Made by a program: the position numbers and the translations under genes | NCBI RefSeq assembly: GCF_036507355.1 | Contig: NZ_AP027877.1 | Reading direction: 5' to 3' (one strand) | DNA length: 64,000 nt | Source: Escherichia coli | GTDB taxonomy: Bacteria; Pseudomonadota; Gammaproteobacteria; Enterobacterales; Enterobacteriaceae | Part shown: positions 1 to 64,000 of the stretch, piece after piece | Layout: every line of letters begins with the position of its first letter | How positions within the stretch are numbered: position 1 is the stretch's first letter | The notes under the pieces: model-generated | What the model saw: the letters and a program-made list of their open reading frames with translations, nothing else | Databases searched by the model: none | Told to the model about the DNA's origin: nothing

Positions 1-1199
1 ACCGTAAAATCGGTAAACAGCTCGACCTGTACCATATGCAGGAAGAAGCGCCGGGTATGGTATTCTGGCACAACGACGGCTGGACCATCTTCCGTGAACT
101 GGAAGTGTTTGTTCGTTCTAAACTGAAAGAGTACCAGTATCAGGAAGTTAAAGGTCCGTTCATGATGGACCGTGTCCTGTGGGAAAAAACCGGTCACTGG
201 GACAACTACAAAGATGCGATGTTCACCACCTCTTCTGAGAACCGTGAGTATTGCATTAAGCCAATGAACTGTCCGGGTCACGTGCAGATTTTCAACCAGG
301 GGCTGAAGTCTTATCGCGACCTGCCGCTGCGTATGGCCGAGTTTGGTAGCTGCCACCGTAACGAGCCGTCAGGTTCGCTGCATGGCCTGATGCGTGTGCG
401 TGGTTTTACCCAGGATGACGCACATATCTTCTGTACCGAAGAACAAATTCGCGATGAAGTTAACGGATGTATCCGTTTAGTCTATGATATGTACAGCACT
501 TTTGGCTTCGAGAAGATCGTCGTCAAACTCTCCACTCGTCCTGAAAAACGTATTGGCAGCGACGAAATGTGGGATCGTGCTGAGGCGGACCTGGCGGTTG
601 CGCTGGAAGAAAACAACATCCCGTTTGAATATCAACTGGGTGAAGGCGCTTTCTACGGTCCGAAAATTGAATTTACCCTGTATGACTGCCTCGATCGTGC
701 ATGGCAGTGCGGTACAGTACAGCTGGACTTCTCCTTGCCGTCTCGTCTGAGCGCCTCCTATGTGGGCGAAGACAACGAGCGTAAGGTACCGGTAATGATT
801 CACCGCGCAATTCTGGGGTCGATGGAACGTTTCATCGGTATCCTGACCGAAGAATTCGCTGGTTTCTTCCCGACCTGGCTTGCGCCAGTTCAGGTTGTTA
901 TCATGAATATTACCGATTCACAGTCTGAATACGTTAACGAATTGACGCAAAAACTATCAAATGCGGGCATTCGTGTTAAAGCAGACTTGAGAAATGAGAA
1001 GATTGGCTTTAAAATCCGCGAGCACACTTTGCGTCGCGTCCCATATATGCTGGTCTGTGGTGATAAAGAGGTGGAATCAGGCAAAGTTGCCGTTCGCACC
1101 CGCCGTGGTAAAGACCTGGGAAGCATGGACGTAAATGAAGTGATCGAGAAGCTGCAACAAGAGATTCGCAGCCGCAGTCTTAAACAATTGGAGGAATAA
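1..1199 (+). CDS. thrS: Threonyl-tRNA synthetase, C-terminal part (5' end lies outside the window)
   Basis: Open frame from base 3 with no start in window; translation ([23 protein letters not shown]...) recognised as ThrS. Confidence 0.95.
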
Positions 1200-1745
<546 letters not shown>

Positions 1746-1764
1746 GGCCTTCAAGTAGCACTGT

Positions 1765-1800
1765 CTGTGGAGCCTTCGGGCTTCACAGGCTTTGTTCGCC
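1765..1800 (+). terminator. Stable 10-bp hairpin with UUCG tetraloop plus T-rich tail between infC and rpmI (attenuator/terminator-like)
   Basis: ctgtggagcc-ttcg-ggcttcacag followed by gctttgttcgcctttgtttcgttt. Confidence 0.5.
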
Positions 1801-1817
1801 TTTGTTTCGTTTATTAA

Positions 1818-2039
<222 letters not shown>

Positions 2040-2064
2040 GCCGTTAACGTTTTTAACTTTTTAA

Positions 2065-2448
<384 letters not shown>

Positions 2449-2457
2449 GCCAGTTGA

Positions 2458-2486
2458 AAGAGGGAGCTAGTCTCCCTCTTTTCGTT
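2458..2486 (+). terminator. Rho-independent terminator after rplT
   Basis: Hairpin agagggag-ctagt-ctccctct followed by tttcgttt. Confidence 0.7.
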
Positions 2487-2570
2487 TCAACGCCATCAAA
2501 ACATTGACTTTTATCGCCGTAGCCTTTTCAATAAAGGTCTTTTGAAGAGTACCAAAAGGTAACGCAAGCA

Positions 2571-2615
2571 ATGAATGCTGCTATTTTCCGCTTCTTTTTT
2601 TACTTTAGCACCTGA
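2571..2615 (+). CDS. pheM: pheST attenuator leader peptide (14 aa, 5 Phe)
   Basis: atgaatgctgctattttccgcttctttttttactttagcacctga = [14 protein letters not shown]. Confidence 0.9.
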
Positions 2616-2663
2616 ATCCAGGAGGCTAGCGCGTGAGAAGAGAAACGGAAAACAGCGCCTGAA

Positions 2664-2688
2664 AGCCTCCCAGTGGAGGCTTTTTTTG
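2664..2688 (+). terminator. pheST attenuator terminator
   Basis: Hairpin agcctcc-cagt-ggaggct followed by a T7 run, downstream of the pheM leader. Confidence 0.8.
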
Positions 2689-2856
2689 TATGCGCGTTTT
2701 GAAAAATAAAAAGCCTGTCTCATCAGGTGTAATTGTCGCAGCCAGCCTGGACACGGCCAGCGCGGAGAAACCGGAGCGTATTTAAGTACGTGAGAATTTC
2801 GAGCACTGCCCGGGACCAAAATGGCAAGTAAAATAGCCTGATGGGATAGGCTCTAA

Positions 2857-3882
<1,026 letters not shown>

Positions 3883-3893
3883 GGCAGGAATAG

Positions 3894-6284
<2,391 letters not shown>

Positions 6285-6288
6285 ACCT

Positions 6289-6588
6289 ATGGCGCTTACA
6301 AAAGCTGAAATGTCAGAATATCTGTTTGATAAGCTTGGGCTTAGCAAGCGGGATGCCAAAGAACTGGTTGAACTGTTTTTCGAAGAGATCCGTCGCGCTC
6401 TGGAAAACGGCGAACAGGTGAAACTCTCTGGTTTTGGTAACTTCGATCTGCGTGATAAGAATCAACGCCCGGGACGTAACCCGAAAACGGGCGAGGATAT
6501 TCCCATTACAGCACGGCGCGTGGTGACCTTCAGACCCGGGCAGAAGTTAAAAAGCCGGGTCGAAAACGCTTCGCCCAAAGACGAGTAA
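6289..6588 (+). CDS. ihfA: Integration host factor alpha subunit
   Basis: 99-aa [52 protein letters not shown]... Confidence 0.95.
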
Positions 6589-6602
6589 TCTGATCTAACT
6601 AA

Positions 6603-6628
6603 AAAGGCCGCTCTGCGGCCTTTTTTCT
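6603..6628 (+). terminator. Rho-independent terminator after ihfA
   Basis: Hairpin aggccgc-tct-gcggcct followed by ttttttc. Confidence 0.8.
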
Positions 6629-6688
6629 TTTCACTGTCGAAGAGTCACCGTAAAATCAACGCCATGACACTTCAGCAGAACGGATACC

Positions 6689-7669
6689 ATGCTGACACTT
6701 GCCCGCCAACAACAGCGACAAAATATTCGCTGGTTATTATGCCTGTCAGTTTTGATGCTGCTGGCGCTTCTCTTAAGCCTTTGCGCCGGTGAACAATGGA
6801 TCTCGCCAGGTGACTGGTTTTCTCCTCGTGGCGAACTGTTCGTCTGGCAAATTCGCCTGCCACGTACGCTGGCTGTATTGCTGGTTGGTGCGGCGCTGGC
6901 TATATCCGGCGCTGTAATGCAGGCGTTGTTTGAAAATCCTCTGGCAGAACCTGGACTACTTGGCGTCTCTAACGGCGCAGGCGTGGGGCTTATCGCCGCG
7001 GTATTGCTTGGGCAAGGGCAACTCCCCAACTGGGCGCTAGGGCTGTGTGCGATTGCTGGGGCGCTTATCATCACTTTAATACTCTTACGTTTCGCCCGTC
7101 GTCATCTTTCGACCAGTCGGTTATTGCTGGCTGGCGTTGCATTAGGGATTATCTGTAGCGCACTAATGACGTGGGCTATCTACTTTTCCACCTCTGTTGA
7201 TTTACGTCAGCTGATGTACTGGATGATGGGCGGTTTTGGCGGCGTAGACTGGCGGCAAAGCTGGCTGATGCTGGCATTGATCCCCGTGTTGTTGTGGATC
7301 TGTTGTCAGTCCAGGCCGATGAATATGTTAGCACTTGGCGAGATCTCGGCGCGGCAACTGGGTTTACCCCTGTGGTTCTGGCGCAATGTGCTGGTGGCAG
7401 CGACCGGCTGGATGGTTGGCGTCAGTGTAGCGCTGGCGGGTGCTATCGGCTTTATTGGTCTGGTGATCCCACATATTCTTCGGTTGTGTGGTTTAACCGA
7501 TCATCGCGTATTACTTCCCGGCTGCGCGCTGGCAGGGGCGAGCGCATTGCTGCTGGCCGATATTGTAGCGCGCCTGGCATTAGCTGCCGCAGAGCTGCCT
7601 ATTGGCGTGGTCACCGCAACGTTGGGTGCGCCGGTGTTTATCTGGTTATTGTTAAAAGCAGGACGTTAG
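6689..7669 (+). CDS. btuC: Vitamin B12 ABC transporter permease
   Basis: 326-aa hydrophobic protein [34 protein letters not shown]... Confidence 0.93.
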
Positions 7670-7731
7670 CCGCAAAAAGACGGTCTATGATTAAAAGCTA
7701 AGATTTTTACTGACCACACCCAGGAGAAACG

Positions 7732-8283
7732 ATGCAAGATTCCATTCTGACGACCGTAGTGAAAGATATCGACGGTGAAGTGACCACGCTGGAGAAGTAC
7801 GCCGGTAATGTGCTGTTGATTGTCAATGTCGCCTCAAAGTGTGGCTTAACGCCGCAATATGAGCAGTTGGAGAATATTCAGAAAGCCTGGGCCGATCGAG
7901 GTTTTGTGGTGCTGGGATTCCCGTGCAACCAGTTTCTGGAACAAGAACCGGGCAGCGATGAAGAGATTAAAACTTACTGTACCACCACATGGGGGGTGAC
8001 GTTCCCGATGTTCAGTAAGATTGAAGTTAACGGCGAAGGACGCCATCCGCTGTATCAAAAATTGATTGCCGCAGCGCCGACCGCAGTCGCGCCGGAAGAG
8101 AGCGGATTCTATGCCCGTATGGTCAGCAAAGGTCGTGCACCGCTGTACCCTGATGATATTTTATGGAATTTTGAGAAATTTTTAGTTGGCAGGGACGGAT
8201 TGGTCATCCAGCGTTTTTCCCCGGATATGACGCCGGAAGATCCCATTGTGATGGAAAGCATTAAACTGGCGTTGGCAAAATAA
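7732..8283 (+). CDS. btuE: Glutathione peroxidase-family peroxiredoxin
   Basis: 183-aa protein with the CGLTPQY peroxidase motif. Confidence 0.92.
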
Positions 8284-9032
8284 TGTCTATTGTGATGCAG
8301 TTACAGGATGTTGCGGAATCTACCCGCCTGGGGCCGCTTTCTGGCGAGGTTCGGGCTGGGGAGATCCTGCATCTGGTGGGGCCGAATGGCGCGGGTAAGA
8401 GTACCTTACTGGCGCGAATGGCCGGAATGACCAGCGGTAAGGGAAGCATTCAGTTCGCGGGGCAACCACTGGAAGCATGGTCCGCAACAAAACTCGCGCT
8501 GCATCGCGCCTATCTTTCACAACAGCAGACGCCGCCGTTTGCAATGCCGGTCTGGCACTACCTGACACTGCATCAGCACGATAAAACGCGTACCGAACTA
8601 CTGAATGATGTCGCAGGGGCGCTGGCTCTTGATGACAAACTCGGACGTAGCACCAATCAACTTTCCGGCGGTGAATGGCAACGCGTACGTCTTGCTGCGG
8701 TGGTGCTGCAAATCACACCACAAGCCAATCCCGCAGGCCAATTGCTGCTTCTTGATGAGCCGATGAACAGTCTTGATGTTGCGCAACAAAGTGCGTTAGA
8801 CAAAATTCTGAGCGCGCTGTGTCAGCAAGGACTGGCGATTGTGATGAGCAGTCACGATCTCAACCACACATTGCGTCATGCGCATCGGGCGTGGTTGCTA
8901 AAAGGTGGAAAAATGCTGGCCAGTGGACGCAGAGAAGAGGTGCTCACGCCGCCAAATCTGGCGCAGGCCTATGGGATGAATTTTCGCCGTCTGGATATCG
9001 AAGGTCACAGAATGCTGATTTCGACCATCTGA
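8283..9032 (+). CDS. btuD: Vitamin B12 ABC transporter ATPase
   Basis: 249 aa with Walker [10 protein letters not shown] and signature LSGGEWQR; ATG overlaps the btuE stop (ATAATG). Confidence 0.93.
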
Positions 9033-9109
9033 TTTCATCAGTATCTTGAAAATCGGGTAATTACGACGCTAAATTAATGCAAGAATAAAAAACAGAGGAA
9101 CCGTACGGA

Positions 9110-9574
9110 ATGCGTTTCTGCCTTATTTTGATCACAGCACTGTTTCTGGCCGGGTGTAGCCACCATAAAGCACCGCCGCCAAATGCCAGACTTTCTGATT
9201 CGATTACCGTTATTGCCGGTTTGAACGACCAGCTACAAAGCTGGCATGGCACGCCGTATCGTTATGGTGGCATGACGCGGGGCGGTGTGGACTGTTCGGG
9301 ATTTGTGGTTGTGACGATGCGCGATCGTTTCGATTTGCAGCTGCCCCGAGAAACCAAAGAACAAGCCTCTATCGGCACGCAAATTGATAAAGACGAGTTG
9401 CTGCCTGGTGACCTGGTCTTTTTCAAAACGGGTTCCGGACAAAATGGTTTGCATGTAGGTATTTACGATACCAACAACCAATTTATCCACGCCTCTACCA
9501 GCAAGGGAGTGATGCGTTCCTCACTTGATAATGTCTATTGGCAGAAAAATTTCTGGCAGGCGAGACGAATCTAG
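9110..9574 (+). CDS. nlpC: NlpC/P60-family lipoprotein (peptidoglycan endopeptidase)
   Basis: 154 aa; lipobox LFLAGCS and catalytic Cys context DCSGFV. Confidence 0.9.
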   Translation: MRFCLILITALFLAGCSHHKAPPPNARLSDSITVIAGLNDQLQSWHGTPYRYGGMTRGGVDCSGFVVVTMRDRFDLQLPRETKEQASIGTQIDKDELLPGDLVFFKTGSGQNGLHVGIYDTNNQFIHASTSKGVMRSSLDNVYWQKNFWQARRI

Positions 9575-9820
9575 TATGTCGAAAAATGGACGGTGATGAT
9601 ACATCGCCGTCCATTTACTCCTGAATACAGTAGTATTTTGCAGACAACAATTCCGTAAATGGATTATTCGTTTATAATCAGGATAATCTAAAAAAAGGAC
9701 CCCTGAAAAAGTGGTTAACATGGAACAAATGAAAGTTACTCCTTATGTAATTGTTATGTCTTATGGCCTCATCCCTTTTAGCCGGATACTGAAAAACATC
9801 CTTCGAGAGGGACGGTTACC

Positions 9821-10534
9821 ATGAAGATTTTTTTGGAGAATCTTTATCATTCTGATTGCTATTTCCTGCCGATAAGAGATAACCAGCAAGACCTTGTCGG
9901 CGTTGAGTTAATTACCCATTTCTCCAGTGAAGATGGTACGGTTCGTATCCCGACGAGTCGGGTTATAGCGCAACTTACCGAGGAGCAACATTGGCAATTA
10001 TTTTCAGAGCAGTTGGAATTACTAAAATCATGCCAACATTTTTTTATTCAACATAAACTCTTTGCCTGGCTTAATTTAACGCCACAAGTGGCTACATTAT
10101 TATTAGAGAGGGATAATTACGCAGGCGAACTATTAAAATATCCGTTTATTGAACTGTTGATTAATGAGAATTACCCGCATCTCAATGAAGGAAAAGATAA
10201 TCGCGGTCTTTTATCCTTATCGCAAGTGTATCCCCTTGTGTTAGGTAATTTGGGAGCAGGCAATAGCACAATGAAAGCGGTTTTTGATGGTCTTTTCACC
10301 CGCGTCATGCTGGATAAAAGTTTTATTCAGCAACAAATCACGCACCGCTCCTTCGAACCGTTTATTCGTGCGATCCAGGCGCAAATTTCCCCTTGTTGCA
10401 ATTGCATCATCGCGGGGGGCATTGATACGACAGAAATATTGGCACAGATTACCCCCTTCGATTTCCATGCTCTCCAGGGATGCCTGTGGCCTGCCGTTCC
10501 TATAAATCAGATAACGACGTTGGTTCAGCGATAA
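9821..10534 (+). CDS. ydiV: Degenerate EAL-domain protein, anti-FlhD4C2 factor
   Basis: 237-aa MKIFLENLYHSDCYFLPIRDNQQDLVGVELITHF...; AT-rich gene. Confidence 0.88.
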   Translation: MKIFLENLYHSDCYFLPIRDNQQDLVGVELITHFSSEDGTVRIPTSRVIAQLTEEQHWQLFSEQLELLKSCQHFFIQHKLFAWLNLTPQVATLLLERDNYAGELLKYPFIELLINENYPHLNEGKDNRGLLSLSQVYPLVLGNLGAGNSTMKAVFDGLFTRVMLDKSFIQQQITHRSFEPFIRAIQAQISPCCNCIIAGGIDTTEILAQITPFDFHALQGCLWPAVPINQITTLVQR

Positions 10535-10557
10535 CCCTCCTGTTTGCTGGTGTTTAA

Positions 10558-12033
<1,476 letters not shown>

Positions 12034-12036
12034 AGG

Positions 12037-12228
12037 CTACTTGGTCAACAGCAGCTTGCCAGCCTGAGTTTTACGGAGCAGATATTCTTGCCCGTCATGA
12101 TCGATAATCAGTTTGCCATCCGGACCTAACAGTGTCTGGCTGGAAATTCGCCGAATAGGCTGCGGGGAAGCGGTCTTGTGATTGGCATCCGTTTCAGGCG
12201 TGAGTTTTCTGCTATCCGTATAACGCAT
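12037..12228 (-). CDS. ydiE: HemP-like small protein
   Basis: 63-aa [27 protein letters not shown]...; track ORF extends 9 codons further upstream. Confidence 0.8.
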
Positions 12229-12236
12229 AAAAATTA

Positions 12237-12275
12237 ATAATAATTGATATAACAATGATTCTTATTATCAATATT
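12237..12275 (-). promoter_or_regulatory. Fur-box-like AT-rich hexamer array upstream of ydiE
   Basis: Minus strand reads GATAATAAGAATCATTGTTATATCAATTATTATT, i.e. GATAAT/ATTATC-type repeats. Confidence 0.45.
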
Positions 12276-12330
12276 ATGGCTGACCAGAGCAAGCAGTAAT
12301 GTGTTGAGAAGACAACAAGTTGCGCAGAAA

Positions 12331-12354
12331 TGCCCATTCCGTCAGGAATGGGCA
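12331..12354 (-). terminator. Hairpin immediately downstream of aroH (terminator-like, weak U tract)
   Basis: Perfect inverted repeat tgcccattcc-gtca-ggaatgggca abutting the aroH stop. Confidence 0.5.
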
Positions 12355-12359
12355 CGCAT

Positions 12360-13406
12360 TCAGAAGCGGGTATCTACCGCAGAGGCGAGTTTTTCGACCA
12401 GGCGTTCGGTATCTTCCCAGCCCAGACACGGGTCGGTAATGGATTGACCGTAAGTGAGCGGCTGACCGCCGACGATTTTTTGCGTTCCTTCGCGCAGGAA
12501 ACTTTCCGCCATAATTCCAGCAATCGCCGTAGAGCCATTGCGGATTTGCTGACAAATATCCTCACAAACTTCTAACTGGCGACGGTGCTGCTTCTGGCAG
12601 TTACCGTGGCTGAAATCCACCACCAGATGTTCAGGTAAATCAAACTCGTGCAGCGTATCGCAGGCTGCGGCGATATCATCGGCATGATAATTCGGTTTTT
12701 TGCCGCCACGCATAATAATGTGGCCATACGGGTTGCCGCTGGTCTGATAGATGGTCATCTGACCATTTTTGTCTGGCGAGAGGAACATATGGCTGGCGCG
12801 GGCTGCGCGGATAGCATCCACAGCAATCCGCGTGTTGCCATCGGTACCATTTTTAAAACCTACCGGACAGGAGAGTGCCGAAGCCATTTCGCGGTGGATC
12901 TGACTTTCGGTAGTACGTGCGCCAATCGCGCCCCAACTGATTAAATCAGCAATAAACTGACCGGTCACCATATCGAGGAACTCGGTCGCGGTTGGGACGC
13001 CCAGCTCATTTACCTGTAAAAGTAATTTGCGCGCCAGTTCCAGACCGTGATTTACCCGATAGCTGCCGTTTAAATCTGGATCGGAGATTAGTCCTTTCCA
13101 GCCGACAACAGTTCGTGGTTTTTCAAAATAGGTGCGCATTACGATTTCCAGCCGTGACTGGTACTGGTTGCGCAGCGACTGCAGACGGGTGGCGTACTCC
13201 ATTGCAGCGGTGAGATCGTGGATCGAGCAGGGGCCAATAATGACCAACAGTCGCTTATCTTCACCATTGAGTATTTTTTCAATTCTGCGGCGGGAGTCGG
13301 TGACATGGGTGGCGACGCCAGGCGTTACGGGATACCGTAGCGCGAGTTCGGCGGGCGTTACCAGGCTCTCAATACGCGCAGTACGGAGTTCGTCAGTTCT
13401 GTTCAT
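12360..13406 (-). CDS. aroH: DAHP synthase, tryptophan-sensitive isozyme
   Basis: 348-aa MNRTDELRTARIESLVTPAELALRYPVT...; track ORF extends 41 codons upstream. Confidence 0.93.
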   Translation of the reverse strand: MNRTDELRTARIESLVTPAELALRYPVTPGVATHVTDSRRRIEKILNGEDKRLLVIIGPCSIHDLTAAMEYATRLQSLRNQYQSRLEIVMRTYFEKPRTVVGWKGLISDPDLNGSYRVNHGLELARKLLLQVNELGVPTATEFLDMVTGQFIADLISWGAIGARTTESQIHREMASALSCPVGFKNGTDGNTRIAVDAIRAARASHMFLSPDKNGQMTIYQTSGNPYGHIIMRGGKKPNYHADDIAAACDTLHEFDLPEHLVVDFSHGNCQKQHRRQLEVCEDICQQIRNGSTAIAGIMAESFLREGTQKIVGGQPLTYGQSITDPCLGWEDTERLVEKLASAVDTRF

Positions 13407-13551
13407 TACAAGTCTCAGAAATTTGTTGCTTCTACGGCAGGACTGCCGGGAAGTGATGCGCATCACGATAAACCAATCGCTGCTGATTTCAAGTGCGAGG
13501 TGTGTCACACCTCGCCGGGTGGTTAGCATGATAACAAAAAAATAAGCTAAT

Positions 13552-13569
13552 GCACTAGTTCTCTAGTAC
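13552..13569 (-). promoter_or_regulatory. TrpR operator of the aroH promoter
   Basis: Minus strand GTACTAGAGAACTAGTGC matches the trp-repressor palindrome; overlaps the ppsR stop codon. Confidence 0.8.
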
Positions 13570-14396
13570 ATTCGGCGACTAAGGCCCATGATATCGAGGA
13601 TCTTGGTGGCAATCTCTTCTACCGAATAATTGGTACTGTTAATCCACGGGATCTGATTTTTACGGTACAAGGCTTCCACTTCCGCGACTTCCATCCTGCA
13701 CTGACGAAGCGAGGCATAGCGACTGTTCTCCCGACGTTCCTCGCGAATCGCCGCCAGACGTTCCGGGTCGATAGTCAGGCCGAACAATTTATGCTGAAGC
13801 GGTTTGAGCGACGCGGGTAGCACCAGATTATCCATATCGTCGGCAATAAAGGGGTAGTTTGCCGCGCGGATACCAAATTGCATTGCCAGATACAGACTGG
13901 TGGGGGTTTTACCACAGCGAGAAACACCGAGCAGGATCACCTGAGCCTGATCCAGATTGCGCAACGAAATGCCGTCATCGTGGGCGAGGGTGTAATCAAT
14001 CGCCGCAATGCGCGCATCATATTTATTGAGATTATTAGGGTTAAGGCCATGGGTACGATGAGCAATCGGCGTTGGATCCAGTTTCATCTCTTGTTGTAGC
14101 GGGGCAACCAGCGCCTGAACGATATCCTGGCAAAAGCCTTCACTTTGCAAGATGATGGCGCGAATCTCCGGCAACACGATGGAGTAGAAGACCAGCGGGC
14201 GCACGCCTGTCTGGTGATAAATTGCGTCAATCTGATCCTTCACTGCCCGTGCTCGGCTCTCATTTTCGACAAACGGCAGCGTGATGCTGCTGATAGTGAC
14301 GGGAAATTGTGACATTACTGCGTGTCCTAATACCTCCGCAGTTATTGCCGTACCATCAGAAATATAAAAAACGTGGCGATCAACAGCATTATCCAT
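13563..14396 (-). CDS. ppsR: PEP synthetase regulatory protein (bifunctional kinase/pyrophosphorylase)
   Basis: 277-aa [32 protein letters not shown]... Confidence 0.92.
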
Positions 14397-14627
14397 TTTG
14401 TTCTTCCCGTGATGCAGACATAATTCTATGAAAGCATAAATTAAAAACGCACAGAAGCGTAGAACGTTATGTCTGGTTTATAAAATGAACCTTCAATTTT
14501 ATTTTTTATGAAAACAGTATTTCATTTTTATGGTTTCGTTTATACCGATGGTTTATGTGGAAATTGTCGAAGAGAGCAGATTTGCGCAACGCTGGGATCA
14601 GTCTTAAAAAGTAAAAAAATATATTTG

Positions 14628-14642
14628 CTTGAACGATTCACC
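14628..14642. promoter_or_regulatory. Cra (FruR)-like site in the ppsR/ppsA divergent region
   Basis: cTTGAACGATTCAcc resembles the TGAAWCGWTTCA Cra half-palindrome. Confidence 0.45.
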
Positions 14643-14728
14643 GTTTTTTTCATCCGGTTAAATATGCAAAGATAAATGCGCAGAAATGTGTTTCTCAAAC
14701 CGTTCATTTATCACAAAAGGATTGTTCG

Positions 14729-17107
14729 ATGTCCAACAATGGCTCGTCACCGCTGGTGCTTTGGTATAACCAACTCGGCATGAATGATGTAGACAGGGTT
14801 GGGGGCAAAAATGCCTCCCTGGGTGAAATGATTACTAACCTTTCCGGAATGGGTGTTTCCGTTCCGAATGGTTTCGCCACAACCGCCGACGCGTTTAACC
14901 AGTTTCTGGACCAAAGCGGCGTAAACCAGCGCATTTATGAACTGCTGGATAAAACGGATATTGACGATGTTACTCAGCTTGCGAAAGCGGGCGCGCAAAT
15001 CCGCCAGTGGATTATCGACACTCCCTTCCAGCCTGAGCTGGAAAACGCCATCCGCGAAGCCTATGCACAGCTTTCCGCCGATGACGAAAATGCCTCTTTT
15101 GCGGTGCGCTCCTCCGCCACCGCAGAAGATATGCCGGACGCTTCTTTTGCCGGTCAGCAGGAAACCTTCCTCAACGTTCAGGGTTTTGACGCCGTTCTCG
15201 TGGCAGTGAAACATGTATTTGCTTCTCTGTTTAACGATCGCGCCATCTCTTATCGTGTGCACCAGGGTTACGATCACCGTGGTGTGGCGCTCTCCGCCGG
15301 TGTTCAACGGATGGTGCGCTCTGACCTCGCATCATCTGGCGTGATGTTCTCCATTGATACCGAATCCGGCTTTGACCAGGTGGTGTTTATCACATCCGCA
15401 TGGGGCCTTGGTGAGATGGTCGTGCAGGGTGCGGTTAACCCGGATGAGTTTTACGTGCATAAACCGACACTGGCGGCGAATCGCCCGGCTATCGTGCGCC
15501 GTACCATGGGGTCGAAAAAAATCCGCATGGTTTACGCGCCGACCCAGGAGCACGGCAAGCAGGTTAAAATCGAAGACGTACCGCAGGAACAGCGTGACAT
15601 CTTCTCGCTGACCAACGAAGAAGTGCAGGAACTGGCAAAACAGGCCGTACAAATTGAGAAACACTACGGTCGCCCGATGGATATTGAGTGGGCGAAAGAT
15701 GGCCACACCGGTAAACTGTTCATTGTGCAGGCGCGTCCGGAAACCGTGCGCTCACGCGGTCAGGTCATGGAGCGTTATACGCTGCATTCACAGGGTAAGA
15801 TTATCGCCGAAGGCCGTGCTATCGGTCATCGCATCGGTGCGGGTCCGGTGAAAGTCATCCATGATATCAGCGAAATGAACCGCATCGAACCTGGTGACGT
15901 GCTGGTCACTGACATGACCGACCCGGACTGGGAACCGATCATGAAGAAAGCATCTGCCATCGTCACCAACCGTGGCGGTCGTACCTGTCACGCGGCGATC
16001 ATCGCTCGTGAACTGGGCATTCCGGCGGTAGTGGGCTGTGGTGATGCAACAGAACGGATGAAAGACGGTGAGAACGTCACTGTTTCTTGTGCCGAAGGTG
16101 ATACCGGTTACGTCTATGCGGAGTTGCTGGAATTTAGCGTGAAAAGCTCCAGTGTAGAAACGATGCCGGATCTGCCGTTGAAAGTGATGATGAACGTCGG
16201 TAACCCGGACCGAGCTTTCGACTTCGCCTGTCTGCCGAACGAAGGTGTGGGACTTGCGCGTCTGGAATTTATCATCAACCGTATGATTGGCGTCCACCCA
16301 CGCGCACTGCTTGAGTTTGACGATCAGGAACCGCAGTTGCAAAACGAAATCCGCGAGATGATGAAAGGTTTTGATTTTCCGCGTGAATTTTACGTTGGTC
16401 GTCTGACTGAAGGGATCGCGACGCTGGGTGCCGCGTTTTATCCGAAGCGCGTCATTGTCCGTCTCTCTGATTTTAAATCGAACGAATATGCCAATCTGGT
16501 CGGTGGTGAGCGTTACGAGCCAGATGAAGAGAACCCGATGCTCGGCTTCCGTGGCGCGGGACGCTATGTTTCCGACAGCTTCCGCGACTGTTTCGCGCTG
16601 GAGTGTGAAGCAGTGAAACGTGTGCGCAACGACATGGGGCTGACCAACGTTGAGATCATGATCCCGTTCGTGCGTACCGTAGATCAGGCGAAAGCGGTGG
16701 TTGAAGAACTGGCGCGTCAGGGGCTGAAACGTGGTGAGAACGGGCTGAAAATCATCATGATGTGTGAAATCCCGTCCAACGCCTTGCTGGCCGAGCAGTT
16801 CCTCGAATATTTCGACGGCTTCTCAATTGGCTCAAACGACATGACGCAGCTGGCGCTCGGTCTGGATCGTGACTCCGGCGTGGTGTCTGAACTGTTCGAT
16901 GAGCGCAACGATGCGGTGAAAGCACTGCTGTCGATGGCGATTCGTGCCGCGAAGAAACAGGGCAAATATGTCGGGATTTGCGGTCAGGGTCCGTCCGACC
17001 ACGAAGACTTTGCCGCATGGTTGATGGAAGAGGGGATCGATAGCCTGTCTCTGAATCCGGACACCGTGGTGCAAACCTGGTTAAGCCTGGCTGAACTGAA
17101 GAAATAA
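14729..17107 (+). CDS. ppsA: Phosphoenolpyruvate synthase
   Basis: 792-aa [34 protein letters not shown]... Confidence 0.95.
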
Positions 17108-17115
17108 AATAAATA

Positions 17116-17138
17116 CCCGGCGGCGTTTTGTCGCCGGG
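17116..17138. terminator. Hairpin between convergent ppsA and fadK
   Basis: cccggcg-gcgttttgt-cgccggg. Confidence 0.5.
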
Positions 17139-17163
17139 TTTATGTGATCCCCGAAGATGAAAC

Positions 17164-18810
17164 TTATTCAATCTCTTCACAGGCATCCTGAGTTAACCGC
17201 CGCATAATATCTTTTCTTAACAAAAACTTTTGTATTTTACCTGAGGCAGTGCGCGGTAGTTTTTCGATTACCACGATATGTTCAGGATATTTATATTTTG
17301 CGACCCGTTTACGGCTAAAAAAAGCCACCACCTCTTCCAGCGATAATGAATGATGCGGCGCTTTCAGCACGACATAAGCGCATGATCGTTCACCTAAACG
17401 TTCATCGGGCATTGCAACCACACAGGCATCGTGAATTTTAGGATGCTGCAATAAAATATCTTCCACTTCACGGCTGCTAATATTTTCGCCGCCGCGGACA
17501 ATAATATCTTTTTTGCGTCCGGTAATTTTTATATAGCCAGCCTCATCCATGCGGCAGAGATCGCCGCTGTAATACCAGCCTTCTTCATCCAGGGCACGGG
17601 CGGTTAATTCAGGTTCATCAAAATACCCCATAAACACATTGGGGCCACGCGAGGCTTCTTCACCTTCGCAACCTGGCGGTAAGGTCTTGCGTGCGTCATC
17701 GACCACTTTAATCTCTACACCTGCGGCAGCGTAACCATCGGTGTGCATAAAGCGCGACAAAGGATCATCGAGATTCACCACCGCATGCGGCGAACTTTCT
17801 GTGGAACCATAAACACTTAATAATTTAATGCCGCGCTGCTGGCATTCACGTGCCACTTTTTTGGGGATTGTGGTACCGCCGCAAAGAAAGAAACGCAGCG
17901 CTGAAAGGTCTGCGGGCTGTTTCTCTAGTAAATTCAAAAGATCATAGACAAACGGCGTTGCGCCGAGCATACAGGTGCAACGCTGCTGCTCAAGCAGCGC
18001 GAGACACGCATCAGGAGTGAAAATATCTAACAACACGCTGCGAGCGCCAATTAAGAATGGTGCCGTTACGCCATGCAGAAAGCCCGTTGCGTGACCAAGT
18101 GGCGCAGGCATCATAAAGACATCCTGCCAGGTCAGATTCAGCCGCGCGCAATAAGCTCGCTCACTGGCGAGAATATTGTTATGCGTTAGCATCACGCCCT
18201 TTGGCAGGCCCTCGGTTCCGGAGGTAAACAGCACCGCGGCTAATTCATCGCCGTGGGTCGTTATCGCCGTGGTCAGTGGGGTATTGTCGGCGATAATCTG
18301 ACTTAATGAGAGGGAAGAGGTGGCGGGAGCCAGTTTGTCCACGCCGACAATTTGTTGTAGTTGTGGAAGCTGATTTTGCAGCGGCAGGATTAAATCTACC
18401 GGACGCGTTTGTTTAAACAACGTCGGTGCAAAGAACATTTTTGCCTGACACTTATTGAGCACCCACACCAGTTCTGCTTCTCGCCAGGAAGGCAACAACG
18501 GCACGGAAACCGCACCGGTTTTCAGGCAGGCAAGATAGATAACAGTAAATTCACACCAGCCAGGCAGCTGAAAAGCGATGCGATCGCCCGATTCAATACC
18601 GTTAGCCAGTAACCAGCTTGCCAGACAGTTCGCGGCGTGATCGAGTGCGCTATAGGTGTACGATGCACCATGATTATCGACCACGGCAATTTTGTCAGGC
18701 ATCGCACGAGCGGTCTGCTGCCAGTAATCAGCCAGCGAAGCATCGCCCCATAACCCTTGCTGACGATACGCCGCACGACGTTGTTCGTTAAACGTTAATG
18801 TCACTTTCAT
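17164..18810 (-). CDS. fadK: Short-chain acyl-CoA synthetase (anaerobic)
   Basis: 548-aa AMP-binding-family protein; start as given by the track, not independently verified. Confidence 0.85.
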   Translation of the reverse strand: MKVTLTFNEQRRAAYRQQGLWGDASLADYWQQTARAMPDKIAVVDNHGASYTYSALDHAANCLASWLLANGIESGDRIAFQLPGWCEFTVIYLACLKTGAVSVPLLPSWREAELVWVLNKCQAKMFFAPTLFKQTRPVDLILPLQNQLPQLQQIVGVDKLAPATSSLSLSQIIADNTPLTTAITTHGDELAAVLFTSGTEGLPKGVMLTHNNILASERAYCARLNLTWQDVFMMPAPLGHATGFLHGVTAPFLIGARSVLLDIFTPDACLALLEQQRCTCMLGATPFVYDLLNLLEKQPADLSALRFFLCGGTTIPKKVARECQQRGIKLLSVYGSTESSPHAVVNLDDPLSRFMHTDGYAAAGVEIKVVDDARKTLPPGCEGEEASRGPNVFMGYFDEPELTARALDEEGWYYSGDLCRMDEAGYIKITGRKKDIIVRGGENISSREVEDILLQHPKIHDACVVAMPDERLGERSCAYVVLKAPHHSLSLEEVVAFFSRKRVAKYKYPEHIVVIEKLPRTASGKIQKFLLRKDIMRRLTQDACEEIE

Positions 18811-18866
18811 TTTGGACTCTCGAAACAGAACGTCAGGCCCGATGTGCGGGCCTGTGGGATGCGTGA

Positions 18867-19160
18867 TTAGCCGTAACGGAAATCAATACCGAAGGTGCCT
18901 GCGGGGTATTGCCATTGTTCGAGAATAGTGTTGCCACACAGCACCCGACAGGTGCCGCACTCCAGACAACCGGCAGAATCAAAATGAATGTTTCCTGCAT
19001 CATCCTGCTTATACAGTCCGGCAGGGCAGGCTTTCATTAATTTTTGAAATTCTTTGATGTCGGGATTTGCCGCCAGAATGATATGCGGATGGCCCTCATC
19101 AACATGGAATTTATTGACGCCTAATTTGACGTCAACGTTGACCGTAGCGTTCTGGCTCAT
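18867..19160 (-). CDS. ydiT: Ferredoxin-like protein (FixX-like)
   Basis: 97 aa with CxxC/CGxC pattern; start overlaps the ydiS stop. Confidence 0.85.
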   Translation of the reverse strand: MSQNATVNVDVKLGVNKFHVDEGHPHIILAANPDIKEFQKLMKACPAGLYKQDDAGNIHFDSAGCLECGTCRVLCGNTILEQWQYPAGTFGIDFRYG

Positions 19161-20446
19161 AGCGCGGTTGCTCCCTTAATGCCATCTTTCAGCAGATTGA
19201 TCAGCCCGATTTTCTTCGCATGTCCAAGAATCATTTTTCGTACCGGCTGGTTTGGTTTGCCGTCAATGGTGAACATATCGTTCATGATGTCGGCGACCAT
19301 GCGCGGATACTGACTAAACAGGCGCGGGTTTTCCATCAGCGCCGGGATCTTGCGAAAATGCTGCATATCACGCATGACGCAGCTTTGTTCCAGCTCACGT
19401 TTGTATTGCGCCAGACTGCTGGCGGAGAAATCCGCGCGTTCTTTGGCGGCGATCACCGTTGTGGCGGCAGCCTGAGCCGATGCAATGGCTAAATCCATGC
19501 CGCGGACCGTAAAACCCAAATTCAGGCAGAAGCCTGCGGCGTCACCAACGATCATCACGCCCTCGTTAACCAGTTGTGGCACCATTGCCAGACCGCCTTC
19601 CGGCACCATATGCGCGGAATATTCAAGCAGTTTGCCGCCGCTAATCAGCGGGCGAATGGCGGGGTGTTGTTTAAAATCTTCCAGCATTTGCGGCACGCTT
19701 TTTTGCGCATGGGCGATATCACCCAATCCACAAACCAGCCCCAACGATATGGAATCCTTATTGGTATAGAGGAATCCGCCACCCATCAGACCGTCAGAAG
19801 GGGAACCGGCAAACAGCCAGGCGGCACCTTCCTCGCCCGTAATATTAAAGCGATCGTTGATCTGTTCTGGTGTAAGGCCAATAACCTCTTTAACACCAAC
19901 AGCGTAATGATGCGGATCGGAAGCGGGAACCATTCCCAGCGAGCGGCCAAGCATCGAGTTAACGCCATCAGCCAGAATCACCACATTCGCTTCGAGAATA
20001 TCATCCCCAGCCTGCACGCCAGTGACCTTGTTTCCTTCACGAACCAGCGCATCGACGCGAACGCCTGGGATAAACTGCGCGCCCGCCTGCTCGGCTTGTT
20101 CCATCAACCACGGGTCCAGACGATTACGCAATACGGTATAAGATGCGTGTTGCGGAACATCTGGTTGCTCGCGGTGAAAATCGAGGGTAACGGCGCTTTC
20201 TTCGGTTAAGAAGGAGATTTTCTCGCGTGTGACCTTGCGTTCTACCGGCGCTGATACTGCAAAGCCTGGAATGATTGCTTCAAGTGTGTGGGCATAAAGA
20301 CGCCCGCCGGTCATGTTTTTACATCCGGCACTGTCGCCGCGTTCTATCACCAGGACATCCAGCCCGGCACGCGCCATGACCAGTGCGGCAACGCTACCAG
20401 CAACGCCCGCACCGACCACAATGGCATCAAATTTGTCATCCGACAT
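19157..20446 (-). CDS. ydiS: FAD-dependent ETF-quinone oxidoreductase-like (FixC-like)
   Basis: 429 aa with N-terminal FAD fold FDAIVVGAGVAGSVAALVMA. Confidence 0.88.
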   Translation of the reverse strand: MSDDKFDAIVVGAGVAGSVAALVMARAGLDVLVIERGDSAGCKNMTGGRLYAHTLEAIIPGFAVSAPVERKVTREKISFLTEESAVTLDFHREQPDVPQHASYTVLRNRLDPWLMEQAEQAGAQFIPGVRVDALVREGNKVTGVQAGDDILEANVVILADGVNSMLGRSLGMVPASDPHHYAVGVKEVIGLTPEQINDRFNITGEEGAAWLFAGSPSDGLMGGGFLYTNKDSISLGLVCGLGDIAHAQKSVPQMLEDFKQHPAIRPLISGGKLLEYSAHMVPEGGLAMVPQLVNEGVMIVGDAAGFCLNLGFTVRGMDLAIASAQAAATTVIAAKERADFSASSLAQYKRELEQSCVMRDMQHFRKIPALMENPRLFSQYPRMVADIMNDMFTIDGKPNQPVRKMILGHAKKIGLINLLKDGIKGATAL

Positions 20447-20501
20447 GCGTTATGCTCCCTTCCCGCTGCGTTTACAGCGGGAGATGTGGTTGAAAGGGGA
20501 A

Positions 20502-21440
20502 TTAGCGGCTCAACTGGCTAATCAGGGCAGGGACGACTTTGTAGATATCGCCCACCAGACCGTAGTCGGCATAGTTGAAGATTGGCGCATTTTTATCTTT
20601 ATTGATGGCGACAATCACTTTTGCGCCGTTGCCGCCAACCATATGTTGGATCTGCCCGGAGATCCCCAGCGTCAGGTAGAGATCGGATTTCAGCAACACG
20701 CCGGAGACACCGATATAACGTTCACGCTCCATCCAGTTCTCGCCTTCGGCAATTGGACGTGAACAGCCGACTTCAGCATTCAGCACCGCCGCCAGTTCGT
20801 GGACCATTTTCAGGTCATCCTGCGCCGCCAGACCACGACCGACGCCAACCACACGTTTTGCTTTGCTCAGGTCCACGCTGCTTGCGGCTTTCGCACGGCG
20901 TTCGCGACAGAGAATTTCATGACGCGGAGCAACGTAAGGTACCGTTTCTGTCGGGCACTGATGAGAGGTATCACTGGTGCACGGTTCCTGAACACCGGGT
21001 GCAAGGGTAATGATCGCCAGCGAGCTGTTGATCTTTTCCTGAGCGAACGCTAACCCGCCATACATCCGGTGTTCGACGCAAATGTGACCATCGACAATAT
21101 CCACCGCCGTGGCATCGTTCACCAGCGCCGCATTCAGTTGCACACTTAACCGTGCTGCCAGAGCTTTACCACGTTTCGTCGCGGCCAGTAGCAACATAGC
21201 GGGGTGTTTATCTTTCAGCAGAGCAGCAATGCTTTCGGCGTAATTTTCAGTGCGTTGCAGCGCGTCGTTTTGCGCAAGAACATAAATACATTTTGGCCCA
21301 TAAGGCATAACTGCCTGCGCCTGGTCGGTATTTTGTACAATGGCATACACCTGTTGGCCCCATTGCTGAGCGCCGCCAAACAGTTCAGCATAACGTTCAG
21401 GATTATCGCTAAAGACCCAGACGCTGTTTAATTGACTCAT
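20502..21440 (-). CDS. ydiR: Electron transfer flavoprotein alpha subunit (FixB-like)
   Basis: 312 aa, ETF-alpha-like. Confidence 0.88.
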   Translation of the reverse strand: MSQLNSVWVFSDNPERYAELFGGAQQWGQQVYAIVQNTDQAQAVMPYGPKCIYVLAQNDALQRTENYAESIAALLKDKHPAMLLLAATKRGKALAARLSVQLNAALVNDATAVDIVDGHICVEHRMYGGLAFAQEKINSSLAIITLAPGVQEPCTSDTSHQCPTETVPYVAPRHEILCRERRAKAASSVDLSKAKRVVGVGRGLAAQDDLKMVHELAAVLNAEVGCSRPIAEGENWMERERYIGVSGVLLKSDLYLTLGISGQIQHMVGGNGAKVIVAINKDKNAPIFNYADYGLVGDIYKVVPALISQLSR

Positions 21441-21459
21441 CGTTTCTTCTCCGTAGGCT

Positions 21460-22224
21460 TCAGTTCAGGGCTTTCTTCAGATGTTCCGCCAGCTCGGCAA
21501 TGGCCTCCGGCGAATCGTTATCGAGAATGATGTGCTTACGTTCTGTTTGCGGCGGTACGCGAATGCCGGTCAGTTCAGCAAGTGGTGCGCTCTGGCTCCA
21601 GCCAATATCACTTGCCTGCCACTGATTTACCGGTTTTTTACCCGCGCCGAGAATGGCTTTCATCGAAGGAATGCGTGGCACGTTAATATCGGAGGTGACG
21701 CAGAGCACGGCTGGAACAGAGAGTTCAATAACTTCAACGTTATCTTCAAGCGTGCGTTCAATCACCAGTGTATTTCCCTGACGCTGAATAGCACTCACTG
21801 CATTAATCACCGGAAGTTGCAGAATTTCTCCGACCAGCAAGCCAACCTGCTGGGCATAAAGGTCGCCGGAACCTTCACCAAAGATCAGTAAATCGAAGCC
21901 GATCTTTTCAACTGCTGCCGCCAGCGCTTTTGCGGTATCGAGAGGCAGTGCATGTTCAAGTTGCGCATCCTGCACCAAATACAGGCTGTGCGGCCCGCGA
22001 GATAGCACGTCTTTGCGCACTTTCGAGTTCTGCAACAATGAGCCGCCAACGGTCAGCGCGGCTATCTCATCGTCATCTGTTGCAAGCTGGCTTGCAGCTT
22101 CAATGGCATTGAGATCGAACTGGCTGATTTTGGCGTCGGCATTGTCGAAATTCAGGGTGTATTCTGGAGTGACAACAATGTCCTGTTCTTCAGGCACCAG
22201 CTTAAAGCAGGTTATTATTTTCAT
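21460..22224 (-). CDS. ydiQ: Electron transfer flavoprotein beta subunit (FixA-like)
   Basis: 254 aa from MKIITCFKLVPEEQDIV...; track ORF extends 33 codons upstream. Confidence 0.85.
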   Translation of the reverse strand: MKIITCFKLVPEEQDIVVTPEYTLNFDNADAKISQFDLNAIEAASQLATDDDEIAALTVGGSLLQNSKVRKDVLSRGPHSLYLVQDAQLEHALPLDTAKALAAAVEKIGFDLLIFGEGSGDLYAQQVGLLVGEILQLPVINAVSAIQRQGNTLVIERTLEDNVEVIELSVPAVLCVTSDINVPRIPSMKAILGAGKKPVNQWQASDIGWSQSAPLAELTGIRVPPQTERKHIILDNDSPEAIAELAEHLKKALN

Positions 22225-22538
22225 GATTTCTCCTGTGAGTCGCATACGGAACCATCTCCGATGGAAGGTAAAAATGGCCTGAAAATAGTGTGCGATAGCG
22301 GTGCGGGGTTTTCGACGGAGCAAGCTGTTTTCCTTGCCAACAATCTTGCAAAAAAATGCGATCGCTAAAACAAAAGTGCAATTTGCGGCAATATAGTTAT
22401 TCCATGACCGTACAATCTTGCATTCAGGGTAAATAATCTTGTTTAGCTCTCGCTAAACGCGGTTGTATAACCGCAATACACGCCGTATTTTATCCGGCAT
22501 ATATTGTTTTTGCTTGCTCATGGAATAGGGAGGTTGTC

Positions 22539-23450
22539 ATGTATCAACGCTGTTTTGATAATGCCAGTGAAACGCTGTTTGTCGCCGGTAAAACGCCACG
22601 GCTTTCACGTTTTGCATTTAGCGATGATCCAAAATGGGAGTCTGGACATCACGTTCATGACAATGAAACCGAGCTGATTTACGTCAAGAAAGGGGTGGCA
22701 AGGTTTACCATCGATTCTTCGTTATATGTCGCGCATGCAGATGATATAGTGGTGATAGAACGCGGCAGGCTGCATGCGGTGGCCTCTGACGTTAACGATC
22801 CGGCAACGACGTGTACCTGTGCGCTGTACGGCTTTCAGTTTCAGGGGGCTGAGGAAAATCATCTACTGCAACCGCATTCTTGTCCGGTAATTGCCGCGGG
22901 GCAGGGAAAAGAAGTCATTAAAACCTTATTTAATGAGCTAAGTGTGATTTTGCCGCAAAGTAAAAATAGCCAAACATCTTCGTTATGGGATGCATTTACC
23001 TATACATTAGCAATTCTTTACTACGAAAACTTTAAAAATGCTTATCGTTCGGAGCAGGGGTATATTAAAAAAGATGTTCTGATAAAAGATATTCTTTTCT
23101 ATCTGAATAATAATTATCGCGAAAAAATCACTTTAGAACAGTTATCGAAAAAATTTCGTGCCAGCGTCAGTTATATTTGCCATGAATTTACCAAAGAGTA
23201 TCGTATTTCCCCAATTAACTATGTTATTCAACGGCGTATGACGGAAGCAAAATGGTTACTCACTAATACTGAATTATCACAGGCAGAGATCTCCTGGCGT
23301 GTGGGTTATGAAAATGTCGATCACTTTGGCAAACTGTTTTTGCGCCATGTCGGCTGTTCACCCAGCGATTACCGCAGGCAATTTAAAAACTGTTTTGCGG
23401 AACAAGAAATCCTATCTGAATTTCCTCAACCGGTAAGTCTTGTTGGATAA
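22539..23450 (+). CDS. ydiP: AraC/XylS-family transcriptional regulator
   Basis: 303 aa with C-terminal AraC-type HTH; divergent from ydiQ. Confidence 0.85.
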   Translation: MYQRCFDNASETLFVAGKTPRLSRFAFSDDPKWESGHHVHDNETELIYVKKGVARFTIDSSLYVAHADDIVVIERGRLHAVASDVNDPATTCTCALYGFQFQGAEENHLLQPHSCPVIAAGQGKEVIKTLFNELSVILPQSKNSQTSSLWDAFTYTLAILYYENFKNAYRSEQGYIKKDVLIKDILFYLNNNYREKITLEQLSKKFRASVSYICHEFTKEYRISPINYVIQRRMTEAKWLLTNTELSQAEISWRVGYENVDHFGKLFLRHVGCSPSDYRRQFKNCFAEQEILSEFPQPVSLVG

Positions 23451-23492
23451 ATCTGGCGGCGCAGTTTGTTAAGAAGCTGCGCCGCCTGCAGA

Positions 23493-24644
23493 TTATTTGT
23501 TCTGATAGTCTTTCAGGATCTGCCGACCTGCTACGTAAATCATAATTTCGTCTGTACCGCCGCCGATACGTTCACAACGGACATCACGCCAGAAGCGGGA
23601 GACGCGCGCCTCATCGGTATAGCCCAGACCGCCCATGATTTGAATCGCATCATCAATGACTTCCATTGCGGTACGTGCGCAATACAGTTTTGCCAGCGCC
23701 GCGCTGGTGCGCAGTGACTGATGCTGATCGGCTTGCCATGCCACTTTCAGCACCATGTTGCGCATGTTGTCGATCTTAATCGCCATCAGCGCCAGTTTTT
23801 CCTGGATCATCTGGTTATGCCCAATGGGTTTACCAAAAGCGATACGCTGGTTGGCATAGCGAGCGGCATCTTCAAAGGCACACTCGGCAAAGCCGGTGCT
23901 GCGCGCGGCGTTGATCAGGCGCTCCATCTCAAAGTTGTACATCACATTGAGGAAACCCATTCCTTCTTCGCCCACCATGTCGCTCTCTTCAACTTCCACG
24001 TTGTCGAGATAGACTTCGCAGGTGCTGAGCATATGCCAGCCGATTTTATGCAGCGGGTTAATCTTAATGCCGGGCTTACTGGAGTCGACCCACCACAGGG
24101 TGAAGACTTTTTTGGGATCTTTCGGTTCAGGATCGCGCGCCAGCACCAGCATATACGGGTACTCTTTCGCACCGGTAATAAAGGTTTTCTGTCCGTTGAT
24201 GTAAACCTTGCCGTTTTTACGCGTGTAAGTGGTGGTGGCACTGTTGTTATCTGAGCCAGCACCTGGTTCCGTCAACGCTAGGGCATAGGCGGGGTCGCCG
24301 GTTTCCAGGGTGCTTTCTGCCGTTTTACGTAGCTGCTCTGCAGAACCGAAACGGCGCATACTGTGAATACATTGACCGTTGGTGATCAAAAATGCCGGAG
24401 CACCGCATTTTGACACTTCCATCAGCGCCAGCATCTGGGTGACGTAATCCGCAGGGATACCACCAAATTCTTCCGGCACGCCAAGCATGGAAATACCGTT
24501 ATCCGCCAGTGCCCGCATAAATTCACGCGGGTATGTCCCGTTTTGATCGCAGGTGCGGAAATACTCTTCCGGAAAGTTAGTCGTAATCAGTTCGCGAATA
24601 CTGGCCAGCAGCAGTTCTTGTTCTTCAGTTAAAGAAAAATCCAT
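23493..24644 (-). CDS. ydiO: Acyl-CoA dehydrogenase-family protein
   Basis: 383 aa from MDFSLTEEQELLLASIRELITTNFPEEY...; good RBS (aggagt) upstream; track ORF extends 18 codons. Confidence 0.88.
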   Translation of the reverse strand: MDFSLTEEQELLLASIRELITTNFPEEYFRTCDQNGTYPREFMRALADNGISMLGVPEEFGGIPADYVTQMLALMEVSKCGAPAFLITNGQCIHSMRRFGSAEQLRKTAESTLETGDPAYALALTEPGAGSDNNSATTTYTRKNGKVYINGQKTFITGAKEYPYMLVLARDPEPKDPKKVFTLWWVDSSKPGIKINPLHKIGWHMLSTCEVYLDNVEVEESDMVGEEGMGFLNVMYNFEMERLINAARSTGFAECAFEDAARYANQRIAFGKPIGHNQMIQEKLALMAIKIDNMRNMVLKVAWQADQHQSLRTSAALAKLYCARTAMEVIDDAIQIMGGLGYTDEARVSRFWRDVRCERIGGGTDEIMIYVAGRQILKDYQNK

Positions 24645-24657
24645 CGTGATACTCCTG

Positions 24658-26253
24658 TTAATGAGCCGCTTCAGGCAGGACAAAACCCATCGCCGCATCG
24701 ATAAATAATCTTTCGTCCATCAGTTTGAGTTCTGGCGAAATCACTGGGGTGAAATCCATTTTGTCGAGAATATCTTTTTGTAAATCGACGCCAGGGGCGA
24801 TTTCGATTAAATGCAGGCCGTCTTCTTTCAGCGTGAATACTGCGCGCTCAGTGATATAACGAACATCCAGCCCTCGCTCGAGAGCGATTTTTCCGCTGAA
24901 AGTAATTTCCGGTAGTTCCCGAATAAATTTCTTCACCCGTCCTTCCTGGACGATATTTAATTTGCCGTCGGTAATTTCTGTTTTTAAACTGCCCGCAGTT
25001 AATGTGCCGCAGAAAATGATTTTCTTCGAAGTGGCACTGATATCAATAAATCCACCGGTGCCCATGATTTTACCATTGAATTTATGCACGCCGACGTTAC
25101 CGTGCTGGTCGACTTCAGCAAAACTCAAATAACAAACATCCAGACCACCACCGTGATAAAAATCAAACTGGGACGTCATATCCAGAATGGCACGGGTATT
25201 CACGTTCGCGCCAAAGGCGATACCCTGTGAAGTAATTCCGCCAATCGGACCTGTTTCTACCGTCAGAATAAAGTCATCAGCACAACCTTCTTCCCGGGCG
25301 ACCAGGCCAATGCCGTCAGCAATACCGACGCCGACATTCCCCACCGCGCCTTTACGCATTTCGAATAATGCACGCCGCGCAACTAATTTACGTTGGTTTA
25401 GGGGCAGGCTAAGTTTGGTGCTGTCATCAAGGGTGAAGTCACCAGAAATAAAGCGGTTAACCGGCGCACCGCCATACAGTTGGGTTTGATCCGGATCGAC
25501 CACCACAATATCCACCAGATAACCCGGAATACGGACAGATTTAGGATGCAGCGTGGCTTTCTTAACCATTTTCTGCACCTGCATCATCACAATACCGCCG
25601 TTATTGTGCACCGCCTGGGCAATAACCAATGCGTCGAGATACATCACCTCATCTTCAAAAGTGGCGTAGCCTTCGCTGTCGCAGGTGGTAGCGCGAATGA
25701 AGGCGATATCTGGCGCAATCGCTTTGTAATAGAGATATTCTTTGTTATCAAACTCGACCAGTTTAATCAGGTCTTCTTTAGTGACTTCATTCAGTTTGCC
25801 GCCTTGCTGGCGTGGATCGACAAATGTCCCGATGCCAATATCACTAATAATACCTGGCTGGTGGGCTGCGGCGGCGCGTAAGGTTTGTGTAAGTACACCT
25901 TGTGGATAGTTATAAGCAATAATTTTATTTTGTTCTGCGAGATCAGAAATACGCGGCGATTGTCCCCAGTGACCGCATAATGCCCATTTCACCAGACCTT
26001 CTTGCGCCAGCGGACTAATACCGCGGTCGGCGCGATCGCCAAGCCCTGTTGGACTAATAATCGATAAATTACGTGGCGTTTGAGTCTGTTTATATTTATC
26101 AGCAAGAGCAGTAATTAACGTGGTGGCTTCCAGAATACCGCCGCCAGCGCCTAACACACAAAGTGTTGCTTCGTCGGGAATATAATTCACCGCTTCCTGT
26201 GCCGACAGGACCGGCACTCGTCCATTAATACGAGGTGGTTTTACAGGTTTCAT
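24658..26253 (-). CDS. ydiF: Acetate/acyl CoA-transferase (fused alpha/beta)
   Basis: 531-aa MKPVKPPRINGRVPVLSAQEAVNYIPDEATLCVLGAGGG... Confidence 0.88.
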   Translation of the reverse strand: MKPVKPPRINGRVPVLSAQEAVNYIPDEATLCVLGAGGGILEATTLITALADKYKQTQTPRNLSIISPTGLGDRADRGISPLAQEGLVKWALCGHWGQSPRISDLAEQNKIIAYNYPQGVLTQTLRAAAAHQPGIISDIGIGTFVDPRQQGGKLNEVTKEDLIKLVEFDNKEYLYYKAIAPDIAFIRATTCDSEGYATFEDEVMYLDALVIAQAVHNNGGIVMMQVQKMVKKATLHPKSVRIPGYLVDIVVVDPDQTQLYGGAPVNRFISGDFTLDDSTKLSLPLNQRKLVARRALFEMRKGAVGNVGVGIADGIGLVAREEGCADDFILTVETGPIGGITSQGIAFGANVNTRAILDMTSQFDFYHGGGLDVCYLSFAEVDQHGNVGVHKFNGKIMGTGGFIDISATSKKIIFCGTLTAGSLKTEITDGKLNIVQEGRVKKFIRELPEITFSGKIALERGLDVRYITERAVFTLKEDGLHLIEIAPGVDLQKDILDKMDFTPVISPELKLMDERLFIDAAMGFVLPEAAH

Positions 26254-26396
26254 TGTTAATTCCTGATTCAGGTGTGATTTTCCCTATGCCAGATGGATAA
26301 TTAGCGCACAGAGACTCACGAAATATTTTTATTAAATACGGTTGAATATATTTTTTAGTTCGGCGGGGGAGGATATTCCCGCCGAAATATTATTGC

Positions 26397-27155
26397 TTAT
26401 GCCTGATGTAAAATAGTTAATACTGTGCGCAAATCATTTACCGAGATTTGCCCTGGCGCAGAGGCTTTTTTTACCGCACCAAAAGTTGCCGCCGAGCCAA
26501 ATACTTCACCAGCCAGACGAGAAATTACGCCAGTTTTTGCCATCGACATCGTGATGATTGGACGATCGGCATACTGCTCCTGCATCTCCAGGGTCGCGGC
26601 AAGCAACGTCAGCACATCGCTGGTACTTTGCGGCATCAGCGCAATCTTAGGAATATCGGCGTCGAAGGATTGCATTTTGCGCAGACGGGCAATGATTTCT
26701 TCGGCTTCCGGCGTTTTATGGAAGTCATGGTTGGACATGACAACTTTCACATCATGCGCGTGGGCGTAGGCGACGGTTTCTTTAACCTGATCATCGCCGG
26801 TAAATAACTCCAGATCGATCATATCAACCAGGCCGCTGTCGATGGCTGCACGATTGAGTGCAATATAAGCCTCGGTGGAAATCGCCTGCTCGCCGCCTTC
26901 TTTGGCACTGCGGAAGGTAAACAGCAGCGGTTTTTCTGGCATGGTTTCACGGAGAATTTTTGCCGCCGCCATGACAGACTCCACATTGGAGAGGTCGGCA
27001 AAGTGGTCCACACGCCATTCCAGAATATCAAAGTCCGCTTCACGATAGGCGAGAGCTTCGGATTTCACGCGGGCGATATCTTTCGCCATCAGCGAGACGA
27101 TGATTTTAGGTGCGCCCGTACCAATGACGAGATCTTTTACAGTTACGGTTTTCAT
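26397..27155 (-). CDS. aroD: 3-dehydroquinate dehydratase (type I)
   Basis: 252-aa [39 protein letters not shown]... Confidence 0.93.
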
Positions 27156-27185
27156 TTTTTACCCTTTCTGCACGCGGTCAGCCTG

Positions 27186-28052
27186 TCAGGCACCGAACCC
27201 CATGACCTGTTTAACATATTCCAGAGGGAAATCTTTGCCAGTCCATAACGTGAACTGTTCAGCCCCTTGCCACAACAACATGCCGTATCCATCAATCGTT
27301 TTGCAACCAGCTTGTTGCGCCTGCCGCAATAACTTCGTCATATGCGGGTTATACACGCATTCAGTGACCAGCAGTCCCGGATGTAACAGACTGATATCAT
27401 TAACTAATGATTCATTCTCAAGGGGTTTCATACCCACTTTTGTGCCATTGGTTAAAATGTCGGCGGAAGCCAGGGCTTCAGCAAAGGCTTGCTGATCGGC
27501 GAGATCGGTAACCGTGACGACACAATCGGTGTTTTCGTTAACCCGCTGCGCGAAGGCGAGGGCTTTATCGAAGAACTCATCCCGACGGTTAAAGAGTTTA
27601 ATTTCTTTTAAACCTTCAATTGCCCCCTGCGCGCCAATCGCCGTTGAGGCACCTCCGGCCCCTAACAGCACCATCGTTTTGCCTTTGATATCAAAACCGC
27701 TCTCTTTAATGGCGCGAATATGGCCCGTGCCGTCGGTGTTATAGCCACGCAGATAGCCATCATCATTAACGATGGTGTTGATGGCACCCACCAGTTTGGC
27801 TGCTGGCGTTAATTCATCAACATATTCACACGCCAGTTGTTTGTTCGGCATTGATACGCCAGTTCCGCGCATTTTTAGAGCTTTTAATCCTTCAATTGCT
27901 CCGGGAAAGCTATCGTTATCCACTTCGAAGGCCATATAGGTAAATGGCAATCCCGCTTTTTCTAAGGCTTTATTCTGCATTTCAGGCGATAAACTGTGGC
28001 GGATAGGATAAGCCATCAACCCAATCAATTCGTATTTTGCGGTAACATCCAT
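27186..28052 (-). CDS. ydiB: Quinate/shikimate dehydrogenase
   Basis: 288-aa [39 protein letters not shown]... Confidence 0.92.
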
Positions 28053-28063
28053 AATTAACTCCT

Positions 28064-29065
28064 TTAACCTCTATGCTTAATTGTGTTTAACCGGGTGCTA
28101 AATTTGCGCTCGCCAAACCGCACATCATTCTCAGGAATAATAAAAACGCGGTAATAGCGGATAAAAACAATAATTGCGGTAATCAGGGCCAGCAGCGCGA
28201 AAGTAAAATCGAGAACAATGATATATTGCAGGCCGATGTTCGACAGATAACCGGTAATCAGCGGAATAACAAAGTTAGCCAGTCCACCCATCATCATATA
28301 AATACTGGTGACTTTGGCTTTGCTTTTTGGGAAAAACTCTGACATGACCGAAACACCGAGCTGTAAAATGCCGCCAGCTGCTGAGAAACCGATAACAAAG
28401 GCGCCGGCATTACACACCAGTGGAGAAGGGTACAGGTAGATAATGGCTGCTGTTATTGTTGCCAGTGCAGAGTTAAATACATTAGCCCAGATGGGCCGGA
28501 CCATTTTTTTCAGTAGTGCGGCAAAAATAAAGACACAGACCAACGAGCCCATACTGTAATAAGAGATGGTTTTTAATGCCTCAGCTTCTGACATACCAGC
28601 AAAAGCCATCGCATATTTGGGCATCCACACCACAATCACATAAAAGGTCGAGAATGCGGCTACACCGAACAGTACCGATGAAACACCTTCCAGCCAGACT
28701 AACGGTTTGCTGTTCATTTGCGGTAATTCATTAGCTACGCTGGCGTCCACCAACTGGCTGGGGAATTTGCTTTTCAACAGCATCAGCGTGATCAGTACAA
28801 ACAGAATACCCGGAATAATCAGCCCATAGCCGTACCAGATATTATTGAGCAACATATAGCTCACCAGCATTGGGTAGAACATTTGCCCGAATGACACCAT
28901 CGCTTTAACCAGTATGACCGCCGAACCAGAGGCTTTCGGAAAGCATTCCATGAGCGCGGGGTAGCCACCCGTATCCAGCGCTGAGTTAGCGATACCTACG
29001 CACACTGCCAGACCGTAGGCGAGAGTTAAATTCGGGCAAGCGGGAATACCAAAGAAGAATAGCAG
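28064..29065 (-). pseudogene. ydiN: MFS transporter ydiN, 5'-truncated by IS1 (C-terminal ~330 codons remain)
   Basis: The MFS reading frame runs without a stop straight into the IS1 left end at 29066 (...LLFFFGIPACPNLTLAYGLAVCVGIANSAL...); the track 'start' at 29005 is an internal GTG. Confidence 0.8.
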
Positions 29066-29120
29066 GGTGATGCTGCCAACTTACTGATTTAGTGTATGAT
29101 GGTGTTTTTGAGGTGCTCCA

Positions 29121-29396
29121 GTGGCTTCTGTTTCTATCAGCTGTCCCTCCTGTTCAGCTACTGACGGGGTGGTGCGTAACGGCAAAAGCACCGCCGGACA
29201 TCAGCGCTATCTCTGCTCTCACTGCCGTAAAACATGGCAACTGCAGTTCACTTACACCGCTTCTCAACCCGGTACGCACCAGAAAATCATTGATATGGCC
29301 ATGAATGGCGTTGGATGCCGGGCAACAGCCCGCATTATGGGCGTTGGCCTCAACACGATTTTACGTCACTTAAAAAACTCAGGCCGCAGTCGGTAA
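29121..29396 (+). CDS. insA: IS1 InsA
   Basis: 91-aa [43 protein letters not shown]... Confidence 0.95.
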
Positions 29397-29818
29397 CCTC
29401 GCGCATACAGCCGGGCAGTGACGTCATCGTCTGCGCGGAAATGGACGAACAGTGGGGCTATGTCGGGGCTAAATCGCGCCAGCGCTGGCTGTTTTACGCG
29501 TATGACAGGCTCCGGAAGACGGTTGTTGCGCACGTATTCGGTGAACGCACGATGGCGACGCTGGGGCGTCTTATGAGCCTGCTGTCACCCTTTGACGTGG
29601 TGATATGGATGACGGATGGCTGGCCGCTGTATGAATCCCGCCTGAAGGGAAAGCTGCACGTAATCAGCAAGCGATATACGCAGCGAATTGAGCGGCATAA
29701 CCTGAATCTGAGGCAGCACCTGGCACGGCTGGGACGGAAGTCGCTGTCGTTCTCAAAATCGGTGGAGCTGCATGACAAAGTCATCGGGCATTATCTGAAC
29801 ATAAAACACTATCAATAA
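29315..29818 (+). CDS. insB: IS1 InsB frame, expressed as the InsAB' transposase by -1 frameshift
   Basis: InsB reading frame; A6 slippery run at 29372-29377 inside the insA 3' end. The 5' boundary is frame-defined only. Confidence 0.85.
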
Positions 29819-29924
29819 GTTGGAGTCATTACCCAGCTTGCTGACGGCTTGAAGAGAGTCACAGTATCTTGTGCAACATTATTGGAAAGAGTGAGGGGCG
29901 AGGTAGCGAAGCGGAAAAATGTTA

Positions 29925-30029
29925 AAAAAAAGCCCATCGTGGGAGATGGGCAAAGACTACACACAGCAATTCGTTGTTTCACTCAGGGGATTTCCATGCT
30001 TATAAATCAATATGTTGATTTATAACCGT
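29925..30029 (-). ncRNA. rprA: Small RNA RprA (positive regulator of rpoS translation)
   Basis: Minus strand ACGGTTATAAATCAACATATTGATTTATAAGCATGGAAATCCCC...CCCACGATGGGCTTTTTTTT recognised as RprA, with -10 TACTAT at 30036-30041 and an intrinsic terminator. Confidence 0.85.
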
Positions 30030-30064
30030 GAGCTAATAGTAGGCATACGGACTTTTTGCGTCGA

Positions 30065-30078
30065 TCAGATTCGTCTCA
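30065..30078 (-). promoter_or_regulatory. RcsB box upstream of rprA
   Basis: Minus strand TGAGACGAATCTGA, about 36-49 nt upstream of the RprA 5' end. Confidence 0.6.
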
Positions 30079-30214
30079 TTAGTTTAAAAACTGTAAAGAA
30101 TTTGCGACAGGTACTACCAGCTGAATGGCGGTACGCAGGAAAATATGGGGAAGAGCAAGCAAATATCAATTAGCGGTGGTTAACAATCAGGCGGCAGAGC
30201 CGCCTGATGAGAAA

Positions 30215-31327
30215 TTACTTATTCGGTTTCTCGATTTCGCCAAGTTCTTCGAGAATTTCTTCCGGTTGGTCCGTCGGCGGCGGGACTTCTTCCACCCACG
30301 CGGCAAACAGACGCCAGGAAACGGCTAACAGAACCGGACCAATAAACAGACCGATCATCCCGAAAGCAATCAAACCACCAATAACGCCAGAGAGGATCAG
30401 GATCAGCGGTAAATCGGCACCCATGCGAATTAACATTGGGCGGATGACGTTATCCAGCGTGCCAACCACACCGCTCCACACTAACAATACCGTTCCCCAG
30501 GTGGTATCGCCGGTCCAGTAGAGCCAGATAATCGCCGGAATCAGTACCGGCAACGGGCCAAGCTGGACAAGGCAGGAGAGGATCATTAACACCGTTAGCA
30601 ACGTTGCATAAGGTACGCCGGATACGGCGAGGCCGATACCGCCAAGCACTGCCTGTACTAACGCCGTCACCACCACACCCAGCGCCACCGCGCGGATAGC
30701 CTGTGCCGCCAGCAGCACGGCGGCATCTCCGCGAACGCCTGCCAGACGGGTTGCAAAATGGCGAATGCCTTGTGCCACCTGTTCACCGCGCCAGTACAGC
30801 AGGGCACTGAAGAGAAGCATCAGCGCACAATGCACCATAAAGCGCCCGATATGCGCCGCTTGCCCAACGAACCAGGTGGTGGTGGTGCCAATATAAGGGC
30901 GGACTTTCGCCATGATCGCCGTCCCCCCCATATCCAGCAAGTTGTGCCAGCCTGCATATAGCTTCGCGCCAATCACCGGAATGGTATTAAGCCACGCCAG
31001 ATCGGGTAACGTCATGTCACCGCTGGAAATGGCTTTAATTAGCGGGCCGCTGCCGTCGACGATACTGTTAACCAGCAAAGCAATAGGGATGATAAACACC
31101 ATCACTAATAACAGTGTCATCACCAGAACGGCGAGAGAGCGGCGGCCAAACATGATCTTTTGCAAACGTAACAATACCGGCCAGGTGGCGATAACCACCG
31201 TACCGGCCCATGCAAAGCCGAGAATAAAGGGTTGAACAATCCACAGACATGCCACAATCATGATGGCTAAAAACAGCACCGAAAGCAGAATTTGTGCGAC
31301 ATCCCTGGGCTGACGAACATTTACCAT
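30215..31327 (-). CDS. ydiK: AI-2E (PerM)-family membrane transporter
   Basis: 370-aa polytopic membrane protein MVNVRQPRDVAQILLSVLFLAIMIVACLWIV... Confidence 0.9.
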   Translation of the reverse strand: MVNVRQPRDVAQILLSVLFLAIMIVACLWIVQPFILGFAWAGTVVIATWPVLLRLQKIMFGRRSLAVLVMTLLLVMVFIIPIALLVNSIVDGSGPLIKAISSGDMTLPDLAWLNTIPVIGAKLYAGWHNLLDMGGTAIMAKVRPYIGTTTTWFVGQAAHIGRFMVHCALMLLFSALLYWRGEQVAQGIRHFATRLAGVRGDAAVLLAAQAIRAVALGVVVTALVQAVLGGIGLAVSGVPYATLLTVLMILSCLVQLGPLPVLIPAIIWLYWTGDTTWGTVLLVWSGVVGTLDNVIRPMLIRMGADLPLILILSGVIGGLIAFGMIGLFIGPVLLAVSWRLFAAWVEEVPPPTDQPEEILEELGEIEKPNK

Positions 31328-31715
31328 AACTACTTTTCACCTTTTTTGTGCGTCAAATCGTCGACGCGACGTGAACACGCGAAACTCACCTGCATAATGA
31401 TGAGCAATTTCAGCGGTTTTTAACAGGCCGATTCTGCCCTTAATTCTGATGGGCGTGTTAGAAAAAAATGTGGTACAACAACTCAGGCAACACGCAAACG
31501 ATTTACTCGTCGTATTTCAAGTTGCATATGCTGCGGCTACGTTCGTTCACCCCAGTTACTTACTGTTGTAAGCTCCTGGAGTTCACTCGCTTGCCGCCTT
31601 CCTGCAACTCGAAATCCATAGAGTAAATAAACATCACCTTTCTGTGCGCTATTGCAGCCGCCTGAAAGAACAGTGTATCGACCTACATCACAGACCGCAG
31701 GAAAGGGTCAATATA

Positions 31716-34700
31716 ATGATTCCACAGATTTCCCAGGCACCCGGCGTCGTTCAACTGGTGCTTAATTTTTTGCAAGAGCTGGAGCAACAAGGTTTTACCG
31801 GCGATACGGCGACAAGTTATGCCGATCGTCTGACAATGTCGACCGACAACAGTATTTACCAACTTCTCCCCGATGCGGTGGTATTTCCGCGTTCAACCGC
31901 AGATGTGGCGCTGATCGCCCGTCTTGCCGCGCAGGAACGCTATTCATCGCTGATCTTTACCCCCCGCGGCGGCGGCACCGGCACTAACGGTCAGGCGCTC
32001 AACCAGGGGATTATTGTTGATATGTCCCGCCATATGAACCGCATCATCGAAATTAACCCTGAAGAGGGCTGGGTGCGCGTTGAGGCCGGGGTGATAAAAG
32101 ACCAACTCAATCAGTACCTGAAACCGTTCGGCTACTTTTTTGCGCCGGAACTTTCGACCAGCAACCGGGCAACGCTCGGTGGGATGATCAATACCGATGC
32201 ATCCGGTCAGGGATCGCTGGTCTATGGCAAAACGTCAGATCACGTACTTGGCGTACGCGCGGTATTGTTGGGGGGCGATATTCTCGATACGCAACCTTTA
32301 CCCGTCGAGCTGGCGGAAACGCTGGGTAAATCCAATACCACAATCGGGCGAATTTATAACACGGTTTATCAACGTTGCCGTCAGCAACGCCAGTTAATCA
32401 TCGACAACTTCCCCAAACTTAACCGCTTTCTTACCGGTTACGATCTGCGTCATGTCTTTAACGATGAGATGACCGAGTTCGATCTGACGCGCATTCTGAC
32501 GGGTTCAGAAGGGACGCTGGCCTTTATTACCGAAGCGCGGCTGGATATTACGCGCTTGCCTAAAGTGCGCCGTCTGGTGAACGTCAAATATGACTCTTTT
32601 GACTCTGCGCTGCGTAACGCGCCGTTTATGGTTGAGGCGCGGGCGCTTTCGGTAGAGACGGTGGACTCAAAAGTGCTGAATCTGGCGCGGGAAGATATTG
32701 TCTGGCATTCCGTCAGCGAGTTGATTACCGATGTGCCTGACAAAGAGATGCTCGGGCTGAACATTGTGGAATTTGCTGGTGATGATGAGGCGCTGATTGA
32801 TGAGCGGGTAAATGCACTCTGTGCGCGGTTGGATGAGCTGATCGCCAGTCATCAAGCAGGTGTCATCGGCTGGCAGGTGTGCCGTGAGCTGGCGGGGGTT
32901 GAACGTATCTATGCAATGCGCAAAAAAGCCGTTGGTCTGCTTGGCAATGCCAAAGGTGCCGCTAAGCCAATTCCGTTTGCTGAGGATACCTGCGTACCGC
33001 CGGAACATCTGGCCGATTATATTGCTGAATTTCGCGCGCTGCTCGACAGCCACGGCTTAAGTTATGGCATGTTTGGTCATGTCGATGCTGGGGTGTTGCA
33101 CGTCCGTCCGGCGCTGGATATGTGCGATCCACAACAAGAGATTTTGATGAAGCAAATCTCTGATGACGTGGTTGCGCTGACTGCGAAATACGGTGGTTTG
33201 TTGTGGGGCGAACACGGAAAAGGTTTTCGTGCCGAATACAGCCCGGCGTTTTTTGGGGAGGAACTTTTTGCAGAACTGCGCAAAGTGAAAGCGGCATTTG
33301 ACCCGCATAACCGACTCAACCCAGGGAAGATTTGCCCGCCAGAAGGTCTCGATGCGCCGATGATGAAAGTGGACGCGGTGAAGCGCGGTACATTCGATCG
33401 GCAGATCCCCATTGCGGTACGCCAGCAGTGGCGCGGTGCGATGGAGTGTAACGGCAACGGTTTATGCTTCAACTTTGATGCCCGTAGTCCGATGTGTCCG
33501 TCGATGAAGATCACCCAGAACCGGATTCATTCACCGAAAGGGCGCGCAACGCTGGTGCGTGAATGGCTGCGTTTGTTGGCGGATCGCGGCGTTGACCCAC
33601 TCAAACTGGAACAAGAACTGCCTGAATCCGGCGTCAGTTTGCGGACGTTAATTGCCCGCACGCGCAATAGCTGGCATGCGAATAAAGGCGAATATGACTT
33701 CTCACACGAAGTCAAAGAGGCGATGTCGGGCTGTCTGGCCTGTAAAGCGTGTTCGACCCAGTGCCCCATCAAAATTGATGTGCCGGAGTTTCGCTCTCGT
33801 TTTCTGCAGCTCTATCACACCCGTTATTTACGCCCGCTGCGCGACCACCTCGTCGCTACGGTCGAGAGCTACGCGCCGCTGATGGCACGCGCGCCGAAAA
33901 CCTTTAACTTCTTCATTAACCAGCCGCTGATGCGCAAACTCTCGGAAAAACATATCGGCATGGTTGATTTGCCGCTGCTGTCGGTCCCCTCGCTACAACA
34001 ACAAATGGTGGGGCATCGCTCGGCAAACATGACGCTGGAACAGCTTGAAGCTCTCAATGCAGAGCAGAAAGCGCGCACGGTGTTGGTGGTGCAGGACCCC
34101 TTTACCAGCTATTACGATGCGCAAGTGGTGGCGGATTTTGTCCGTCTGGTCGAAAAATTAGGTTTCCAGCCTGTGTTACTGCCATTTTCGCCAAATGGCA
34201 AAGCCCAGCATATTAAAGGTTTTCTTAATCGTTTTGCGAAGACGGCGAAAAAGACGGCGGATTTCCTCAACCGTATGGCGAAGCTGGGTATGCCAATGGT
34301 AGGCGTCGATCCGGCGCTGGTACTTTGTTATCGCGATGAATATAAACTGGCACTGGGCGAGGAACGTGGCGAGTTTAACGTCTTACTGGCGAATGAATGG
34401 CTGGCAAGCGCACTTGAGTCACAGCCAGTGGCTACAGTCAGCGGTGAATCATGGTATTTCTTTGGTCACTGTACCGAAGTTACCGCCTTGCCGGGTGCGC
34501 CAGCACAATGGGCCGCGATATTTGCCCGTTTTGGCGCGAAACTGGAAAATGTCAGCGTGGGTTGCTGCGGCATGGCAGGGACTTACGGACATGAAGCGAA
34601 AAACCATAAAAATTCGCTCGGGATCTATGAGTTATCCTGGCATCAGGCTATGCAGCGACTGCCGCGTAACCGCTGTCTGGCGACCGGATATTCCTGCCGT

Positions 34701-34772
34701 AGTCAGGTCAAACGGGTTGAAGGCACGGGGGTACGCCATCCTGTGCAGGCTTTACTGGAGATTATTAAATGA
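31716..34772 (+). CDS. ydiJ: FAD-linked oxidoreductase with Fe-S domain (D-2-hydroxyglutarate dehydrogenase-like)
   Basis: 1018 aa from MIPQISQAPGVVQLV...; track ORF extends 24 codons upstream. Confidence 0.85.
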   Translation: MIPQISQAPGVVQLVLNFLQELEQQGFTGDTATSYADRLTMSTDNSIYQLLPDAVVFPRSTADVALIARLAAQERYSSLIFTPRGGGTGTNGQALNQGIIVDMSRHMNRIIEINPEEGWVRVEAGVIKDQLNQYLKPFGYFFAPELSTSNRATLGGMINTDASGQGSLVYGKTSDHVLGVRAVLLGGDILDTQPLPVELAETLGKSNTTIGRIYNTVYQRCRQQRQLIIDNFPKLNRFLTGYDLRHVFNDEMTEFDLTRILTGSEGTLAFITEARLDITRLPKVRRLVNVKYDSFDSALRNAPFMVEARALSVETVDSKVLNLAREDIVWHSVSELITDVPDKEMLGLNIVEFAGDDEALIDERVNALCARLDELIASHQAGVIGWQVCRELAGVERIYAMRKKAVGLLGNAKGAAKPIPFAEDTCVPPEHLADYIAEFRALLDSHGLSYGMFGHVDAGVLHVRPALDMCDPQQEILMKQISDDVVALTAKYGGLLWGEHGKGFRAEYSPAFFGEELFAELRKVKAAFDPHNRLNPGKICPPEGLDAPMMKVDAVKRGTFDRQIPIAVRQQWRGAMECNGNGLCFNFDARSPMCPSMKITQNRIHSPKGRATLVREWLRLLADRGVDPLKLEQELPESGVSLRTLIARTRNSWHANKGEYDFSHEVKEAMSGCLACKACSTQCPIKIDVPEFRSRFLQLYHTRYLRPLRDHLVATVESYAPLMARAPKTFNFFINQPLMRKLSEKHIGMVDLPLLSVPSLQQQMVGHRSANMTLEQLEALNAEQKARTVLVVQDPFTSYYDAQVVADFVRLVEKLGFQPVLLPFSPNGKAQHIKGFLNRFAKTAKKTADFLNRMAKLGMPMVGVDPALVLCYRDEYKLALGEERGEFNVLLANEWLASALESQPVATVSGESWYFFGHCTEVTALPGAPAQWAAIFARFGAKLENVSVGCCGMAGTYGHEAKNHKNSLGIYELSWHQAMQRLPRNRCLATGYSCRSQVKRVEGTGVRHPVQALLEIIK

Positions 34773-35179
34773 TATGGAAACGAAAAATCACCCTGGAAGC
34801 ACTGAATGCCATGGGTGAAGGAAACATGGTGGGGTTACTGGATATTCGCTTTGAACATATTGGTGATGACACCCTTGAAGCGACAATGCCAGTAGACTCG
34901 CGGACAAAGCAGCCTTTCGGGTTGCTACATGGAGGTGCATCCGTGGTACTGGCCGAAAGTATCGGTTCCGTTGCCGGTTATTTATGTACCGAAGGTGAGC
35001 AAAAAGTGGTTGGTCTGGAAATCAATGCTAACCACGTCCGCTCGGCACGAGAAGGGCGGGTGCGCGGCGTATGCAAACCGTTGCATCTCGGTTCGCGTCA
35101 CCAGGTCTGGCAGATTGAAATCTTCGATGAGAAAGGGCGTTTGTGCTGTTCGTCACGATTGACGACCGCCATTTTGTGA
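34769..35179 (+). CDS. menI: 1,4-dihydroxy-2-naphthoyl-CoA hydrolase (hotdog thioesterase)
   Basis: 136-aa MIWKRKITLEALNAMGEGNMVGLLDIRFEHIGDD...; ATG overlaps the ydiJ stop. Confidence 0.9.
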   Translation: MIWKRKITLEALNAMGEGNMVGLLDIRFEHIGDDTLEATMPVDSRTKQPFGLLHGGASVVLAESIGSVAGYLCTEGEQKVVGLEINANHVRSAREGRVRGVCKPLHLGSRHQVWQIEIFDEKGRLCCSSRLTTAIL

Positions 35180-35278
35180 CGTTGTCACCAGAAAAGTGTG
35201 ACGCATATTGCTTTTGGTCATTATCTGCACAGTAAACGGTGGTATACTGTGCAGGTCTTGTCTAAAAGCGAGGATGCT

Positions 35279-35467
35279 ATGTCTACTCAACTTGATCCCA
35301 CCCAGCTGGCCATTGAATTTTTACGCCGTGACCAGAGCAATCTTTCACCTGCCCAATATCTCAAACGTCTGAAACAACTAGAACTTGAATTTGCTGACCT
35401 GCTTACTCTCTCTTCTGCTGAATTAAAAGAAGAAATCTACTTTGCCTGGCGTCTGGGTGTGCATTGA
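35279..35467 (+). CDS. ydiH: Small protein of unknown function
   Basis: 62-aa MSTQLDPTQLAIEFLRRDQSNLSPAQYLKRLKQLELEF...; track ORF extends 27 codons upstream. Confidence 0.7.
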   Translation: MSTQLDPTQLAIEFLRRDQSNLSPAQYLKRLKQLELEFADLLTLSSAELKEEIYFAWRLGVH

Positions 35468-35692
35468 TCCTGACTTAATGCCGCAAGTTCGCCAAATCGA
35501 CCTGGATTAACCTCCGTCCAGGTTCGATGACCTTCTTAATACTGCTTATCTACCCGCCTGATATTGTTCAAAAATAATACTAATCGCAGTTTGTGTTAAA
35601 ACGGCGGCTTAGCTTTATGAGATTATTCTTATCGCCCCTTCAAGAGCTAAGCCACTGAGAGTGCCGGAGATAAGCGCCGGATGGGGTAGAAA

Positions 35693-35737
35693 CCCTTAAG
35701 CCTGTGTCGCACAGACTTAAGGGTTTTCTTATTTCTG
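35693..35737 (+). terminator. Intrinsic terminator about 230 bp downstream of ydiH; possible 3' end of a small RNA (RydB locus?)
   Basis: cccttaagcctgtg-tcg-cacagacttaaggg followed by ttttcttatttctg; too far from ydiH to be its own terminator. Confidence 0.35.
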
Positions 35738-35820
35738 AACGCTGCACTTTTTTACCTATCTCTTAAATAGTCAGTTTCAATACAACTTTTTCTTTTTCAT
35801 CACAGCCTTAATTCTCCTTA

Positions 35821-35839
35821 GATAATAACCATTATCTAA
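35821..35839 (+). promoter_or_regulatory. Fur box in the suf operon promoter region
   Basis: GATAATAACCATTATCTAA matches the GATAATGATAATCATTATC-type Fur consensus, about 180 bp upstream of sufA. Confidence 0.65.
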
Positions 35840-36015
35840 CAATGAGATACCTAATTCTTAGCGTGCCTGTTAACCCACACATCAGGGTCTATGCTTATTA
35901 AAAGCAGGCAAAAAGCATGTTTTACGGTAAAGCCCCTGCGTTTGCTGGGTTGAACTGATAATCATTATCACTAACATGCTGTTATACGCTGAAAGCGATG
36001 AAGTGAGGTAAATCG

Positions 36016-36384
36016 ATGGACATGCATTCAGGAACCTTTAATCCACAGGATTTCGTCTGGCAGGGCTTAACGCTGACACCCGCAGCGGCGATACACATCC
36101 GCGAGCTGGTGGCAAAACAGCCAGGTATGGTCGGCGTGCGCTTAGGTGTGAAGCAAACGGGCTGCGCGGGCTTTGGCTATGTGCTCGACAGTGTTAGCGA
36201 GCCGGACAAAGACGATCTGCTGTTTGAACACGACGGCGCGAAGCTGTTTGTCCCGCTGCAAGCGATGCCGTTTATTGATGGCACGGAAGTCGATTTCGTT
36301 CGTGAAGGACTTAATCAGATATTCAAATTTCACAACCCTAAAGCCCAGAATGAATGTGGCTGTGGCGAAAGCTTTGGGGTATAG
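36016..36384 (+). CDS. sufA: Fe-S cluster A-type carrier
   Basis: 122 aa with C-terminal CGCGESF motif. Confidence 0.93.
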
Positions 36385-36392
36385 GCGGTACT

Positions 36393-37880
36393 ATGTCTCG
36401 TAATATTGAAGCAACTGACGATGTCAAAACCTGGACCGGCGGCCCGCTGAATTATAAAGAAGGATTCTTCACCCAGTTAGCCACCGATGAGCTGGCAAAG
36501 GGGATAAACGAAGAGGTGGTGCGCGCAATTTCGGCGAAGCGTAATGAGCCGGAGTGGATGCTGGAGTTTCGTCTAAACGCCTATCGCGCATGGCTGGAGA
36601 TGGAAGAACCGCACTGGTTGAAAGCGCACTACGACAAGCTGAATTATCAGGATTACAGCTACTACTCGGCACCATCGTGCGGTAATTGTGACGACACTTG
36701 CGCGTCTGAACCCGGCGCGGTGCAGCAAACTGGCGCGAACGCCTTTTTAAGTAAAGAGGTGGAGGCGGCGTTTGAGCAGCTAGGCGTTCCCGTGCGGGAA
36801 GGCAAAGAGGTGGCGGTGGATGCCATTTTCGACTCTGTTTCGGTTGCCACCACTTATCGCGAAAAACTGGCGGAGCAGGGAATTATCTTTTGCTCCTTTG
36901 GTGAGGCGATCCACGATCACCCGGAGCTGGTGCGTAAATATCTCGGCACCGTGGTGCCGGGGAATGACAACTTCTTTGCCGCGCTTAATGCGGCGGTGGC
37001 CTCTGACGGTACGTTTATTTATGTGCCTAAAGGCGTGCGCTGCCCGATGGAACTTTCCACCTATTTTCGCATTAACGCGGAAAAAACCGGGCAGTTTGAG
37101 CGCACCATTCTGGTGGCCGACGAAGACAGCTACGTCAGCTACATTGAAGGCTGTTCCGCTCCGGTGCGTGACAGCTATCAGTTACACGCGGCGGTGGTGG
37201 AAGTCATCATCCATAAAAACGCCGAGGTGAAATATTCCACGGTACAAAACTGGTTCCCTGGTGATAACAACACCGGCGGTATTCTCAACTTCGTCACCAA
37301 GCGTGCTTTGTGCGAAGGCGAAAATAGCAAAATGTCATGGACGCAATCAGAAACCGGATCCGCGATTACGTGGAAATATCCCAGCTGCATTCTGCGCGGC
37401 GATAACTCCATTGGTGAGTTTTACTCAGTGGCGTTGACCAGCGGTCATCAGCAAGCGGATACCGGCACCAAGATGATCCACATCGGTAAAAACACCAAAT
37501 CGACCATTATCTCGAAAGGGATCTCTGCCGGACATAGTCAGAACAGTTATCGCGGCTTAGTGAAAATCATGCCGACGGCAACCAATGCGCGCAATTTCAC
37601 TCAGTGCGACTCAATGCTGATTGGCGCTAATTGTGGGGCGCATACCTTCCCGTATGTCGAATGTCGCAATAACAGCGCACAACTGGAGCACGAGGCAACG
37701 ACATCACGTATTGGTGAAGATCAACTGTTTTACTGCCTGCAACGCGGGATCAGCGAAGAAGACGCCATCTCGATGATTGTTAACGGTTTCTGCAAAGACG
37801 TGTTCTCAGAACTGCCGCTGGAATTTGCCGTTGAAGCACAAAAACTCCTCGCCATCAGTCTTGAACACAGCGTCGGATAA
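36393..37880 (+). CDS. sufB: Fe-S cluster assembly scaffold SufB
   Basis: 495 aa from [26 protein letters not shown]...; track ORF extends 13 codons upstream. Confidence 0.93.
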
Positions 37881-37889
37881 GGAATAAAC

Positions 37890-38636
37890 ATGTTAAGTAT
37901 TAAAGATTTACACGTCAGCGTGGAAGATAAAGCTATTCTGCGCGGATTAAGCCTCGACGTTCGTCCCGGCGAAGTTCACGCCATTATGGGGCCAAACGGT
38001 TCGGGCAAAAGTACCTTATCGGCAACGCTTGCCGGGCGAGAAGATTATGAAGTGACGGGCGGCACGGTTGAGTTCAAAGGCAAAAATTTGCTTGCACTGT
38101 CGCCGGAAGATCGTGCAGGCGAAGGCATCTTTATGGCCTTCCAGTATCCGGTGGAGATTCCAGGTGTCAGTAACCAGTTTTTCCTGCAAACGGCACTTAA
38201 TGCGGTGCGCAGCTATCGCGGCCAGGAAACGCTCGACCGCTTTGATTTTCAGGATTTGATGGAAGAGAAAATCGCTCTCCTGAAGATGCCGGAAGATTTA
38301 TTAACCCGTTCGGTAAACGTTGGCTTTTCCGGCGGCGAGAAAAAGCGCAACGATATTCTGCAAATGGCGGTGCTGGAACCGGACTTATGCATTCTTGATG
38401 AGTCGGACTCCGGGCTGGATATTGACGCATTAAAAGTGGTCGCCGATGGCGTGAACTCGCTGCGTGATGGCAAGCGCTCATTCATCATTGTTACGCACTA
38501 CCAACGCATTCTCGACTACATCAAGCCTGATTACGTTCATGTGCTATATCAGGGACGAATTGTGAAATCCGGCGATTTCACGTTGGTCAAACAACTGGAG
38601 GAGCAGGGTTATGGCTGGCTTACCGAACAGCAGTAA
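37890..38636 (+). CDS. sufC: Fe-S cluster assembly ATPase SufC
   Basis: 248 aa with Walker A GPNGSGKST. Confidence 0.95.
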   Translation: MLSIKDLHVSVEDKAILRGLSLDVRPGEVHAIMGPNGSGKSTLSATLAGREDYEVTGGTVEFKGKNLLALSPEDRAGEGIFMAFQYPVEIPGVSNQFFLQTALNAVRSYRGQETLDRFDFQDLMEEKIALLKMPEDLLTRSVNVGFSGGEKKRNDILQMAVLEPDLCILDESDSGLDIDALKVVADGVNSLRDGKRSFIIVTHYQRILDYIKPDYVHVLYQGRIVKSGDFTLVKQLEEQGYGWLTEQQ

Positions 38637-39882
38637 CGCACTGCAACAGTGGCATCATTTGTTTGAAGCTGAAGGGGTGAAACGTTCCCCGCAAGCACAA
38701 CAGCATTTACAACAATTGCTGCGTACCGGACTGCCGACACGTAAACATGAAAACTGGAAATATACGCCGCTGGAAGGGCTGACCAATAGTCAGTTTGTCA
38801 GCATTGCGGGAGATATATCCCCACAGCAGCGTGATGCCTTAGCGTTAACGTTAGACGCCGTGCGGCTGGTGTTTGTCGATGGACGTTACGTGCCCGCGCT
38901 GAGCGATGCAACTGAAGGCAGCGGATATGAAGTGAGCATTAACGACGACCGTCAGGGGTTACCCGACGCTATTCAGGCGGAAGTGTTTCTGCATTTGACG
39001 GAAAGCCTGGCGCATAGCGTGACGCATATCGCCGTGAAGCGCGGTCAACGGCCGGCAAAGCCATTGCTGTTAATGCATATCACCCAGGGCGTGGCAGGTG
39101 AAGAGGTGAACACTGCCCATTACCGACATCATCTGGATCTGGCGGAAGGTGCCGAAGCAACGGTGATCGAACATTTTGTCAGCCTTAATGATGCTCGTCA
39201 TTTTACCGGGGCACGGTTCACTATCAACGTCGCAGCGAATGCCCACTTGCAGCATATCAAGCTGGCGTTTGAAAACCCGCTCAGTCACCACTTTGCTCAT
39301 AACGATTTGTTGCTGGCTGACGATGCCACCGCATTTAGCCACAGTTTCCTGCTGGGTGGCGCAGTGTTACGACACAACACCAGTACGCAACTCAATGGCG
39401 AAAACAGCATGTTGCGGATCAATAGCCTGGCGATGCCGGTGAAAAACGAGGTGTGTGATACCCGTACCTGGCTGGAACACAATAAAGGTTTTTGTAACAG
39501 CCGACAGTTGCACAAAACTATCGTCAGCGACAAAGGCCGCGCGGTATTTAACGGTTTGATCAACGTCGCGCAGCACGCCATCAAAACGGATGGTCAGATG
39601 ACCAACAATAATCTGCTGATGGGCAAACTGGCGGAAGTGGATACGAAACCGCAGCTGGAAATCTATGCAGATGATGTGAAATGCAGCCACGGCGCGACGG
39701 TGGGGCGTATTGATGATGAACAGATGTTCTATCTGCGCTCGCGCGGGATCAATCAGCAGGATGCCCAGCAGATGATCATTTACGCCTTTGCTGCCGAACT
39801 GACGGAAGCACTGCGTGATGAGGGGCTTAAACAGCAGGTGCTGGCCCGAATCGGTCAACGGCTGCCAGGAGGTGCAAGATGA
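38611..39882 (+). CDS. sufD: Fe-S cluster assembly protein SufD
   Basis: 423 aa; overlaps the sufC 3' end by 26 bp. Confidence 0.92.
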
Positions 39883-41099
39883 CTTTTTCCGTCGACAAAG
39901 TGCGGGCCGACTTTCCGGTGCTTTCGCGTGAGGTAAACGGTTTGCCGCTGGCTTATCTCGACAGCGCCGCCAGTGCGCAGAAACCGAGCCAGGTGATTGA
40001 CGCCGAGGCCGAGTTTTATCGTCATGGCTACGCGGCGGTGCATCGCGGTATTCATACCTTAAGCGCCCAGGCGACCGAGAAAATGGAGAACGTGCGCAAG
40101 CGGGCATCGCTGTTTATTAATGCCCGTTCGGCGGAAGAGCTGGTGTTCGTCCGCGGCACGACGGAAGGGATCAATCTGGTCGCCAATAGCTGGGGCAACA
40201 GCAACGTGCGGGCGGGCGATAACATCATCATAAGTCAGATGGAGCACCACGCTAACATTGTTCCATGGCAGATGCTTTGCGCACGCGTTGGCGCAGAGCT
40301 GCGTGTGATCCCGCTCAATCCCGACGGTACGTTGCAACTGGAGATGCTACCTAATCTGTTCGATGAGAAAACTCGCCTGCTGGCAATTACTCATGTCTCC
40401 AACGTGCTTGGCACAGAAAATCCACTGGCGGAAATGATCACGCTTGCGCACCAGCATGGCGCAAAAGTGCTGGTGGATGGCGCTCAGGCGGTGATGCATC
40501 ATCCGGTGGATGTTCAGGCGCTGGATTGCGACTTTTACGTGTTCTCCGGGCATAAACTGTATGGCCCCACCGGAATTGGCATTCTTTATGTGAAAGAAGC
40601 CTTGTTGCAGGAGATGCCGCCGTGGGAAGGGGGCGGTTCTATGATCGCCACCGTCAGCCTGAGTGAAGGCACTACCTGGACCAAAGCACCATGGCGGTTT
40701 GAAGCCGGTACACCCAATACCGGGGGCATCATTGGTCTTGGCGCGGCGCTGGAGTATGTTTCGGCGCTGGGGCTTAATAACATAGCCGAGTATGAACAGA
40801 ATCTGATGCATTACGCGCTATCACAGCTGGAATCTGTACCGGATCTCACTCTCTATGGTCCGCAGAACAGGCTTGGCGTTATTGCTTTTAATCTCGGTAA
40901 ACACCACGCCTATGATGTTGGCAGTTTTCTCGATAATTACGGCATTGCTGTGCGTACCGGACATCACTGCGCTATGCCATTAATGGCCTATTACAACGTC
41001 CCTGCGATGTGTCGGGCGTCGCTGGCCATGTATAACACCCATGAAGAAGTGGATCGTCTGGTGACCGGATTGCAACGTATTCACCGTCTGCTGGGATAA
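39879..41099 (+). CDS. sufS: Cysteine desulfurase SufS (PLP-dependent)
   Basis: 406-aa [36 protein letters not shown]...; 4-bp overlap with sufD. Confidence 0.95.
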
Positions 41100-41111
41100 C
41101 AGGGAGGCACT

Positions 41112-41528
41112 ATGGCTGTATTGCCGGATAAAGAAAAATTGCTGCGTAATTTTTTACGCTGCGCCAACTGGGAAGAGAAATATCTCTACATTATTGAGCT
41201 GGGCCAGCGTCTGCCAGAATTACGCGACGAAGACAGAAGCCCACAAAATAGCATTCAGGGCTGCCAGAGTCAGGTGTGGATTGTCATGCGCCAGAATGCG
41301 CAGGGAATTATTGAATTGCAGGGCGACAGCGATGCGGCGATTGTGAAAGGGCTTATTGCGGTCGTCTTTATTCTCTACGATCAGATGACGCCGCAGGATA
41401 TTGTCAATTTCGATGTGCGTCCGTGGTTTGAAAAAATGGCGCTCACCCAACATCTCACCCCATCTCGTTCACAAGGTCTGGAAGCGATGATTCGCGCAAT
41501 TCGCGCCAAAGCCGCTGCACTTAGCTAA
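41112..41528 (+). CDS. sufE: Sulfur acceptor SufE
   Basis: 138 aa. Confidence 0.93.
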
Positions 41529-41676
41529 ACTAAAGGGACAGCTTTCATCCGGTTGGCTCACATTGCCGGATGGTCAATGTTTACACTGACCTGCACAGGA
41601 GTGTTTCGGTTTCAGGTGAACATAAGCGCCATCCGACGTTTCAGCGTGAGTCTCCGGCAAATACAGGAGGTTTACA

Positions 41677-42681
41677 ATGAAACGCGCGTCTTTGCTTACA
41701 CTCACGCTTATCGGCGCTTTTAGCGCCATCCAGGCTGCCTGGGCGGTTGATTATCCGCTACCACCAACCGGAAGCCGACTGGTTGGGCAAAATCAAACGT
41801 ATACGGTGCAGGAAGGGGATAAAAACCTTCAGGCCATCGCCCGACGTTTTGATACTGCGGCAATGTTGATCCTTGAAGCCAATAACACTATCGCCCCGGT
41901 GCCAAAACCCGGTACGACGATAACTATTCCTTCGCAACTGTTATTACCTGATGCGCCGCGTCAGGGGATTATCGTTAACCTTGCAGAGCTGCGCCTTTAT
42001 TATTATCCGCCGGGAGAAAATATCGTGCAGGTTTATCCGATAGGTATTGGCTTGCAGGGGCTGGAAACGCCAGTGATGGAAACGCGTGTGGGGCAGAAAA
42101 TCCCTAACCCAACCTGGACGCCTACGGCAGGCATTCGTCAACGTTCGCTGGAGCGTGGCATTAAATTACCGCCAGTCGTTCCTGCCGGACCAAATAACCC
42201 GCTAGGACGTTACGCACTGCGCCTCGCGCATGGTAATGGCGAATACCTCATTCATGGCACCAGTGCGCCGGACAGCGTCGGTTTGCGCGTCAGTTCAGGG
42301 TGTATTCGCATGAATGCACCGGATATTAAAGCCTTGTTCTCCAGCGTGCGGACGGGAATGCCGGTGAAAGTGATCAACGAACCGGTGAAATATTCCGTGG
42401 AGCCTAACGGGATGCGTTATGTTGAAGTACATCGACCACTATCGGCAGAAGAACAGCAGAACGTTCAGACAATGCCATACATACTGCCAGCAGGCTTTAC
42501 GCAATTTAAAGACAATAAGGCTGTAGATCAGAAGTTAGTCGATAAAGCGTTGTATCGTCGGGCAGGGTATCCGGTTGCGGTGAGCAGTGGAGCAACTCCC
42601 ACAGCCAGCAATGCGCCTTCAGTAGAGTCAGCGCAGAATGGTGAACCAGAGCAAGGGAATATGTTACGCGCGACGCAGTAA
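41677..42681 (+). CDS. ldtE: L,D-transpeptidase with LysM domain (YnhG)
   Basis: 334 aa with signal peptide and the YkuD catalytic motif [20 protein letters not shown]. Confidence 0.9.
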
Positions 42682-42695
42682 TGGTAAATAGCAGA

Positions 42696-42729
42696 CAAAA
42701 AAAATGGCGCACAATGTGCGCCATTTTTC
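42696..42729. terminator. Bidirectional intrinsic terminator between ldtE and lpp
   Basis: A8-atggcgcaca-a-tgtgcgccat-T5; A-run and T-run flank a perfect hairpin. Confidence 0.8.
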
Positions 42730-42744
42730 ACTTCACAGGTACTA

Positions 42745-42993
<249 letters not shown>

Positions 42994-43236
42994 CTAGATT
43001 GAGTTAATCTCCATGTAGCGTTACAAGTATTACACAAAGTTTTTTATGTTGAGAATATTTTTTTGATGGGAAGGCACTTATTTTTGATCGTTCGCTCAAA
43101 GAAGCATCGAACGCTGGGTTTTAGATAAAAAAATTGAGAGAAAACAGGATGCTTCCATCGGATTCATCTTAGATAAAGTGAGATTATATAGTGAAATCCG
43201 ATTTGATTTTTTATTGCTTCTGGTTATCGATTAAAT

Positions 43237-43262
43237 AAAAAAAGCGCCCATCAGGGCGCTTC
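43237..43262 (-). terminator. Rho-independent terminator of pykF
   Basis: Minus strand hairpin agcgccc-tgat-gggcgct followed by TTTTTTT. Confidence 0.8.
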
Positions 43263-43291
43263 GATATACAAATTAATTCACAAAAGCAATA

Positions 43292-44704
43292 TTACAGGAC
43301 GTGAACAGATGCGGTGTTAGTAGTGCCGCTCGGTACCAGTGCACCAGAAACCATAACTACAACGTCACCTTTGTGTGCCAGACCGCTCTGCAGAGCCAGT
43401 TCTTTACCCAGACGGTAGAAATCATCAGTAGAAGTGATCTCTTTAACCAGCTGCGGCACAACGCCTTTGCTCAGTACCAACTGATGAGCCGTTTTTTCGT
43501 TGGTGGTCAGTGCCAGGATGGTGGCATCCGGGAAGTATTTACGTACTGCGCGAGCAGATTTACCGCCCTGGGTAGCAACCACGATCAGCGGAGCATCCAG
43601 TTTTTCAGCAGTTTCAACGGCACCACGGCATACCGCTTCGGTAATGCGCAGTTTACGGTTGTCATTGTTGAACTCGAGACGGCTGTTCATCACGCGGTCG
43701 GTACGTTCGCAGATGGTCGCCATGATAGAAACCGCTTCCAGCGGGTATTTACCTTTTGCGGATTCACCAGACAGCATCACTGCGTCAGTACCGTCGAGGA
43801 TGGCGTTTGCAACGTCACCGGCTTCTGCGCGAGTCGGGCGTGGGTTTTTGATCATGGAATCCAGCATCTGGGTCGCAGTGATAACGACTTTACGTGCACG
43901 GATACATTTTTCGATCATCATCTTCTGGGCGAAGATAACTTCTTCTACCGGGATTTCTACACCCAGGTCGCCACGCGCAACCATGATGCCGTCAGAGGCT
44001 TCGAGGATTTCGTCGAAGTTGTTGAGGCCTTCCTGGTTTTCGATTTTGGAGATGATGTGGATGTTTTCGCCGCCGTGCGCTTTCAGGTGCTCACGGATTT
44101 CGATAACGTCAGAACGCTTACGAATAAAGGAAGCAGCAACAAAGTCTACGCCTTGTTCGCAACCAAAGATCAGGTCCTGTTTGTCTTTTTCAGCCAGTGC
44201 TGGCAGAGCAATGGAAACGCCAGGCAGGTTCACACCTTTGTTTTCGCCCAGGTCGCCGTTGTTCAGTACTTTACAGATAACTTTGTTACCTTCAATGGCG
44301 GTAACTTCCATACCGATCAGACCATCGTCAACCAGTACGGTGTTGCCAACAGACAGGTCAGTAGTGAAACCTTCATACGTTACCGCAACCATTTCGCTGT
44401 TGCCGATAACAGATTTATCAGTGGTGAAAGTAAAGGTCTGACCAGCTTTCAGAGAAACGTCGTTACCGCCTTCCAGTTTCATGGTGCGGATTTCCGGACC
44501 TTTGGTATCAAGCAGGATAGCGGCGGTTTTACCAGTTTTGCTCATCACGTTGCGCAGATTCTGAATGCGCTGACCGTGTTCTGCATAGTCACCATGAGAG
44601 AAGTTCAGACGCATAACGTTCATGCCAGCGTCCAGCATTTTAGCTAACATCTCTTCAGATTCGGTTTTCGGTCCGATGGTGCAAACAATTTTGGTCTTTT
44701 TCAT
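43292..44704 (-). CDS. pykF: Pyruvate kinase I
   Basis: 470 aa from [38 protein letters not shown]...; track ORF extends 72 codons upstream. Confidence 0.95.
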
Positions 44705-44909
44705 GACAGTCTTAGTCTTTAAGTTGAGAAGGATGGGAGAAACTTGCTTTCTGGGCGCACTGCCGGAAAGCGAATCCGGTATTACGAAAGTGGTGGTGCC
44801 TCGCTCTAAGGATAGGTGACATCGAAAAAGCGTGCAGAGGAATGTGTGCTTGTGTCTCAGCCCAACGTGAGTGCCTGTTTTTGAGTCGTTGAGTTCTACA
44901 GTCCAAAGT

Positions 44910-44923
44910 GCTGAAACCATTCA
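44910..44923. promoter_or_regulatory. Cra (FruR)-like box upstream of pykF
   Basis: GCTGAAACCATTCA against consensus GCTGAAACGTTTCA. Confidence 0.4.
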
Positions 44924-45260
44924 AGAGTCAATTGGCGCGTATTATACGCTGAAATTAATCCAAAAGGAAAACAAAAACAGCGTTTCAAAAAATATACAAC
45001 TTGTTAGACAATAAATTGTTATCAAAGATTTAACGTTCCAGGAAAAAGGTTACGCAAAAACTTCGCTGTTTGCGCAACGTCTGGTGCCGAAGTTGTCAGT
45101 GTGAGGATAAGTGAAAGTTCATCCGGTGTATAAATATATCATCGCTCAATTGCTACAGTTAAAATAATTTATCGCGTTATTTGTCTGATTTTGTTTGATT
45201 TTTGTTTAATTGGTTAGATTGATATATGCTGATAGTTGGCATGATAAATAGGTATAAAGA

Positions 45261-45470
45261 ATGGGAAATCGGACAAAAGAGGATGAACTGTACCGAGAAA
45301 TGTGCAGAGTTGTCGGTAAAGTTGTGCTGGAAATGCGCGATCTGGGGCAGGAACCAAAGCATATTGTTATCGCAGGCGTATTACGTACAGCATTAGCCAA
45401 TAAACGCATTCAGCGCAGTGAGCTGGAAAAGCAGGCGATGGAAACCGTCATTAACGCACTGGTAAAATGA
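45261..45470 (+). CDS. fumD: Small fumarase-like protein (YdhZ)
   Basis: 69-aa MGNRTKEDELYREMCRVVGKVVLEMRDLGQEPKHIVIAG... Confidence 0.8.
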   Translation: MGNRTKEDELYREMCRVVGKVVLEMRDLGQEPKHIVIAGVLRTALANKRIQRSELEKQAMETVINALVK

Positions 45471-45710
45471 CCATTCAGGATGAGGCGGTAAGCTTCATCC
45501 TGATATTCTTGCTTCAGTTGCGGTCCAGTTAATCATTCTAAATAACAACTGCTGAAATTATACGAATTTCGGTATGTATTTTAATTTATAGCGATAATGT
45601 TATTTTTATTTTCTGCAATGAACGTCACAAATAATTGTCGCTTAAGTTAAATTTATTTCAAATGATAATAAATATCAGTTCACTTATAATTTCTTGCTTT
45701 GTAATTTTAA

Positions 45711-45724
45711 TTGATAACGATCAA
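45711..45724 (+). promoter_or_regulatory. Consensus FNR box upstream of ydhY
   Basis: TTGATAACGATCAA is a perfect TTGAT-N4-ATCAA, about 200 bp upstream of the ydhY ATG. Confidence 0.75.
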
Positions 45725-45925
45725 TGTTAAGGGCTCAGAATAATCACATTATTTTTTCTCCTAACCATAAAGGATTAGTTTATCGGCGTTAAATCTTTTC
45801 TCATACACTATCAGGTTAGGGAAAATATCTGGTGTTGAGGACAGAGTCAGCAGCGTATTAGTTGAATGCTTAATATCAGTCTGCTGAATTGTCAGCACTG
45901 TGTTTGCGAAGAGGATGCGAAATAA

Positions 45926-48675
<2,750 letters not shown>

Positions 48676-48678
48676 GGA

Positions 48679-49326
48679 ATGGGTAAGATGAACCATCAGG
48701 ATGAATTGCCGTTAGCGAAAGTCAGCGAAGTTGACGAGGCGAAGCGGCAATGGTTGCAGGGGATGCGTCACCCCGTTGATACGGTAACCGAACCAGAACC
48801 GGCTGAAATCCTGGCAGAGTTCATTCGCCAGCATTCTGTGGCTGGGCAGCTGGTGGCGCGCGCCGTGTTTCTCTCGCCACCCTATTCAGTTGCAGAAGAG
48901 GAACTGTCAGTTTTGCTGGAAAGCATTAAGCAGAACGGAGACTACGCGGATATCGCTTGTATGACGGGAAGTCAGGATGATTACTATTACTCAACGCAGG
49001 CCATGAGTGAAAACTACGCGGCGATGTCTTTGCAAGTTGTGGAGCAGGACATTTGTCGCGCCATTGCACACGCCGTTCGTTTTGAGTGCCAGACGTATCC
49101 TCGTCCTTACAAAGTCGCCATGCTGATGCAAGCGCCATATTACTTCCAGGAAGCGCAGATTGAAGCCGCGATCGCCGCGATGGATGTTGCACCTGAATAT
49201 GCCGATATACGGCAGGTGGAGTCATCGACGGCGGTGTTGTACTTGTTTAGCGAGCGATTTATGACCTATGGCAAGGCTTATGGCTTATGCGAATGGTTCG
49301 AGGTAGAGCAGTTTCAGAACCCCTGA
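48679..49326 (+). CDS. ydhW: Protein of unknown function
   Basis: 215 aa; position and sequence within the ydhY-T cluster. Confidence 0.8.
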   Translation: MGKMNHQDELPLAKVSEVDEAKRQWLQGMRHPVDTVTEPEPAEILAEFIRQHSVAGQLVARAVFLSPPYSVAEEELSVLLESIKQNGDYADIACMTGSQDDYYYSTQAMSENYAAMSLQVVEQDICRAIAHAVRFECQTYPRPYKVAMLMQAPYYFQEAQIEAAIAAMDVAPEYADIRQVESSTAVLYLFSERFMTYGKAYGLCEWFEVEQFQNP

Positions 49327-49389
49327 AATTTCAGGGAGATGTCATGGATAGGGTGGACAGTTGCAGCCACTGCATTAGGGGATAATCAG

Positions 49390-50058
49390 ATGTCCTTCAC
49401 TCGACGCAAATTTGTTCTGGGGATGGGAACAGTAATCTTTTTTACTGGTTCTGCGTCTTCTCTGTTAGCGAACACGAGGCAAGAAAAGGAAGTTCGGTAT
49501 GCCATGATTCATGACGAGTCACGGTGCAATGGCTGTAATATTTGCGCCCGCGCATGCCGTAAAACTAACCACGTCCCCGCTCAGGGAAGCCGTTTATCGA
49601 TAGCACACATTCCAGTCACCGATAACGACAACGAAACGCAGTATCACTTTTTTCGCCAGTCATGTCAGCACTGCGAAGATGCTCCGTGCATCGACGTATG
49701 CCCGACAGGGGCGTCGTGGCGTGATGAGCAGGGGATCGTGCGGGTAGAAAAATCGCAGTGCATCGGCTGCAGTTATTGCATTGGCGCTTGTCCGTACCAG
49801 GTTCGCTACCTTAACCCTGTCACTAAAGTGGCAGATAAATGTGATTTCTGCGCTGAGTCCCGACTGGCAAAAGGCTTTCCGCCCATTTGCGTCAGCGCCT
49901 GCCCGGAACACGCATTGATCTTTGGTCGCGAAGATAGCCCAGAAATTCAGGCGTGGTTGCAGGATAATAAATACTATCAATATCAGCTACCTGGTGCCGG
50001 GAAACCGCATCTGTATCGCCGGTTCGGTCAACATTTGATTAAAAAGGAAAATGTATGA
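49390..50058 (+). CDS. ydhX: Tat-exported 4Fe-4S ferredoxin-like protein
   Basis: 222 aa from MSFTRRKFVLGMGT... (twin-arginine-like signal) with four Cys clusters; track ORF extends 17 codons upstream. Confidence 0.85.
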   Translation: MSFTRRKFVLGMGTVIFFTGSASSLLANTRQEKEVRYAMIHDESRCNGCNICARACRKTNHVPAQGSRLSIAHIPVTDNDNETQYHFFRQSCQHCEDAPCIDVCPTGASWRDEQGIVRVEKSQCIGCSYCIGACPYQVRYLNPVTKVADKCDFCAESRLAKGFPPICVSACPEHALIFGREDSPEIQAWLQDNKYYQYQLPGAGKPHLYRRFGQHLIKKENV

Positions 50059-50840
50059 ACCCGTCGCAACATGCTGAACAGTTTCAGAGCCAGTTAGCGA
50101 ACTATGTGCCACAGTTCACTCCCGAATTTTGGCCGGTGTGGTTGATCATTGCCGGAGTATTGCTGGTTGGGATGTGGTTGGTGCTGGGGCTGCACGCCTT
50201 GCTTCGTGCTCGTGGCGTGAAGAAATCAGCCACCGATCATGGTGAGAAGATTTATCTTTACAGCAAAGCGGTCAGATTATGGCACTGGTCGAATGCGTTA
50301 CTCTTTGTATTGTTGCTGGCAAGTGGGCTGATAAATCACTTTGCGATGGTGGGCGCAACTGCGGTTAAAAGTCTGGTTGCGGTGCATGAAGTTTGCGGAT
50401 TTTTGTTACTGGCATGCTGGCTCGGCTTTGTGCTGATCAATGCCGTTGGGGATAATGGTCACCACTATCGCATTCGTCGTCAGGGGTGGCTGGAACGAGC
50501 GGCAAAACAAACGCGATTTTATTTGTTTGGCATTATGCAGGGGGAAGAACATCCTTTCCCGGCAACAACCCAGTCTAAATTTAATCCCTTACAGCAGGTC
50601 GCCTATGTTGGTGTCATGTATGGATTGCTGCCGTTGTTACTATTGACGGGGCTGCTGTGTCTCTATCCGCAAGCCGTGGGAGATGTGTTTCCTGGCGTTA
50701 GATACTGGTTATTGCAGGCGCATTTTGCTCTGGCATTTATAAGCCTCTTTTTTATCTTCGGTCATCTTTATCTTTGCACCACGGGGCGTACGCCACACGA
50801 AACCTTTAAAAGCATGGTCGATGGCTATCACCGGCACTAA
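50055..50840 (+). CDS. ydhU: Membrane cytochrome b-like subunit (PhsC-like)
   Basis: 261-aa polytopic membrane protein; 4-bp overlap with ydhX. Confidence 0.85.
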   Translation: MNPSQHAEQFQSQLANYVPQFTPEFWPVWLIIAGVLLVGMWLVLGLHALLRARGVKKSATDHGEKIYLYSKAVRLWHWSNALLFVLLLASGLINHFAMVGATAVKSLVAVHEVCGFLLLACWLGFVLINAVGDNGHHYRIRRQGWLERAAKQTRFYLFGIMQGEEHPFPATTQSKFNPLQQVAYVGVMYGLLPLLLLTGLLCLYPQAVGDVFPGVRYWLLQAHFALAFISLFFIFGHLYLCTTGRTPHETFKSMVDGYHRH

Positions 50841-50843
50841 CGA

Positions 50844-51656
50844 ATGATCATTACACGAGCAGACCTGCGAGAATGGCGTATCGGAGCGGTGATGTATCGC
50901 TGGTTCCTGCGCCATTTCCCACGCGGCGGTAGTTATGCCGATATTCATCATGCACTGATTGAGGAAGGATATACGGACTGGGCGGAGAGTCTTGTTGAGT
51001 ATGCGTGGAAAAAATGGCTGGCTGATGAAAACTTCGCGCATCAGGAAGTTTCCTCTATGCAAAAACTGGCCACAGACCCCGGAGAGATACCATTTTGCAG
51101 TCAGTTTGCCCGCAGCGACGATCATGCTCGCATCGGCTGTTGTGAGGATAACGCCCGAATCGCAACCGCTGGGTATGCCGCGCAAATTGCGAGTATGGGT
51201 TATAGCGTGCGGATTGGAAGTGTCGGCTTTAACAGTCACATTGGCAGCTCCGGTGAACGCGCACGGGTTGCTGTAACCGGTAATTCTTCGCGGATAAGCA
51301 GCGCTGGAGATAGTAGTCGGATTGCGAATACCGGAATGCGAGTACGCGTTTGTACATTGGGTGAACGATGTCATGTCGCCAGTAATGGTGACCTGGTGCA
51401 AATCGCCAGCTTTGGCGCAAACGCCAGAATTGCCAACAGCGGCGACAATGTACACATCATTGCCAGCGGTGAAAATTCAACGGTAGTGAGCACGGGCGTG
51501 GTCGACTCAATTATTCTCGGGCCAGGGGGCAGCGCCGCACTGGCATATCATGACGGCGAAAGAGTTCGCTTCGCCGTCGCCATTGAAGGTGAAAACAATA
51601 TTCGAGCCGGAGTCCGCTATCGTCTTAATGAACAGCATCAGTTTGTTGAGTGCTGA
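50844..51656 (+). CDS. ydhT: Repeat protein of unknown function (last gene of ydhYVWXUT)
   Basis: 270 aa; the C-terminal two thirds consist of nonapeptide tandem repeats. Confidence 0.85.
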   Translation: MIITRADLREWRIGAVMYRWFLRHFPRGGSYADIHHALIEEGYTDWAESLVEYAWKKWLADENFAHQEVSSMQKLATDPGEIPFCSQFARSDDHARIGCCEDNARIATAGYAAQIASMGYSVRIGSVGFNSHIGSSGERARVAVTGNSSRISSAGDSSRIANTGMRVRVCTLGERCHVASNGDLVQIASFGANARIANSGDNVHIIASGENSTVVSTGVVDSIILGPGGSAALAYHDGERVRFAVAIEGENNIRAGVRYRLNEQHQFVEC

Positions 51657-51667
51657 TAGCTTTACCT

Positions 51668-53272
51668 TTAATCAAACGAAAGACGCCGACGAGCACGGGA
51701 TGCAGGCTTTACGACCGCCCGAGCCATCGCCTCACCAATTTCTGCACATGCCGTAAGTCCCTGAACGAAAGGCTGGTCGTGCATCAACCAGGGCAACGCG
51801 CCGAACGCTACGCGCCCACGAATATCTTCGGGTTGCTGTAACGTATAATCTTCGCCAACATCAGGGATTTCATCCCCTGTTTTCTGTAATTGTTCGCGTA
51901 GTCCATGGAAAGGAATATCTTTCATTTTAAGCGGACGCTGCCCGCGGGCATCAATAAAAACGTCAAACGAGTAGCTGTTGTCTTCCGTTTTCAGGACGGT
52001 GCGCGACTCATTAATTTCCATTTTGTAGTCTTCACCGAGGGCGAGAATATGAATGATTCCCGCTTCACGTAAGGCAAGTAGGCGACGAATAGACTCTGAA
52101 GGGATTGCCGCATAATTATCGATGAAAACCCGGGCAAGGCCTTTACTGAACCGTTTATGGTCGTGTTCATTCAGATGTGGAACAATTTCCTGTACTGCTT
52201 CATGCAGGCGCAGAATGACATAACGCCAGGGAACAGTATGTTTTTCTCGTTTATTGCGTTCGACTTCCTGGAGATTTTTTTCTGCCCAGTCAAATGGGTC
52301 GCGTTGTTTGCGCTCGGCAAACCAGGCTTGAGCAAAGAAATCGACATTCAGGCTCTCTAAGGCTATGCGTTGGCTCCAGTCTGGATCAGCAAACTTGATT
52401 TCCTCTACTATCAATCTAAATACCCGATCCAAAAGGCCATATTCGCCTTTTTGAATCTCAGCATTTAATGCCTGATCAGTGACGATGTGTAAGGGCTCGT
52501 AGGGAATAGGGCAATAGAAATCGGCTTCGGGTAAAATACCCGTGCGCGACATTAACGTAATATTTAGCTTTTCACTTGCGTTATCGCGGTGAAAAACGAC
52601 GTGTTGTTTATCATCTTCAATGAACGAACCATGCTGAATTGCCACTGCCATTGCCGCATCCAGTCCGCTCAAGGATGTTCCCATAATACCCACGTTACAC
52701 GCATCGACCTTTGCTTCCATCAGGCCTGACCACGGGCTGGGAAAATACGTTCGGATTGCTTCTTCTTCATCAGGCCAGACGTGACCCGTGGCAATCACCG
52801 CTAAATCAAACGTCTCGCTGGGTAAATCCTGATTTGTAGCGAGCATGACGCCAGCATTTGTAATTTGCAGATCGGTAACCTGGCATGATTCATAAACAGC
52901 CACTGCAAATTTTTGCTGTCGTGCCTGGTCTACTAATCGTAAAAATTGATCGCGGAAATATTCGCCCAGCAGAATTCGCGGTAAAAACTGACGATCGTGC
53001 AAGGTTTCTTTTTTAACGCCATAACGCTGGAGATGGCTGGCTTCTTGCTTTTGTAGCCATTCGAGATACGTACAATAAATCGGCGGTATTTCAATACTGG
53101 CAATATTTGCCAGCATCATTTTTGAGTTTTCCTCATCACTGTATGGCATCCCGACACCGGCCACATCAGCCTGCTCGAAGATAGAAATAGAAAGTGGAGT
53201 TTGTTGCTGTAGAAGCGAGAATAAGGTGTAGATCCCCGTAGGCCCGGCACCTACAATAGCAATTTTTTTCAT
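51668..53272 (-). CDS. ydhS: FAD/NAD(P)-binding protein of unknown function
   Basis: 534 aa with N-terminal Rossmann motif IAIVGAGPTG. Confidence 0.85.
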   Translation of the reverse strand: MKKIAIVGAGPTGIYTLFSLLQQQTPLSISIFEQADVAGVGMPYSDEENSKMMLANIASIEIPPIYCTYLEWLQKQEASHLQRYGVKKETLHDRQFLPRILLGEYFRDQFLRLVDQARQQKFAVAVYESCQVTDLQITNAGVMLATNQDLPSETFDLAVIATGHVWPDEEEAIRTYFPSPWSGLMEAKVDACNVGIMGTSLSGLDAAMAVAIQHGSFIEDDKQHVVFHRDNASEKLNITLMSRTGILPEADFYCPIPYEPLHIVTDQALNAEIQKGEYGLLDRVFRLIVEEIKFADPDWSQRIALESLNVDFFAQAWFAERKQRDPFDWAEKNLQEVERNKREKHTVPWRYVILRLHEAVQEIVPHLNEHDHKRFSKGLARVFIDNYAAIPSESIRRLLALREAGIIHILALGEDYKMEINESRTVLKTEDNSYSFDVFIDARGQRPLKMKDIPFHGLREQLQKTGDEIPDVGEDYTLQQPEDIRGRVAFGALPWLMHDQPFVQGLTACAEIGEAMARAVVKPASRARRRLSFD

Positions 53273-53397
53273 TGTTACTTACCTGTACGCATTCTTTCGA
53301 ATTTAGTGTTATCAGATAAGTTTGGTTGAAATTTTTAGAATTTGAGAAATTTCAGACAGGGATGAAAAGGGCGCTAACCGCCCTTGATTAAAATCTG

Positions 53398-53703
53398 TCA
53401 GGCGAGTTTTGCCTGATTGATTTGACTCAGTGGCTCATTGACATCGAAAACTTTGGCGACAACTTCCTCAACGCCGAGATTTTTCAGTCGGGCAGTGTGT
53501 TTTTCCAGATAGGCAAGGGCGCTTTTTTCATCAGTGAAAAGGTAGATCCCACCGGCTTCGTGGTTCTTTTCACTTTCGGTCCATACCTTCCACAGAAAAC
53601 CAGGTTCCTGATTAATCGACTCAGCAAGCGGTTTAAGCTGCTCAGCCATTGCGTCGCCAAATGGGCCATTGAAAGAAAAATGAAGTTGTAACAAAGTTGC
53701 CAT
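53398..53703 (-). CDS. ydhR: Small dimeric alpha+beta barrel protein (putative monooxygenase)
   Basis: 101-aa [41 protein letters not shown]... Confidence 0.85.
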
Positions 53704-53810
53704 AGCGATTCTCCTTCTGATAACGCATACGAAGACAGTGTAAATCTTTTAACGTATTGGATACAGAGAAGAAGCAGAGGGAAAAAGGAGAAGACCAGAT
53801 TAAGAAAATC

Positions 53811-53887
53811 TGGTGCGTCCGAGTGGACTCGAACCACCGACCCCCACCATGTCAAGGTGGTGCTCTAACCAACTGAGCTACGGACGC
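53811..53887 (-). tRNA. valW: tRNA-Val (anticodon GAC)
   Basis: Reverse complement GCGTCCGTAGCTCAGTTGGTTAGAGCACCACCTTGACATGGTGGGGGTCGGTGGTTCGAGTCCACTCGGACGCACCA; valV/valW assignment is by position only. Confidence 0.9.
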
Positions 53888-53891
53888 AGGA

Positions 53892-53968
53892 TGGTGCGTT
53901 CAATTGGACTCGAACCAACGACCCCCACCATGTCAAGGTGGTGCTCTAACCAACTGAGCTATGAACGC
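53892..53968 (-). tRNA. valV: tRNA-Val (anticodon GAC)
   Basis: Reverse complement GCGTTCATAGCTCAGTTGGTTAGAGCACCACCTTGACATGGTGGGGGTCGTTGGTTCGAGTCCAATTGAACGCACCA; 4-bp spacer to the second copy. Confidence 0.9.
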
Positions 53969-53994
53969 AACGTTGTAGGTGACAACGGGGACGA

Positions 53995-54023
53995 ATATTA
54001 GCGGCAGAGTGGGAAGGTGGCAA
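53995..54023 (-). promoter_or_regulatory. Sigma70 promoter of the valVW tRNA pair, with GC-rich discriminator
   Basis: Minus strand TTGCCA-N17-TAATAT followed by TCGTCCCCG. Confidence 0.6.
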
Positions 54024-54275
54024 GAGGCAAAACGTAATTTTCTGCGCTATTTCGACCGTTTGCAGAGCTTTTAAGCAAATTGGCTATATTTTGTTGATTT
54101 GCAAGGGCGATTTTTATTCAGGATCGCATTTACATCTGATACAACCCAATAATTCGTGTATCAGAGTTTAAACAGAGTTGTTTGCCACCATCTCAAATCT
54201 GTCGTGGATAAATCCTCCGTAGCCTTTACACTTAGGTAGCAATAAAGGCACACAGATGCAGCAAAGGAATAAATC

Positions 54276-55532
54276 ATGGGATCTGATGCGAAAAACTTGA
54301 TGAGCGACGGGAATGTGCAAATTGTTAAGACCGGCGAGGTCATTGGCGCGACGCAACTTACTGAAGGCGAGTTGATTGTTGAAGCTGGCGGAAGAGCCGA
54401 AAATACCGTGGTCACGGGGGCTGGCTGGTTGAAAGTGACAACCGGTGGGATCGCCAAATGCACACAGTACGGTAACAATGGCACGCTATCGGTCAGCGAC
54501 GGTGCCATTGCCACAGATATTGTTCAGTCCGAGGGAGGCGCAATTAGTCTCTCTACGCTCGCTACGGTTAATGGCCGCCATCCCGAAGGTGAATTCAGCG
54601 TTGATAAAGGTTATGCCTGCGGTTTGTTGCTGGAAAATGGCGGTAACCTGCGTGTACTGGAAGGCCATCGCGCGGAAAAAATTATTCTCGATCAAGAGGG
54701 CGGCCTGTTGGTCAATGGGACAACCTCAGCGGTCGTGGTAGATGAAGGTGGTGAATTGTTGGTGTATCCAGGTGGGGAAGCCAGCAATTGTGAGATTAAT
54801 CAGGGCGGCGTTTTTATGCTGGCGGGGAAAGCCAATGATACGTTGCTTGCTGGTGGCACCATGAATAATCTCGGTGGTGAAGACTCTGACACTATTGTTG
54901 AGAATGGAGCCATCTATCGTCTGGGGACGGATGGTCTTCAGCTCTACAGTTCCGGTAAGACGCAAAACCTGTCCGTTAATGTGGGTGGTCGGGCTGAAGT
55001 GCATGCCGGTACGCTGGAAAATGCGGTAATACAAGGTGGAACAGTGATCCTGTTGTCACCCACCAGCGCGGACGAAAATTTTGTCGTAGAGGAAGATCGC
55101 GCACCGGTTGAACTGACCGGGAGTGTTGCATTACTGGACGGCGCTTCAATGATTATTGGCTATGGCGCAGATCTGCAACAATCAACGATTACTGTACAGC
55201 AGGGCGGTGTATTGATTCTCGACGGCAGTACGGTAAAAGGTGACAGTGTCACTTTCAGTATTGGTAACATCAATCTGAATGGCGGAAAACTGTGGCTGAT
55301 CACTGGTGCGGCAACGCATGTGCAGCTGAAAGTGAAACGCCTGCGCGGAGAGGGAGCGATTTGCCTGCAAACCAGTGCGAAAGAAATTTCACCTGACTTC
55401 ATCAATGTGAAAGGGGAAGTTACCGGGGATATACACGTTGAGATAACAGATGCCAGTCGGCAAACTCTGTGTAACGCACTGAAACTACAGCCAGACGAAG
55501 ACGGGATTGGCGCAACGCTCCAGCCTGCGTAA
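54276..55532 (+). CDS. ydhQ: Glycine-rich beta-helix-like protein (autotransporter-passenger-like, no obvious beta-barrel)
   Basis: 418 aa with repeated G-G-x-x-x-V/L motifs. Confidence 0.8.
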   Translation: MGSDAKNLMSDGNVQIVKTGEVIGATQLTEGELIVEAGGRAENTVVTGAGWLKVTTGGIAKCTQYGNNGTLSVSDGAIATDIVQSEGGAISLSTLATVNGRHPEGEFSVDKGYACGLLLENGGNLRVLEGHRAEKIILDQEGGLLVNGTTSAVVVDEGGELLVYPGGEASNCEINQGGVFMLAGKANDTLLAGGTMNNLGGEDSDTIVENGAIYRLGTDGLQLYSSGKTQNLSVNVGGRAEVHAGTLENAVIQGGTVILLSPTSADENFVVEEDRAPVELTGSVALLDGASMIIGYGADLQQSTITVQQGGVLILDGSTVKGDSVTFSIGNINLNGGKLWLITGAATHVQLKVKRLRGEGAICLQTSAKEISPDFINVKGEVTGDIHVEITDASRQTLCNALKLQPDEDGIGATLQPA

Positions 55533-55538
55533 AAACAC

Positions 55539-55564
55539 AGGCGCAACCCGCGAAGGTTGCGCCT
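55539..55564. terminator. Hairpin terminator between convergent ydhQ and mdtK
   Basis: aggcgcaacc-cgcgaa-ggttgcgcct. Confidence 0.65.
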
Positions 55565-55572
55565 TGTCTTTA

Positions 55573-56967
<1,395 letters not shown>

Positions 56968-57160
56968 TTATATGAGAGACTAAAAAGCCGCCTGAATGGG
57001 CAGCAAAAAGAAGAAGCAGGGGAAATTCAGTCTATTGTAGCGAGGATTTATTAATTCTCCAGTGAAAAAATAGTCATTCTTACCCCTTCACTGGTAAGGG
57101 CGTTTGCCACCTGCTATTGTGCTGAACAGAATGTCTTAACTGATTTCAGGAGTTGTAAGT

Positions 57161-57802
57161 ATGTTTACGGGGATTGTACAGGGCACCGCAAAACTGGTGT
57201 CGATTGACGAGAAACCAAATTTTCGTACGCATGTGGTGGAGTTACCCGATCACATGCTGGACGGCCTGGAAACCGGTGCCTCCGTGGCGCATAACGGTTG
57301 CTGCCTGACCGTGACGGAAATTAACGGCAACCATGTCAGTTTTGACCTGATGAAAGAAACGTTGCGCATTACCAATCTTGGCGATTTAAAAGTGGGGGAT
57401 TGGGTAAACGTTGAGCGTGCGGCGAAATTCAGTGATGAAATTGGCGGACACTTAATGTCAGGTCATATTATGACCACCGCTGAAGTGGCGAAAATATTAA
57501 CCTCGGAAAATAATCGCCAGATCTGGTTTAAAGTCCAGGATAGTCAGTTGATGAAATATATCCTGTACAAAGGATTTATTGGCATCGACGGTATTAGCCT
57601 GACCGTCGGCGAAGTCACGCCAACGCGTTTTTGCGTCCATTTAATTCCGGAAACTCTGGAACGCACGACTCTTGGGAAGAAAAAACTCGGCGCACGCGTC
57701 AACATTGAAATTGATCCACAAACTCAGGCAGTGGTAGATACAGTAGAACGTGTGCTGGCGGCACGAGAAAATGCCATGAATCAACCAGGTACAGAAGCCT
57801 GA
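57161..57802 (+). CDS. ribC: Riboflavin synthase
   Basis: 213-aa [30 protein letters not shown]... Confidence 0.93.
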
Positions 57803-57808
57803 TCTGAA

Positions 57809-57831
57809 ATCGCCCCCGGAGAGGGGGCGAT
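57809..57831. terminator. Bidirectional hairpin terminator between ribC and cfa
   Basis: Perfect palindrome atcgccccc-ggaga-gggggcgat. Confidence 0.75.
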
Positions 57832-57841
57832 AGAATAGCCT

Positions 57842-58990
57842 TTAGCGAGCGACTCGAAGGCCGTTTTCAACACCGCGTGAGAACACCACCTGCCAGAGCT
57901 GAATATCACGGGCGCGGAAAGCACCTGCACAGGCATTCAGATAATAGGTAAACATTCGTTTAAAGCGTTCACTGTAGTTATCCGCAATTTCTGGCCATGC
58001 GGCGAGGAATCGTTCATACCACGCCATCAACGTAGTATCGTAATCAGCACCGAAGTTATGCCAGTCTTCCATCACAAAGTGGGGTTCGCTGGACTGAGCA
58101 ATCTGGCGTACAGAGGGCAGGCAACCGTTCGGAAAAATATATTTATTAATCCAGGGATCAACATTCAGATCGGTTTTTTTCGAACCGATAGTATGGAGCA
58201 GGAATATGCCTTCCGGTTTCAAATTACGATCCACCACCGCAAAATAGGTATCGTAATTTTTCGGTCCGACGTGCTCGAACATCCCCACAGAAACAATACG
58301 ATCAAACTGGTCGTTCAGGTCACGATAATCTTGCAGCAAAATGGTGACATCCAGGCCTTCACAACGTTCCTGAGCCATTTTTTGCTGTTCGGCAGAAATG
58401 GTGACGCCAACCACGCTTACGTCATAATTAGATGCCATGTAGTGCGCCAGTCCGCCCCAGCCGCAGCCAATATCCAGTACGCGCATCCCTGGTTTTAACT
58501 GCAATTTTTCACAAATCATTTTGAGCTTCGCCTGCTGGGCAGATTCCAGATTATCGGCATCTTTCCAGTAAGCGCAGGAATATTGCATGAAGGGATCAAG
58601 CATGCGGCTGAACAAGTCATTACCCAAATCGTAATGCTCTTTGCCGACTATCCAGGCACGTTTTTTACTCTGCAGATTGAAGAGACGAGCGCCGGCAATA
58701 CGCAGCGTGTCTTTGAAATGATGGGGGAGTTGGTTCTCGAGACCTGCGCGTAAGACTTTGCTAAAAAACATATCCAGTCGGTCACATTCCCACCAGCCAT
58801 CCATATAACTTTCGCCTAACCCCAAAGAGCCTTCTTGCAGAACGCGTTTAAAAAAATCGGGGTTTTTCACACGAATATCCGCCGGGGCAGAACCGTTAAT
58901 GGCTATACCGGCACGGCTAAGTAATTCGTTGGCGATACGGTACCAGTTGTCATCCGGTACACTGACTTCTTCTATACACGATGAACTCAT
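57842..58990 (-). CDS. cfa: Cyclopropane-fatty-acyl-phospholipid synthase
   Basis: 382 aa with SAM-binding motif VLDIGCGWGG. Confidence 0.95.
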   Translation of the reverse strand: MSSSCIEEVSVPDDNWYRIANELLSRAGIAINGSAPADIRVKNPDFFKRVLQEGSLGLGESYMDGWWECDRLDMFFSKVLRAGLENQLPHHFKDTLRIAGARLFNLQSKKRAWIVGKEHYDLGNDLFSRMLDPFMQYSCAYWKDADNLESAQQAKLKMICEKLQLKPGMRVLDIGCGWGGLAHYMASNYDVSVVGVTISAEQQKMAQERCEGLDVTILLQDYRDLNDQFDRIVSVGMFEHVGPKNYDTYFAVVDRNLKPEGIFLLHTIGSKKTDLNVDPWINKYIFPNGCLPSVRQIAQSSEPHFVMEDWHNFGADYDTTLMAWYERFLAAWPEIADNYSERFKRMFTYYLNACAGAFRARDIQLWQVVFSRGVENGLRVAR

Positions 58991-59280
58991 AGTTTCTCCA
59001 TCACTGGTCGGTGATCAGAACCTTAAAACAGCGTAGACGCTTTTTGGGCTTTGTGAGAAATCTCGCAGAAAAAACCGCGAGTCTATAATCCGACGTAGAA
59101 CAGAGGGAAAGGAGGAACCCTTGCCGAAATGACCATCCATAGTGAGTCGGGAACGATCCTGTCCCCGTAAAAACATAATATTTATCGTAGCTTTAACAAC
59201 TCGAAATTAGTATAGGCCGCTAATTTCAATCATACAACAAAATTTTGTTAGCAGCCTAAGTATAAGTATATCGATATAGA

Positions 59281-60492
59281 TCAGTGTGATTCGCTATGAG
59301 CGACTTCGGCATTGCCATGATTCTGGCAGCCAACTTCTTCACAACGTTGCATCATGTAACCCAGCGCGACCAGCACTACTGTTGATAACATCACGCTGGT
59401 GGTGGTGAGCAATGGCGTGCTGATACTGATCAGCCAGGAAACTACCAGACTTGCGAGGAAGCACAGACCCAGTTGTAGAGTGTTCTGCAACGCTGCGGCG
59501 CGACCAGTTGCGTGTGGGAAGGGACGCAGCGCCTGGGCGACAACAATAGGGTAGATCGCGCCATTGGCAATCGCCATCACACAGAATGGGATCAGGATTT
59601 CGACCAGCGACACATGGCTAATGAAGCCCGCAGCCCAGGTCGCAATGACGCTGACAGCAAACAGCACCAGCAACCACGGTAATAACTGCTTGCCTTGCCA
59701 TTTCTGCAGCGCGGCGCGACAGCCATAACCACCAATCAGAAACGCGATAGTTTGCGGGACATAACTTAAACCAATTACTGCCGGGCTGTAGCCCATTTCA
59801 CTAAGGATGAACGGTGAACCGGTCAGCCATGCAAAAAAACTGGCTGAACAGGCTGCGTATATCAGCACGTTGCCGCGATAGGTTTTAGAACGTAGCAGGT
59901 CGGTAAAGGTCAGACCATCCTGACTATTGTTACGGGCCTTCGTCGTGGGTTTGAGCCAGAAAATAGGCAGAATCAGCACCACGGTAATGGCAAAAAGGGT
60001 GGCGAAAATCGCCTGCCAGGAAAAATGGACCAGCAGCCAGCTTCCTAACAGAGGAGCCAGGGCCGGAGATAGACCCACCAGCGGCATGATGGTCGCAAAA
60101 ATTCGGTTAACTTTCTGTGAAGGATAATAATCCGTCACTAACGCTTGCCAGATAACCGCCGCGGCGCAGACACCCACAGCCTGTACAAAACGCAATACCA
60201 GCAGCATAGCGGCGTTTTCTACCCACAGCATCCCCAGACTACCTAACGCAAAAATTGTCAGGCCGATTAATAATACCGGTTTACGACCATAACGGTCGGA
60301 GAGCGGCCCCCACAGAAGTTGGGCTGCGGCAAAACCGGCAAGGAACAGACTAAGGCTGGCACTGACAGCAGACGCAGGCGTTTGCAGGTCGGCCTGTATG
60401 GCGGCGAAAGCAGGCAGATACATATCGGTTGCCAGAAAACCGAGTACGCTCAAACCCGCCAGCCAGACTAAAAATCTTTTCCCAGGTTGCAT
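59281..60492 (-). CDS. ydhC: MFS transporter (purine nucleoside transporter PunC/YdhC)
   Basis: 403-aa 12-TM-like MFS protein. Confidence 0.88.
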
Positions 60493-60604
60493 GTATATTC
60501 TCTAAATCTCTCAATTAAACACCGCCGCAAAGTGTAGGGAGTGAAATTAGTGTTGTGAAACGGTAATATTTGATGACTGGTTTCAAAAATTTTGCAGGCA
60601 GACT

Positions 60605-61537
60605 ATGTGGTCAGAATATTCACTCGAAGTTGTTGATGCGGTAGCGCGTAATGGTAGTTTTAGCGCTGCAGCCCAGGAGTTGCATCGCGTTCCTTCTGCG
60701 GTCAGCTATACCGTGCGTCAGCTGGAAGAGTGGCTGGCGGTGCCGCTCTTTGAACGACGGCACCGTGATGTGGAGCTGACCGCTGCCGGAGCGTGGTTTC
60801 TCAAAGAAGGGCGCTCTGTTGTCAAAAAAATGCAGATCACCCGCCAGCAATGTCAGCAGATAGCGAACGGCTGGCGTGGTCAGTTAGCTATCGCAGTGGA
60901 TAATATTGTCAGGCCAGAACGTACACGGCAGATGATCGTTGATTTTTATCGCCATTTTGATGATGTCGAACTTCTTGTCTTTCAGGAAGTGTTCAACGGT
61001 GTCTGGGATGCGCTTTCCGACGGGCGCGTGGAACTGGCGATTGGCGCAACACGCGCGATTCCGGTAGGCGGTCGTTATGCCTTCCGGGATATGGGGATGC
61101 TAAGCTGGAGTTGCGTTGTTGCCAGTCACCACCCGCTGGCGTTGATGGATGGCCCGTTCAGCGATGATACGTTGCGCAACTGGCCGTCGTTGGTGCGCGA
61201 AGACACCTCGCGAACGCTACCTAAACGTATTACCTGGTTGCTGGATAACCAAAAAAGAGTTGTCGTGCCTGACTGGGAATCATCGGCAACCTGTATCTCG
61301 GCAGGATTATGCATAGGGATGGTGCCAACACATTTCGCCAAACCGTGGCTTAATGAGGGGAAGTGGGTAGCACTTGAATTGGAAAACCCCTTCCCGGATT
61401 CGGCATGTTGTCTGACATGGCAGCAAAATGATATGTCGCCTGCGTTAACCTGGCTGCTTGAGTATCTCGGCGATAGTGAGACGCTGAATAAGGAGTGGCT
61501 GCGGGAGCCGGAAGAGACTCCCGCAACGGCTGATTAA
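60605..61537 (+). CDS. ydhB: LysR-family transcriptional regulator (PunR/YdhB)
   Basis: 310 aa with N-terminal LysR HTH; divergent from ydhC. Confidence 0.88.
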
Positions 61538-62559
61538 CGACGATAGTCGCGGAACGGGCCGTCAGCCACGGAGCGGCGTTCAATCAAACGCGGATGCACT
61601 TCAATGGACTGCGGTTCTTCACGTTTGTTGACGATACGATCCAACAGCATGTTGAACGCTGTTTCACCCAGCGAATCTTTTGGCTGATGGATCGTGGTCA
61701 GCGCCGGCGTAAAATAGCGGGCGTTGCGCACGTTATCATAACCAATCAGCGAAACATCCTGCGGGACGCGCAGGCCCATTTCATCAGCAGCACAAAGTGC
61801 GCCCATTGCCATGATATCGCCACCACAGAAAACGGCAGTAGGGCGATGCGGCTGCGACAGGATTTGCTGCATGGCGCGATAACCGGATTCAGGTTCAAAG
61901 TCACCCTGCACAATCCAGCTTTCCGGCACCTTGATCATTGCTTCTTCCATCGCCTTCATAAAACCGGCAAGGCGGCCTGCGCCAGTGTTACGTTCCAGCG
62001 GGCCGGGGATAACGCCGATTTCGCGATGGCCGCGTTCTATCAGATAACGCCCGGCCATGTAGCCGCCTTCGAACGCGTTATCAATGACCGCATCGGTGAA
62101 GTCAGCTTTTGCTTCACCCCAGTCCATCACCACCATTGGGATATGGCGATACTCTTCCAGCATCGCCAGCAACGGCTCTGGGTACTCAGAACACATTACC
62201 AGCAGACCATCGACGCGTTTTTGCGCCATCATCGACAGATAAGCCCGCTGTTTCTCAAGATTGTTCCACGCATTGCCCAGAATCAGGGTGTAACCTTTCT
62301 GGAAGCAATTTTTTTCAACTGCTTCAATGATCTCGGCAAAATAGGCCGCTTCGCTGCTGGTCGCCAGCAAACCGATAGACTTGGTGTGGTTAACCTTCAG
62401 GCTACGCGCCACCGCGCTAGGGGAGTAGTGTAATTCTTTAATCGCTGCCCACACGGCGTTGCGCGTTTCTTCAGCGACGAAACGTGTTTTGTTGATCACG
62501 TGTGACACAGTTGTAGTGGAAACGTTTGCTCGTTTCGCTACATCTTTTATTGTTGCCAT
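61534..62559 (-). CDS. purR: Purine repressor (LacI family)
   Basis: 341-aa [47 protein letters not shown]... Confidence 0.97.
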
Positions 62560-62602
62560 TCCATTTCACTCCAGACCCTAACTTCAGCTCCTGCAAAATC
62601 GC

Positions 62603-62618
62603 AAGGTAAACGTTTGCC
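62603..62618 (-). promoter_or_regulatory. PurR box (autoregulatory operator) in the purR 5' region
   Basis: Minus strand GGCAAACGTTTACCTT against PurR consensus ANGCAAACGTTTNCNT. Confidence 0.65.
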
Positions 62619-62857
62619 TTTACACACCTTACGCACAACAAAAGTGTTGCGGTACGCCGGAAAAACGACACGGAGCGTCAGGAAGGGGTCAATGGCCAGT
62701 ACGCAAATAGTGTAAGCGTGGAATTTTGGCCGATCTTGACGAAAAGGGGAAGTGGTAAAAACACTTATCATTATAAATGACGGGAGATTTTTTCATCACA
62801 GTGTGTAAAAATGCGTAATATCACTTTTTGTGTGGTAATAAAAAAGGAGAAAACTTG

Positions 62858-62947
62858 ATGAGCACCGACCTTAAATTTTCACTGGTAACAACGATTATCG
62901 TCCTCGGTTTGATCGTAGCCGTGGGTTTGACTGCCGCGCTGCACTGA
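62858..62947 (+). CDS. ynhF: Small membrane protein (29 aa)
   Basis: MSTDLKFSLVTTIIVLGLIVAVGLTAALH* preceded by RBS aaggaga and followed by hairpin cgagggag-cgcgtt-ctccctcg. Confidence 0.75.
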   Translation: MSTDLKFSLVTTIIVLGLIVAVGLTAALH

Positions 62948-63112
62948 TTTCCTCTCGAGGGAGCGCGTTCTCCCTCGCATCTCCTTCCTGTTTGTTAGCA
63001 AAATGGCAAAAGTGTTTTCTCTTTTTGTTATTTTCATTTTTTTGTGATTGCTGTCATGCTTTCGCCACTTTAATGAATATCGCGTAATGACGCGAAGAGG
63101 TGGAGATAAGGC

Positions 63113-64000
63113 ATGAAAATTAACTATCCGTTGCTGGCGCTGGCGATTGGCGCGTTTGGTATCGGGACAACGGAGTTCTCGCCAATGGGCTTGTTGCCCG
63201 TCATTGCGCGCGGTGTGGATGTCTCGATTCCCGCTGCCGGAATGTTAATCAGTGCCTATGCAGTTGGCGTAATGGTTGGCGCGCCGCTGATGACGCTTCT
63301 ACTTTCTCATCGTGCCCGCCGCAGTGCGTTGATTTTCCTGATGGCAATTTTCACGCTAGGCAACGTACTTTCCGCCATCGCGCCGGATTATATGACCCTG
63401 ATGCTTTCACGCATTTTGACCAGCCTGAATCACGGAGCATTTTTTGGTTTGGGTTCAGTCGTGGCCGCAAGCGTGGTGCCAAAACATAAACAGGCCAGCG
63501 CAGTTGCCACTATGTTTATGGGGTTAACCCTGGCAAATATCGGTGGCGTGCCGGCGGCGACCTGGTTGGGTGAAACCATCGGCTGGCGGATGTCATTTCT
63601 GGCAACGGCGGGGCTGGGCGTGATTTCAATGGTAAGTCTGTTCTTCTCATTACCTAAAGGTGGTGCAGGGGCACGACCTGAAGTGAAAAAAGAGCTGGCG
63701 GTATTAATGCGTCCGCAGGTGCTGTCTGCATTGCTGACGACGGTACTGGGAGCTGGTGCAATGTTTACTCTCTACACCTATATCTCTCCGGTACTGCAAA
63801 GTATTACCCACGCAACACCAGTGTTCGTCACGGCAATGCTGGTGCTGATTGGTGTCGGATTCTCTATCGGTAACTATCTCGGCGGCAAACTGGCAGATCG
63901 TTCAGTTAACGGCACGTTGAAAGGCTTTTTGTTGTTGTTGATGGTGATTATGCTGGTAATCCCGTTCTTGGCCCGCAATGAGTTCGGCGCAGCTATTAGC
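63113..64000 (+). CDS. ydhP: MFS transporter, N-terminal part (3' end outside the window)
   Basis: ATG at 63113 with RBS gagg; hydrophobic frame open to the window end (MKINYPLLALAIGAFGIGTTEFSPMGLLP...). Confidence 0.85.
   Translation, partial: MKINYPLLALAIGAFGIGTTEFSPMGLLPVIARGVDVSIPAAGMLISAYAVGVMVGAPLMTLLLSHRARRSALIFLMAIFTLGNVLSAIAPDYMTLMLSRILTSLNHGAFFGLGSVVAASVVPKHKQASAVATMFMGLTLANIGGVPAATWLGETIGWRMSFLATAGLGVISMVSLFFSLPKGGAGARPEVKKELAVLMRPQVLSALLTTVLGAGAMFTLYTYISPVLQSITHATPVFVTAMLVLIGVGFSIGNYLGGKLADRSVNGTLKGFLLLLMVIMLVIPFLARNEFGAAIS

Follow-up and report, generated by a model that had tools for sequence, protein, structure and literature searches.

The window, i.e. the whole stretch of DNA that was analysed, comprises 64,000 nt of Escherichia coli sequence. 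Six co-oriented genes lie within it, in the order A-type carrier, SufB, SufC ATPase, SufD, SufS desulfurase and SufE, as follows:

36016–36384, plus strand: sufA, A-type Fe-S carrier, 122 aa; NF007050 equivalog, residues 1–122 against 122 profile positions; Shine-Dalgarno (SD) ΔG −9.2 kcal/mol
36393–37880, plus strand: sufB, scaffold subunit, 495 aa; NF008773 equivalog; 8-nt spacer before the start
37890–38636, plus strand: sufC, ABC-type ATPase, 248 aa; NF007134, residues 1–248 against 248 profile positions; 9-nt spacer before the start
38611–39882, plus strand: sufD, scaffold subunit, 423 aa; NF008194, residues 1–422 of 423; residues 1–423 in PDB 2ZU0/5AWF
39879–41099, plus strand: sufS, PLP-dependent cysteine desulfurase, 406 aa; NF006791, residues 1–406 against 406 profile positions
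41112–41528, plus strand: sufE, sulfur acceptor, 138 aa; NF006792, residues 1–138 against 138 profile positions

This is the gene order of a Proteobacteria-type sufABCDSE operon. Each of the six proteins scores above the curated cut-off of its own NCBIfam equivalog model over its full length, confirming the gene identities given in a preliminary description of the sequence. The region is the canonical, well-known E. coli sufABCDSE operon for iron-sulfur cluster assembly. It is matched in 5424 of 5426 complete E. coli genomes, and the RefSeq/PGAP coding sequences of the E. coli EC1515 locus have the same boundaries for all six genes (after a coordinate shift of +33999). Identity to the EC1515 locus is 99.1% over the 6.5-kb query (99.2% for the best match), with 53 nucleotide differences in the operon that lead to nine amino-acid differences (e.g. 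T5I in SufB); the junctions are free of all 53. The K-12 operon (b1684–b1679) has the same gene order, the same equivalog-level proteins and identical distances, including the 547 nt upstream and 148 nt downstream of the operon. An upstream Fur box and the rydB sRNA gene are common to both, and the differences are only allelic. An antisense ORF of 246 aa (39367–40107) has no protein-family match and was dismissed as a chance ORF.

The junctions are +8 (A/B), +9 (B/C), −26 (C/D), −4 (D/S, sharing ATGA) and +12 nt (S/E). The two overlaps that had been described are exact, positions 38611–38636 being common to sufC and sufD (as in RefSeq and the K-12 table) and ATGA being common to sufD and sufS. 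A sufB start 9 nt past sufA is also correct when counted from the last stop base at 36384 to the ATG at 36393, which leaves a spacer of 8 nt. The K-12 distances of 8, 9, −26, −4 and 12 were already given in a 2023 supplement (PMC10666635). RefSeq and published tables thus already cover the operon, down to its gene boundaries, regulators and exact intergenic distances, and it carries little weight as discovery.

A predicted regulatory site is found upstream of sufA:

35957–35975, minus strand: Fur-box-like 19-mer (GTTAGTGATAATGATTATC), 41 nt upstream of sufA

This matches the consensus GATAATGATAATCATTATC at 16 of 19 positions, with three mismatches, and is the sole match within the 64-kb window, where 0.02 would be expected by chance. 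Within the sufA promoter it covers the spacer and the likely −10 element; the probable hexamers, read by eye, are TTGAAC (35950–35955) and TAACAT (35972–35977) separated by 16 nt. These score 8/12, below the cut-off of a generic sigma-70 scan. That scan and the accompanying terminator scan gave no significant excess of sites and missed the sufA promoter, and no intrinsic terminator was detected downstream of sufE. A degenerate, overly loose IscR type 2 motif gave 14 matches against 9.25 expected, none of them at the core promoter. Repression of suf by Fur is established (PMC12533949; PMC8593673), and a full-length sufABCDSE transcript that is de-repressed in a fur mutant has been seen on northern blots (PMC12533949). 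An IscR type 2 site has been described in the suf −35 region, with OxyR and IHF sites upstream (PMC8593673). The sequence match and the published repression together uphold the earlier assignment of a Fur box to this promoter. All six genes would be carried on one mRNA transcribed from a sufA promoter controlled by Fur, IscR and OxyR/IHF.

Each suf cistron has its own SD and ATG. At all the real starts the SD ΔG is between −6.2 and −11.6 kcal/mol, whereas the ATG triplets of the window, taken together, have a median of −2.9. The sufC SD (AAGGA) overlaps the sufB stop codon (TAAGGA), and that of sufE (GGGAGG) lies within the 12-nt S/E spacer. Such close packing places three of the five internal ribosome-binding sites within the coding sequence of the preceding gene, either in full or in part. 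The spacers A/B, B/C and S/E range from 1 to 120 nt across species, while the SDs of sufD and sufS are strong in 96–100% of them.

The start signals of sufD are embedded in sufC:

38611–38636, plus strand: sufC/sufD overlap of 26 nt, with sufD in the +1 frame relative to sufC
38596–38613, plus strand: sufD ribosome-binding site within sufC; SD GGAGGAG (Leu-Glu-Glu of SufC), ATG from TAT-GGC (Tyr-Gly of GYGW)

The spacer between SD and ATG is 7 nt, counted from AGGAG, and the SD ΔG is −9.3 kcal/mol; it is −6 or lower in 100% of 89 species. An overlap of exactly 26 nt occurs in 91 of the 96 species compared (Enterobacterales, Vibrionaceae and a few others). These species are phylogenetically related and were chosen by a SufC motif located 35 residues before the C-terminus, which biases the sample towards lineages in which the SufC tail is conserved. 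The Tyr codon that provides the sufD ATG is TAT in 100/100 species, whereas other sufC Tyr codons are TAT in 48% of cases. The Glu codons under the SD are GAG in 100/100 and 92/95 species, compared with 37% elsewhere. Four outgroups (L020, L053, L092 and L095) encode L-E-x-x-G-Y-[DE]-W with TAC or GAA codons, and there the next gene lies past the sufC stop. The codon usage shows what appears to be purifying selection at synonymous sites on the sufD ribosome-binding site inside sufC, and this is modest new comparative evidence. Conservation of the two overlapping junctions in about 90–100 species while the spacers drift is more than chance. The sufD start signals were probably recruited from the codons for L-E-E-x-G-Y-G-W, a conserved motif at the SufC C-terminus, and then frozen by selection on both reading frames.

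We also considered a programmed SufC-SufD frameshift fusion. On inspection the overlap ATGGCTGGCTTACCGAACAGCAGTAA contains no slippery heptamer, and the SD is too distant from every possible shift site to stimulate a +1 shift, so this was rejected.

The RNA around the junctions is no more structured than shuffled controls (z = −1.07 to +1.49). One local element was predicted:

38608–38637, plus strand: RNA hairpin pairing the sufD AUG with the sufC UAA; −11.9 kcal/mol, z = −2.0

Its outer pairs are kept in only 63–96 of 110 species, there is no compensatory change among these species and alifold does not predict it. The hairpin is lineage-specific, being present in E. coli and its nearest relatives, and is of uncertain significance. 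A conserved RNA structure occluding the sufD ribosome-binding site, which would couple sufD to sufC by unfolding of the RNA, was therefore rejected, as the junction folds like shuffled sequence and the hairpin is not conserved in the 110 species.

The second overlap is of a different kind:

39879–39882, plus strand: ATGA start/stop overlap of sufD and sufS; SD AGGAGGT at 39868–39874, ΔG −11.6 kcal/mol

Of 91 species, about 65 have the −4 junction and about 16 have −1 instead. In sequence it resembles the pairs trpE-trpD, hyfH-hyfI and menD-menH, with the canonical −4 ATGA and the SD in the upstream gene; SufD and SufS, however, are not subunits of one stable complex. This is the classical geometry for termination-reinitiation, yet the partner it joins to SufD is SufS, a protein outside the SufBCD complex.

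Reinitiation has been shown over a range of about −8 to +10, with an optimum of −4 to +3. Three junctions fall within that range, i.e. D/S (−4), A/B (+8) and B/C (+9), and two fall outside it, i.e. C/D (−26) and S/E (+12). Huber et al. treat spacings of +9 to +12 as most likely independently initiated, and the +8 and +9 suf spacers fall in the class they treat in this way. In the synthetic operons of Tian and Salis there was no coupling at −25. The scaffold complex is SufB1C2D1 and not 1:1:1, so coupling in equal amounts would not meet the need. A ribosome-profiling preprint on Salmonella ascribes proportional synthesis of SufBCD to differing translation efficiencies. Our literature searches on translational coupling in suf found no experiment at the suf junctions.

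The preliminary description had taken the close packing to imply translational coupling for stoichiometric production of SufBCD. This is only partly supported. The −4 junction of sufD and sufS fits termination-reinitiation, but the −26 junction of sufC and sufD, the individual SDs and the 1:2:1 composition of the complex do not favour such coupling. We infer instead that de novo initiation and reinitiation are divided differently at each junction. Initiation on sufB (+8) and sufC (+9) is probably mainly de novo, with reinitiation partial at most, and sufD (−26) probably relies mostly on de novo initiation from the strong SD and AUG embedded in sufC. By contrast sufS has the ATGA, the −4 spacing and a strong SD, and part of its ribosome supply probably comes from termination on sufD followed by reinitiation. 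Taken as a whole, we consider it very probable that this is a canonical operon with modes of initiation that differ from junction to junction, and that a longer, 508-aa sufB ORF is artefactual.

The sufD start lies well upstream of the sufC stop, as do the starts in the coat/lysis pairs of phages fr and MS2 (−38 and −50) and in the −25 constructs of Tian and Salis. A hand-over from sufC to sufD would therefore need backward movement of the ribosome or unfolding of the RNA. Where sufD differs from the coupled pairs with long overlaps is that its SD is strong and conserved and that no occluding structure is conserved there, so its translation needs no coupling; in the synthetic constructs −25 gave none.

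We note two observations that run against de novo initiation on sufD. The coat/lysis pair of phage fr reinitiates upstream at −38, so that back-scanning over 23 nt to the SD-flanked sufD AUG is possible. In addition the predicted pairing between the AUG and the stop region (−11.9 kcal/mol) would favour coupling by RNA unfolding.

When a ribosome terminates on sufC, its P-site codon lies 20 nt downstream of the sufD AUG, so the footprints of terminating and initiating ribosomes would overlap. Initiation on sufD and the completion of sufC would thus be mutually exclusive in time, and the overlap would therefore link the rates of the two genes, though not by a simple 1:1 hand-over.

Ribosomes might alternatively be handed over at every junction, coupling the whole sufB-sufC-sufD series (with sufS) and so fixing the SufBCD ratio. 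Every junction is short (−26 to +12), the overlapping junctions are conserved across species, and overlapping or near-abutting gene pairs in E. coli are 4.5-fold enriched for subunits of heteromeric complexes; the proportional SufBCD synthesis in Salmonella is moreover reportedly set at the translational level. Yet such a scheme would yield at most 1:1 where the complex is 1:2:1, coupling in synthetic operons vanishes around −26, and the genes at the +8 and +9 junctions have their own SDs. The sole ideal junction (−4) joins SufD to SufS, a pair marked 'CMPLX not' (PMC10666635), and the junction RNA shows no fold that would block downstream initiation unless the upstream gene is translated. We therefore regard hand-over throughout the series as unlikely.

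It is less likely still that the −26 overlap acts as a steric device setting the ratio, in which ribosomes finishing sufC gate sufD so that it is initiated once per approximately two passages over sufC, giving 2:1 SufC:SufD, with the AUG/UAA hairpin possibly assisting mutual occlusion. The 20-nt distance just described would be consistent with this, as would the strict conservation of the overlap with its embedded SD and AUG, the presence of the predicted hairpin in the E. coli lineage and the reported tracking of 1:2:1 by translation efficiency in Salmonella. Against it, the proposal is purely inferential, the hairpin is not conserved, and double coding constraint following capture of the start explains the conservation of the overlap equally well. 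Furthermore in other lineages, where the median spacing of SufC to SufB/D is +2.6 nt (PMC10666635), the same complex is built.

The start of sufB differs from that in a mechanical list of ORFs, where sufB is a 508-aa ORF beginning at 36354 and overlapping sufA by 31 nt:

36354–36392, plus strand: spurious extension of 13 codons at the 5′ end of the sufB ORF; its ATG is made by GAA-TGT, the codons for Glu-Cys in the SufA ECGCG motif

The SD ΔG is −0.1 kcal/mol at 36354 compared with −7.0 at 36393. Among 70 related species, 30 have no in-frame upstream start, it being absent or closed off, and 40 have one (ATG, GTG or TTG), which is ATG in 28. Whether it is ATG or GTG follows the SufA Glu codon, and in many species there is either a GTG in its place or a TGA from GGT-GAA that closes the frame. 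The aligned sufB ATG (MSRN...) is found in 70 species, with A/B spacers of 1–52 nt. SufB as annotated in RefSeq and as crystallised (PDB 5AWF) has 495 aa, and the solved SufB and SufD structures share the assigned N-termini. The 508-aa ORF is an artefact of choosing the first ATG past a stop codon, and the view of it as an over-call was correct. That it encodes a genuine second isoform is extremely improbable: E. coli does have an open in-frame ATG and 40/70 relatives an upstream start, but the ATG lacks an SD, is accounted for by the SufA Glu-Cys codons (with GTG or TGA there in many species), and lies upstream of the MSRN at which both the equivalog HMM and the solved structures start.

For annotation quality control, the locus shows why a first-ATG rule over-calls sufB, and why an ATG within a gene is the true start of sufD. 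The sufC/sufD junction is also a clean natural case in which to study the effect of long overlaps (about −25 nt) on the synthesis of complex subunits, for which the coupling literature is conflicting. If the overlap did set the ratio, it would hard-wire the 2:1 SufC:SufD of the SufBC2D scaffold across the Enterobacterales and Vibrionaceae, and would not be a passive by-product.

The feature at 36016-41528 is the ordinary E. coli suf operon, annotated before, and the gene identities proposed in the preliminary description are borne out. Of 5426 complete E. coli genomes, 5424 match the region 35500-42000, the best at 99.2% identity. In E. coli EC1515 (99.1% identical) RefSeq annotates ydiJ, menI, ydiH, sufA, sufB, sufC, sufD, sufS, sufE, ldtE, lpp and pykF, and adding 33999 to the EC1515 suf CDS boundaries gives the exact window coordinates of all six suf genes.

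Genes of the suf operon (RefSeq boundaries and sequence reading) and distances to the next gene (read from the sequence; negative, overlap; positive, spacer)
36016-36384 (+), sufA; to sufB +8 nt, i.e. the ATG lies 9 nt past the final base of the sufA stop
36393-37880 (+), sufB; to sufC +9 nt
37890-38636 (+), sufC; to sufD -26 nt
38611-39882 (+), sufD; to sufS -4 nt, ATGA
39879-41099 (+), sufS; to sufE +12 nt
41112-41528 (+), sufE

The junction distances first described are thus correct on direct reading. They are not new, having been published for K-12 as 8, 9, -26, -4 and 12, the flanking distances being 547 nt (upstream) and 148 nt (downstream) (Huber et al. 2023 supplement, PMC10666635). 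The operon differs from that of EC1515 by 53 nucleotides and nine amino acids (e.g. SufB T5I and SufC D66N), and only 15 of the 5424 genomes reach at least 99% identity over the 6.5-kb query (35500-42000), which places the window in a somewhat divergent Escherichia or Shigella lineage. One record labelled Escherichia coli SCPM-O-B-8794 (L035, NZ_JAATUR010000015.1) has a suf operon only 93.0% identical to that of the window, about as in E. albertii (L004, 92.6%), while complete E. coli genomes give 95-99%; this record may come from another Escherichia species.

The Fur box expected in the promoter region is found as a predicted site, a 19-mer at 35957-35975 with 16/19 matches to the consensus; it is the sole match in the 64-kb window, where 0.02 would be expected by chance. 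By our own reading of the sequence it would span the spacer and -10 element of a promoter made up of TTGAAC, 16 nt and TAACAT; this promoter is too weak for the generic promoter scan, which missed it. Repression of suf by Fur is established (PMC12533949, PMC8593673), as is activation by apo-IscR, whose type 2 site falls in the -35 region, and by OxyR and IHF from far upstream (PMC8593673). A scan with a loose IscR motif gave 14 hits vs 9.25 expected, none of them at the core promoter; the type 2 site is taken from the literature. The 548-nt ydiH-sufA intergenic region also contains the rydB small RNA gene at 35634-35694 (+), co-oriented with suf (a full-length match to Rfam RF00118 at 81.6 bits). 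A hairpin and T-run come after it, at ~35696-35735 (CTTAAGCCTGTGTCGCACAGACTTAAGGGTTTTCTTATTT). A search of the 148 nt that separate sufE from ldtE (41529-41676) detected no + strand site resembling an intrinsic terminator, and transcription of suf could possibly read through into ldtE, which has a strong Shine-Dalgarno (SD) sequence of its own (ACAGGAGG). An antisense ORF of 246 aa crosses the sufD/sufS junction (39367-40107, -); it has no match among NCBIfam families and presumably arose by chance.

The ORF caller began sufB at the ATG at 36354, giving 508 aa and overlapping sufA by 31 nt. This was regarded as an over-call from the outset, and our data support that view. The ATG arises from the SufA codons GAA-TGT, encoding Glu-Cys of the cluster-binding ECGCG tail. 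Among 70 related species having an aligned MSRN-type ATG, 30 lack any in-frame upstream start; in the remainder it is ATG or GTG, set only by the Glu codon of SufA. A TGA from GGT-GAA codons closes the extended frame in several species. SD pairing is predicted at -0.1 kcal/mol for 36354, i.e. no SD, vs -7.0 kcal/mol for 36393, and the 495-aa form is common to RefSeq, PDB 5AWF and the equivalog HMM. The 508-aa form is very unlikely to be real. Neighbouring ORFs are also longer than in RefSeq, i.e. ydiJ (31644-34772; 1042 vs ~1018 aa), ydiH (35198-35467; 89 vs 62 aa) and pykF (43292-44920; 542 vs ~470 aa), by the same artefact of taking the first start after a stop.

The tight packing had been taken to imply translational coupling for stoichiometric production of SufBCD. 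The -4 geometry of sufD/sufS fits coupling, but for SufBCD the claim is overstated. Published work finds termination-reinitiation efficient at about -4 to +3 nt and predicts it for -8 to +10 nt, with a steep fall with distance, steeper as overlaps lengthen than as spacers do. Coupling was lost at -25 nt in synthetic operons, and the phage fr coat/lysis pair couples at -38 nt by scanning. By these distance rules sufD/sufS (SD -11.6 kcal/mol) is a good candidate for termination-reinitiation, sufA/sufB and sufB/sufC are borderline, and sufC/sufD is a poor candidate for simple ribosome hand-over. Huber et al. (PMC10666635) consider pairs of the +9 to +12 class, which holds sufB/sufC and sufS/sufE, most likely to be initiated independently on the polycistronic mRNA. 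Every downstream suf start has its own SD, ranking at about the 5th percentile or beyond among all ATG triplets of the window. Our literature search found no study testing coupling in suf.

Folds of 120 nt at each junction showed no excess stability over shuffled controls (z -1.07 to +1.49). In E. coli a hairpin at 38608-38637 (+) pairs the sufD AUG with the sufC UAA (-11.9 kcal/mol, z = -2.0), and is shared by the E. coli-like lineage whose tail reads ...CAGCAGTAAC. It is not conserved: the outer pairs hold only in 63-96 of 110 species, compensatory changes are absent, and the hairpin is not recovered by alifold.

The scaffold has the composition SufB1C2D1, so that 1:1:1 is not the ratio coupling would have to achieve. 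According to a Salmonella ribosome-profiling preprint, translation efficiency mainly sets proportional synthesis of SufBCD. SufD and SufS, joined by the tightest junction, are not treated by Huber et al. as subunits of a single complex (PMC10666635). When a ribosome holds the sufC stop in its A site, the P site lies 20 nt past the sufD AUG, so that sufC termination and sufD initiation must alternate; we speculate that this could contribute to a lower frequency of SufD than of SufC synthesis. RyhB, which base-pairs at +51 to +74 inside the sufB coding sequence, reduces a SufAB-LacZ fusion by ~30%, so the sufA/sufB region is a known regulatory point apart from coupling.

The junctions were compared in 120 loci of distinct species, mostly Enterobacterales and Vibrionaceae with a few outgroups, obtained by a single DNA-pattern scan with the SufC motif VTHYQRILDYIKPD; tblastn located the upstream stops and the starts aligned to E. 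coli N-termini. In 91 of 96 species the sufC/sufD distance is -26, the junction also seen in two Salmonella loci (L062 and L086), and sufD/sufS is -4 in ~65 and -1 in ~16 of 91. The spacers range over 1-52 nt (sufA/sufB), 2-120 nt (sufB/sufC) and 1-104 nt (sufS/sufE). Thus the two overlapping junctions are conserved while the three spaced ones drift. Three loci (L028 and L052, both Vibrio, and L088) have an extra ATG right after the sufC stop (TAGAGATGTGG...) beside the conserved -26 ATG, either being a candidate sufD start.

Translation of sufD genuinely starts within sufC. The sufD ATG is built from TAT-GGC, the SufC codons for Tyr-Gly of GYGW, and its SD, GGAGGAG, from Leu-Glu-Glu codons; the SufD N-terminus is MAGLPNSS in PDB 2ZU0 and 5AWF. 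TAT is used for this Tyr in 100/100 species vs 48% at the other 628 Tyr codons of the same genes, and the two Glu codons under the SD are GAG in 100/100 and 92/95 species vs 37% elsewhere. The strength of the SD (-9.3 kcal/mol) is uniform across species. Outgroups keep the L-E-x-x-G-Y-D/E-W motif with TAC or other codons, and their next gene follows the sufC stop. This synonymous-site evidence, the one mildly new result, supports conservation of the embedded ribosome-binding site and the -26 overlap in Enterobacterales and Vibrionaceae. A conserved SufC tail, already present, would have offered an ideally spaced SD and ATG. In the gammaproteobacterial lineage the sufD start may have been captured at this site and then frozen by double coding.

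Follow-up and report, generated by a model that had tools for sequence, protein, structure and literature searches.

A perfect FNR box upstream of ydhYVWXUT in Escherichia coli: very probable class II operator with conserved candidate sites for further regulators

The FNR box at positions 45711-45724 of the window, the whole stretch of 64,000 nucleotides that was analysed, is almost certainly the operator through which FNR controls the class II promoter of ydhY in Escherichia coli. FNR is an oxygen sensor, and ydhYVWXUT is an oxidoreductase operon. The FNR site of the ydhY promoter is already characterised, and the finding is correct rather than new. That a reader with access to the sequence only recognised both a characterised FNR operator and its long leader provides a calibration point, and leaves the knowledge of E. 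coli unchanged. To this, our analysis adds the sequence identity with the K-12 site, the spacing between the box and the -10 hexamer, and a comparison of four genera in which the arrangement is conserved. What is mildly new is how Fur, FNR and NarL/NarP sites, possibly joined by CRP, are laid out across genera. This architecture is testable, and would bring signals of oxygen, iron and nitrate together on an operon whose physiological role is poorly defined.

The box reads TTGATAACGATCAA on the plus strand, exactly where the original prediction had placed it, and matches TTGAT-N4-ATCAA at all 10 of its 10 half-site positions. It sits inside a 16-bp palindrome, ATTGAT-AACG-ATCAAT (ATTGATAACGATCAAT). 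A pattern search identified it as the only perfect TTGAT-N4-ATCAA in the whole 64 kb window, in agreement with the claim of a perfect palindrome. The distance to ydhY and the base composition had also been read correctly. From the centre of the box (45717.5) downstream to the ydhY ATG (45926) the distance is 208.5 bp, where about 200 bp had been given, and the surroundings are indeed AT-rich, with a G+C content of 32.5% across the fumD-ydhY intergenic region (45471-45925).

A palindrome of this kind could be a chance occurrence in AT-rich DNA, devoid of any regulatory role. Dinucleotide-preserving shuffles of the window contained a mean of 0.06 perfect boxes, and at least one box arose in 6 of 100 shuffles. 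A perfect box is thus mildly unlikely from composition alone, and its significance comes from its position. Further, a perfect consensus is not in itself sufficient for FNR binding, because Table S6 of Myers et al. 2013 (PLoS Genet 9:e1003565; PMC3688515) contains several perfect K-12 boxes that lack a ChIP peak, for example within sucC, ybcM, purU and yehB. At ydhY, however, FNR binding in vivo, FNR-dependent expression of the operon, and the retention of the half-sites over four genera while spacer and flanks vary together make chance an exceedingly improbable explanation.

The in vivo evidence is direct. Under an FNR ChIP-seq peak at ydhY, Table S6 of Myers et al. 2013 (PMC3688515) gives the motif TTGATCGTTATCAA with a PatSer score of 14.78, and this motif is the reverse complement of the 14-mer TTGATAACGATCAA in the window. 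In Table 1 of the same study, ydhYVWXUT is placed in Category 1, directly activated by FNR, with one site at -42.5, and with both sigma70 occupancy and expression higher in the absence of O2; Table S8 scores the operon as 'Activated'. Anaerobic, FNR-dependent activation of the downstream genes, as originally proposed, is therefore established by published data. In that dataset (PMC3688515), the anaerobic sigma70 ChIP-seq signal peaks at 1752642, which is 60 bp toward ydhY from the motif coordinate (1752702), a position consistent with an FNR-dependent promoter that is far from the ATG. For prior binding evidence and for the mapped ydhY promoter, Table 1 credits Partridge et al. 2008.

These data can be transferred to the window base for base. 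The gene order is fumD(ydhZ)-ydhY-ydhV-ydhW-ydhX-phsC(ydhU)-ydhT, all in the same orientation, according to the RefSeq annotation of matching K-12 derivatives and E. coli genomes, which also confirms the gene identities that had been assigned to the ydhYVWXUT cluster. From the open reading frames and the RefSeq annotation of the matching K-12 region, the operon extends over 45926-51656 on the plus strand, with ydhY at 45926-46552. The upstream edge of the regulatory region is marked by a terminator-like hairpin at 45475-45503 on the plus strand, following the fumD stop codon (45470). The MG1655 copy of the FNR palindrome is at NC_000913.3 1754678-1754691, on the opposite strand. From about -145 to +34, the core promoter is identical in the window and MG1655, and the FNR box, -10 hexamer, Fur-like box and 7-2-7-like site of the K-12 ydhY promoter are all present in the window without a single base changed. 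Differences from the MG1655 intergenic region comprise one substitution at 45623 and, in the leader, a 1-nt indel and three substitutions. The locus is also nearly universal in the species: among 5426 complete E. coli genomes, megablast recovered the region between fumD (ydhZ) and ydhY-ydhV in 5425, and the 131-bp core promoter in 5388, with at least 95% identity in all but two.

In the canonical geometry of class II promoters, the -10 hexamer begins about 29-30 bp past the centre of the activator site. At ydhY, the hexamer CATTAT (45747-45752, plus strand) follows the FNR box by 22 bp, so that its first base is 29.5 bp from the box centre. Together with the -42.5 position in Table 1 of Myers et al., this spacing upholds the class II reading of the original prediction. 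CATTAT carries the key A (position 2) and the key T (position 6). The -35 position, which is overlapped by the FNR box, reads TGTTAA and matches the consensus at 2 of 6 bases, a poor -35 element being expected of an activator-dependent promoter. Because a box centre at -42.5 puts the inferred transcription start at 45760 on the plus strand (45759 if the centre were at -41.5), the 5' leader would run from 45760 to 45925, or about 166 nt to the ATG, and the long leader that had been anticipated is borne out. The promoter was reportedly mapped by Partridge et al. in 2008 (Microbiology 154:608), and the -42.5 value reaches our analysis second-hand.

Comparison across genera gives an independent view of the same elements. 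A scan for YdhY with one genome per species yielded 30 loci, from several Escherichia species, about 20 Citrobacter species, Leminorella grimontii and two Limnobaculum species, and the 29 with upstream DNA were used for the box comparison. The FNR box was present in 29 of 29 loci, spanning all four genera. Its half-sites were perfect in 26, from Escherichia and Citrobacter, while the other 3, from the Budviciaceae (Leminorella, Limnobaculum), had a single changed base, with ATCAC in place of ATCAA. The N4 spacer was variable (AACG 15, GACG 12, AGCG 1, GATG 1, AATG 1), and the flanks diverged. The -10 hexamer remained at a constant spacing of 22 bp, free of indels in all 29 loci; it reads CATTAT in every Escherichia and Citrobacter ydhY orthologue, and GACTAT or GATTAT in the Budviciaceae. 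The distance from the box centre to the ATG ranged from 141.5 to 241.5 bp, giving leaders of about 99-199 nt. This is the pattern that would be expected of a functional class II FNR promoter followed by a long leader of unconstrained length. Citrobacter sp. NCU1 has a second, more divergent ydhY-like locus (L025), with a perfect FNR box, TTGATAATGATCAA, at 2296-2309 and CACTAT as its -10 hexamer; at this locus the Fur-like box is degraded (3 mismatches) and the 7-2-7-like site is gone (5 mismatches).

The fixed offset of the -10 hexamer also bears on the possibility that FNR binds the box and acts mainly on another promoter, either by blocking a sigma70-like element at 45662-45690, whose start near 45697 would leave the box at around +20, or by driving a divergent transcript antisense to fumD. 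The sigma70-like element (ATGATA-17-TATAAT, plus strand) matches at 10 of 12 positions, more than any other promoter-like sequence of the region, and TATAAG on the minus strand (45688-45683) would put the box at -41.5. However, neither TATAAT nor TATAAG is conserved even in other Escherichia, which have TTTAAT or ATTAAT, whereas the CATTAT downstream of the box keeps its place and varies only in the Budviciaceae and in the second Citrobacter NCU1 copy. Moreover, the published data describe activation and not repression, and the minus strand offers no gene for such a transcript to serve. We consider it very unlikely that FNR acts chiefly elsewhere, and we rejected a divergent or upstream promoter that uses the FNR box, the -10-like sequences concerned being specific to E. 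coli.

The sigma70-like element at 45662-45690, whose TATAAT is E. coli-specific, overlaps the Fur-like box, and could yield a transcript that is independent of FNR. It might explain the sigmaS-preferring in vitro transcription of the ydhY promoter region that has been described (PMC3141248), the passages concerned making no mention of FNR.

Another member of the CRP/FNR family, such as CRP or YeiL, might use the site instead of FNR. Related palindromes are common to the family, and a CRP-like site does lie further upstream. Nevertheless, the core TTGAT-N4-ATCAA is specific to FNR, the preference of CRP being for TGTGA-N6-TCACA, and both the FNR-specific ChIP signal and the fnr-dependent transcriptome point to FNR, leaving a substitute regulator with a negligible chance of being the true occupant.

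The DNA around the box contains further candidate sites, one of which is for Fur. A Fur-box-like palindrome, TGATAATAAATATCA, at 45663-45677 (centre -90) matches the 7-1-7 motif TGATAAT-N-ATTATCA at 13 of 14 positions, and 14 of 19 positions of the 19-mer Fur consensus GATAATGATAATCATTATC are matched at 45658-45677. A 7-1-7 match with at most one mismatch was found in 0.05% of shuffles, and the window has only two, one near ydhY and the other upstream of sufA. The box upstream of sufA, TGATAATCATTATCA at 35956-35970, is a perfect 7-1-7 match about 46-60 bp ahead of the sufA ORF (36016-36384), and presumably corresponds to the Fur site already known at the suf promoter. Across the four genera, the Fur-like box of ydhY keeps a fixed offset of about 47.5-48 bp from the FNR box, on its upstream side. 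Of the 28 loci whose upstream DNA reaches far enough, 26, Budviciaceae among them, have no more than two mismatches.

Regulation by Fur is documented in strain CFT073, where Banerjee et al. 2020 (PMC7157518) reported a Fur ChIP-seq peak at ydhY with a height of 54.65. In the same study, ydhY expression relative to wild type was 0.07 in the fur mutant, a 14-fold drop, as compared with 1.0 in the ryhB mutant and 0.11 in the fur ryhB double mutant. These data indicate that Fur is a direct, positive and RyhB-independent regulator of ydhY. The CFT073 Fur peak has its maximum (1910890) 18 bp from the Fur-like box; its distance to the FNR box is 65 bp. The Fur-2 iModulon likewise includes ydhY and ydhV. 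In the literature examined, published work on Fur at ydhY covers the dependence and the ChIP peak; it does not describe the operator itself, nor how this is spaced or conserved.

As to how Fur might activate, the ftnA promoter offers a parallel. At ftnA, in work attributed to Nandal et al. in 2010, Fur is said to relieve silencing by H-NS. The ftnA and ydhY promoters are alike in that Fur acts positively and independently of RyhB, and its ChIP peak lies on the upstream side of the core promoter. The setting of ydhY is comparable, being an AT-rich 'promoter island', as which the fumD-ydhY spacer (45471-45925) has been listed (PMC3661553), and one where FNR occupancy rises upon deletion of hns and stpA. 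Specifically, the FNR ChIP-chip signal at ydhY increased significantly, from 0.29 to 1.82, in the hns stpA double mutant (Myers et al. 2013, PMC3688515), which points to partial silencing of the ydhY promoter by H-NS. Against the likeness, Table S6 of that study (PMC3688515) records no enrichment of H-NS, IHF or Fis over the ydhY FNR site. On the strength of the hns stpA effect and the Fur data, Fur may work at ydhY by opposing H-NS, by analogy with ftnA.

The original prediction had also hinted at narL and narP, and had suggested that a nearby inverted repeat might be a second regulator site. Regulation of the operon by NarL and NarP is indeed published, as stated in the title of Partridge et al. 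2008, but the conserved candidate sites lie elsewhere than the suggested repeat. A NarL/NarP-like 7-2-7 site, TAACCAT-AA-AGGATTA, occupies 45762-45777 on the plus strand, with its centre at about +10 and 2 mismatches in 14 to TACYYMT-NN-AKRRGTA. Matches as good as that of ydhY were found in 1.5% of shuffles. At the same position, Limnobaculum has TACCCCC-TT-AGAGGTA or TACCCAC-TT-AGAGGTA, each with 1 mismatch. Because the site stands at the same offset in all lineages and is closer to consensus in Limnobaculum, its place appears to have been conserved while its sequence has turned over. We infer from these alignments that 45762-45777 is a candidate NarL/NarP operator. The ydhY promoter contains no exact NarL heptamer TACYYMT, of which the window has 30 in total against 29.8 by chance, and heptamers with one mismatch do occur there.

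The suggested second site, GAAATTATACGAATTTC at 45554-45570, has 6-bp arms around a 5-nt spacer. Its arms are intact in CFT073, but in the closest clade one arm is changed and the arms are down to 5 bp, and they are broken in E. whittamii, in the divergent SCPM-O-B-8794 (labelled E. coli), and in Escherichia sp. E1V33. None of the Citrobacter loci compared has the repeat. In the fumD-ydhY spacer, 5 inverted repeats are perfect over arms of 6 bp or more, as against 2.2 +/- 1.9 in shuffles, 12% of which reach 5. We therefore rejected GAAATTATACGAATTTC as a regulator site, since outside E. coli and the clade closest to it the repeat is lost, and repeats of this kind occur at chance level. The cross-genus footprint separates this repeat from neighbours that appear to be under selection, namely the Fur-like, 7-2-7-like and CRP-like sites.

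The CRP-like site, TGCAATGAACGTCACA at 45614-45629 (centre -138.5), matches TGTGA-N6-TCACA at 8 of 10 positions. These two mismatches are found in Escherichia, while 17 of 29 loci, of the Citrobacter type, have one (9/10), with TGCGA, TGGGA, TGTGA or TGAGA preceding N6-TCACA. A match with at most one mismatch occurred in 0.45% of shuffles, and one with at most two in 8%. The distance between the CRP-like and FNR centres is 96 bp in Escherichia and about 106 bp in most Citrobacter (103-108 overall), and the two genera thus differ by roughly one helical turn. A literature search for CRP control of ydhY found no report. The CRP-like site is a tentative candidate, weaker than the Fur-like and 7-2-7-like ones.

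Two comparisons place this arrangement among known FNR-activated promoters. At narG, NarL co-activates together with FNR, whereas ydhY is nitrate-repressed. The FNR site of the narG promoter is the identical 14-mer, TTGATCGTTATCAA, spacer included (Myers Table S6, coordinate 1278982). Also comparable to ydhY are dmsA and frdA, both class II, FNR-activated and NarL-repressed, which share with it an FNR site near -41.5 over the -35 position, a weak -10 hexamer, and nitrate repression via NarL. Unlike dmsA and frdA, ydhY has a perfect consensus box and a long leader (about 166 nt), is under the positive control of Fur, and, according to the title of Partridge et al., is also controlled by NarP.

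The following sequence of events accounts for these features. Without oxygen, a dimer of [4Fe-4S] FNR binds 45711-45724, overlapping the -35 position, and from there brings sigma70 RNA polymerase to CATTAT (45747-45752), the weak -10 hexamer. Transcription would proceed from about 45760 through a leader of ~166 nt and then into ydhYVWXUT. In the presence of nitrate or nitrite, NarL and NarP repress, most likely in part via the 7-2-7-like site at +10, and Fur raises expression, most likely via the Fur-like box at -90 and possibly by countering H-NS. We infer the bases that NarL/NarP and Fur contact, as well as the manner in which Fur activates.

More speculatively, and with rather less than even confidence, we suggest that the ydhY control region might be an ancient composite switch that predates the split between Enterobacteriaceae and Budviciaceae. 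Such a switch would hold Fur at -90, FNR at -42.5 and NarL/NarP at +10 in fixed spacing, with a CRP-like site displaced by one helical turn between Escherichia and Citrobacter, and with Fur as a direct co-activator or an anti-H-NS factor. If this were true, the operon would fire only when the cell is anoxic, replete in iron and free of nitrate.

The leader downstream of the promoter does not behave as a structured RNA, and we rejected that possibility on three grounds. It belongs to no Rfam family, its sole match being a meaningless miRNA (E = 0.74); its fold is unexceptional, with an MFE z-score of -1.1; and its alignment, at -7.6 kcal/mol in RNAalifold, contains no compensatory pairs or covariation. 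Three blocks of the leader are conserved: +1 to +19, which overlaps the 7-2-7-like site; +52 to +67, ATCAGGTTAGGGAAAA; and the last ~45 nt, including the Shine-Dalgarno region. The GGTTAGG of the second block (45811-45826; ATCnGGTTAGGgcAAAA) is the reverse complement of the 5'-terminal CCTAACC (45760-45766), and RNAalifold pairs the block with ydhY codons 2-4 (45929-45937) instead. Neither pairing is supported, covariation being absent. Because the 5' arm overlaps the 7-2-7-like site, the conservation of CCTAACC and GGTTAGG is not attributable to RNA structure. Small ORFs in the leader were likewise rejected, given that the candidates start upstream of the inferred +1 or lie on the wrong strand.

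Elsewhere in the window are four more FNR-like boxes with one mismatch, at 6452, 25153, 25486 and 37711 (GTGATAAGAATCAA, GTGATAAAAATCAA, TTGATCCGGATCGA and TTGGTGAAGATCAA, respectively). Strict colinearity between the window and K-12 is absent upstream of about 30 kb. At 22674-22687 on the minus strand, TTGACGTAAATCAG resembles, by sequence only and with one extra mismatch, the FNR-bound K-12 ydiP/ydiQ site TTGACGTAAATCAA (Myers Table S6).

Follow-up and report, generated by a model that had tools for sequence, protein, structure and literature searches.

YdhT, encoded at the end of the Escherichia coli ydh operon, is a three-part protein whose predicted repeat solenoid is shared with phage early proteins

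In Escherichia coli K-12, ydhT still counts among the uncharacterised genes, and its product is routinely called a 'subunit' of the anaerobic oxidoreductase YdhV. The locus raises the question of what kind of protein YdhT is and whether this name suits it. We addressed this question in a 64,000-nucleotide stretch of E. coli DNA (hereafter the window) and among the relatives of its ydhT gene. Our literature search found no functional study of ydhT, and one seeming ydhT paper was actually about yhdT/panF. An earlier note on the window had described YdhT as a chain of nonapeptides; it overlooked that the protein has three parts, that a large phage family has the repeat module as well and that the interval it gave overshoots the array at the 3' end.

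The open reading frame at 50844..51656 on the plus strand (270 codons plus stop in the ORF list and translation) is YdhT, a gene also annotated as ydhT in RefSeq E. coli genomes: over residues 2-270 it scores 490.3 bits with the NCBIfam equivalog NF007410, whose cut-off is 300 (E 1.5e-147). Residues 1-16 are kept in orthologues, and this favours the chosen start over Met17. The gene was found in 5417 of 5426 complete E. coli genomes, and its composition is host-like (GC 0.528, GC3 0.49). It had been placed last in a redox-protein operon, and the Pfam matches of the five genes upstream (together 45926..50840, all on the plus strand) bear this out. These genes encode a 4Fe-4S protein with Fer4 families (ydhY, 45926-46552), an AFOR-family enzyme with AFOR_N and AFOR_C (ydhV, 46576-48675), a protein without Pfam match (ydhW, 48679-49326), a second 4Fe-4S protein with Fer4_11 (ydhX, 49339-50058) and a cytochrome b561-type membrane protein with Ni_hydr_CYTB (ydhU, 50055-50840). 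A gap of 3 nt separates the ydhU stop from the ydhT start. A search for YdhW homologues was dominated by Escherichia and Citrobacter and did not lead to operons without ydhT.

The central part of YdhT is an array of 14 nonapeptides (residues 95-220, 51126..51503, plus strand). The earlier note had proposed about 14 tandem units from about residue 95, and its reading of them, from ARIGCCEDN to STVVSTGVV, was correct. Of the interval assigned to the array, 51126-51560, the start holds, 51126 being the first base of codon 95, but the end does not: the array stops at 51503, and 51560 lies in codon 239, 19 codons past the array end and within the C-terminal domain. In E. coli the units run without indel across all 14 and follow the consensus [AVST]-[RHQK]-[IVL]-[ASG]-[SN]-x-G-[DYEN]-x. 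Position 3 is Ile, Val or Leu in 98% of cases, and the Gly at position 7 is near-invariant (13 of the 14 units; at this position unit 1 has Glu in E. coli and Gly in Citrobacter). The periodicity withstood a statistical repeat test: at lag 9 the mean BLOSUM62 self-score of YdhT was +1.28, with z = 11.1 relative to 500 composition-preserving shuffles, lags 18, 27 and 36 gave z = 9.1-10.5, and all remaining lags within 1-39 gave z <= 0.8. The best self-similarity lag was likewise 9, 18 or 27 in 174 of 178 relatives. Tandem Repeats Finder detected no 27-bp repeat in the DNA of ydhT; the repetition is confined to the protein sequence.

An AF2 model of full-length YdhT, built on 16 sequences, reached a pLDDT of 86.9 and predicted one strand per unit, and this agrees, together with the periodicity, with the solenoid or beta-helix fold that had been suggested from the regularity of the units. 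The model and the orthologue conservation place before the array an N-terminal helical head (residues 1-76, 50844..51071, plus strand) with five predicted helices (pLDDT 77-91) and the motif Y-R-W-F-L-R-x-F-P-x-G-G, in which R19, W20, R23, F25, P26, G28 and G29 are invariant. This head corresponds to PF27195 ('YdhT_N'), an assignment taken from precomputed annotation on all homologues, as PF27195 lies outside the Pfam copy scanned here. It is followed by a linker (residues 77-94, 51072..51125, plus strand) that differs in length and sequence between orthologues; in the model, residues 74-83 have a pLDDT below 50 and residues 86-94 form a degenerate first rung with a strand at 87-90. A second degenerate rung lies on the other side of the array (strand at 220-225), so that the count is 14 clear units, or about 16 rungs with both of these. 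A beta cap makes up the C-terminus (residues 221-270, 51504..51653, plus strand); it is the most conserved part family-wide, with the motif L-G-x-G-G ... Y-H-D-G-x-R-x-R-F ... E-G-E-x-x-I-x-A-G-V-x-Y-x-L. In a separate model of residues 203-270 (pLDDT 97.5), the strands are again spaced by 9 residues.

YdhT would therefore consist of a helical head, a floppy linker, a rigid beta-solenoid and a compact beta cap. Within each unit, positions 2-5 would form the strand, with position 3 (Ile/Val/Leu) and position 5 (Ser/Asn) facing the core, and positions 6-9 and 1 an arc with Gly7 as hinge. Odd and even units are unlike in composition and strand length. A coil would comprise about 18 residues, i.e. 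two units, and the array about seven coils of a flattened two-sheet solenoid, resembling an RTX beta-roll minus the Ca2+-binding GGxGxD; the coil length, like the orientation of the side chains, is inferred. The maximum Kyte-Doolittle hydropathy of YdhT is 1.23, with no hydrophobic segment, and judging from its sequence the protein is soluble, with neither signal peptide nor membrane segment. In the local Pfam-A, YdhT gave only noise at E <= 10 (DUF6876 at 0.035, MSSS, Asp_decarbox). Sequence searches of the PDB with full-length and C-terminal profiles gave nothing significant (CyaA at E 0.12, the rest at E >= 0.86).

The solenoid and cap recur in at least 1191 cluster representatives (profile search, E <= 1e-3), most of which match profile positions ~86-269 only. 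YdhT itself matches the PHROGs phrog_4433 (E 2.8e-6, residues 110-270), phrog_18079 and phrog_27197, and a structural search of BFVD also returned phage proteins. The phage proteins of these three PHROGs have the same solenoid and cap behind another N-terminal domain, DUF7666 (PF24703). This head, present in 60 of 124 relatives, gives the dominant architecture, and other phage relatives carry macro or PcfJ-like domains. YdhT has no DUF7666 match at E <= 10, and our literature search found no papers on DUF7666 or PF27195. In ten phage genomes the gene lies in the early, replication or accessory region and never in the tail module: in Edwardsiella phage GF-2 it directly follows an N-like antiterminator, in phiKX1 it comes after an antirepressor, and in BPP-1 it sits in the cI-proximal early operon. 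The family members that can be placed in annotated genomes are thus non-structural phage early proteins. A plasmid search returned only 15 records, mostly non-mobilisable replicons of 40-60 kb, and this rules out a conjugative-plasmid family. Since its architecture can be defined, its fold predicted and its variation clearly placed (see later in the text), the function of this widespread phage early-gene family becomes testable.

The phage proteins closest to YdhT share its YdhT_N head, so that all three domains are homologous. They include GF-2 gp55, a full-length homologue annotated 'collagen-like' (E 4e-59, 33% identity), a protein of Komagataeibacter phage phiKX1 annotated 'ydhT', and proteins on IMG/VR contigs; their genes lie in phage early regions. 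Their arrays comprise 18-23 units, whereas YdhT has 14, and their units, with the consensus A-[RQ]-I-G-S-S-G-x-x, are near-identical (0.67-0.71, against 0.33 in YdhT) and encoded by a 27-bp DNA repeat, present in 20.9 copies in GF-2. The phage heads also keep the cysteine of a W-x-A-C-x-x-G-x-x-W-F motif that the operon clade has lost.

A more distant relative is Bbp36 of Bordetella phage BPP-1. It matches the C-terminal part of YdhT (hhalign probability 93.5, E 2.3e-7, 46 columns) and DUF7666-type YdhT relatives over its full length (E 4e-25). Like YdhT, it has a head, a short-period Gly-containing array and then the homologous beta cap. However, its head is DUF7666-like (C-G-H-G-L-H) instead of YdhT_N, its unit is the octapeptide GTATAGYR instead of a nonapeptide, and it is a phage-borne, non-structural early gene whereas ydhT is chromosomal and embedded in an operon. 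Moreover, its array is a live DNA VNTR, of 24 bp in 13.8 copies and annotated VR2, unlike E. coli ydhT with its lack of a DNA-level repeat. Bbp36 is described as the carrier of 'variable region 2' in the Bordetella phages BPP-1 and BMP-1 (Liu et al. 2004 via PMC2884959), with 9-20 copies of VR2 between isolates and a non-essential gene (PMC2884959). This 20-year-old curiosity is now connected with more than a thousand related protein clusters.

Unit number ranges from 8 to 41 among the relatives. In the DNA, the phage arrays are near-perfect tandem repeats of 27 bp (24 bp in Bbp36), as seen in GF-2, BPP-1 and Pseudomonas phages. In four sister Pseudomonas phages, the arrays have 9, 13, 16 and 16 units, with DY, YQ and NR endings shuffled among them. 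Within arrays, entropy is concentrated at unit positions 2, 8 and 9 (1.4-1.7 bits, compared with <= 0.74 at the others). The phage arrays thus vary in copy number and at these positions, which are predicted to be exposed; they would expand, contract and reshuffle a few dipeptide 'cassettes' at positions 8-9 and position 2. Bordetella phage BPP-1 also has reverse-transcriptase-based diversification. It is conceivable, though we hold it doubtful, that the phage relatives are hypervariable solenoid binders in which 27-bp cassettes would rewrite the exposed edge positions 8, 9 and 2 with an alphabet of Asp, Tyr, Asn, Arg, Trp and Gly, as a recombination-based counterpart to the reverse-transcriptase route. 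Such proteins would carry DUF7666 or DarG-like macro heads early in infection to a variable host target, and YdhT would be a copy turned to host use, its surface frozen by a fixed partner in the YdhV system. If this is true, the phage relatives amount to a class of hypervariable binding proteins that had gone unrecognised.

In the Enterobacterales, ydhT closes ydhYVWX(U)T in every locus with upstream DNA. These loci span at least five genomic neighbourhoods, and the co-linear operon is found in Escherichia, Citrobacter, Limnobaculum, Brenneria, Serratia, Proteus, Symbiopectobacterium and Edwardsiella, the last of which lacks ydhU and retains ydhT. Operon-linked YdhT was seen only in Enterobacterales in a genome scan based on YdhT-specific peptide patterns, which cannot reveal ydhYVWXU operons without ydhT. 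In a neighbour-joining tree of about 110 columns with midpoint rooting, the operon copies form one clade, to which a group of phage proteins is sister, the YdhT_N-type proteins being the nearest outgroup. This topology is suggestive rather than proof of a transfer from phage to host. In an ancestor of the Enterobacterales, a YdhT_N-type copy may have been acquired at the 3' end of ydhYVWXU, apparently in a single event. A recent horizontal acquisition in E. coli is ruled out by the host-like GC and GC3 and by orthologues that track the operon.

After such a capture, repeat turnover would have stopped, and the units would have diverged at the DNA level under purifying selection that includes the exposed positions. 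Identity between units is 0.43-0.78 in phage copies and 0.23-0.35 in operon copies (0.33 in E. coli YdhT). The operon repeats are degenerate and under strong purifying selection: dN/dS is 0.045-0.054 for ydhT, comparable to ydhU and ydhY, and by part it is 0.02-0.05 in the array and 0.28-0.90 in the linker. Eight of the 13 conserved non-Gly columns of the array are at positions 2, 8 or 9, a weak enrichment (binomial p = 0.07). The conserved ladder of residues predicted to be exposed comprises Y111, Q114, R123, R139, R141, N147, R166 and D183. Among the ydhT alleles circulating in E. coli are frameshifted and internally deleted ones, and the gene is thus not indispensable. Rare in-register array deletions also occur among the E. 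coli alleles, including one of 45 residues, or five units, that rules out a rule of indels in multiples of 18 residues. With this history, YdhT may illustrate cleanly how a host operon catches and freezes a hypervariable repeat protein that was once mobile.

Taken together, we think it probable, though far from assured, that YdhT is a phage-derived solenoid that was captured and frozen in the operon as a non-catalytic scaffold accessory to YdhV. It has no redox Pfam domain, no conserved cofactor motif and no targeting segment of the kind expected of an electron-transfer subunit; no Cys/His motif is conserved, and across 16 orthologues every Cys and His position varies. YdhT may thus serve as a scaffold for binding or as an adaptor, its solenoid edges presenting a fixed surface for recognition, and as a lineage-specific cytoplasmic accessory of the YdhV system (a class V WOR) rather than one of its electron-transfer subunits. 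The accessory role is an inference from gene linkage, i.e. conserved gene order only. As the phage homologues cannot serve an AFOR-type enzyme, the binding target of the module need not be a Ydh protein. For a cofactor-less solenoid of phage ancestry, binding-partner and maturation assays are better suited than redox assays, and caution is needed not to count YdhT as an electron-transfer component.

Other readings of the same evidence must be considered. The gene could be a domesticated or hitch-hiking phage gene that keeps a phage-type job, such as interference with another phage or action on a host defence or target, and merely borrows FNR-dependent transcription. The closest relatives of YdhT are indeed phage early genes at positions typical of accessory or anti-defence cargo, some relatives are fused to DarG-like macro domains, and the disrupted alleles of E. 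coli would also fit. In addition, a machine-learning study lists ydhT among the gene clusters that predict infection by one phage, a correlative result only (PMC12579225). However, the operon has moved among at least five chromosomal neighbourhoods with ydhT always along, Edwardsiella dropped ydhU and kept ydhT, and the frozen array differs from the variability expected in an arms race. PADLOC, moreover, gave no match for YdhT or eight relatives, except for the DarG-like macro head of one of them (P0072). We therefore consider this reading unlikely.

We give still less credence to YdhT as a structural subunit of the Ydh respiratory complex, needed stoichiometrically for the assembly or membrane attachment of YdhV, YdhY, YdhX and YdhU. 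The literature does name YdhWXUT as subunits ('operon encoding five additional subunits') (PMC13328260), and strict co-linearity across eight genera and several neighbourhoods, a ydhU-ydhT gap that suggests translational coupling, and selection on the level of ydhU and ydhY speak for it. However, the small-subunit-type partners bear Tat signals and the class is described as periplasm-facing (PMC13328260), whereas in YdhT a cofactor motif, a signal peptide and a membrane segment are all absent. The subunit sets of class V WORs vary across 37 genera (PMC13328260), yet operon-linked YdhT was seen only in Enterobacterales in the pattern-based scan. Furthermore, YdhT changes far faster than the catalytic core (34% against 80% identity between Proteus and E. 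coli), and full-length homologues occur in phages without such an enzyme.

With regard to the fold, the repeats might be a low-complexity or disordered spacer. The array is rich in G, S and A, and a paper on Bbp36 VR2 and Tweety gp54 states that such repeats commonly go with unstructured proteins (PMC2884959). Against this stand the periodic hydrophobic position 3 and the near-invariant Gly7, a pLDDT of 85-97 over the array, the lack of indels over the 14 units in E. coli, and a dN/dS far below that of the true linker (0.3-0.9); a disordered spacer is thus highly improbable.

Among known solenoids, hexapeptide (LbH), pentapeptide and bactofilin (DUF583) beta-helices are rejected by z <= 0.3 at lags 5, 6, 10, 12 and 15 and by the absence of a Pfam match. 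The curli CsgA-type solenoid differs in repeat length and consensus; YdhT has no Sec signal or curli operon, and there is no evidence of amyloid polymerisation. NosD and SufD, beta-helix accessories of redox maturation, are three-faced, unrelated in sequence and paired with ABC-type ATPases, and no such partner gene is encoded with ydhT. The RTX beta-roll of the type of CyaA and MpAFP region IV has a strand of 3 residues, whereas that of YdhT would have 4-5, and YdhT shows no GGxGxD Ca2+ site, T1SS context or sequence relationship with it. The least credible reading of all is an RTX-type Ca2+-binding nonapeptide beta-roll in a secreted or calcium-regulated YdhT, since GG.G.D and its relaxed forms have zero matches, each unit has a single Gly and no conserved Asp ligand, no HemolysinCabind match appears in Pfam even at E 10, and the C-terminus is a folded cap, conserved in the family, where a T1SS signal would be unstructured.

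The ydhT ORF (50844-51656, plus strand) encodes a protein of 270 residues, identified as E. coli YdhT by the NCBIfam equivalog model NF007410 (490 bits, cut-off 300), and of 5426 complete E. coli genomes, 5417 carry the gene, annotated as ydhT. The genes ydhY (4Fe-4S protein), ydhV (AFOR_N and AFOR_C), ydhW (48679-49326), ydhX (4Fe-4S protein) and ydhU (cytochrome b561 type) all lie upstream, with 3 nt between the ydhU stop and the ydhT start, so that ydhT is indeed the terminal gene of a redox operon. The ydhYVWXUT operon is described as FNR-activated (PMC10845959, citing Partridge et al. 2008). YdhV is described as the large subunit, and YdhY as the small one, of a tungsten/molybdenum oxidoreductase of 'class V' with no known activity; enzymes of this class have been found in 37 genera and differ in their additional subunits, and YdhT is named in that source only within 'YdhWXUT' (PMC13328260). 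In the mechanical ORF list, ydhV appears as an ORF of 728 aa (46489-48675) whose start, at 46489, lies within ydhY. A shorter ORF starts at 46576 (MANGWTG...), and this is likely the true start because the AFOR_N match begins at its residue 6. No family in the local copy of Pfam matched YdhW, and a newer family, YdhW_C, exists; the protein evolves nearly as quickly as YdhT does (41% identity between Proteus and E. coli), and its length ranges from 185 to 234 aa among E. coli and Shigella entries.

YdhT has a three-part architecture (helical head and linker, nonapeptide array, C-terminal beta cap). From codon 95, which begins at nt 51126, 14 nonapeptides follow one another, with no indels, up to residue 220 (nt 51503). 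These are the units listed in an earlier note on this DNA, but the end proposed there, 51560, corresponds to codon 239 and falls past the array, in the next domain. The 9-residue period reported in that note passed a statistical repeat test: by BLOSUM62 self-similarity with 500 shuffles, lag 9 gave z = 11.1 and lags 18, 27 and 36 gave z = 9-10.5, the remaining lags being at or below background. The periodicity of YdhT is far beyond chance. Across 16 orthologues, the unit consensus is [AVST]-[RHQK]-[IVL]-[ASG]-[SN]-x-G-[DYEN]-x, with I/V/L at position 3 in 98% of cells and Gly at position 7 in 95%. Tandem Repeats Finder detected no 27-bp DNA repeat in ydhT, and the repeat can be seen solely in the protein. 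None of the Cys or His residues is invariant among the orthologues, and neither a hydrophobic segment nor a signal peptide was found in YdhT. An RTX repeat was rejected, since the GGxGxD motif, even in relaxed form, and any HemolysinCabind match at E <= 10 are both absent; the RTX protein CyaA matches YdhT at E = 0.12.

An AlphaFold2 model of YdhT built on the 16-sequence alignment (mean pLDDT 86.9) comprises five helices within residues 5-76, a linker of low confidence at residues 74-83 (pLDDT <50), one strand of 4-5 residues per nonapeptide from residue 87 to 216 and a beta-rich C-terminus (pLDDT 93-97). When residues 203-270 were modelled independently from 73 diverse sequences, a 9-residue strand spacing was again obtained (pLDDT 97.5). 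The model predicts a strand in every unit, which supports the solenoid or beta-helix suggested in the earlier note, and we regard the structural claim for YdhT as solid. Beta-solenoids built from short repeats are a known kind of fold. Strand lengths alternate in YdhT, odd-numbered units differ from even-numbered ones in composition, and lag 18 is the best self-similarity lag in 75 relatives, which supports two nonapeptides per coil; YdhT would then have about seven coils. Positions 3 and 5 would form the core, 2 and 4 the sheet faces, and 6-9 together with 1 an arc. No relative of the cap, which is better conserved across the family than any other part, was detectable in the PDB.

A word-seeded search returned enterobacterial homologues only, every one carrying YdhT_N, a new Pfam family in which the head domain is already catalogued. 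Profile searches for related nonapeptide-repeat families uncovered a large family sharing array and cap: the exhaustive search gave 1191 cluster representatives with E <= 1e-3, of which 495 reached E <= 1e-10, and most of the 1191 match profile positions ~86-269 only, that is, the array and the C-terminal domain. In 174 of 178 relatives, self-similarity peaks at lag 9, 18 or 27. DUF7666 stands at the N-terminus in 60 of the 124 relatives scanned, and macro or PcfJ-like domains occur in a few. The relatives belong to PHROGs 4433, 18079 and 27197, none with an assigned function; YdhT itself matches phrog_4433 at 2.8e-6, and Foldseek against viral models recovered the same phage proteins. No function is assigned to any family member in the libraries or literature searched. 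A 3263-aa giant in the representative library (P0171) has four stretches that match the array profile of YdhT, and very large multi-array proteins thus contain the nonapeptide as well. In some relatives (P0072, P0107), array and cap are fused to a DarG-like macro domain, with one DarG match of 1.9e-20 in PADLOC, and in Acinetobacter phage fLi-Aba02 the gene under the match (23398-24021) is annotated 'putative ADP-ribosyltransferase'; together, these hint at a link with ADP-ribosylation conflicts.

Full-length homologues including the YdhT_N head were found by tblastn in sequenced phages. Edwardsiella phage GF-2 gp55 aligns with YdhT over its full length (33% identity, E 4e-59), and others are present in Komagataeibacter phage phiKX1, a 23-kb phage contig and an IMG/VR contig. 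Array and cap are homologous to those of many phage early proteins, including Bbp36 of Bordetella phage BPP-1 (bbp36, 4953-5882 of locus L063), which is matched end to end by a DUF7666-type relative (E 4e-25) and whose C-terminus aligns with the YdhT profile (hhalign probability 93.5, E 2.3e-7). The annotated 'variable region 2' (VR2) is the Bbp36 repeat, a 24-bp unit in 13.8 copies encoding GTATAGYR. This unit is an octapeptide, whereas nearly all other family members have 9, 18 or 27 residues; were Bbp36 a solenoid too, each of its coils would have to span 16 residues. VR2 is summarised as a 19-bp repeat combined with any of three 5-bp spacers (PMC2884959, after Liu et al. 2004); the same source gives 9-20 copies by isolate and describes the gene as non-essential, of a role not known and unrelated to tropism. 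In 10 of 10 annotated phage genomes, the neighbours of the family gene are early, replication or accessory genes, and in none is it part of the virion module; in GF-2, it is the first gene 3' of an N-like antiterminator.

Phage arrays vary in copy number and in unit cassettes. Their mean unit identity is 0.43-0.78, making them near-perfect repeats, and GF-2 carries a 27-bp DNA repeat of 20.9 copies with 89% match. The Pseudomonas phages 5399, phi2, P7869 and phi1 (L064-L067) have almost identical heads and caps but 9, 13, 16 and 16 units, in which SAASNTG precedes DY, YQ or NR and the order of these endings is shuffled. The pattern is that of VR2 in nonapeptide form, and these sister phages, which in this gene differ almost solely by the number and order of units, offer a ready natural system for repeat dynamics. 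Within 72 arrays, entropy reaches 1.66 bits at position 8, 1.67 at position 9 and 1.41 at position 2, with other positions at <= 0.74 bits and Gly7 at 0.05; positions 8-9 are mainly D, Y, N, S, G or R. By the strand/arc assignment, positions 2, 8 and 9 are probably exposed and would line the two narrow edges of the solenoid. In a published Serratia symbiotica evolution experiment, a 54-bp (two-unit) in-frame deletion is reported in a 1413-nt 'ydhT_1', at a coordinate that lies within a mitomycin-inducible prophage (PMC12505973).

The enterobacterial copies are strictly linked to the operon and under purifying selection. In all Enterobacterales loci with upstream DNA (Escherichia, Citrobacter including C. 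rodentium, Limnobaculum, Brenneria, Serratia, Proteus, Symbiopectobacterium and Edwardsiella), ydhT is last after ydhYVWXU, except that Edwardsiella has ydhYVWX without ydhU, ydhT still being next. The operon was found in at least five differing neighbourhoods, and the GC and GC3 of ydhT resemble those of the host. Between Proteus and E. coli, identity is 80% for YdhV and 34% for YdhT. Within Escherichia, dN/dS is 0.045-0.054 for ydhT (array 0.02-0.05, cap 0.01-0.05, linker 0.28-0.90). Unit identity in operon copies is just 0.23-0.35. Positions 2, 8 and 9 hold 8 of the 13 conserved non-Gly columns of the array (p = 0.07), a concentration that is suggestive only. Disrupted or shortened alleles occur in E. 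coli at low frequency (P0009, P0036, P0006, P0026, P0029), including in-register deletions that remove 72 residues (8 units) or 45 residues (5 units), frameshift alleles of 197 aa and a 287-aa C-terminal frameshift read-through allele with 169 member sequences.

In a neighbour-joining tree of head and cap, the operon-linked proteins form one clade, whose sister comprises GF-2 gp55 and two phage contigs; a W-x-A-C-x-x-G-x-x-W-F motif is kept in phage heads, and its Cys is lost in the operon clade. We infer a single phage-to-host capture of ydhT, and YdhT may serve the Ydh system as an accessory binding scaffold without a redox role. YdhT and the ydhYVWXUT operon are already catalogued, and the evolutionary link with a phage family was unexpected. 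In the literature and databases searched, the following appear undescribed: a nonapeptide class that differs from RTX, the joining of this class to a conserved cap in more than a thousand clusters, the membership of Bbp36/VR2, the position-specific cassette variability, and the proposed capture of one copy by a respiratory operon in which it became frozen. The unannotated 23-kb entry CP025887.1, filed as 'Escherichia phage 503046', carries ydhT at 18751-19560 with 99.6% identity and looks like chromosomal DNA deposited as phage. In a metagenomic Brenneria-like locus (L009, 8273-10037), an AbiEi/AbiEii toxin-antitoxin (abortive infection) pair is inserted directly 3' of ydhT.

Follow-up and report, generated by a model that had tools for sequence, protein, structure and literature searches.

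The stop codons of ydhT and ydhS lie 11 bp apart in the 64-kb window (the whole stretch of Escherichia coli DNA that was analysed). The two genes are adjacent, lie on opposite strands and meet tail to tail, which is the positional arrangement of a convergent excludon. This layout is real but ordinary and generic. It is probably a compact tail-to-tail junction without a dedicated terminator, at which transcript overlap is ended mainly by Rho, and a by-product of genome compaction rather than a selected switch; we infer that it has no regulatory consequence. The layout and the overlap of the ydhS and ydhT transcripts are already known from standard K-12 annotation and a published catalogue, so the junction, as it stands, matters little.

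Features of the region are collected in Table 1. A megablast search found the region in 5421 of 5426 complete E. coli genomes, where the two genes are annotated ydhT/ydhS. In the MG1655 annotation, ydhS occupies 1747131..1748735 (+) and ydhT 1748747..1749559 (-), the gap likewise being 11 bp, and positions 51540-51900 of the window differ from K-12 at one base. The preliminary description had given the same spacing and the same gene names, and both agree with the coordinates and the MG1655 annotation. Its label of an "FNR-driven operon" is also correct: ydhT is the final gene of the FNR-activated ydhYVWXUT operon, which has a class II FNR site at -42.5 and is scored "Activated" (Myers 2013). 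An in-frame TAG (51657-51659) directly follows the ydhT TGA. The ydhS gene encodes an FAD/NAD(P)-binding protein (Pfam NAD_binding_9, E = 4.5e-31), and a Pfam search with ydhT returned no domain. Two short ORFs (51550..51756 and 51650..51841) span the junction on the + strand and were taken as chance ORFs antisense to ydhS.

Table 1. Features at and around the ydhT-ydhS junction, in window coordinates.
Feature	Coordinates	Strand	Description	Basis
ydhT	50844..51656	+	270 aa; ends ...QHQFVEC; TGA at 51654-51656	ORF list, translation, RefSeq annotation of matching genomes
ydhS	51668..53272	-	534 aa; ends ...RRRLSFD; TAA at 51668-51670 (tta on + strand)	ORF list, translation, annotation
Spacer between the two stop codons	51657..51667	none	11 bp, TAGCTTTACCT	
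Imperfect 18-pair hairpin, ydhT mRNA	51616..51660	+	3' arm holds the TGA-TAG stops; candidate weak/atypical intrinsic terminator stem	
Broken U-tract TTTACCTTTAAT	51661..51672	+	Directly after the hairpin; covers spacer and ydhS stop codon	Read from sequence
Weak terminator-like hairpin and T-run (CAGGGATTTCATCCCCTG TTTTCTGT)	51862..51887	+	~210 nt beyond the stop of ydhT, within ydhS	Consensus scan
Stable hairpin, arms GACGGCGAA / TTCGCCGTC	51552..51578	-	90-116 nt past the ydhS stop, within ydhT	Inverted repeat
C-rich, G-poor 78-nt stretch of ydhT readthrough RNA	51712..51789	+	Antisense to ydhS 3' end; candidate rut-like Rho loading region	
C-rich, G-poor rut-like stretch of ydhS readthrough RNA	51293..51370	-	Antisense to ydhT	
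ydhR intrinsic terminator (GGGCGGTTAGCGCCC + TTTTCATC)	53361..53383	-	ydhR lies upstream of ydhS	Sequence

Gaps this short are common in K-12. Six 50-kb stretches of the MG1655 annotation (300 kb) contain 41 convergent CDS pairs, whose gaps have a median of 46 bp. The gap is 11 bp or less in nine of the 41 pairs (22%), or in eight of 40 when ydhS-ydhT is left out, and four of the nine overlap. Stop-to-stop distances are 3 bp for yadE-panD, 0 bp for ydhK-sodC, 6 bp for glcC-yghO and 4 bp for asnA-viaA; the overlapping pairs are purR-punR (-4), rlmF-ybiO (-4), rbsR-hsrA (-35) and ybhQ-ybhR (-39). The geometry of these pairs is like that of ydhS-ydhT, with no room for an intergenic terminator. 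There is no difference in kind, and ydhS-ydhT stands at the looser end of the group. All nine sampled short-gap pairs are also on the ExcludonFinder overlap list, and another pair in the window overlaps by 4 bp. As estimated from the 300-kb sample, about one fifth of E. coli convergent pairs are without space for an intergenic terminator. Therefore, a tight tail-to-tail junction alone should not be flagged as remarkable.

The junction also varies between relatives. Juxtaposition of ydhS and ydhT is limited to Escherichia among the relatives compared. K-12 and four genomes of cryptic Escherichia clades (L003-L006) share the 11-bp spacer length; roughly half of the spacer bases are substituted between clades. 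In ATCC 25922 the ydhS stop has moved and the spacer is 5 bp; in NCTC9112, IS1414 is inserted in the 3' end of ydhS. E. albertii has no ydhS, and ydhR lies 63 bp from ydhT. In Citrobacter, an ABC-transporter cluster that is missing from Escherichia stands between ydhS and ydhT: ydhT there meets the end of an ABC permease gene at a distance of 4 bp, and ydhS is found about 3.9 kb beyond. These comparisons indicate that the junction is evolutionarily labile and that the spacer evolves freely. The 11-bp length was considered as a conserved feature, being kept in the four clade genomes, but was rejected because it is 5 bp in ATCC 25922 and because E. albertii and Citrobacter do not have the gene pairing.

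A consensus terminator scan found nothing in or adjoining the 11-bp spacer, which cannot contain a hairpin plus U-tract. The preliminary description had stated that there is no room for a terminator hairpin; this holds for the spacer and fails for the coding sequence, where the ydhT mRNA can form a hairpin at 51616-51660. That hairpin, with the UUUACCUUU behind it, is the sole candidate at the junction, and it differs from a GC-rich stem-loop and U-tract 3' of the stop: it reaches back into the coding end, its bulged stem is rich in A/U and G-U, and its U-tract is interrupted. The + strand fold is more stable than shuffled sequence (dG -16.8 kcal/mol, z -2.66, equalled by 0/200 shuffles), and the complementary fold on the - strand does not exceed shuffled sequence (z -0.43). 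When pairs were counted over 14 orthologs from Escherichia and Citrobacter, 70% of cells paired, a level that 62/500 shuffles reached. With no pairing support in these orthologs and no covariation signal, the hairpin was rejected as a selected or conserved element. Global folding of the 300-nt flanks was no better than shuffles on either strand, and an Rfam E-value search of 50500-54200 returned no family at the junction. The + strand hairpin inside ydhS (stem 51862-51879) is weak, with a fold of just -7.5 kcal/mol (z -1.3). The - strand hairpin inside ydhT is stable (-16.8 kcal/mol, z -3.0, 2/200 shuffles as stable), is without a U-tract and is possibly a pause site or a 3'-end-protecting stem.

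At a compact junction of this kind, polymerase leaving ydhT would continue into the antisense strand of ydhS and polymerase leaving ydhS into that of ydhT. As each would run into the opposite gene, the two transcripts would overlap by tens to a few hundred nt. Rho would then terminate diffusely inside the opposite gene on both strands, and the 3' ends would be trimmed back to incidental hairpins. At the weak hairpins 51616-51660 (+), 51862-51879 (+) and 51552-51578 (-), polymerase may also pause, or some transcripts may end by intrinsic termination.

The base composition of the readthrough RNAs is permissive for this. Untranslated, C-rich and G-poor stretches of roughly 70-80 nt, rut-like by composition alone, occur on both strands. 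On the + strand, C minus G is 12 (96th percentile of all 78-nt windows in the 64 kb), and the C/G ratio of the ydhT readthrough RNA is 1.4-1.6 through the first ~140 nt past the stop. On the - strand, C minus G is 15 (98.7th percentile), with a C/G ratio of up to 2.1. Because the readthrough RNAs are untranslated, C-rich and G-poor, termination within the opposite gene is most likely brought about by Rho, judging from a composition that only permits it. Rho-dependent suppression of antisense and readthrough transcription was reportedly described by Peters et al. in 2012 and is reviewed in PMC12360218. The ydhT/ydhS transcripts likewise give untranslated antisense RNA, with C > G within 50-400 nt of the stops.

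Transcript overlap at the junction has been published. ydhS-ydhT is among the 165 convergent excludons of ExcludonFinder (about entry 66 of its Table 1; Sanmartin et al., NAR 2025, PMC12288877), a table of pairs for which RNA-seq shows overlapping transcripts in 50% or more of 58 MG1655 transcriptomes. The overlapping 3' ends proposed in the preliminary description are thus reported independently. ydhS-ydhT has a short intergenic distance and an RNA-seq-defined 3' overlap in common with the other catalogued pairs; overlap in the catalogue is defined by coverage alone, whereas the hallmark of an excludon is mutually exclusive expression.

The expression data used here are aerobic or per-gene. 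Term-seq tables from aerobic cultures (Adams 2021) place no discrete 3' end within any of ydhS, ydhT and ydhU, which fits diffuse termination or low expression, and the SMRT-Cappable-seq supplements do not mention these three genes. Antisense reads are recorded, per gene, for both ydhS and ydhT. In wild-type total RNA, ydhS sense reads reach 49.2 RPM, ydhT antisense 2.6 and ydhU antisense 1.0 (Huang 2020, Table S1c). By our own arithmetic, antisense density is ~10% of the ydhS sense density over ydhT and ~4% over ydhU, a fall that would be expected were ydhS readthrough to die away inside the first gene. Double-stranded RNA captured by p19 amounts to 25-376 RPM over ydhS versus 3-6 RPM over ydhT (Huang 2020 data). 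It should be noted that such fairly abundant dsRNA over ydhS speaks against an ordinary junction, in that sense-antisense pairing in ydhS is real and could matter.

It is unlikely that the + strand hairpin and the following UUUACCUUUAAU act as an embedded intrinsic terminator that ends most operon transcripts at ~51667-51672. In that case the + transcript would reach only a few nt into ydhS, and nearly all of the overlap would come from ydhS readthrough. While the hairpin is stabler than shuffles and U is found at 5/8 of the first downstream bases, the long stem has two bulges and is rich in A/U and G-U, unlike a canonical GC-rich stem, its U-tract is broken by ACC, and it was not called by the consensus scan. 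ATCC 25922 carries a T-to-C change that converts a G-U pair to G-C, in favour of a terminator, but beyond E. coli proper the outer stem is not kept, and no covariation signal is seen. Overlapping terminators are predicted by TransTermHP in 146 of the 165 convergent excludons (ExcludonFinder, PMC12288877), and the aerobic Term-seq data contain no 3' end at this site. Furthermore, the stop codon lies within the 3' arm, so a terminating ribosome should block folding of the hairpin. Li et al. (2015) describe repression by the ribosome of terminators a few bp from a stop codon, which argues against efficient termination here. The hairpin plus UUUACCUUU could nonetheless be a working weak intrinsic terminator, a possibility that runs against the ordinary-junction view. 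Collision-driven bidirectional termination (Ju et al. 2019; Wang et al.), in which a hairpin in the overlap zone makes converging polymerases pause before they collide head-on and are released, is very improbable. Neither Rho nor a U-tract would be needed for the defined, overlapping 3' ends that it would yield, and the model has been put forward for hundreds of convergent E. coli pairs without canonical terminators. ydhS-ydhT has a + strand hairpin at the junction and a - strand hairpin 90-116 nt into ydhT, but collision needs appreciable simultaneous transcription from both sides, and both genes are weak aerobically (ydhT ~4 RPM, ydhS 8-49 RPM). Folding of one hairpin in both transcripts, the mark of a bidirectional terminator, was not seen at the junction (z -2.66 on the + strand, -0.43 on the - strand), nor were Term-seq 3' ends. 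The bidirectional terminators of Ju, Li and Liu (2019), such as ynaJ-uspE, are reportedly also convergent pairs without a canonical intrinsic terminator. Typical examples there have an intergenic hairpin folding on both strands and well-expressed genes, whereas ydhS-ydhT has an 11-bp spacer, a one-strand junction hairpin and low expression.

Antisense interference between the operon and ydhS, for which the preliminary description saw scope, is a possibility. In a functional convergent excludon, anaerobic FNR-driven readthrough would lower ydhS through polymerase collision, cutting of the sense-antisense duplex by RNase III, or both, and aerobic ydhS transcription would do the reverse, such that an anaerobic oxidoreductase system and a flavoprotein would be expressed in a mutually exclusive manner. 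We consider this doubtful, despite the transcript overlap catalogued by ExcludonFinder. The p19 reads over ydhS are RNase III-dependent, as a functional excludon would predict, but they could stem from an internal antisense promoter, such as the promoter-like site at 52215-52242 (+), and p19, which captures few 3'-UTR dsRNAs, could not validate convergent excludons (ExcludonFinder authors). By our own arithmetic, ydhS antisense density is close to ydhT sense density in wild-type total RNA (7.98 RPM/1605 bp versus 3.95 RPM/813 bp), which is compatible with extensive readthrough. Operon-distal ydhT and ydhU are expressed weakly, which speaks against a functional excludon. The 11-bp spacing is retained in the four Escherichia clade genomes, but the juxtaposition is confined to that genus, and E. 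albertii, Citrobacter, NCTC9112 and ATCC 25922 either lack it or carry an altered form. In addition, ydhYVWXUT is anaerobically induced and ydhY/V/W and ydhR are listed in the supplementary tables of Myers 2013, whereas ydhS is in 0/15 of them (including aerobic versus anaerobic and wild type versus fnr), thresholded lists that make this weak evidence. An oxygen-responsive excludon, in which FNR-induced readthrough would silence ydhS anaerobically through collision plus RNase III with a strength set by Rho efficiency, seems more doubtful still. If reciprocal regulation were true, the junction would provide one more validated bacterial excludon, a modest and locus-specific result, and would tie together an anaerobic oxidoreductase operon and a flavoprotein that are both uncharacterised.

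On the far side of ydhS, the ydhR terminator coincides with a Term-seq "primary" 3' end at MG1655 1747040(+) (Adams et al. 2021). Transcription of ydhS is therefore largely separate from that of ydhR.

The ydhT and ydhS reading frames end tail to tail, and the preliminary description was correct in spacing their stop codons 11 bp apart: ORF coordinates, translation and the MG1655 reference annotation agree. By direct reading and translation, YdhT ends ...QHQFVEC before TGA (51654-51656), YdhS ends ...RRRLSFD before TAA (tta at 51668-51670 on the + strand), and the 11 bases between are TAGCTTTACCT. By Megablast, 5421 of 5426 complete E. coli genomes carry the region, with the annotation phsC(ydhU)-ydhT / ydhS-ydhR. 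Since MG1655 has identical geometry (ydhS 1747131..1748735 (+), ydhT 1748747..1749559 (-)) and one base differs between K-12 and the window across 51540-51900, the spacing is that of the reference annotation. Tandem in-frame stops, TGA-TAG, end ydhT (51654-51659); Escherichia sp. MOD1 has TGA-TAA, and in the other clades a sense codon comes after TGA.

Features at and around the ydhT-ydhS junction, in window coordinates
Feature	Position	Strand	Remarks
ydhT ORF	50844..51656	+	270 aa; ORF list
Stable hairpin without U-tract	51552-51578	-	90-116 nt beyond ydhS stop
Imperfect 18-pair hairpin	51616-51660	+	last 39 nt of ydhT and first spacer bases
ydhS ORF	51668..53272	-	534 aa; ORF list
Weak hairpin and T-run	51862-51887	+	consensus scan, fold
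Sigma-70-like promoter match	52215-52242	+	ATGACA-16-TATGTT; antisense within ydhS; only match in 50500-53600
ydhR intrinsic terminator	53361-53383	-	GGGCGGTTAGCGCCC + TTTTCATC; matches Term-seq 3' end MG1655 1747040 (+)

The preliminary description further held that transcripts of ydhS and of the FNR-driven ydhT operon overlap at their 3' ends. This inference is sound and already published: a full-text search combining ydhT with ydhS located the pair in ExcludonFinder Table 1 (NAR 2025, PMC12288877), which lists 165 convergent pairs with RNA-seq-defined transcript overlap in at least 50% of 58 MG1655 transcriptomes. The operon label is also right, as Myers et al. 2013, citing Partridge et al. 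2008, assign the operon to their 'Activated' class, with an FNR site at -42.5.

Six 50-kb segments of the MG1655 annotation were searched exhaustively for convergent CDS pairs. The median gap among the 41 pairs is 46 bp, with a cluster of gaps at 33-53 bp, a length that suits a single shared hairpin terminator. In nine (22%) the gap is 11 bp or less; four of these overlap, and all nine are on the ExcludonFinder list, as simple geometry predicts. Within the window itself, purR/punR-like convergent ORFs (60605..61537 (+) and 61534..62559 (-)) overlap by 4 bp. Thus, tight tail-to-tail junctions are a common class and this one is no outlier. The identity of the purR/punR-like pair, which is tighter than ydhT-ydhS, rests on position relative to K-12; purR-punR is likewise on the published excludon list.

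A consensus scan found no terminator in or adjoining the 11-bp spacer, and no Rfam family was found at the junction. The imperfect hairpin spanning the ydhT stop was considered as a working terminator: it folds at -16.8 kcal/mol (z -2.66; 0 of 200 shuffles equally stable), and UUUACCUUUAAU follows directly on the + strand. However, the - strand fold of the region does not exceed shuffles (z -0.43), and the stem is rich in A/U and G-U pairs with two bulges. The stop codon sits within the 3' arm, so ribosomes terminating there should keep the stem from folding; Li et al. 2015 observed almost full repression of a terminator located a few bp after a gene. Across 14 Escherichia/Citrobacter orthologs, 70% of cells pair, a level matched by column shuffles (62/500), and beyond E. 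coli proper the outer stem is not preserved. On these four points (strand, stem, stop codon and orthologs), we therefore take the hairpin to be incidental; at best it would act as a weak, lineage-specific terminator. It should also be noted that the ydhR terminator is missing from the consensus scan output.

Untranslated, C-rich, G-poor RNA is the established Rho substrate. Over roughly the initial 140 nt, readthrough RNA from the + strand has a C/G ratio of 1.4-1.6, with its maximum at 51712-51789 (96th percentile among all 78-nt windows), and readthrough RNA from the - strand reaches 2.1 around 51293-51370 (98.7th percentile). Because both turn C-rich and G-poor, base composition suggests that Rho may terminate each inside the opposite gene. 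The best-supported mechanism, which we consider fairly probable, is that the junction would lack a dedicated terminator, the ydhT and ydhS transcripts would read through into each other, and both would end inside the opposite gene, mainly through Rho; we are less confident of the Rho step than of the overall picture.

Among the 3' ends tabulated from Term-seq by Adams et al. 2021 is that of the ydhR terminator, and none lies within ydhS, ydhT or ydhU, a result compatible with diffuse termination, low aerobic expression or both. In wild type, sense/antisense RPM are 49.2/8.0 for ydhS, 3.9/2.6 for ydhT and 9.4/1.0 for ydhU (Huang et al. 2020, Table S1c). Relative to ydhS sense density, antisense density is thus ~10% over ydhT and ~4% over ydhU, the pattern expected if ydhS readthrough fades within a few hundred nucleotides. 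Sense density over ydhT is about equal to antisense density over ydhS, and the latter could come from readthrough or from an internal antisense promoter. Captured by p19, dsRNA amounts to 25-376 RPM for ydhS and 3-6 RPM for ydhT (Huang et al. 2020, Table S1b); according to the ExcludonFinder authors, p19 data were unable to validate convergent excludons (PMC12288877). The candidate sigma-70-like promoter within ydhS might be a source of antisense RNA, which would explain the fairly high ydhS value.

Antisense interference between ydhT and ydhS, for which the preliminary description saw scope, is a possibility with mild evidence against it. ydhS is missing from all 15 supplementary tables of Myers 2013, those for aerobic vs anaerobic and WT vs fnr among them, and ydhY, ydhV, ydhW and ydhR are present there; the absence of ydhS speaks weakly against a strong reciprocal effect. 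Genes flanking ydhS on both sides respond to O2 in that study, with ydhS unlisted. ydhR is ~2-fold higher anaerobically (ratio 0.456, Table S12), and an FNR ChIP peak at ydhR (K-12 U00096.2 position 1744589; window ~53700-53800, upstream of the gene) is in the class without FNR-dependent expression change.

Scanning a genome collection with YdhT returned 12 loci. In four Escherichia clade genomes ydhT and ydhS are still exactly 11 bp apart; with roughly half of its bases substituted, the spacer holds no conserved motif. E. albertii (locus L007, 4814-5182) lacks ydhS, and ydhR lies 63 bp after ydhT. In Citrobacter amalonaticus and relatives, the - strand gene whose end lies 4 bp from ydhT encodes an ABC-transporter permease (Pfam BPD_transp_1) and belongs to a four-gene - strand cluster between ydhS and ydhT (L008-L010, 4811-8807), with ydhS ~3.9 kb further along on the strand of the permease gene. 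The junction is found in 5417 of 5426 E. coli genomes. In ATCC 25922 (L022, 340-400), the ydhS stop is mutated from TAA to CAA, extending YdhS by two residues (...SFNQM) and reducing the gap from 11 to 5 bp; in NCTC9112 (L021, 3561-4909), an IS1414 (IS256-like) transposase gene inside the ydhS 3' end parts the two genes by ~1.3 kb. These comparisons thus indicate an Escherichia-specific, change-tolerant junction, which speaks for its being a by-product of compaction and against a regulatory device under selection. NCTC9112 also has ydhV truncated beside IS1.

Two further observations concern the neighborhood. By genomic SELEX-chip, Shimada et al. 2012 (PMC3535384) report that RcdA, a TetR-type regulator, has a peak inside ydhT, between ydhS and ydhU. 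An Rfam match to HPnc0260, 'bacterial antisense RNA' (53687-53849 (+), 110 bits, over the gathering score), lies antisense to two tRNA-Val genes (53814-53968); the likeliest explanation is an artefact in which the Rfam model picks up tRNA complements.

Follow-up and report, generated by a model that had tools for sequence, protein, structure and literature searches.

The promoter, the start sites and the RNase P-dependent processing of the valV-valW operon of Escherichia coli K-12, the same locus as the one analysed here, have already been published. Primer extension in K-12 (2007) mapped two transcription starts, both C residues, which precede valV by 18 and 19 nt (PMC2190699). The separation of valV from valW depends on RNase P (PMC2190699, PMC4176162, PMC7049720), the dicistronic precursor accumulates when this enzyme is inactivated (PMC2190699, PMC7049720), and PNPase and RNase II remove the trailer (PMC2190699). 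The K-12 genes have also been studied by northern blots and by aminoacylation of Val2 from valV and valW (PMC2190699, PMC4176162, PMC7049720). Other RNase P-dependent operons, namely leuQ-leuP-leuV, secG-leuU, valU and lysT, share very short, A/U-poor spacers with valV-valW, and in all of them the tRNAs are parted by RNase P rather than by RNase E. Whereas valV-valW has UCCU as its spacer, the valU and lysT operons have CUUC, CC and CUC (PMC4176162). These two operons have canonical Rho-independent terminators that are removed first by RNase P (PMC4176162); by contrast, valV-valW has been described as Rho-terminated, with exonucleases taking off the trailer (PMC2190699).

We analysed a window of 64,000 nt of the E. 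coli chromosome, whose minus strand carries a locus that is almost certainly the valV-valW operon of the K-12 type, a two-gene tRNA transcription unit. Nothing contradicts this identification, and the locus is an ordinary one. In the K-12 annotation, valV (b1665) and valW (b1666) lie at the equivalent place, and their neighbours ydhQ, ydhR, ydhS and mdtK are those found in the window. The 1.1-kb region around the tRNA genes gave 100% matches and lies among ydhQ, ydhR, ydhS, mdtK, ribE and cfa. Over the 601 bases from 54290 to 53690, we found only two SNPs relative to K-12, one in the DNA that precedes the promoter block (54108) and the other within the trailer's pyrimidine tract (53774). The tRNA genes, the UCCU spacer, the leader, the -35 and -10 hexamers and the discriminator are identical to those of K-12. 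The gene calls, the anatomy, the identity to K-12 and the conservation come from the present analysis, and the start sites, the RNase P dependence and the exonucleolytic trailer removal come from the literature on the identical K-12 sequence. The whole 1.1-kb region is carried by 5396/5426 E. coli genomes. The 241-nt stretch made of the promoter, the genes and the trailer hairpin is at least 80% covered in 5424 of the 5426 complete genomes, and it reaches at least 99% identity in 5416 of them.

ARAGORN called exactly two genes in the 64-kb window, both coding for tRNA-Val (anticodon gac) and 77 nt long, valV at 53892..53968 and valW at 53811..53887, on the minus strand. They are separated by the 4-nt spacer TCCT (53888..53891; UCCU in PMC2190699 and PMC4176162). 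The original prediction of two such genes, 4 nt apart and differing at a few stem positions, therefore stands. The Rfam tRNA model (RF00005) called both genes over its full length (positions 1-71), with 70.1 bits for valV and 69.6 bits for valW (E ~4e-14), compared with a gathering score of 29. Each gene has CGCACCA at its 3' end, i.e. discriminator base A73 followed by an encoded 3' CCA. They differ at 6 of 77 positions (5, 7, 51, 65, 67 and 69; 92% identity), and these six differences form three compensatory pairs, 5:69 (T-A to C-G), 7:67 (A-T to G-C) and 51:65 (T-A to G-C).

Two copies that share an anticodon and 92% of their residues might look redundant, and one complete E. coli genome (CEC96047) apparently has a single copy at the valV-valW locus. 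Nevertheless, the probability that one copy is a decaying duplicate, i.e. a tRNA pseudogene beside a functional gene, is practically nil. Watson-Crick pairing survives all six differences, the tRNA model gives each copy about 70 bits, and the exact valV and valW sequences occur together in at least 43 species of several genera. Both tRNAs have been detected as products of the operon by northern blots (PMC2190699, PMC7049720). In a species-level scan from which Salmonella was absent, tandem Val(GAC) arrays were found throughout Enterobacterales, all counts being among the matches listed. Across the 120 species listed, the isodecoder variants differ mainly at paired stem positions, and 4 nt is the commonest spacer length (27 of the ~120 spacers listed). 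Reportedly, Yaniv and Barrell sequenced both tRNA-Val2A and tRNA-Val2B as RNA species in 1971. The operon supplies the tRNA-Val(GAC) isoacceptor ('valine isotype 2'), which reads GUC and GUU codons through G34 wobble.

The promoter elements named in the original prediction are present as described on the minus strand. The -35 hexamer TTGCCA (54018..54023) matches TTGACA at 5/6 positions, and 17 nt further the -10 hexamer TAATAT (53995..54000) matches TATAAT at 4/6, the same values as in PMC2190699. They are followed by the G+C-rich discriminator TCGTCCCCG (53986..53994), which holds the start sites. With 9 of 12 consensus positions, to call this promoter 'near-consensus' was too generous. The hexamer scan returned 2 overlapping matches, versus 1.4 +/- 1.2 in shuffled sequences; by hexamer match alone, the promoter is indistinguishable from chance. 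Its reality is established by the published primer extension together with conservation across species, and the K-12 experiment, performed on an identical sequence, also bears out the predicted shared transcription of the two genes from this promoter (PMC2190699). Transcription from this sigma-70 promoter begins ~19 nt before valV, at the two C residues. We place these residues at ~53987-53988, the exact base depending on the counting convention of PMC2190699.

We compared 102 distinct upstream sequences listed from other Enterobacterales species, anchored on the -10 hexamer only. Conservation among them reaches at least 90% for CTTGCC and TCGTCCCCG, and the 17-nt spacer is free to vary. In 105 of the 112 species loci listed, TAATAT is found no more than 80 nt before the first tRNA gene. 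Thus, a non-consensus -35 hexamer, the -10 hexamer and the discriminator are near-invariant across a whole bacterial order. Having been found from raw sequence, this true promoter and the two real tRNA genes make the locus a clean positive control.

Further upstream, the anchored consensus of the 102 sequences reads '..gcaat.g.g.g.aat.....agaAAa.tgc..tTTtcc.'. This conserved block corresponds to 54024..54067 (minus strand) and harbours the A-tract/T-tract elements AGAAAATTACGTTTTGCC and GCAAACGGTCGAAAT. Where other genera have mdtK next to the tRNA genes, their homology to this region stops at ~54067. Conservation in the ~80 nt that precede the start includes an A-tract/T-tract and a further block, which match the UP-element consensus only in part. 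The block at 54024..54067 is a possible UP-element or activator-binding region. The literature searched yielded no Fis or UP-element experiments on the valV-valW promoter.

The valV-valW promoter resembles rrnB P1 and tyrT. Like the stringent sigma-70 promoters of rRNA and tRNA genes (rrnB P1, tyrT, argX), it combines sub-optimal hexamers, a G+C-rich discriminator and an A/T-rich upstream region. It differs from rrnB P1 by its spacer (17 versus 16 nt) and from the stringent promoters compared here by its starts at C. Of these promoters, argX is inhibited by ppGpp (PMC5137449). The qualifier 'stringent', meaning negative control by ppGpp/DksA and growth rate, is a reasonable reading of the G+C-rich discriminator only; no report of ppGpp/DksA or growth-rate control of the valV-valW promoter was found in the literature searched.

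The primary transcript consists of a short leader with a small hairpin, valV, UCCU, valW and a trailer. The 5' leader of ~19-20 nt (53969..53988, minus strand), whose removal by RNase P has been described (PMC2190699), contains the hairpin CGTTGT/ACAACG at 53987-53971 in the predicted fold of the full precursor RNA. Of 57 distinct leaders, 81% can form a stem of 5 bp or more, versus 22% of shuffled sequences, and its arms covary (for example GTTGT/ACAAC, GCTGTC/GACAGC and GTTGC/GCAAC). RNase P cuts at the 5' end of each tRNA to generate the mature 5' ends. Since the spacer is too short and too A/U-poor for RNase E, this cleavage is the sole step that parts valV from valW. In Term-seq data, the CCA of valV coincides exactly with a very strong 3' end, at K-12 position 1746511 (PMC7815308 supplement). 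The trailer is removed in the 3'-to-5' direction by PNPase and RNase II, and the CCA ends are genomically encoded.

The published account of the 3' end states that there is no secondary structure downstream and deduces Rho-dependent termination, and it describes a precursor ~35 nt longer that was detected only in a pnp rnb mutant (PMC2190699). Our terminator-like scan flagged a hairpin directly after valW, ACCAGATT-ttctt-AATCTGGT (53794..53814, minus strand), with 8 pairs of which 3 are G-C, followed by the weak U-rich tail CUUCUCCUUUUU. Its 5' arm starts with the ACCA end of valW. The predicted folding energy is -9.4 kcal/mol, and in the predicted fold of the pre-tRNA the hairpin abuts the acceptor stem. 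It would thus pair with the ACCA of the last tRNA-Val and stack on its acceptor stem. An equivalent perfect trailer stem of at least 7 bp is found in 25 of the 117 species listed, versus 0.5% of shuffled sequences. Compensatory changes affect three pairs, with a covariation score of 0.213 compared with 0.110 +/- 0.015 after shuffling. The valV-valW precursor would thus carry two conserved, covarying hairpins that are absent from the published account, a modest comparative addition to what is known of the operon.

We suggest, very tentatively and against the balance of probability, that the trailer hairpin is a functional device. If so, it could shield the CCA end against RNase P or 3' exonucleases, or else cause RNA polymerase to pause or terminate. 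Either role, if true, would set the order of processing, and a functional hairpin would revise the view of an unstructured, purely Rho-dependent 3' end. Termination by Rho is inferred here rather than observed, as is any function of the leader and trailer hairpins.

The argument for Rho from an absence of downstream structure sits uneasily with the predicted 8-bp hairpin and CUUCUCCUUUUU and with the ~35-nt-longer precursor, so that termination by Rho is a candidate mechanism. An alternative, which we consider unlikely, is that transcription stops at a weak intrinsic terminator made of the ACCA-containing hairpin and CUUCUCCUUUUU, and not by the action of Rho. In its favour are the flagging of hairpin and tail by the consensus scan, the predicted stability of the hairpin and its conservation with covariation in Enterobacteriaceae. 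Furthermore, the sole trailer-containing precursor, ~35 nt over the dicistronic species, would end near the CUUCUCCUUUUU tract, just past its U-rich residues (+18 to +29). However, the U-tract is interrupted in E. coli, and in Enterobacter and Lelliottia it is missing altogether, the hairpin being followed by AAAUCCUCUUC. The authors of the K-12 study concluded in favour of Rho (PMC2190699), and the 60 nt past valW are C-rich and G-poor, which resembles a Rho-loading site. The pyrimidine-rich trailer tract with C>G (CTTCTCCTTTTTCCCTCTGCTTCTTCTCTG...; 53751..53793, minus strand) is a candidate for such a region, the 40-nt windows that start at 53810, 53800 and 53790 containing 12-14 C, 3-4 G and 19-21 T. 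The Term-seq data list no 3' end from +1 to +47 and one at the ydhR start codon (PMC7815308), a pattern that fits termination further downstream followed by trimming. In K-12 coordinates, no 3' end is listed in the valW trailer between 1746590 and 1746639.

The same trailer also gave a match to an RNA family on the opposite strand. Rfam HPnc0260 (RF02194) matches the plus strand over its full length at 53687-53849, with 109.9 bits for a gathering score of 59, and the corresponding region is also matched in E. albertii (103.5 bits), Proteus (82), Enterobacter (68.3) and Klebsiella (61.3). Taken at face value, these scores would mean that an antisense small RNA is encoded on the plus strand, opposite valW and the valW-ydhR spacer, which we regard as highly improbable. 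The last 40 positions of HPnc0260 are the reverse complement of the 3' half of the tRNA, and the antisense strand of valV also matches (36.6 bits). The E. coli and Proteus trailers precede different genes, and the trailers of these two species, Enterobacter and Klebsiella are alike mainly in the T/C-richness of the sense strand, so that base composition may account for the rest of the score. The plus strand gave no sigma-70-like promoter between 53300 and 54400, and HPnc0260 has no match in Citrobacter, Serratia or Pantoea. Finally, the context of the HPnc0260 RNA of Helicobacter pylori, which is divergent from ureA and regulated by NikR, is unrelated. The match is thus likely a by-product of the tRNA-antisense segment and of similarity in composition, judging from the sequences compared.

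The genes that flank the operon were considered because tRNA loci can serve as integration sites, as hinted at in the original prediction. On the 5' side, the divergent gene ydhQ (54276..55532, plus strand) codes for a 418-residue AIDA-repeat protein (Pfam AIDA 1.2e-28, Pertactin 8e-6) and lies outside of the operon. On the 3' side, ydhR (53398..53703, minus strand; 101 residues, Pfam ydhR family 3e-42) is the same-strand neighbour, which is not co-transcribed with the tRNAs (PMC2190699). The composition of ydhQ, said to be atypical, is so only in its G>C skew (G fraction 0.309, C fraction 0.207). Its GC (0.516) and GC3 (0.501) are normal compared with the window means (0.514 and 0.545, the latter with an sd of 0.051).

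The flanking DNA varies between genera on both sides of the operon and is constant within E. coli. In 76 of the 100 loci listed, mdtK ends 139-235 nt before the first tRNA gene. Among the 120 species loci listed, ydhQ occupies this position only in Escherichia, where the inserted segment is bounded at ~54068-55585. From this comparison, ydhQ appears as an Escherichia-specific insertion between mdtK and the promoter. Other genera have different cargo at the same spot, in the form of unrelated small cassettes whose ORFs include some with TetR/SDR-like or LysR-like N-termini, as judged by eye. The same inspection by eye recognized no mobility genes in this cargo. On the other side, pykF lies 342-860 nt past the last tRNA-Val gene in at least 37 species of other Enterobacterales families, compared with 9,106 nt here, a block of ~9.1 kb from ydhR to ynhH. 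The interval from mdtK plus tRNA-Val to pykF is the equal chromosomal position of the SPI-2/SPI-22 site of Salmonella, SPI-2 of S. enterica and SPI-22 of S. bongori adjoining tRNA-valV (PMC3158058). The operon thus has a variable region on either side, one of them being the SPI-2 site of Salmonella, and in this evolutionary sense the hint of integration has substance.

These features, and the GC3 of ydhS and ydhR (0.44-0.45, ~2 sd under the window mean), speak for the tRNA pair being an occupied integration site, with ydhQ or the genes downstream of valW as remnants of an island or prophage. For this window, we nevertheless hold such an interpretation to be very doubtful. A search of the 64 kb with the 17- and 25-mers of the tRNA 3' end, with up to 3 mismatches, retrieved only the two tRNA genes themselves, and a general direct-repeat search from 30000 to 64000 found nothing beyond them. 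The matching E. coli annotation from infC to purR consists of K-12 backbone genes only, devoid of phage genes and of any integrase, including next to the tRNA 3' end, where ydhR, ydhS, ydhT and further such genes are located. Thus, at the site that harbours SPI-2 or SPI-22 in Salmonella, this window has the ydhR-ynhH backbone block, without a secretion-system island, an integrase or an att repeat. The arrangement is moreover fixed within E. coli, as the carriage of the 1.1-kb region indicates.

Elements that target tRNA genes insert at the 3' side of the tRNA. With its 5' location and its ordinary GC and GC3, ydhQ is not borne out as such an element. In Enterobacter, Lelliottia and some Citrobacter, ydhS directly follows the tRNA genes, which argues for an old downstream block and against a recent insertion. 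For 116 ORFs that lie past the Val arrays of other species, a Pfam scan listed 25 families, each matched by at least two members. No integrase is among them; they include pyruvate kinase, L,D-transpeptidase, carbonic anhydrase and others.

In a phage collection, the only full-length match apart from phage-borne tRNA genes was the GenBank entry 'Escherichia phage 503046'. We rejected it as a tRNA-integrated element, as 7.6 kb of the entry are this very chromosomal region, linked by IS100 to P2-like tail genes.

Exactly two tRNA genes were called in the window by ARAGORN, both of them tRNA-Val with the anticodon GAC. valV (53968-53892) lies upstream of valW (53887-53811), both on the minus strand, and each was also detected with the Rfam tRNA covariance model, with scores of 70.1 and 69.6 bits, respectively, for a threshold of 29 bits. 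The original prediction of tandem 77-nt genes, 4 nt apart and with stem differences, is thus borne out at its coordinates. The spacer reads TCCT, and the six positions at which the genes differ (5, 7, 51, 65, 67 and 69) make up three pairs, of which two belong to the acceptor stem and the third to the T stem, all the changes being compensatory. The equivalents in K-12 MG1655 are b1665 (valV) and b1666 (valW); over window positions 54290-53690, K-12 differs at 54108 and 53774 only, neither of which falls within the promoter, leader, tRNA genes or their spacer. valV-valW is a textbook locus, correctly read from the sequence and already known, published work having established its mechanism for the identical sequence.

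The 1.1 kb around the tRNA genes is up to 100% identical to complete E. coli chromosomes and is covered over at least 80% of its length in 5396 of 5426 complete E. coli genomes. For the 241-nt stretch that runs from promoter through trailer hairpin, the same coverage was found in 5424 of these 5426 genomes, with at least 99% identity in 5416. One complete genome, that of strain CEC96047 (NZ_AP026104.1), appears to have only one tRNA-Val here, just 107 bp being matched in two pieces, which suggests that the tandem pair collapsed by recombination or that the assembly is artefactual.

Tandem tRNA-Val(GAC) genes were found at no fewer than 120 loci in a pattern scan that took a single genome from each species. 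Among the matches listed, they are found throughout Enterobacterales and in Aeromonas, Ferrimonas and Rheinheimera, the arrays comprise two to five copies most commonly spaced by 4 nt, and isodecoder differences are almost all at paired stem positions. At least 43 species have exactly the valV-then-valW pair of sequences. Again among the matches listed, the sequence of valW is found almost throughout the order, whereas that of valV is limited to Enterobacteriaceae.

The proposed promoter, TTGCCA (54023-54018) and TAATAT (54000-53995) on the minus strand, separated by 17 nt and followed by TCGTCCCCG, was found as described. The hexamers match the consensus at 9 of 12 positions, but such matches are not more common than in shuffled sequence (two overlapping hits vs 1.4 +/- 1.2), and the reality of the promoter must therefore rest on other evidence. 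Mohanty and Kushner (NAR 2007) mapped primer-extension ends to two C residues that precede mature valV by 18 and 19 nt, and assigned them to a sigma-70 promoter with the very same hexamers, matching at five of six -35 and four of six -10 positions (PMC2190699). In window coordinates, these start sites are at ~53987-53988, 7-8 nt past the -10 element. Among the matches listed, 105 of the 112 loci with enough upstream sequence have TAATAT no more than 80 nt from the first tRNA. Anchoring on that hexamer only, we obtained the consensus CTTGCca-N17-TAATATTCGTCCCCGttGtc from 102 distinct sequences among these matches, in which conservation reaches at least 90% at the -35 and discriminator, while the N17 spacer is essentially free to vary. 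The pattern is a clear phylogenetic footprint of the predicted promoter elements. Since G+C-rich discriminators have an established link to ppGpp/DksA sensitivity, we infer that the promoter is 'stringent', as had been proposed; our literature search found no ppGpp/DksA experiment on it.

RNase P alone separates valV from valW, the UCCU spacer not being an RNase E site, and ydhR is not co-transcribed with the tRNAs (PMC2190699). valV-valW has become a standard RNase P-dependent substrate in later papers of the same group (PMC4176162, PMC7049720), and in Term-seq data a very strong 3' end coincides exactly with the CCA of valV (PMC7815308 supplement). The primary transcript is predicted to begin with a leader hairpin, CGTTGT/ACAACG (53987-53971, minus strand). 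Leader stems of at least 5 bp are found in 81% of 57 distinct Enterobacterales leaders among the matches listed vs 22% of shuffles, and the arms covary with compensatory changes.

According to the published account, there is no structure downstream of valW (PMC2190699). A hairpin, ACCAGATT/AATCTGGT (53814-53794, minus strand, -9.4 kcal/mol), is predicted at the start of the trailer, its 5' arm formed by the ACCA 3' end of valW itself, so that it abuts the acceptor stem in the predicted precursor. Perfect stems of at least 7 bp beginning inside GCACCA occur in 25 of 117 species among the matches listed vs 0.5% of shuffled trailers; in these species, the equivalent stems are often longer (GCACCA...TGGTGC, 10-13 bp). 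The inner pairs covary, the first trailer base and its partner, for instance, being G:C, U:A or A:U, in an alignment picked from hairpin-bearing sequences of related species, which makes the statistics indicative only. This conserved predicted hairpin, which would sequester the CCA end of the last tRNA, is the sole element that might be worth an experiment. It is followed by CUUCUCCUUUUU, and C is abundant and G scarce in the first 60 nt past valW; the region may act as a weak intrinsic terminator or as a Rho-loading site.

The valW-ydhR spacer (53702-53775, minus strand) folds better than shuffles (z = -3.6), with its CU-rich tract predicted to pair with the Shine-Dalgarno region of ydhR. The start codon of ydhR, at the foot of this predicted structure, is the site of an RNA 3' end in Term-seq data (K-12 1746701, window 53702; PMC7815308 supplement). 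Antisense to valW and its trailer, the Rfam family HPnc0260, a Helicobacter antisense RNA, gave a full-length match (53687-53849, plus strand) of 109.9 bits for a gathering score of 59. Matches were also found in four of seven other genera tested, the matching loci being from E. albertii, Proteus, Enterobacter and Klebsiella. Over its last 40 positions, the model corresponds to the 3' half of a tRNA in reverse complement, and the remainder aligns to T/C-rich trailers followed by different genes. This match most likely arose as a by-product of the database, probably through the tRNA-antisense segment together with trailer composition.

Integration at the tRNAs, also hinted at in the original prediction, is not borne out in the window. 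Beyond the two tRNA genes, the 3' end of valW had no other match in the 64 kb, a search for flanking direct repeats yielded none, and the annotated genes from infC to purR all belong to the K-12 backbone. By annotation, ydhR then ydhS follow the tRNAs on the same strand, and the divergent ydhQ lies on their 5' side, with mdtK, ribE, cfa and punC farther upstream. Elements that target tRNAs are not known to insert on that side. The composition of ydhQ, described as atypical, is normal for GC (0.516 vs a mean of 0.514) and GC3 (0.501 vs 0.545, sd 0.051), but a strong G>C skew is present, typical of its glycine-rich AIDA repeats.

Over longer evolutionary distances, however, both tRNA flanks vary. 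Among the matches listed, mdtK precedes the tRNAs in the same orientation at 100 of 120 loci, and at 76 of these it stops 139-235 nt short of the first tRNA. In Escherichia only among these matches, an insertion made up of ydhQ and its own upstream region (~54068-55585) separates the 3' end of mdtK from the conserved block at the Val promoter; unrelated small cassettes occupy this spot in other genera, as judged by eye from their ORFs. On the other side, pykF is 342-860 nt past the last tRNA in at least 37 species of Erwiniaceae, Yersiniaceae and Morganellaceae. The valW-pykF gap is 9,106 nt in the window (44705-53810) and contains ydhR, ydhS, ydhT, ydhU/phsC, ydhX, ydhW, ydhV, ydhY, fumD and ynhH, with GC3 values of ydhS and ydhR ~2 sd below the window mean. 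The same site carries SPI-2 in S. enterica and SPI-22 in S. bongori (PMC3158058), whereas the ydhR-ynhH block takes that place in E. coli. As no integrase was found among the Pfam families listed for 116 ORFs downstream of Val arrays, and as ydhS adjoins the tRNAs in several genera, the E. coli block looks old, without recognisable mobility machinery.

Elsewhere in the window, an IS1A-like element (29066-29833) stands in place of ~2.2 kb, namely the 5' part of ydiN together with ydiM and ydiL, found in strain TB06051, which is otherwise 99% identical; among the 5426 complete genomes, not one covers the two junctions in a single place. Lastly, 7.6 kb of CP025887.1, labelled 'Escherichia phage 503046', are collinear with window positions 47527-55186, including valV-valW. 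This chromosomal segment is joined via IS100 to P2-like tail genes; the record is probably no phage carrying the tRNAs, but rather an assembly that is chimeric or IS-mediated.

What the first reader, a model, noticed from the sequence alone, without database searches (positions are those of the whole stretch)
54276..55532. YdhQ looks like an autotransporter passenger without a translocator domain
The 418-aa product is rich in glycine and in short repeated G-G-x-x-V/L motifs typical of parallel beta-helix adhesin passengers, but the ORF ends without an obvious C-terminal beta-barrel and I see no clear N-terminal signal peptide. It sits just past the valVW tRNA pair, a common anchor point for acquired DNA.
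Basis: partly seen in the sequence, partly recalled or inferred. Interest (0 to 1): 0.4.

Follow-up and report, generated by a model that had tools for sequence, protein, structure and literature searches.

The report
YdhQ: orphan autotransporter passenger, conserved
This is the known E. coli gene ydhQ: a beta-helix protein descended from the exported part of an Ag43/AIDA-type surface adhesin, lacking both the export signal and the membrane barrel, yet kept intact by selection across Escherichia, so it is probably a cytoplasmic protein of unknown role, not a dead remnant.

Summary
Window 54276..55532 (+) is ydhQ of Escherichia coli, 418 aa and 15% glycine. It matches Pfam AIDA repeats (E=1e-28) and the first two thirds of the pertactin/autochaperone domain. 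It has no signal peptide, no PF03797 barrel and no C-terminal aromatic residue. An AlphaFold2 model (pLDDT 89) is all-beta, and its best solved-structure matches are the Ag43 and TibA passengers.

"Truncated remnant" holds only as history. The gene is in 5423 of 5426 complete E. coli genomes. It has the same ends, 418-419 aa and the same valVW-ydhQ-mdtK position in E. albertii, E. marmotae, E. ruysiae, E. whittamii and a deeper unnamed lineage. dN/dS is 0.06-0.14 at dS 0.4 to above 1, so it is under purifying selection. Salmonella and Enterobacter have no gene at this site.

The nearest full-length relatives (37% identity or less) carry signal peptide, AIDA repeats, autochaperone and barrel.

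ydhQ lies on the promoter side of valVW with normal GC, no integrase and no flanking repeats, so it is not a tRNA-anchored island.

Published data place YdhQ in the cytoplasm. Its function is unknown. The gene and its leaderless state are already described, so interest is modest.

The parts
54276..55532 (+). ydhQ coding sequence, 418 aa plus stop: stand-alone AIDA/Ag43-type beta-helix protein
   Evidence: ORF. NCBIfam NF007409 equivalog 941 bits over 1-418 of 418. Pfam AIDA and Pertactin. AF2 pLDDT 89.1, all-beta. Foldseek best matches Ag43 and TibA.
54264..54272 (+). AAGGA Shine-Dalgarno (54264-54268), followed by an in-frame TAA (54270-54272) that excludes any upstream extension of the ORF
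   Evidence: Read from the sequence. This stretch is invariant in four Escherichia lineages.
54498..54725 (+). Codons 75-150, the most constrained part of the gene (AIDA-module core, ...STLATVNGRHPEGEFSVDxGYACGLLLENGGNLRVLEGHRAEK)
   Evidence: pN/pS 0.03-0.05 in sliding windows, against 0.11-0.30 elsewhere. Invariant columns. The best Pfam AIDA stretch is aa 99-159.
55056..55115 (+). Codons 261-280, an invariant acidic loop (SPTSADENFVVEEDxAPVEL) that is absent from autotransporter relatives
   Evidence: pLDDT below 50 for residues 263-274. Nearly all positions are invariant in 7 orthologues. Full-length autotransporter segments have gaps here.
55263..55484 (+). Codons 330-403, a truncated pertactin-like autochaperone region; the protein stops 15 residues later, where relatives continue into the rest of the domain, the linker and the barrel
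   Evidence: Pfam PF03212 covers profile positions 2-78 of 121. Alignment to P0121, P0160, P0163 and P0165, which continue into PF03797 barrels.
55539..55564 (.). GC-rich hairpin with T-runs on both strands: a bidirectional intrinsic terminator shared by the convergent ydhQ and mdtK
   Evidence: Terminator scan, 10-11 pairs, found on both strands; sequence.
53811..53968 (-). valV-valW tRNA-Val(GAC) pair, transcribed divergently from ydhQ
   Evidence: ARAGORN. The same pair is present in E. albertii, E. marmotae, Salmonella and Enterobacter loci.
53995..54023 (-). Promoter-like site for valVW (TTGCCA, 17 nt spacer, TAATAT), conserved in Salmonella and Enterobacter
   Evidence: Promoter scan. 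Conserved block in the three-genus alignment.
54131..55572 (.). Approximate extent of the Escherichia-specific segment (ydhQ 5' region, ydhQ, terminator) with no counterpart between mdtK and valVW in Salmonella or Enterobacter
   Evidence: The mdtK-to-valV spacer is about 150 bp in L012 and L013, against 1604 bp here. Detectable homology ends about 160 bp upstream of valV. The left boundary is approximate.

Best explanation
YdhQ descends from the passenger of an AIDA-I/Ag43-type (self-associating) classical autotransporter. It keeps about 20 rungs of right-handed beta-helix, from mid-passenger to two thirds of the way through the autochaperone domain. It has lost the Sec signal peptide or ESPR at the N-terminus, and the autochaperone end, alpha-helical linker and 12-stranded barrel at the C-terminus.

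It is its own transcription unit, with its own ribosome-binding site and a terminator shared with mdtK. It was inserted between mdtK and the valVW promoter before the known Escherichia lineages diverged, and purifying selection has kept it at exactly this length ever since.

Without a signal peptide it cannot enter the Sec and type Va pathway, so the native protein stays in the cytoplasm. There it folds as a soluble, acidic beta-helical rod.

Shown: the architecture, the fold class, the age, the selection and the absence of targeting domains. Taken from the literature: the cytoplasmic location. Inferred: that it acts as an intracellular binding scaffold rather than as a surface adhesin. The best candidate functional surfaces are the ultra-conserved module at aa 75-150 and the invariant acidic loop at aa 261-280. 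The partner and the physiological role are not known.
For: Architecture: Pfam AIDA x4 and partial Pertactin, with no PF03797 and no ESPR. The match to the Ag43 NCBIfam model covers only model positions 249-442 of 948. There is an in-frame stop two codons upstream, the N-terminus is not hydrophobic, and the flanks hold no autotransporter coding remnants.

Fold: AF2 pLDDT 89.1, pTM 0.86, all-beta. Foldseek best matches are Ag43 7KOH, 7KO9, 4KH3 and 7KOB and TibA 4Q1Q, probability 1.0, E down to 5e-12. A phmmer search of PDB sequences finds the same proteins.

Relatives: 522 hits in 1.84 billion representatives. Apart from orthologues and short near-identical fragments, most of the listed hits are proteins of 1000-6000 aa at 37% identity or less. 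Of eight checked, seven have the autochaperone/pertactin domain, six the PF03797 barrel and three an ESPR leader. YdhQ residues 165-400 align to the region just before their linker and barrel.

Selection: 7 orthologues of 418-419 aa with the same termini; dN/dS 0.06-0.14 at dS 0.41-3.1, with neighbours mdtK, cfa and ydhR as controls. Every 30-codon window has pN/pS below 0.3. In neutral simulation, 0 of 5000 ORFs stay open at d=0.425.

Distribution: 5423 of 5426 complete E. coli genomes. The only genome-collection hits are Escherichia. Synteny holds in E. albertii, E. marmotae and an unnamed deeper lineage. The gene is absent from the same site in Salmonella and Enterobacter.

Cytoplasmic location (literature): fusions without an added signal peptide are cytosolic and SignalP finds none (PMC13101318). 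YdhQ co-purifies with EF-Tu (PMC2672614), is recovered as an RNA-associated protein by OOPS (PMC11066096), and is detected by proteomics (PMC6561319).
Against: No experiment assigns an intracellular function. Delta-ydhQ strains are routinely used as neutral controls and as an integration site (PMC6962156, bioRxiv 10.1101/2023.03.28.534373), so any role is dispensable in the laboratory.

The literature annotates YdhQ as an adhesin. One paper, citing Roux et al. 2005, says it is needed for early adhesion (PMC9110714). COG3468 members including YDHQ are listed in vesicle proteomes (PMC10458587). PMC13101318 reports surface display when a foreign signal peptide is added.

The EF-Tu and OOPS results are high-throughput and unvalidated. 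An acidic protein (pI 4.44) is an unlikely direct RNA binder.

YdhQ evolves 5-8 times faster at non-synonymous sites than mdtK or cfa, and positively selected sites have been reported (PMC9110714).
Confidence: 0.72

Rival explanations
1. YdhQ is a non-functional, decaying fragment (pseudogene) of a once full-length autotransporter. It persists only because it has not yet been deleted.
For: Both targeting domains are missing and the autochaperone domain is cut at profile position 78 of 121. Knock-outs have no reported laboratory phenotype in phage work (PMC6962156). Occasional E. coli strains carry in-frame deletions or an ISEcp1 insertion.
Against: dN/dS is 0.06-0.14 in all 21 pairwise comparisons, with dS up to and beyond 1. 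Length and termini are identical in seven lineages. 0 of 5000 neutral replicates keep the ORF open at d=0.425. The gene is present in 5423 of 5426 genomes. The ribosome-binding site is conserved, and the protein is detected in proteomes (PMC6561319, PMC11066096).
Confidence: 0.03
2. YdhQ is still a working extracellular adhesin or biofilm factor. It reaches the outside by a non-classical route (cell lysis, outer-membrane vesicles, or help from another autotransporter's barrel) and sticks by Ag43-like self-association.
For: The fold is that of the self-associating adhesins Ag43 and TibA. It is annotated as an adhesin and said to act in early adhesion (PMC9110714, citing Roux 2005). It appears among COG3468 proteins in vesicle proteomes (PMC10458587). 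Surface display was reported when an exogenous signal peptide was supplied (PMC13101318). Positively selected sites, as in surface proteins, have been reported (PMC9110714). It was predicted and detected as a CsrA target, like other biofilm genes (PMC5389547).
Against: There is no signal peptide, barrel or C-terminal aromatic beta-signal. There is no RTX or type I secretion motif. The native-type construct is cytosolic (PMC13101318). Trans-translocation of a leaderless passenger has no precedent in type Va secretion (established knowledge of the pathway). The display claim was made without noting that YdhQ has no barrel, and periplasmic leakage could explain it (inference).
Confidence: 0.12
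3. The ORF belongs to a genomic island recently acquired at the valVW tRNA anchor, so its features reflect foreign origin rather than Escherichia biology.
For: The segment is missing from the same site in Salmonella and Enterobacter. The valVW locus is a known island hotspot: SPI-2 ssa genes in Salmonella and type VI secretion genes near it in Enterobacter.
Against: It lies on the 5' promoter side of the tRNA genes, not the 3' side where SPI-2 sits. There are no flanking direct repeats and no integrase or mobility gene. GC is 51.6% and GC3 50% against a window GC of 50.1%. It is fixed in every Escherichia lineage sampled, with divergence tracking that of the neighbouring genes. No close donor exists: the best non-orthologue is 37% identical.
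Confidence: 0.05

Closest known systems
Antigen 43 (Flu) alpha-domain and other self-associating autotransporter passengers (TibA, AIDA-I)
   Same: Right-handed three-faced beta-helix built from AIDA-type (PF16168) repeats. YdhQ residues 26-214 align to Ag43 residues about 201-393 at E=1e-22 to 1e-25. These are the best Foldseek matches at probability 1.0. A pertactin-like autochaperone segment follows the repeats.
   Different: YdhQ has no signal peptide or ESPR and lacks the first ~200 residues of the passenger. It also lacks the autochaperone end, the linker and the PF03797 barrel. Identity is only 16-27%. It has an invariant acidic loop (aa 261-280) not found in these proteins. Its location is cytoplasmic according to PMC13101318.
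NCBIfam NF007409 (PRK09945), the YdhQ equivalog; RefSeq product 'AIDA repeat-containing protein'
   Same: A full-length 1-418 of 418 match at 941 bits against a cut-off of 830. The same product name is annotated under the match in E. coli genomes. The window's gene is a member of this family.
   Different: Nothing differs structurally. The family carries no functional description ('hypothetical protein').
Large AIDA-repeat autotransporters from metagenomes (P0026 1534 aa, P0074 1156 aa, P0155 1014 aa)
   Same: These are the closest non-orthologous sequences, with 32-37% identity over 8, 3 and 3 matched stretches respectively. They share the same conserved module, V-x-G-x-H-x-x-G-x-F-S-V-x-x-G-x-A-x-x-L-L-L-E-N-G-G-x-L-x-V-L-x-G-H.
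   Different: All three carry an ESPR signal peptide, 3-11 AIDA modules and a complete AC_1/Pertactin domain. P0074 and P0155 also have a PF03797 barrel match, and P0026 ends in ...LKLRVGF. YdhQ has none of these targeting parts.
Interrupted autotransporter pseudogenes of E. coli K-12 (yaiT, ydbA, yejO, ycgH; recalled from general knowledge, not tested here)
   Same: They are autotransporter-derived genes that can no longer be secreted as a complete type Va protein.
   Different: As I recall, those are interrupted by IS elements or frameshifts and vary between strains. YdhQ is an uninterrupted ORF under purifying selection and is conserved genus-wide.

Membership tests
Classical (type Va) autotransporter | N-terminal Sec signal peptide, often with an ESPR extension (PF13018) | tested here: not met
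   No ESPR hit. The N-terminus MGSDAKNLMSDG is polar and acidic, and the highest 11-residue hydropathy in the first 50 aa is 1.0. An in-frame stop two codons upstream excludes a longer ORF. SignalP 6.0 was negative in PMC13101318.
Classical (type Va) autotransporter | C-terminal 12-stranded beta-barrel translocator (PF03797) ending in an aromatic residue | tested here: not met
   No PF03797 hit at E<=1. The protein ends ...LQPA, whereas relatives end in F or W. Only a 40-bp terminator lies before mdtK, and no barrel remnant is found in the flanks.
Classical (type Va) autotransporter | Complete autochaperone / pertactin-like domain (PF03212 or PF18883) preceding the linker | tested here: not met
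   PF03212 covers only profile positions 2-78 of 121, and AC_1 is not detected. The alignment shows YdhQ stopping before the ...F-x-L-A...G-A-Y-x-Y-x-L...W-x-L segment of relatives.
AIDA-I/Ag43 (SAAT) passenger beta-helix fold | AIDA-type repeats (PF16168, TIGR04415) forming a right-handed beta-helix | tested here: met
   PF16168 at E=1.2e-28 in 4 stretches. TIGR04415 at 40.6 bits against a cut-off of 30. AF2 all-beta model, pLDDT 89. Best Foldseek and phmmer matches are Ag43 and TibA.
AIDA-I/Ag43 (SAAT) passenger beta-helix fold | Self-association that drives cell aggregation | not testable with these tools
   This needs aggregation assays with surface-exposed protein. Native YdhQ lacks the means of export.
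NCBIfam NF007409 (YdhQ equivalog) | Full-length match above the curated cut-off | tested here: met
   941 bits against a cut-off of 830, covering 1-418 of 418.
Decaying pseudogene | Relaxed constraint (dN/dS near 1), stops or frameshifts, variable length among lineages | tested here: not met
   dN/dS 0.06-0.14, no internal stops, 418-419 aa in 7 lineages. Neutral simulation gave 0 of 5000 open ORFs.
tRNA-anchored genomic island | Insertion at the tRNA 3' end, flanking direct repeats, an integrase, atypical composition | tested here: not met
   ydhQ lies on the 5' side of valVW. No flanking direct repeats. GC 51.6% against 50.1%. No mobility gene between valVW and mdtK.
Type I secretion (RTX) substrate | GGxGxD nonapeptide repeats | tested here: not met
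   Zero GG.G.D motifs. No RTX family among the Pfam hits.

The most novel reading that the evidence does not exclude
YdhQ would be the first autotransporter passenger known to have been domesticated for an intracellular job. On this reading it is an acidic, cytoplasmic beta-helical rod that binds a component of the translation or RNA machinery, as hinted by EF-Tu co-purification and OOPS RNA-interactome recovery. It would do so through its ultra-conserved aa 75-150 module or its invariant acidic loop at aa 261-280, and would have been kept for that role throughout the genus Escherichia.
Probability: 0.15. Interest if true: 0.6.

Novelty: already known. Interest (0 to 1): 0.28.

Why it matters
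YdhQ is still listed as an adhesin or autotransporter, and a 2026 paper uses it as a surface-display 'anchor'. It has no translocator and no signal peptide, so those labels are misleading.

The useful point here is evolutionary. A secretion-system passenger stripped of both targeting domains has been kept at exactly 418 aa under purifying selection across the genus. That argues for an unrecognised, probably intracellular, function of a beta-helix fold normally seen only outside the cell.

It is also a caution for genome annotation: a truncated architecture does not by itself mean a pseudogene. The gain is modest, because the gene, its domain content and its leaderless state are already on record and knock-outs show no obvious laboratory phenotype.

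Tried and rejected
1. Longer ORF or mis-called start: rejected. There is an in-frame TAA two codons upstream, and the N-terminus MGSDAKNL is conserved in all lineages.

2. Remnants of a signal peptide or barrel in the flanks: tblastn of 12 full-length autotransporters against the 307-bp upstream and 40-bp downstream spacers gave only noise (E>0.7).

3. The literal GGxx[VLI] motif as evidence: not above chance (P=0.24). The profile and structure evidence was used instead.

4. DNA-level repeats, or att-like direct repeats around the gene: none apart from the two tRNA genes.

5. Anti-phage defence family: no PADLOC hit. PHROGs gave only an unannotated 947-position family (phrog_21473, E=5e-35), which says nothing about function.

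6. RTX or type I secretion: no motif.

7. The word-indexed protein search returned only orthologues. The exhaustive HMMER search was needed to see distant relatives.

8. The genome-contig scan used two exact peptide patterns, so it can only show presence in Escherichia. It cannot prove absence elsewhere. Absence at the syntenic site was checked directly in only two outgroup genera.

9. Roux et al. 2005 (PMC545717), the source of the adhesin annotation, is not held in the library. What it showed for ydhQ is known here only second-hand.

10. P0079, which looked like a 55%-identical relative sharing the N-terminus, is a frameshifted low-quality copy of the E. coli gene and was discarded.

Full report
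**What is there.** The window is an Escherichia coli chromosome segment, ydhS-ydhR-valVW-ydhQ-mdtK-ribC-cfa. The 2.3-kb stretch around the finding matches 5425 of 5426 complete E. coli genomes at 95% identity or more, and is annotated there as 'ydhQ: AIDA repeat-containing protein'.

- The ORF at 54276..55532 (+) encodes 418 aa.
- It has an AAGGA ribosome-binding site 7 nt upstream of the ATG.
- An in-frame TAA lies two codons upstream, so the start cannot be moved.
- Its stop is followed by a 26-nt GC-rich hairpin with T-runs on both strands (55539-55564). This acts as a shared terminator for the convergent mdtK, whose stop is only 40 bp away.
- Two tRNA-Val(GAC) genes lie at 53811-53968 on the minus strand. 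Their promoter-like site (54023-53995) points away from ydhQ.

**Checking the observation.**

- Glycine is 15.3% of residues and the protein is acidic, with pI 4.44.
- The literal G-G-x-x-V/L/I motif occurs only four times, no more than composition predicts (P=0.24). A looser motif and the periodicity of hydrophobic positions are significant (P about 0.004).
- Profiles are decisive. Pfam AIDA (PF16168) matches in four stretches at E=1.2e-28. Pertactin (PF03212) matches at residues 330-403 but covers only profile positions 2-78 of 121. Neither the barrel family PF03797 nor the ESPR signal-peptide family is found.
- NCBIfam places the protein full length in the YdhQ equivalog NF007409. The match to the Ag43 model covers only positions 249-442 of 948.
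- The N-terminus MGSDAKNLMSDG is polar, and nothing in the first 50 residues resembles a signal-peptide hydrophobic core.
- The C-terminus is ...LQPA. The autotransporters retrieved here end in F or W.

**Structure.** I aligned seven orthologues with seven extracted autotransporter segments and ran AlphaFold2 on that alignment.

- The model is all-beta, with mean pLDDT 89.1 and pTM 0.86. Short strands recur about every 18-20 residues.
- Foldseek against the PDB returns the Ag43 passengers (7KOH, 7KO9, 4KH3, 7KOB) and TibA (4Q1Q) at probability 1.0. Pertactin, Hbp, the IgA1 protease and other beta-helices follow far behind.
- A sequence search of the PDB finds the same five proteins.

**Relatives.** An exhaustive HMMER search of 1.84 billion representative proteins found 522 hits.

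- Apart from orthologues and short near-identical fragments, most of the listed hits are proteins of 1000-6000 aa. None is more than 37% identical.
- Of eight scanned with Pfam, seven have the pertactin/AC_1 autochaperone domain, six the PF03797 barrel and three an ESPR leader.
- YdhQ residues 165-400 align to the segment just before the linker and barrel of P0121, P0160, P0163 and P0165.
- YdhQ therefore corresponds to a piece running from mid-passenger to two thirds of the way through the autochaperone domain. Both ends needed for type Va secretion are missing.
- tblastn finds no trace of them in the flanking DNA.

- Orthologues in E. ruysiae, E. whittamii and Escherichia sp. E4742, E. marmotae, E. 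albertii and further lineages are all 418 aa.
- An unnamed deeper lineage has 419 aa. Its mdtK is 83.7% identical to E. coli's, against 87.7% for E. albertii and 80.6% for Salmonella.
- All have the same first and last residues and the same valVW-ydhQ-mdtK arrangement.
- Pairwise Nei-Gojobori dN/dS is 0.06-0.14, with dS from 0.41 to saturation. For comparison, mdtK is 0.014-0.022, cfa 0.012-0.016 and ydhR 0.035-0.20.
- Every 30-codon window has pN/pS below 0.3. Residues 75-150 are at 0.03-0.05.
- In a neutral simulation, 0 of 5000 copies of the ORF stayed open at the smallest observed synonymous distance.
- YdhQ is therefore a selected protein-coding gene whose leaderless, barrel-less architecture predates the divergence of the known Escherichia lineages.

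**Origin and the tRNA argument.**

- In Salmonella and Enterobacter, mdtK is followed after about 150 bp directly by valVW. There is no ydhQ.
- The valVW promoter-proximal 100-160 bp is alignable across the three genera. The next ~1.4 kb is Escherichia-specific.
- Islands do use this tRNA pair. SPI-2 ssa genes begin 158 bp beyond its 3' end in Salmonella, and type VI secretion genes lie nearby in Enterobacter.
- ydhQ, however, sits on the opposite, 5' side. It has no flanking repeats, no mobility gene and host-like GC.
- An ancient single insertion is the most that can be said.

**Where the protein is and what it may do.** The relevant evidence is published, not mine.

- PMC13101318 reports no signal peptide by SignalP 6.0 and a cytosolic location for YdhQ fusions that lack an added signal peptide. 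The same paper calls YdhQ a 'leaderless autotransporter' and reports surface display once a foreign signal peptide is added. In the passages I searched it does not mention that YdhQ has no barrel. I regard that claim as unexplained; periplasmic leakage is an alternative (inference).
- YdhQ co-purified with EF-Tu in a global pull-down survey (PMC2672614).
- It was among 17 unannotated proteins recovered as RNA-associated by OOPS (PMC11066096).
- It is seen in proteomes (PMC6561319).
- Its mRNA was flagged as a CsrA target (PMC5389547), and a FlhDC SELEX site lies in the ydhQ-valV spacer (PMC9962212).
- Delta-ydhQ is used as a neutral control and as an integration site (PMC6962156, bioRxiv 10.1101/2023.03.28.534373).
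- The adhesin label traces to Roux et al. 2005, which I could not read. PMC9110714 cites it for a role in early adhesion and also reports positively selected sites.

**Most likely mechanism.** YdhQ is a cytoplasmic, soluble, acidic beta-helical rod exapted from an adhesin passenger.

- The architecture, fold, age and selection are shown here.
- The cytoplasmic location rests on one fusion study and two high-throughput data sets.
- An intracellular binding role is inference.
- The best candidate functional surfaces are the ultra-conserved residues 75-150 and the loop 261-280 (SPTSADENFVVEEDxAPVEL). That loop is invariant in all orthologues, predicted disordered, and absent from autotransporter relatives.

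**Rivals.**

- Decaying pseudogene: refuted by the selection data.
- Extracellular adhesin reaching the surface by a non-classical route: possible but unsupported by any targeting feature.
- Recent tRNA-anchored island: contradicted by position, composition and fixation.

**Verdict.** The 'remnant' and 'acquired DNA' overtones are not. The gene, its domain content and its lack of a signal peptide are already in databases and papers, so this counts as already known. The added value is the evidence that the orphan architecture is ancient and selected. That makes the standing 'adhesin/autotransporter' label doubtful and leaves a modestly interesting open question about what a cytoplasmic autotransporter-type beta-helix does.

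Noticed in passing
L012:6523-11371 (Salmonella) and L013:6528-11374 (Enterobacter): In Salmonella the SPI-2 type III secretion genes (ssaU-like Bac_export_2 onward) start 158 bp beyond the 3' end of valVW. In Enterobacter, type VI secretion genes lie a few kb beyond the same tRNA pair. The 3' side of valVW is therefore the island hotspot, whereas ydhQ sits on the 5' side.
   Followed up: partly
window 55056-55115 (YdhQ aa 261-280): The acidic loop SPTSADENFVVEEDxAPVEL is invariant in all seven orthologues, has pLDDT below 50 at residues 263-274, and is absent from full-length autotransporter relatives. It is a candidate YdhQ-specific functional site.
   Followed up: partly
L016:3578-6495 (E. 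coli AR_0013, NZ_CP032204.1): In this strain ydhQ is split by an ISEcp1 insertion and annotated as two pseudogene halves. This is a rare natural knock-out, one of three complete E. coli genomes (of 5426) lacking an 80%-covered match.
   Followed up: partly
Proteins P0003, P0007, P0008, P0009, P0012, P0014, P0015 (E. coli YdhQ variants): Rare variants of 370-402 aa each carry a single in-frame deletion of 16-48 residues, clustered at aa 98-145, 166-215 and 283-323. This is consistent with loss of whole beta-helix rungs. Each is a single-sequence cluster, so assembly artefacts are not excluded.
   Followed up: partly
L003, L014, L015 (Logan runs SRR31578456, SRR26188688, SRR26188687): An unnamed Escherichia-like lineage has mdtK 83.7% identical to E. 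coli's, which is deeper than E. albertii and closer than Salmonella. It carries a 419-aa YdhQ (71% identical) in the same valV-ydhQ-mdtK arrangement. The GTDB r220 genome scan gave no match to it.
   Followed up: partly
window 55539-55564: A perfect bidirectional intrinsic terminator fills the 40-bp gap between the convergent ydhQ and mdtK stops. Salmonella and Enterobacter have a different hairpin after mdtK.
   Followed up: no
Proteins P0026 and P0302 (Logan contig of 27,331 bp): The closest non-orthologous relative of YdhQ (P0026, 1534 aa, 11 AIDA modules) appears to share one contig with a second AIDA-type autotransporter (1155 aa) in an unidentified organism.
   Followed up: no
window 54264-54280: The ydhQ ribosome-binding site AAGGA is a GGA-containing sequence. 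ydhQ mRNA has been listed as a CsrA target (PMC5389547), and a FlhDC SELEX peak maps to the ydhQ-valV spacer (PMC9962212). Regulation was not examined here.
   Followed up: no
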